IMG/VR virus record: IMGVR_UViG_2695420644_000001
DNA length: 4,958 nucleotides
Source of the DNA: a virus
Lineage: Duplodnaviria > Heunggongvirae > Uroviricota > Caudoviricetes
Direction: 5' to 3' (one strand)
In this document: positions 1-4,958 of the stretch, piece by piece
Numbering within the stretch: position 1 is the first letter of the stretch
Layout of the letters: the number at the start of each line of letters is the position of its first letter
Program-made: the position numbers and the translations under genes
Notes under the pieces: model-generated
What the model was told of the DNA's origin: nothing
Seen by the model: the letters and a program-made list of their open reading frames with translations, nothing else
The model's database searches: none

Positions 1-211
1 GGGCGGTTGCCCGGCATCCAACACCATTCATGGCCATATCAATGATTTTCTGGTGTGTACCGGGTTGAGAAGCGGTGTAAGTGAACTGCAGTTGCCATGT
101 TTTACGGCAGTGAGAGCAGAGATAGCGCTGATGTCCGGCAGTACTTTTACCGTTACGCACCACGCCTTCAGTAGCTGAGCAGGAGGGACAACTGATGGAG
201 ATGGAAGCCAC
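1..211 (-). CDS. insA: IS1 InsA, N-terminal about 70 codons; 3' end cut by window edge
   Basis: GTG start at 211 (minus strand). Translation [70 protein letters not shown] matches InsA with a few substitutions. The track ORF 28-240 is a different frame. Confidence 0.85.
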
Positions 212-243
212 GGGAGCACCTCAAAAACACCATGATACACTAA

Positions 244-266
244 ATCAGTAAGTTGGCACCATTACC
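244..266 (-). repeat. IS1 terminal inverted repeat (about 23 bp)
   Basis: Reverse complement of 244-266 is ggtaatggtgccaacttactgat, against canonical IS1 ggtgatgctgccaacttactgat. Confidence 0.8.
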
Positions 267-268
267 AG

Positions 269-445
269 GATGCGGAGCATGGTGAGGCTGGTCACTTCAC
301 TTCCATCGAGCAAGAATATCCCCAGATACTCAACAGAGCGCGAGCAATCCTCGCCCGAGAAACGGCACATGTAAAACTTCAGCCGTGGCAGGATGATAAG
401 TGGAGTCGAGTATTGCCGCATTTACCTCAGAATCTGTTTCAATAA
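269..445 (+). pseudogene. Possible 3' remnant (58 codons) of an unidentified gene truncated by the IS1 insertion
   Basis: Frame is open from the IS1 boundary to TAA at 443-445 (…NRARAILARETAHVKLQPWQDDKWSRVLPHLPQNLFQ), followed 19 bp later by a hairpin. No start codon context and no family recognised. Confidence 0.25.
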
Positions 446-463
446 AGGCGCTAGTTAGTAAGG

Positions 464-489
464 CTTCCGTCATTCTGCGATGACGGAAG
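464..489 (+). terminator. Perfect 10-bp inverted repeat hairpin (cttccgtcat / atgacggaag, 6-nt loop); possible terminator of the upstream remnant
   Basis: Stem seen directly in sequence. No clear U-tract follows, so terminator function is uncertain. Confidence 0.25.
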
Positions 490-499
490 TGCGGGCTGC

Positions 500-619
500 G
501 TACGGGAGAGCAATTGTATGAATAATATAAATATTCCGCTCACTCCATATAGCGATTTCTGATACAAACTTATCTATTGTGGTAAAATTATAGAAACAAA
601 CTTATAGCGTACTAACCAT
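500..619 (+). promoter_or_regulatory. AT-rich putative promoter/leader region upstream of the HNH-motif gene
   Basis: AT-rich with -35-like hexamers (ttgtat 514-519, ttgtgg 577-582) but no convincing spaced -10 and no Shine-Dalgarno before the ATG at 620. Confidence 0.2.
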
Positions 620-1402
620 ATGGACAATATTAATAAACACGGGCTCTCAAGAAGAATACCTGAGACAATAAAACGTCAGATAAGGCAAAGGTGCGGCTTT
701 GGCTGTGTAATTTGTGGATTTGGATTTTATGATTATGAGCATTTTAAACCTGACTTCGTTGATGCCAAAATACATGATCCGAATGGAATGACACTTCTTT
801 GCTCCCAATGCAATCAAAAAAGAGCTCGTGGTAGACTTTCAGCACAGACAGTGGAAATAGCTGACAGAAATCCCAAGTGCTTACAGGCTGGTTTTGCAAA
901 TGAAATGTTTGATTTTCATAATGAGCCTATAACAGTAAAATTTGCAGGAGTGACGTTTCATAACTGTCAAAATTTGATTGTAGTCAACGAACAACCCATT
1001 CTTTCTGTGAAACCTTCACCCATACCACATGGACCGATGCTTTTATCAGGAATTTTCTGTAATTCTATTGGTAAGGAGACTTTACTGATAGATGAAAATG
1101 AATGGAAAGCTAAATCAGACAATTGGGATGTGGAGTGTACCGGCCCGCGTATAACAATACGACGTGGGCCAGGAGAGTTTGCCCTCGTTCTAAAAATGGA
1201 ACCTCCAACAGGATTGATTGTTGAGCGTCTTGATATGTTGTATGAAGGGGTCAGGATGAAAGGAGATAAAGATCTGCTGGAAGTTTCGATTAATGGAGGT
1301 CCCTTGCACAGATGGCAATCATGCTCAATGTCAAATTGCCATACAGGGCTTGCGATTCAGGGCGGTATTAGAGCTGCTAATGATCCTTTGTATTGCGCCT
1401 AA
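620..1402 (+). CDS. Hypothetical protein with N-terminal HNH (beta-beta-alpha-metal) nuclease motif; C-terminal ~190 aa unrecognised
   Basis: 260-aa ORF. Residues 25-67 read C-x3-C-x2-C … EH-x2-P … DPNG … LLCSQCNQK, fitting the HNH pattern of CxxC, catalytic His, Asn, CxxC-N. By rough count about 40% GC against over 50% in flanking genes. No Shine-Dalgarno. Confidence 0.7.
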   Translation: MDNINKHGLSRRIPETIKRQIRQRCGFGCVICGFGFYDYEHFKPDFVDAKIHDPNGMTLLCSQCNQKRARGRLSAQTVEIADRNPKCLQAGFANEMFDFHNEPITVKFAGVTFHNCQNLIVVNEQPILSVKPSPIPHGPMLLSGIFCNSIGKETLLIDENEWKAKSDNWDVECTGPRITIRRGPGEFALVLKMEPPTGLIVERLDMLYEGVRMKGDKDLLEVSINGGPLHRWQSCSMSNCHTGLAIQGGIRAANDPLYCA

Positions 1403-1443
1403 ATCCACTAAATTGATTTTCAACAATCAACTTGCCATAATTA

Positions 1444-1474
1444 AGTCACCGGAGTTTGAACTCCTCCGGTGACT
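1444..1474 (+). terminator. Stem-loop (10-11 bp stem gtcaccggag / ctccggtgac) between the HNH-motif gene and the nin genes; possible tR2-like terminator
   Basis: Strong inverted repeat 42 bp downstream of the stop at 1400-1402. Trailing ttctg is only a weak U-tract. Confidence 0.35.
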
Positions 1475-1496
1475 TCTGCGCTAAACGGGGACGTTT

Positions 1497-1598
1497 ATGC
1501 GCACATACAATCCAACCTCTCTTCTCCATTCACAGATGCAGAAATGCACCTGCGATATTTTGCATCCAGCGTTTGATCTCTGCGGAGGTGAAGCGTGA
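1497..1598 (+). CDS. Small ORF (33 aa, Cys-rich) coupled to ybcN; possibly ylcH-like
   Basis: ATG at 1497 with gggga 6-10 nt upstream. Stop TGA at 1596-1598 overlaps the ybcN GTG (GTGA). Translation [33 protein letters not shown]. Identity rests on position, not on recognised sequence. Confidence 0.45.
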
Positions 1599-2050
1599 AC
1601 CTCCCACAAGATGGTATCAAATTGCATCGCGGTAACTTCACCGCTATCGGTCGGCAGATCCAGCCTTATCTGGAGGACGGCAAATGCTTTCGCATGGTGC
1701 TTAAACCGTGGCGCGAGAGACGCAGTCTTTCCCAGAATGCACTCAGCCACATGTGGTACAGCGAAATCAGTGAATACCTCATCAGCAAGGGTAAAACGTT
1801 CGCTACTCCAGCTTGGGTAAAAGATGCTCTCAAACACACATATCTCGGTTATGAAACCAAAGACCTGGTTGATGTCGTAACCGGTGATATCACCACTATC
1901 CAGTCGTTACGCCATACCTCCGATCTTGATACCGGAGAGATGTATGTCTTCCTGTGTAAGGTTGAAGCCTGGGCGATGAATATTGGTTGCCACCTGACTA
2001 TTCCACAGAGCTGCGAGTTTCAGCTGCTGCGCGACAAGCAGGAGGCGTAA
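1595..2050 (+). CDS. ybcN: NinB/Orf-family recombination protein (YbcN-like)
   Basis: 151 aa, GTG start with GGAGG 6 nt upstream. Motif [15 protein letters not shown] resembles the lambda NinB core; position is directly upstream of ninE-ybcO-rusA. Confidence 0.88.
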
Positions 2051-2220
2051 TGGCTACACCGCTTATTCGTGTCATGAACGGACACATCTACAGAGTACCA
2101 AATCGTCGTAAGCGTAAACCTGAGCTGAAGCCATCCGAAATACCAACACTGCTCGGATATACCGCCAGCTTGGTTGATAAAAAATGGTTGCGACTGGCAG
2201 CAAGGAGGAGTCATGGCTGA
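2050..2220 (+). CDS. ninE: NinE-family small protein (56 aa)
   Basis: ATG at 2050 overlaps the ybcN stop (TAATG), GGAGG upstream. Basic KR-rich protein with …GYTASLVDKKWLRL… resembling lambda NinE. The track ORF 1987-2220 is an N-terminal over-extension. Confidence 0.82.
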   Translation: MATPLIRVMNGHIYRVPNRRKRKPELKPSEIPTLLGYTASLVDKKWLRLAARRSHG

Positions 2221-2503
2221 TTTGAGAAAAGCAGCGCGTGGTCGGGAATGCCAGGTAAGAATCCCTGGCGTATGTAATGGCAACCCTGAAACGTCTGTAC
2301 TGGCACATATCCGGCTGGCTGGATTGTGCGGTACCGGTATCAAACCGCCAGACCTGATTGCCACCATTGCATGTTCTGCCTGCCACGACGAAATCGACCG
2401 CCGCACACATTTTGTCGATGCTGCATATGCAAAAGAATGCGCGCTGGAAGGTATGGCGAGAACACAGGTTATCTGGCTGAAAGAGGGGGTTATTAAGGCG
2501 TGA
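2213..2503 (+). CDS. ybcO: YbcO-family (DUF1364) Cys/His-rich putative nuclease, 96 aa
   Basis: ATG at 2213 with AGGAGG 3-10 nt upstream. Translation [34 protein letters not shown]…[11 protein letters not shown]… The track ORF 2174-2503 is over-extended. Confidence 0.88.
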
Positions 2504-2862
2504 ATACCTACAGCATCACATTACCCTGGCCTCCGAGCAATAATCGCTATTACCGCCATAATCGCGGGCGCACGCACATCAGCGCAGAGGGGCAGGCATA
2601 CCGCGATAACGTCGCCCGAATCATTAAAAACGCAATGCTGGATATCGGCCTGGCTATGCCTGTGAAAATCCGCATTGAGTGCCACATGCCGGATCGCCGT
2701 CGCCGTGACCTGGATAATCTGCAAAAAGCCGCTTTTGACGCACTCACTAAAGCAGGTTTCTGGCTGGATGATGCTCAGGTCGTTGATTACCGCGTTGTGA
2801 AGATGCCTGTTACCAAAGGTGGGAGGCTGGAACTGACCATCACCGAAATGGGGAATGAATGA
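2500..2862 (+). CDS. rusA: Holliday junction resolvase RusA (120 aa)
   Basis: GTG at 2500 overlaps the ybcO stop (GTGA). Translation [25 protein letters not shown]…[10 protein letters not shown] matches RusA essentially full length. Confidence 0.95.
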
Positions 2863-2957
2863 TGTTTGAGTTTTATATGGCAGAACTTCTTCGCCACCGC
2901 TGGGGGCATCTGCGCTTATATCGTTTCCCCGGTTCTGTTTTGACCGATTACCGAATC
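2859..2957 (+). CDS. ylcG: ylcG-like small ORF, first 33 codons only; truncated at junction
   Basis: ATGATG at 2859 overlaps the rusA stop (ATGA). [33 protein letters not shown], after which the sequence becomes antisense rlpA. Confidence 0.55.
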
Positions 2958-2958
2958 C

Positions 2959-3024
2959 ATCATCGCTTGTACATGCCGCGAGCATTCCTGCCGCGATGCA
3001 GATCCCGAGCCACTGCTTACGCAT
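2959..3024 (-). CDS. rlpA: rlpA, first 22 codons only (lipoprotein signal peptide with lipobox LAAC); truncated at junction
   Basis: Minus-strand ATG at 3024 with GAGG Shine-Dalgarno, 10 bp after the rodA stop. MRKQWLGICIAAGMLAACTSDD matches the RlpA N-terminus and the known order mrdB-rlpA. Boundary uncertain by about 3 nt. Confidence 0.8.
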
Positions 3025-3034
3025 TGCGCACCTC

Positions 3035-4030
3035 TTACACGCTTTTCGACAACATTTTCCTGTGGGTGTGGATTGACATTACAATCCCGAACCCAGCCAT
3101 CAGCACAATTAGCGCCGATCCTCCATAACTGACCAGTGGGAGCGGAACCCCTACAACCGGCAGAATACCGCTTACCATACCAATATTTACGAAGACATAA
3201 ACGAATAATATCAGCATTAAGCCGCCAGCCATGACGCGACCAAAGGTGGTTTGCGCTCTGGCGGCTATCCACAGCCCGCGCATGATCAGCAGAATGTAGA
3301 GAGCGAGCAGAATCAGAATGCCCACTAATCCCAGCTCTTCCGCCAGTACCGCGAAGATAAAGTCAGTATGGCGTTCGGGGAGAAATTCAAGCTGTGACTG
3401 AGTGCCGTGCAGCCAGCCTTTGCCGCGTAATCCGCCGGAGCCAATAGCAATTTTAGACTGAATAATGTGATAGCCCGCGCCGAGTGGGTCTGATTCCGGG
3501 TCCAGGAGCATCATTACGCGCTGGCGCTGGTAATCATGCATCAGGAAGAACCACAGAATCGGAATGAACGCCGCTACCAGCACTACTGCGACGCCAATCA
3601 GACGCCAGCTAAGGCCAGAGAGGAACAGTACAAACAGACCGGAAAGCGCAACGAGGATTGATGTTCCCAGGTCAGGCTGTGCAGCCACCAGCAGCGTGGG
3701 CATAAATATCAGCACCAGCGCGATGCCAGTGTTCTTCAACGATGGCGGGCAAACGTCGCGGTTGATAAAGCGCGCAACCATCAGTGGTACGGCTATTTTG
3801 GCAATTTCCGACGGCTGAAAACGAACAATACCGAGGTCCAGCCAGCGTTGAGCACCTTTAGAGATGGCACCGAAAGCATCTACCGCCACCAGCAAAATAA
3901 TACAGATGATATAGAGATAGGGGGCCCAGCCTTCATAAACGCGTGGAGGAATTTGCGCCATCACCACCATGATGACCAGACCCATCGCGATTTGGCCGAT
4001 TTTACGCTCCATCATGCCAATATCCTGACC
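3035..4030 (-). CDS. mrdB: RodA (MrdB) SEDS-family peptidoglycan polymerase, residues about 40-370; 5' end missing
   Basis: Translation from [23 protein letters not shown]… to …[14 protein letters not shown] matches E. coli RodA to its C-terminus; stop at 3035-3037. The 83 residues upstream in the track ORF (3035-4279) are antisense proS. Confidence 0.93.
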
Positions 4031-4958
4031 GATGTGGTCTTCTCCGACACCTCTGACTATGCAGCGAACATTGAACTGGCAGAAGCTATCGCGCCGAAAG
4101 AACCGCGCGCTGCTGCTACCCAGGAAATGACGCTGGTTGATACGCCGAACGCGAAAACCATCGCGGAACTGGTTGAACAGTTCAATCTGCCGATTGAGAA
4201 AACGGTTAAGACTCTGCTGGTTAAAGCGGTTGAAGGCAGCAGCTTCCCGCTGGTTGCGCTGCTGGTGCGCGGTGATCACGAGCTGAACGAAGTTAAAGCA
4301 GAAAAACTGCCGCAGGTTGCAAGCCCGCTGACTTTCGCGACTGAAGAAGAAATTCGTGCCGTGGTTAAAGCCGGTCCGGGTTCACTGGGTCCGGTAAACA
4401 TGCCGATTCCGGTGGTGATTGACCGTACCGTTGCGGCGATGAGTGATTTCGCTGCTGGTGCTAACATCGATGGTAAACACTACTTCGGTATCAACTGGGA
4501 TCGCGATGTCGCTACCCCGGAAATTGCTGATATCCGCAACGTGGTGGCGGGCGATCCAAGCCCGGATGGTCAGGGTACGCTGCTGATCAAACGTGGTATC
4601 GAAGTTGGTCACATCTTCCAGCTGGGTACCAAGTACTCCGAAGCACTGAAAGCCTCCGTACAGGGTGAAGATGGCCGTAACCAAATCCTGACGATGGGTT
4701 GCTACGGTATCGGGGTAACGCGTGTAGTAGCTGCGGCGATTGAGCAGAACTACGACGAACGCGGCATCGTATGGCCTGACGCGATCGCACCGTTCCAGGT
4801 GGCGATTCTGCCGATGAACATGCACAAATCCTTCCGCGTACAGGAGCTTGCTGAGAAACTGTACAGCGAACTGCGTGCACAAGGTATCGAAGTGCTGCTG
4901 GATGACCGAAAAGAACGTCCGGGCGTGATGTTTGCCGATATGGAACTGATCGGTATTC
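4031..4958 (+). CDS. proS: Prolyl-tRNA synthetase ProS, internal fragment (about residues 214-522, includes editing domain); truncated at junction and window end
   Basis: Plus-strand translation [42 protein letters not shown]…[17 protein letters not shown]…[21 protein letters not shown] matches E. coli ProS. Confidence 0.93.

Follow-up and report, generated by a model that had tools for sequence, protein, structure and literature searches.

A cargo gene of DLP12-type Escherichia coli prophages that joins an HNH domain to a family-specific β domain is a candidate for a role in defence

A low-GC accessory gene of a DLP12-type Escherichia coli prophage, carried on a stretch of DNA of 4,958 nucleotides catalogued as the genome of a tailed virus (IMG/VR record IMGVR_UViG_2695420644_000001; the whole stretch is called the window below), encodes a protein in which an HNH domain is followed by a β domain peculiar to its own family. 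That family is large and uncharacterised, its two-domain architecture is fixed, and the E. coli gene lies in a cassette whose place is taken in other strains by BstA, SIR2 or HEPN proteins. Judged by sequence and setting, the gene is a reasonable candidate for a defence gene. The explanation that we find best, and put forward as a serious but tentative proposal, is that its product is a stand-alone, single-protein nuclease directed against phages or other mobile elements, with the β domain as sensor or gate.

Results

A low-GC gene in a discrete cassette

Positions 620–1402 of the window (+ strand) hold a genuine open reading frame (ORF) with a product of 260 amino acids, which translation, homologues and predicted structure together define as a two-domain gene, an HNH nuclease joined to a family-specific β domain. 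A preliminary description of this DNA, made from the letters alone, had the coordinates, strand and length right, and translation likewise bears out its numbering of C25, C29, C32, E40, H41, N55, C61, C64 and N65. It had also remarked that the gene is poor in GC relative to its neighbours and had suggested horizontal acquisition. The ORF indeed has a GC content of 0.407 and a GC3 of 0.318, against GC3 values of 0.579 and 0.587 in ybcN and rusA downstream, and acquisition is supported both by this composition and by the discrete nature of the cassette, which 80 of 5,426 complete E. coli genomes (1.5%) carry, between flanks that are common to other strains.

The variable cargo cassette measures 974 bp (439–1412, + strand; GC 0.402) and consists of an AT-rich leader of 181 bp and the ORF; its boundaries, the points at which homology breaks, were placed by pairwise BLAST at 438/439 and 1412/1413, and the sequence from 1413 onwards occurs in about 2,936 of the 5,426 genomes. 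Within the leader, a weak promoter-like site (559–588, + strand), 31 nt ahead of the start codon, combines CTGATA, an 18-nt spacer and TG-TAAAAT; six promoter-like sites were counted where shuffled sequences gave an expectation of 3.3 ± 2.0, a difference that is not significant. Conserved regulatory sequence upstream of the gene was not found: homology to other genera starts at the ATG, and the upstream spacers of homologues are AT-rich and not conserved. Two further features of the leader are possibly due to chance, namely a perfect 10-bp inverted repeat at 463–488 (CTTCCGTCAT, TCTGCG, ATGACGGAAG), just past the P22AR_C stop codon, and a 14-codon ORF at 518–562 (MNNINIPLTPYSDF) that ends 58 nt before the start codon.

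Location between P22AR_C and the nin region

Positions 266–2956 of the window are 99.9% identical to a DLP12-type prophage of non-K-12 E. coli strains such as AW1.7. The ten E. coli places inspected share one gene order, running from ren through emrE, ylcJ, ybcK, P22AR_C, the 260-residue gene and ylcH to ybcN, ninE, ybcO, rusA, ylcG and the gene for the antiterminator Q (quuD in most); in most of the ten, ren is itself preceded by the replication genes O and P. Given this order, the HNH gene is the last cargo before the nin region and not a literal occupant of the ren position, where the preliminary description had put it; that placement does find an echo in Enterobacter, where the homologue follows P directly.

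The left conserved flank is the 3′ remnant of a gene for a P22AR C-terminal domain (266–445, + strand, with homology to about 438), window position 266 corresponding to position 8001 of locus L001, inside a coding sequence (7857–8180) for which Pfam P22_AR_C is recorded. The end of an IS1 element, inserted in reverse orientation and lying outside the finding (1–265, − strand), interrupts this gene and leaves its last 180 nt. Window positions 1–268 match the IS1 transposase regions of loci L002 and L018 at 93%, and a full-window search returned matches to parts of it in thousands of chromosomes and plasmids, the outcome to be expected when an IS element is present; in other strains IS1, IS2, IS3 or IS5 is found at different points elsewhere in the prophage.

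On the right, the conserved flank shared by those 2,936 or so genomes (1413–1594, + strand) forms the leader of the nin region, with a hairpin and a ylcH-like ORF of 33 residues (1497–1598, + strand, an annotated coding sequence), and is followed by the nin-type genes ybcN (NinB/Orf family), ninE, ybcO and rusA (1595–2862, + strand). The hairpin described earlier as tR2-like is real and strong (1443–1475; ΔG −21.4 kcal/mol, z −4.5 against shuffles), but the comparison with a terminator fares less well, as it lacks a U-tract, drew no call in a terminator scan and belongs to the conserved flank rather than to the cassette. The NinB-like gene reported downstream is ybcN (1595–2050), the next sizeable gene. 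Its product matches Pfam NinB only at E 3e-4, below the curated cut-off, but its annotation is that of YbcN, a DNA base-flipping protein of the Orf family (PMC4118853).

Taken as a whole the window is a mosaic, put together from four E. coli segments that are unlinked to one another, with joins at 265/266, 2956/2957 and about 4030–4034: the IS1 end (1–265, − strand), the prophage (266–2956), the 3′ end of rlpA with an mrdB/rodA gene lacking its 5′ end (2957–4034, − strand) and an internal fragment of proS (4030–4958, + strand). In none of the 5,426 complete genomes do we find 80% of the window in one place. Since mrdB and proS are both essential genes and both are truncated here, a viable rearrangement seems a less likely origin than a chimera produced in assembly or cloning. 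An ORF of 414 residues at 3035–4279 (− strand) is an artefact of the mosaic join.

A hypervariable cargo slot

We compared window positions 439–1412 with the corresponding stretch of loci L016–L019 and L101–L105, and find that DLP12-type and related lambdoid prophages have a hypervariable slot for cargo at the junction before ylcH–ybcN. In strain QML220601 (locus L104) the same flanks, 96.5% identical on the left (266–438) and 97.1% on the right, enclose a protein of 309 residues that is recognised by the BstA model of PADLOC (E 3.6e-121); at locus L017 the left flank is weaker (84%, window 266–425). BstA is an experimentally validated abortive-infection protein of prophages (PMC8585504). The same junction upstream of ylcH–ybcN holds a SIR2-family protein (Aga SIR2 / PDC-S65 models) in another strain, a HEPN protein (PDC-M28A) with a partner ORF in a further one, and ybcL with ybcM in K-12 and BL21; elsewhere it holds an α/β hydrolase or pairs of uncharacterised small proteins, or is empty. 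In E. coli the gene thus occupies a site that also takes proven and likely defence genes, with BstA between the same flanks and SIR2 or HEPN at the right-hand junction.

The uncharacterised pairs (L102 3081–3880, − strand; L103 2983–3989, + strand; L017 4060–4458; L019 3565–4008) are themselves candidates for new defence genes. The strain that carries the SIR2 protein, PEC301, keeps 60 bp of the cassette (window 1353–1412, at L019 4501–4560; 91.7% identity), comprising the last 50 nt of the HNH ORF and the next 10 nt, and this retained 3′ end argues that the cassette was replaced by recombination inside the gene.

An HNH domain with a glycine at the structural asparagine

Residues 20–72 (677–835, + strand) form an HNH (ββα-metal) core with a Cys4 zinc ribbon, the zinc site being made up of the two pairs C29-x2-C32 and C61-x2-C64. 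The residues that we assign as catalytic are E40–H41 and N65, an arrangement in which the catalytic His is preceded by an acidic residue and the final metal ligand stands at the start of the helix; C25 and H52 are conserved too. Taken alone, the window protein matches the Pfam HNH model below its cut-off (residues 29–68, E 0.043; 14.4 bits against 21.4), and the signal recurs across the family: 19 of 62 diverse relatives match at E ≤ 0.01, P0159 clears the cut-off at 25.0 bits, P0277 and P0278 have precomputed PF01844 matches, and several PHROG HNH families match weakly. A profile of the family's first 75 residues aligns with the HNH domains of IscB (E 0.0099) and ZRANB3 (E 0.037), setting C29-x2-C32 on the first C-x2-C of the solved domains, E40–H41 on H-H (IscB) or D-H (ZRANB3), G56 on the structural Asn and C61-x2-C64-N65 on C-x2-C-H.

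Thirteen residues are invariant among the 62 sequences (R22, G26, F27, G28, C29, C32, H41, P44, H52, L60, C61, P85 and D170), whereas position 40 is E, H or D in distant members, position 65 is H or N family-wide, with His in distant members, and position 55 varies in the relatives between N, K, M, A, E and D. The HNH motif first recognised from the sequence therefore stands in all but one residue: E40–H41 and N65 align with catalytic positions of IscB and ZRANB3, but N55, taken earlier for the motif Asn, falls at the variable position, and it is invariant Gly56 that aligns with the structural Asn. By profile alignment and among the relatives, that mid-motif Asn is absent from the family. Many HNH variants lack it, so its loss does not exclude membership of the superfamily.

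The N-terminal domain is basic (pI about 8.8–9.2), and the full-length AlphaFold2 model has a pLDDT of 85.8 and a pTM of 0.77; sequence and model are consistent with a real HNH domain. The nearest known group is the zinc-ribbon subtype of the HNH superfamily (PF01844; the HNH domains of IscB/Cas9, ZRANB3, EcoKMcrA and GVE2). Apart from the window protein's individual score below the Pfam cut-off and the replacement of the structural Asn by Gly56, the family differs from PF01844-type domains in having Asn for the last His in its enterobacterial and betaproteobacterial branch, and in the extra conserved residues C25 and H52 and an N-terminal N-x2-G-L-x-R motif.

A β domain confined to the family

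The C-terminal domain, of some 170 residues, is predicted to be an acidic all-β meander, with 17 strands at about residues 90–250 of the model (887–1369, + strand); modelled by itself, the C-terminal part reaches a confident pLDDT of 88.3. Within it D170 never varies and N160 hardly does, while W169 is shared by the closer homologues. The domain has a pI of about 5.5 in the window protein, and across the family a median pI of about 5.3 and a charge of about −5. The preliminary description had failed to recognise it, and so do the databases: the C-terminal part has no family match in Pfam or NCBIfam and no fold match in the PDB or BFVD (Foldseek against BFVD gave nothing below E 0.1), and full-length and C-terminal profiles yielded only noise against PDB sequences. 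Matches there to HIV gp160 (E 0.05) and bluetongue virus VP7 (E about 1) we set aside as such noise. On the evidence of the model, the domain appears to be a new fold.

A profile of the β domain alone retrieves 106 proteins, almost all of them 245–270 residues long with the same HNH in front, and since it draws in almost nothing but HNH-plus-β proteins, we regard the domain as specific to the family and not as a shuffled module. Among the proteins retrieved we saw no combination of the β domain with other effector domains, short C-terminal additions and a few C-terminal-only ORFs apart. In some relatives, P0131, P0140 and P0304 among them, the β domain is followed by such an addition: a SEC-C zinc motif, seen in 5 of the 62 diverse members, or else TPR repeats or a CxxCxxCC domain. 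The proteins made up of the β domain only, a few in number and 152–175 residues long (for example P0299, Burkholderia aenigmatica), may be split genes.

A widespread family that recurs without a conserved partner

A word-indexed search found 307 homologues. Among the 120 matches listed, most have 247–272 residues and are 50–79% identical over at least 86% of the query, a range that sets aside a near-identical E. coli representative, and their sources are Enterobacteriaceae, Burkholderiales, Pseudomonas and Vibrio. An exhaustive profile search extended the family to 2,710 clusters (50% identity) at E ≤ 1e-3, or 836 at E ≤ 1e-30. Taking one genome per species gave 226 loci, distributed over Proteobacteria, Cyanobacteria, Chloroflexota, Planctomycetota, Bacteroidota, Bacillota, Acidobacteriota, Deinococcus, Chlamydiota and one Methanothrix metagenome-assembled genome (MAG). 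The window protein is a full-length member of phrog_6544 in PHROGs v4 (E 3.4e-141; protein residues 1–255, profile 1–248 of 248), a PHROG that carries no functional annotation, and the exact protein, which is found on 985 contigs or more, goes by no other name than "hypothetical protein" or "HNH endonuclease". The gene is accordingly no orphan, as it had at first been called; the suggestion, made at the same time, that it might be an already catalogued prophage hypothetical protein was correct, as phrog_6544 and the UniProt and NCBI entries under those two names attest. Literature searches by accession, PHROG identifier and keyword, together with the DefensePredictor supplements, turned up no publication on the family and none that ties it to defence.

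The gene is found in 1 of 50,697 records of isolated phage genomes and in 7 of 72,556 plasmid records, and its near-absence from isolated phages indicates that it is not a core lytic function. Truncated copies occur, such as a form of 215 residues in Shigella dysenteriae.

Clustering of the five neighbours on either side at 76 species loci revealed no conserved partner gene, with no neighbour family recurring in more than four of the 76. The gene had been described as a single gene and not a demonstrated system, which this survey upholds, and the idea that homologues might keep a conserved partner finds no support in it; on this evidence, the product probably acts alone or with host factors. 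Homologues in four genera occupy moron-like positions in prophages: besides the Enterobacter copy after P, that of Klebsiella lies between replication or methylase genes and DUF1367/YbcO/RusA/Q, that of Pseudomonas is a lone gene of the early-left region on the strand opposite its neighbours, and that of Comamonas adjoins the integrase. In Undibacterium the homologue has HicAB and an IS element beside it. Beyond Enterobacteriaceae, Pseudomonas and Comamonas, housekeeping genes make up most of the neighbours and few are of defence type; a scan of 145 non-enterobacterial neighbours with Pfam and PADLOC, made without a background control, gave as defence-type matches DrmMI / type IIG, HEC-06, PDC-S09, IetA, mad2/8, HEPN_LA2681 and HicB.

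Discussion

What the analysis shows is the ORF, an HNH domain recognisable by fold and motif, an architecture of two domains that is fixed, a locus in cassette form, and the alternation of the gene with BstA at the same site and with SIR2 and HEPN genes at the same right-hand junction; nuclease activity, gating by the β domain and a defence phenotype are what we infer. In the mechanism that we envisage, H41 would act as the general base of the HNH, and E40 and N65 as its metal ligands; the β domain would restrain the HNH from attacking host DNA until the protein encounters an unusual substrate or a cue derived from a phage, whereupon the nuclease would cleave the DNA of the phage, or that of phage and host alike in the manner of abortive infection. 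As the HNH domain is basic and the β domain acidic, a regulatory role suits the latter better than a DNA-binding one, and it is this charge, with the exclusive fusion to HNH, that suggests gating. Several findings count against a role in defence: in PADLOC-DB 2.0.0 nothing matches the window protein significantly (the best is PtuB, E 0.04), the slot also accepts non-defence cargo, namely ybcL/ybcM and the α/β hydrolase, the literature searched connects the family with defence nowhere, the promoter-like signal is not significant, and the mainly housekeeping neighbours beyond Enterobacteriaceae, Pseudomonas and Comamonas do not establish an enrichment in defence islands. A more ambitious version, in which the family is a previously unrecognised and very widespread single-protein immune nuclease whose β domain is a new sensor fold that releases the HNH in response to a phage protein or small molecule, we consider possible but doubtful.

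Several other functions could be served by a small prophage nuclease. Modification-dependent (Type IV-like) restriction, in which the β domain recognises base modification or some unusual structure of the DNA and cutting by the HNH is confined to such DNA, would explain the absence of a methyltransferase or immunity partner. It accords with a stand-alone gene of patchy horizontal spread and without a conserved partner, and with an HNH core structurally close to those of EcoKMcrA, TagI, ScoMcrA and VcaM4I; McrA, moreover, is likewise prophage-borne, being carried by a cryptic lambdoid prophage. We nevertheless judge it unlikely, for a β domain with a family median pI of about 5.3 is acidic, it is unlike SRA, PUA, EVE, YTH, winged-helix and other known readers of modified bases, and the HNH-first order differs from that of McrA, TagI and ScoMcrA; a search of the window protein for a modified-base reader (SRA/PUA, EVE, winged helix or the McrA N-terminal domain) recognised none. 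A phage-intrinsic nuclease of the early lytic phase, processing recombination or replication intermediates or degrading host DNA, would resemble the nuclease genes of the nin region (Orf/NinB, Rap/NinG, RusA) or P1 Ref. The distribution makes this quite improbable: one isolated phage record in 50,697 has the gene, many homologues lie outside any prophage, most DLP12-type prophages dispense with it, and the Pseudomonas copy is transcribed against its neighbours.

The homing endonuclease proposed in the preliminary description, a free-standing selfish enzyme that would cleave related prophages at its cognate site where that is empty, and would spread through the repair that follows, draws on a low-GC single gene with sharp boundaries between conserved flanks in 1.5% of genomes, and on the N-terminal position of the HNH, which enzymes of the I-HmuI type share. 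Yet the site is a general cargo slot, for the same flanks take BstA and the right-hand junction takes the unrelated SIR2, HEPN and ybcLM, and homologues of 50–60% identity stand in wholly different contexts, often non-phage, in many bacterial phyla and one archaeal MAG. Nor does the protein carry the NUMOD, IENR or HTH modules of the I-HmuI type in Pfam; its C-terminal domain is acidic, and its context differs in every genus. We therefore rate homing as very unlikely and, of the three roles first offered, favour defence or exclusion over it. As remote, in our estimation, is a cellular function in DNA metabolism or some other activity unrelated to conflict, or the state of a passenger gene that is decaying and no longer serves a purpose, although most non-enterobacterial neighbours are housekeeping genes and truncated copies such as the 215-residue form of S. 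dysenteriae exist. Conservation over the full length, identities of 50–60% between beta- and gammaproteobacterial members and invariant catalytic residues argue for a function and so against a passenger; patchy distribution and mobile contexts argue against housekeeping.

If the stand-alone defence nuclease is the right reading, a compact system of 260 residues would join the immune repertoire encoded by prophages, bringing with it a new fold, for sensing or regulation, that is tied to an HNH nuclease and to no other effector, and the junction between P22AR_C and ylcH–ybcN would be marked as a cargo hotspot that can be mined as those of P2 and P4 are. If it fails, the gene would be one more conserved hypothetical HNH protein.

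Among known systems, BstA offers a parallel in setting, both being single-gene cargo of the same DLP12-type site between P22AR_C and ylcH–ybcN, and both families occurring in prophages and outside them. The two share no sequence or domain relation, and the window protein gives no BstA match in PADLOC; BstA contains a domain resembling KilA-N but lacks a nuclease motif (PMC8585504). Two defence systems with an HNH component match only weakly. Cap5 of CBASS joins HNH to SAVED, whereas the window protein has no SAVED domain, an all-β meander unlike it and no cyclase nearby, and PtuB, the HNH protein of Septu, differs in that no PtuA ATPase is found near the gene described here. Type IV enzymes of the EcoKMcrA kind resemble it in being prophage-borne and stand-alone, with an HNH catalytic domain and no need of a partner; they differ in that the order of the domains is reversed, and that the other domain of the window protein is unrelated to theirs and acidic.

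Follow-up and report, generated by a model that had tools for sequence, protein, structure and literature searches.

The stretch of DNA analyzed here (the window) is 4,958 bp long and makes up the whole of contig CCCC01000104.1, to which it is identical in sequence, in the draft Escherichia coli assembly GCA_000937575.1. When BLAST matches to 5,426 complete E. coli genomes are refined by local alignment to the fetched loci, the window falls into four segments: the end of an IS1 element (1-265), lambdoid prophage DNA (266-2956), a piece of the rlpA-mrdB locus (2957-4031) and an internal piece of proS (4030-4958). The sharp discontinuities in the window are accordingly the IS1 terminus at 265/266, the switch from the prophage gene ylcG to antisense rlpA at 2956/2957, and the join between mrdB and proS at 4030-4031. 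An Rfam scan of the window returned no RNA family.

The IS1 segment is the left end of the element (insA side, minus strand), with its terminus, ...CCATTACC, at 265/266; it has 1 mismatch in 265 positions against an IS1 copy in strain ST-131 and is 93.5% identical to another IS1. This exact terminus adjoins prophage DNA and interrupts a gene for a P22AR C-terminal-domain protein, the remnant of which occupies the start of the prophage segment; in AW1.7 the same gene is uninterrupted (2857-3180 of the fetched stretch). The arrangement looks like a natural insertion of IS1. The joint at 265/266 occurs in 0 of the 5,426 complete E. coli genomes and is absent from the JGI metagenomes.

The prophage segment (plus strand) derives from a DLP12-like lambdoid prophage and has an unbroken match in AW1.7, with 99.93% identity and 2 mismatches, and, again with 2 mismatches, in one NCBI draft. 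Downstream of the P22AR-C remnant it carries, all on the plus strand, an ORF of 260 aa (620-1402), a ylcH-like ORF (1497-1598), ybcN (1595-2050), ninE (2050-2220), ybcO (2213-2503), rusA (2500-2862) and codons 1-32.7 of ylcG (2859-2956). YbcO and RusA have strong Pfam matches, while NinB and NinE fall slightly under the curated cut-off. Similarity to the DLP12 prophage of K-12 starts at 1413 and stands at 97.3% from there onward; the DNA upstream is an AW1.7-type module made up of the P22AR-C remnant and the 260-aa ORF. We regard 1412/1413 as an ordinary lambdoid mosaic boundary and not as an assembly break, since the stretch is unbroken in AW1.7, in NCCP12480 and in the NCBI draft. The nearest relatives of the prophage segment have emrE-ybcK upstream, which places them at the DLP12 site; in EC291 a similar module resides on another prophage.

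The 260-aa ORF has no Pfam family; from end to end it matches phrog_6544 (E = 3e-141), whose function is unknown. Its N-terminal part, rich in Cys (about residues 10-87), gives weak matches to HNH endonucleases (phrog_7785, 6e-4; PADLOC PtuB, 0.04). The slot that it occupies, upstream of ylcH-ybcN, varies among prophages, others of which hold a PRTase-CE protein with NADAR, a NACHT protein, a SNIPE nuclease or ybcL-ybcM in this position, and it may be a hotspot for defense or other cargo genes.

The two chromosomal segments are readily assigned. The first (2957-4031) is 100% identical to K-12 665,123-666,197 and comprises, in antisense, the 5' end of rlpA, a 10-bp spacer and the 3' part of mrdB. 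The rlpA piece (2957-3024, minus strand) spans codons 1-22.7 and encodes the lipoprotein signal peptide (MRKQWLGICIAAGMLAAC TSDD), and the mrdB (rodA) piece (3035-4031, minus strand) runs from the stop codon back to about codon 39, with the first 38.7 codons missing; its product matches the Pfam family FTSW_RODA_SPOVE at E = 6e-127. Both pieces are also 100% identical to UMNK88. The second chromosomal segment is an internal fragment of proS (4031-4958, plus strand) that covers about codons 220-529 of 572, has neither start codon nor promoter and continues to the end of the contig. It matches the Pfam families tRNA_edit, tRNA-synt_2b and HGTP_anticodon, and it is 100% identical to UMNK88, 1303, EC291 and others and 98.2% identical to K-12. 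This proS allele (4032-4958) is uncommon, being found at 99% identity or above in 108 of 5,424 complete-genome records; its 100% matches include UMNK88, the bovine mastitis strain 1303 and several isolates named ETEC, and the isolates listed with it, mostly from pig, poultry or human, hint at the lineage of the source isolate.

The switch from ylcG to antisense rlpA is present in the sequence. Compared base by base with both parents, the prophage match stops at 2956 and the rlpA/mrdB match begins at 2957, so that the two are flush, with 0 bp of microhomology. The earlier note, made from the sequence of the window, had put the junction at about 2955-2958, which is right to within one base, and its account of the parts on either side also holds. 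The rusA and ylcG genes overlap in an ATGA, with the ylcG start codon at 2859; ylcG keeps 98 nt (32.7 codons) and rlpA keeps 68 nt, in agreement with the 33 and 22 codons proposed; and alignment to the parents bears out that the remainder of ylcG, the antiterminator Q gene (quuD) and the body of rlpA are missing. BLAST places the two sides in a DLP12-like prophage and at the rlpA/mrdB locus, respectively, as had been supposed. All 33 YlcG residues remain unchanged because the codon at the join passes from ATA to ATC, both of which encode Ile. There is no full-length ylcG ending at 2957: the gene has 46 codons in AW1.7 and in K-12, which shows it to be truncated here and not a short but complete homologue. 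Members of the YlcG family (PF26818) are about 46 residues long at full length and end in ...ILKNYAKTLTGAGV, and the window matches residues 1-33 before it diverges. The earlier note had further described the junction as the second sharp discontinuity in the sequence; the junction is indeed sharp, but any break at about 1497 is ordinary lambdoid mosaicism.

Nothing at the junction points to a specific recombination pathway that might have produced it. As the earlier note had reported, it carries no IS terminus, no direct repeat and no att-like core, and we found no inverted repeat there; the parents share 0 bases at the crossover, and the nearest 4-mer common to both of them (CTGA) has been lost from the product. 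A scan of 2600-3300 revealed neither a promoter-like nor a terminator-like site. As a separate observation, the 25 nt that span the junction (2939-2963) match a part of mrdB (3991-4015) at 18 of 25 positions, with CCATCAT exact in both, and the mrdB copy ends 16 nt before the mrdB/proS join; only 1.7% of the 25-mers in the window have a second match that good. This similarity is probably due to chance, and we found no mechanism that would use it.

The junction is also rare. The earlier note had held that the two loci are not neighbors in known E. coli gene order, and none of the 5,426 complete E. coli genomes joins ylcG to rlpA; no reference for this adjacency thus exists among finished genomes. 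It is spanned by 0 plasmid and 0 phage records, and neither the GTDB representative genomes nor the JGI metagenome contigs contain its exact sequence. Two NCBI draft contigs alone are known to carry it, CCCC01000104.1 and CDRN01000277.1. Several records of the plasmid collection PLSDB contain mrdB-rlpA; these are 4.8-4.9 Mb in size and appear to be chromosomes filed as plasmids.

Reading frames that run across the junction give the same picture. Translation from the second ATG yields a fusion ORF of 88 aa (2862-3128, plus strand), in which YlcG residues 2-33 are followed by a read-through of antisense rlpA/mrdB. An exact look-up among 153 billion gene positions found this ORF in 2 contigs, both of them from NCBI, and no copy was found in Logan or ENA assemblies. 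The versions given by the longest ORFs (2859-3128, plus strand; 3035-4279, minus strand; 2521-3024, minus strand) are not on record, while the version starting at 2862 is. The 89-aa form of the read-through has no Pfam match at E <= 0.01. We consider the 88/89-aa YlcG read-through, and the 167-aa ORF that begins with the RlpA signal peptide, to be most likely meaningless. Look-ups of the neighbors of rusA and of the truncated RodA returned normal contexts only, and a literature search on the WGS prefixes and assembly accessions of both contigs found nothing relevant.

When the junction is projected on to the K-12 chromosome its two sides fall into a simple relationship. The prophage segment ends at 573,827 and the rlpA-mrdB segment starts at 665,123, both on the plus strand, with 91,295 bp between them; the sides are thus collinear and on the same strand and have the geometry of a 91,295-bp deletion. 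A random join would find so close and collinear a partner with a chance of about 1%. In K-12 the interval from 573,827 to 665,123 holds the late half of DLP12, ompT, the cus genes, ent/fep, ahpCF, the cit genes, lipAB, dacA and the body of rlpA, and these genes are non-essential in rich medium. On the right-hand side of the junction the 3' end of mrdB, including the stop codon, and the 10-bp spacer are preserved.

The mrdB/proS join, 1,075 bp further on, is of a different nature. Here mrdB passes into the interior of proS at about codon 220. Two bases (CG) at the join are ambiguous, and it links K-12 position 666,197 in mrdB to 218,119 in proS in an orientation inverted relative to K-12. The join occurs in 0 of the 5,426 complete E. 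coli genomes, its exact sequence is absent from the GTDB representatives, and no IS sequence, target duplication, att-like core or shared repeat was found at 4031. The proS gene is a single-copy essential aminoacyl-tRNA synthetase gene (Keio collection). The join splits this gene and cuts away 38.7 codons of mrdB, and it therefore cannot represent the sole copy of these loci in the cell.

The assemblies from which the junction is known are themselves informative. GCA_000937575.1 consists of at least 1,660 contigs; in CCCC01001660.1, which is only 997 bp long, an identical 265-bp end of IS1 adjoins other DNA, a gene for a GerE/LuxR-type regulator. Contigs of this assembly stop inside unique genes, as the window does in proS at 4958 and as contig 1660 does in the cut gene at its end. 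Together with the small size of contig 1660, this indicates a very fragmented assembly. The sister contig, CDRN01000277.1 (GCA_000944855.1; 4,002 bp), has the fusion ORF at an equal offset, from which we infer that it also carries the IS1/prophage joint and begins at the same base. In the stretch that was read it is identical to the window over 2507-3195, and hence carries the ylcG/rlpA junction. At 3196, 239 bp past the junction, it switches from mrdB, with an overlap of 0 bp, to the 3' end of mlaB (125 nt), followed by GGATANGTGCNNNAAG, which contains four Ns, and then by the interior of lamB to the end of the contig (3196-4002 of the record). The mlaB, lamB and mrdB loci lie megabases apart on the K-12 map, and the 239-bp and 125-nt pieces are about as long as a sequencing read, which makes the sole other record of the junction a patchwork too. 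The four Ns are not at positions where mlaB and lamB differ, and look like poor base calls of one read. The two contigs therefore agree across the ylcG/rlpA junction and disagree on the path from 3196: the mrdB/mlaB join of the sister contig is contradicted by the window, which goes on normally in mrdB, and the sister contig ends before it reaches the mrdB/proS join.

From this evidence we think it probable, with a good measure of doubt, that the ylcG/rlpA join arose as a chimera in a poor draft and that the living chromosome lacks it. During library preparation, unrelated pieces of the sheared DNA of one E. coli genome would have been ligated blunt end to blunt end, and a permissive assembly of thin data could then have let such chimeric molecules bridge pieces that are not connected. 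The junction common to the two drafts would be explained if both drew on the same library molecules or reads. The 239-bp rlpA-mrdB piece and the 125-nt mlaB piece of the sister contig would be small fragments of one concatenated library molecule, which the assembler of the window may have left at 3195 to follow genuine mrdB reads. That the sister contig derails only 239 bp past the junction is expected if the ylcG/rlpA and mrdB/mlaB joins enclose a single small fragment.

Several features of the sequences are consistent with this model. The numbers of ambiguous bases at the ylcG/rlpA, mrdB/proS and mrdB/mlaB joins are 0, 2 and 0, and random blunt joins give 0, 1 or 2 such bases with P = 0.56, 0.28 and 0.11. 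Both chromosomal segments are undiverged, at 100% identity to the normal loci of one strain, UMNK88. Each of the two host contigs also has other private joins of the same blunt type, of which the mrdB/proS join is biologically untenable and the mrdB/mlaB join is contradicted by the window. There is precedent for misassembled contigs that stem from single chimeric reads and whose breakpoints show no sequence bias (10.1101/866020). Against a chimeric origin stands the presence of the junction in two accessioned assemblies; if these came from independent isolates and libraries, they could not share a random ligation. In addition, the ylcG/rlpA junction alone among the joins has a partner that is both collinear and close (91 kb downstream on the same strand), for which chance allows about 1%; the interval that it spans holds no gene essential in rich medium; and both contigs appear to share positions 1-3195, along with the IS1 insertion that looks natural.

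These objections are the strength of the principal alternative, in which a deletion of about 91.3 kb, real and private to the strain lineage, joined ylcG illegitimately to rlpA codon 22 and only the later joins are artefacts. We regard this as a genuine possibility, if a rather unlikely one. It accounts directly for the collinear, same-strand positions of the two sides in K-12 (573,827 to 665,123), and the relatives of the prophage segment do sit at the DLP12 site, with emrE-ybcK upstream. The loss would be tolerable, as the genes of the interval are dispensable in rich medium and mrdAB would be left intact, with the 3' end of mrdB, its stop codon and the 10-bp spacer all kept. The junction and the private IS1 insertion are moreover common to two assemblies, while each later join is private to one contig. 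The anatomy of the junction argues the other way. More than 30 events of native end joining in E. coli all involved 1-3 nt of microhomology, and the model for alternative end joining calls for 1-9 nt (10.1101/605246); a joint with 0 bp is atypical of this process. The derailment of the sister contig 239 bp after the junction is a better fit to a small concatenated fragment, both host contigs contain unsupported joins of the same blunt type, and the fusion ORF is missing from all Logan and ENA assemblies and from all other NCBI genomes. The chimeric reading thus remains the one that we prefer, and under either reading the junction is no new kind of element.

It is very improbable that the whole patchwork is real, with a prophage break at ylcG repaired by end joining that captured chromosomal filler while intact copies of the genes persisted elsewhere. 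Such an event would be harmless, as the 1,075 bp of rlpA-mrdB and the proS piece of at least 927 bp are promoterless and would be present as extra copies; both are 100% identical to a single UMNK88-like background; and alternative end joining enables E. coli to link unrelated DNA (Chayot et al. 2010, as summarized in 10.1101/605246). The sister contig contradicts the arrangement 239 bp past the ylcG/rlpA junction, and the window stops inside proS without a return to the prophage. Microhomology at the joins amounts to 0 and 2 bp, nothing similar was found in any other genome searched, and duplicated segments of 1 kb normally break short-read contigs.

We give still less credence to a mixture of strains, from a contaminated or metagenomic sample, with the joins as switches from one strain to another. 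The starting point for this idea is that identity to K-12 differs by segment, at 97.3% for the prophage, 100% for rlpA-mrdB and 98.2% for proS. As a mobile prophage module, the prophage segment is uninformative on the chromosomal background, and UMNK88 alone has both chromosomal segments at 100% in their normal places, so that no mixed origin is needed and one phylogroup-A-like background is possible. The joins, furthermore, connect different loci and not alleles of one locus.

The action of a mobile element or site-specific recombinase, be it an IS1 adjacent deletion, an aberrant prophage excision or the acquisition of a phage moron, is suggested by the IS1 end 2.7 kb upstream of the junction and by the prophage DNA to its left, but it is effectively refuted by the junction anatomy, as the IS1 terminus lies away from the junction at 265/266, no terminal inverted repeat, target duplication, att-like core or shared repeat is found at 2956/2957 or 4031, and the rlpA/mrdB piece is in no phage record.

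Three further candidates were rejected. An engineered reduced-genome K-12 strain does not fit, with the prophage segment only 97.3% and the proS fragment only 98.2% identical to K-12 and a non-K-12 module upstream of 1413. Ligation at restriction sites, including that of Hi-C or 3C protocols, does not fit either: the four fragment ends have no palindromic and no common site. Chimeras formed by multiple displacement amplification (MDA) usually join nearby inverted sequence via microhomology, and the partners here lie from 91 kb to megabases apart with overlaps of 0-2 bp.

The joins in CCCC01000104.1 and CDRN01000277.1 are unfit for inferences about synteny, the pangenome or rearrangement, and spurious fusion proteins derived from them, namely an 88-aa 'YlcG', a 326-aa RodA and a cut ProS, have already entered the protein databases. 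A real ylcG/rlpA junction would amount to an unremarkable illegitimate deletion, unusual in its blunt joint, and would mean at most a private, strain-specific loss of ompT, the enterobactin genes, lipAB and dacA; otherwise the junction is a problem of assembly quality. Filler capture, if it had taken place, would be a natural case of Ku-independent, non-homologous DNA capture in enterobacteria.

The nin region of DLP12 in K-12 (ylcH-ybcN-ninE-ybcO-rusA-ylcG-quuD) has the same gene order as window positions 1413-2956, at 97.3% identity, and shares with it the ATGA overlap of rusA and ylcG. Unlike DLP12, the window ends at ylcG codon 33, with quuD and the lysis genes missing, and the AW1.7-type module upstream of 1413 replaces ybcL-ybcM.

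IS1-mediated adjacent deletions put an IS terminus at the novel joint. The window does have an IS1 terminus against prophage DNA at 265/266, in a joint private to these assemblies; in contrast to such deletions, the ylcG/rlpA and mrdB/proS joins are without IS sequence.

The alternative end joining of E. coli depends on RecBCD and LigA, proceeds without Ku or LigD, and makes possible both large deletions and the incorporation of unrelated DNA; it is described by Chayot et al. (2010) and in 10.1101/605246. The 0 nt of microhomology at the ylcG/rlpA junction differs from the 1-9 or 1-3 nt given for it.

A close parallel is with the contigs built from chimeric reads (10.1101/866020), which like the window have flush joins of unrelated loci without a signature at the breakpoint. 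That case concerns nanopore long reads from a fungus; it also differs in that the ylcG/rlpA junction is common to two accessioned assemblies, so that a chimera here requires shared reads or a shared library. As in chimeric draft contigs, the joins of the window stand in short contigs of a fragmented draft, and the assemblies that contain them disagree downstream.

Follow-up and report, generated by a model that had tools for sequence, protein, structure and literature searches.

Gene content and block structure of the window

The window, that is, the whole 4,958-nt stretch of DNA analysed here, was compared by BLASTN and base by base with three regions of E. coli K-12 MG1655 (proS, mrdB/rlpA and the DLP12 prophage). 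This comparison resolved it into four colinear blocks (1-265, 266-2956, 2957-4031 on the minus strand and 4030-4958 on the plus strand), with the following features:

1-265, minus strand: left end of a divergent IS1 (IS1 family transposase annotated under the matches; terminus read directly)
266-445, plus strand: 3' remnant of a gene encoding a P22AR C-terminal domain (antirepressor-like), cut by IS1 (comparison with EC291)
620-1402, plus strand: Cys-rich prophage ORF of 260 aa (ORF list; CxxC motifs near the N-terminus)
1595-2050, plus strand: ybcN, lambdoid nin region (K-12 annotation)
2050-2220, plus strand: ninE, lambdoid nin region (K-12 annotation)
2213-2503, plus strand: ybcO, lambdoid nin region (Pfam YbcO)
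2500-2862, plus strand: rusA, lambdoid nin region (Pfam RusA)
2859-2956, plus strand: first 98 nt of ylcG, which has 141 nt in K-12 (K-12 comparison)
2956/2957, no strand: junction A, ylcG nt 98 joined to rlpA nt 68 (base-by-base comparison)
2957-3024, minus strand: first 68 nt of rlpA, encoding the lipoprotein signal peptide (K-12 comparison)
3035-4030, minus strand: rodA (mrdB) codons 40-370 and the stop codon (K-12 comparison, translation, Pfam)
3035-4279, minus strand: accidental ORF of 414 aa, with a GTG start at 4279 and 83 antisense proS codons in frame with RodA 40-370
4030/4031, no strand: junction B, rodA head-to-head with proS (base-by-base comparison)
4031-4958, plus strand: proS codons 220-528, running off the window edge (K-12 comparison, translation, Pfam)

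The window thus contains two abrupt joins, ylcG::rlpA at 2956/2957 (junction A) and rodA/proS at 4030/4031 (junction B), separated by 1,074 bp. On the K-12 map, the path along the window breaks off at about 573.8 kb, resumes at 665.1 kb, continues to 666.2 kb and is then read backwards at 218.1 kb. Positions 2957-4958 were fully explained by two colinear parental loci (BLASTN and base-by-base comparison), with no linker or filler bases, and the joins cut four genes (ylcG, rlpA, rodA and proS), each at an arbitrary codon position. The window was of finished quality, with 99.9-100% identity to natural alleles, which excludes a raw, noisy long read as its origin. No Rfam match to a structured RNA was obtained in the window.

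The IS1 end and the lambdoid prophage

The terminal inverted repeat of IS1 ends in CATTACC at position 265, and the start of insA reads leftwards out of the window. This 265-nt piece was 93.6% identical to an IS1 copy of strain EC291. Position 266 corresponds to position 3001 of locus L018, within an EC291 CDS (2857-3180), a P22AR-type antirepressor gene. The insertion site at 265/266 was found in none of 5,426 complete E. coli genomes and is private to the window. Unlike junctions A and B, this boundary coincides exactly with the IS1 terminus; it therefore looks like the product of an ordinary, genuine transposition into the prophage antirepressor-like gene.

The remainder of the prophage block (266-2956) aligned in one piece, with 99.9% identity, to the lambdoid prophages found in AW1.7 and other strains, and its distal part (1413-2956) was 97.3% identical to K-12 DLP12, covering ylcH, ybcN, ninE, ybcO, rusA and the start of ylcG. 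YbcN gave a NinB Pfam match below the gathering cut-off (21.0 versus 23.8 bits). The 260-aa Cys-rich ORF had no Pfam match; its exact sequence was present on 985 contigs, mostly under the name “hypothetical protein”, with one UniRef entry named “HNH endonuclease”. Downstream of this ORF, a hairpin with a perfect 12-bp stem and a 9-nt loop (1443-1475) looks like a terminator. The homology to prophages ended at position 2956 in the 30 E. coli genomes listed and in 13 of the 15 phage records listed.

Junction A and the rlpA-rodA island

At junction A, the two parental sequences had no overlap and no bases were inserted. The minus-strand block that begins here (2957-4031) was 100% identical to the K-12 rlpA'-mrdB region, with 3035-4031 corresponding to mrdB; the BLASTN match of this block reached position 4034 with 99.9% identity, the single mismatch lying at 4032. 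The original prediction had delimited the rodA-derived block at 3035 and 4030. The boundary at 4030 was retained and the lower limit had to be revised, as the block passes the rodA stop codon (3035), a 10-nt spacer and the start of rlpA before ending at 2957. Thus, rlpA'-rodA' forms a complete island of 1,075 bp, joined bluntly on each side to neighbours derived from unrelated loci.

The RodA fragment matched PF01098 (FTSW_RODA_SPOVE; E = 6e-127) over profile positions 32-355 of 356. It lacks the native start and residues 1-39, and profile positions 1-31 are missing. Translation placed the breakpoint exactly at the Gly40 codon (4028-4030), where rodA homology had already been said to stop.

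Junction B and the proS fragment

Identity to rodA extends through position 4031 and identity to proS begins at position 4030, such that the dinucleotide CG is common to both parents, with no inserted bases. The truncated 5' ends of the two genes therefore abut in a head-to-head arrangement. The rodA and proS parts of the window matched separate K-12 loci in BLASTN searches, meeting at 4030/4031; these loci are 448 kb apart in K-12, consistent with the earlier description of the two genes as distant.

The proS piece (4030-4958) was 98.2% identical to K-12 proS, which lies on the opposite strand. It matched PF04073, PF00587 and PF03129 and encodes the editing domain together with the end of the class II core (only profile positions 124-179 were matched) and the beginning of the anticodon-binding domain. 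The plus strand does read proS from 4031, as had been proposed; the first residue, given previously as about Asp214, is Asp220 in the translation. The start codon and residues 1-219, including the N-terminal part of the catalytic core, are absent from the window, and translation and Pfam analysis thus bore out the view that neither rodA nor proS starts here.

This proS allele differs from that of K-12 by Q293L, V384I and R402T. It is uncommon, with identity values of at least 99% in only 108 of 5,424 complete genomes, and the piece was 100% identical in at least 60 natural genomes; many of the listed genomes with the identical allele originated from pigs or poultry.

Sequence features at the joins

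No IS terminal inverted repeat was found at junction A or B, both sides being colinear with ylcG, rlpA, rodA and proS up to the join. The sole IS end in the window, at position 265, is 2.7 kb away from junction A and 3.8 kb away from junction B. No direct or inverted repeat was detected at either join beyond short similarities at chance level. For the rodA/proS boundary, the base comparison and the repeat search therefore agree with the original prediction that no IS end or repeat is present. A general repeat search also revealed no site-specific scar, with no extra bases between the parents and no inverted repeat centred on the joins. The microhomology, 2 nt for junction B and none for junction A, is not distinguishable from chance overlap: for random blunt joins, we calculated a probability of about 0.56 for no overlap and of about 0.16 for an overlap of two or more nucleotides. 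As the parents share only 0 and 2 nt, homologous recombination, IS-mediated rearrangement and a repeat-collapsing assembler are not supported.

Several specific origins were also rejected. IS1 promotes adjacent rearrangements, and an IS1 copy is present in the window (1-265), a point in common with IS1-mediated deletions or inversions, but neither junction adjoins an IS end, and the nearest lies 2.7 kb away. A restriction-site or proximity-ligation origin was rejected: the four parental ends (AAT/ACT, TGA/CCA, CCG/CTG and AGA/CGA) had no common motif by eye and there was no GATC-type duplication. Engineered scars or adapters were rejected on the absence of unaccounted bases between parental blocks. 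Junction A resembles the joint of a specialised transducing phage, in that lambdoid prophage DNA is joined to host DNA without homology. However, about 91-153 kb separate rlpA from the prophage in K-12 and EC291, more than the lambdoid head capacity of roughly 50 kb, and the host piece of 1,075 bp is followed by a third, unlinked locus; aberrant prophage excision was rejected on account of this distance and the third piece.

A 25-nt direct similarity (18/25 positions, 72%) was observed between 2939-2963, across junction A, and 3991-4015, in rodA, 15 nt to the left of junction B. The window contains 12 such pairs, a chance-level number, and the probability, estimated post hoc, that one of them connects the neighbourhoods of both joins is about 0.5%. 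This similarity is not predicted by purely random ligation and is probably a coincidence.

Distribution of the joins and of the parental pieces

Junction B was found in none of the 5,426 complete E. coli genomes, the two halves of positions 3900-4160 matching separately in every genome; junction A was likewise absent from these genomes, none of which covered more than 60% of the window. Exact-string scans for junctions A and B yielded no match in species-representative genomes, IMG/VR viral contigs or JGI metagenome contigs. No listed alignment to PLSDB plasmids or INPHARED phages crossed either join, most of them stopping at 2956/2957 or 4030-4034.

We also considered whether the pieces came from one genome or several. 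Strain EC291 carries all three, with identity values of 98.96% for the prophage block, 99.8% for the rodA block and 100% for proS, each within an intact gene and in its native context. In strain 2452, identity was 99.6% for the rodA block and 100% for proS, both again in intact genes at their native loci. No complete genome gave a 100% match to all three pieces, so the collection does not include the source strain. The presence of all three in EC291, at 99.0-100%, does not support an origin of the pieces from different strains, and the data are compatible with a single phylogroup-A-like E. coli source genome, in which these genes are normally whole and far apart.

Origin of the joins

Two homology-free joins 1.1 kb apart, four broken genes and an arrangement seen nowhere else are best explained by the concatenation of random fragments, and we consider it likely that the window consists of three random E. 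coli fragments placed end to end outside normal biology. The joins are blunt, the fragments unaltered, the loci unlinked and the junctions unique to one sequence. We infer that the pieces were joined in vitro or in silico rather than in a cell; the sequence does contain the rodA/proS junction, but this most likely represents a chimera rather than a biological feature. The original prediction had favoured a chimeric, concatenated or merodiploid origin over native organisation, and the absence of the joins from all collections, the lack of a recombination substrate and the second blunt join all point the same way.

Fragment 1 (1-2956) would correspond to lambdoid prophage DNA interrupted by IS1, fragment 2 (2957-4030/31) to the complete 1,075-bp rlpA'-rodA' piece and fragment 3 (4030/31-4958) to an internal piece of proS. 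As for the mechanism, sheared DNA fragments would most likely have undergone blunt co-ligation while the library was being built, the product then persisting as a chimeric clone, polished long read or small leftover contig; concatenation in silico would fit equally well. With a MinION ligation kit, at least 1.7% of reads had chimeric elements joining separately prepared amplicons (PMC5600009). Like the window, ligation chimeras display blunt joins of unrelated loci from one genome, with no homology and no inserted bases, arbitrary intragenic breakpoints, kilobase-sized fragments and junctions unique to one sequence. The window differs from them in that its joins carry no adapter or barcode remnant and its sequence is polished.

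E. coli has no prolyl-tRNA synthetase gene other than proS, which is essential, and rodA is required for rod-shaped, normal growth. A single viable chromosome therefore cannot hold these joins as its only copies of the two genes. A genuine complex rearrangement, chromosomal or extrachromosomal, would thus imply a merodiploid cell with intact copies of rodA and proS elsewhere, in which the joins would have arisen when double-strand breaks were sealed by end-joining, either without homology or at microhomologies (alternative end-joining, A-EJ, LigA-dependent), or by template switching, the rlpA'-rodA' fragment of 1.07 kb being trapped between the lambdoid prophage and proS. We regard this as improbable, although end-joining could yield overlaps of 0 and 2 nt, all the pieces may derive from one source genome, and the geometry relative to K-12 would be that of a deletion at junction A (573.8 to 665.1 kb) and a simple inversion at junction B (218.1 kb with 666.2 kb). 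The similarity between the two junction regions might also hint at template switching, but the window holds 12 pairs of this kind, as many as expected by chance. This scenario requires two separate illegitimate joins no more than 1.1 kb apart, which would disrupt rodA and the essential proS, and the arrangement was present in none of the complete genomes and in no other collection searched. According to the summary of Chayot et al. (2010) in PMC4872102, LigA-dependent A-EJ in E. coli joins DNA at micro-homologies and gives rise to large deletions (up to 40 kb). A-EJ or illegitimate recombination resembles the window in joining distant chromosomal sites with little or no microhomology, but A-EJ is rare in E. 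coli and makes use of micro-homologies, whereas the overlap at junction A is zero; the two joins only 1.1 kb apart and the destruction of an essential gene are further differences. A still less probable form of this scenario is that, in a living E. coli cell, breaks in ylcG and proS were sealed by homology-independent end-joining or template switching with capture of the 1,075-bp rlpA'-rodA' piece as filler, the region being duplicated or carried on an extra replicon. If true, this would constitute natural filler-DNA capture in a bacterium without Ku/LigD; joins proved to be present in the cell would be of modest interest as an E. coli example of end-joining that needs no homology and captures a fragment.

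Even less credible is a misjoin by the assembler at a sequence common to two loci (de Bruijn or overlap collapse at a repeat). Chimeric contigs are a frequent assembly artefact and the window starts inside IS1, a typical site of assembly breaks. Such a misjoin nevertheless requires a common k-mer or overlap, and only 0 nt (junction A) and 2 nt (junction B) are shared, with no repeat nearby; repeat-driven misassembly was accordingly rejected, there being no sequence common to the joined ends.

Open reading frames at the joins and consequences for annotation

A gene caller would probably report the 414-aa ORF across junction B as a long “RodA”. This antisense-proS::RodA ORF and the two other ORFs spanning a join, an 89-aa YlcG fusion and a 167-aa RlpA fusion, were not found by exact look-up in a collection of 15 billion proteins. 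The same collection contained a 326-aa “RodA” starting at Met45, with names from Shigella sonnei and E. coli M056. The 24 longest of its 134 index blocks were read and 10 contexts listed (L004-L013): in all 10, the ORF lay in the native mrdA-mrdB-rlpA locus, downstream of mrdA, and in nine it was preceded by a 44-aa ORF. At the one locus examined (L004, 2870-3981), deletion of 1 nt split rodA (GCGCCCTGG to GCG-CCTGG). The 326-aa form was therefore rejected as a natural short RodA or as a source of the window, and the truncation of rodA in the window, to which a naturally short homologue would have been an objection, stands. The split rodA (44-aa and 326-aa ORFs) of public assemblies could reflect either a true pseudogene or a sequencing error that recurs.

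A native functional organisation, with a naturally short RodA or ProS or a functional 414-aa fusion, can be dismissed as next to impossible: the ORF is uninterrupted across the junction and 326-aa “RodA” entries exist, but these entries belong to the native locus, frameshifted in L004, the N-terminal 83 residues of the 414-aa product are antisense proS, and RodA and ProS lack profile positions 1-31 and the first 219 residues, respectively.

Given concatenation as the preferred reading, the window should be flagged as chimeric, and the truncated rodA, proS, rlpA and ylcG genes and the 414-aa ORF should not be recorded as pseudogenes or fusion genes. The window provides no evidence that rodA or proS is dispensable, and its main value lies in quality control. 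Among database records, several PLSDB “plasmid” entries carry chromosomal mrdB/rlpA or proS, for example NZ_CP110860.1 (113 kb) and NZ_OL790696.1 (4.8 Mb), and some of these entries, of megabase size, look like mislabelled chromosomes or chromosomal contigs.
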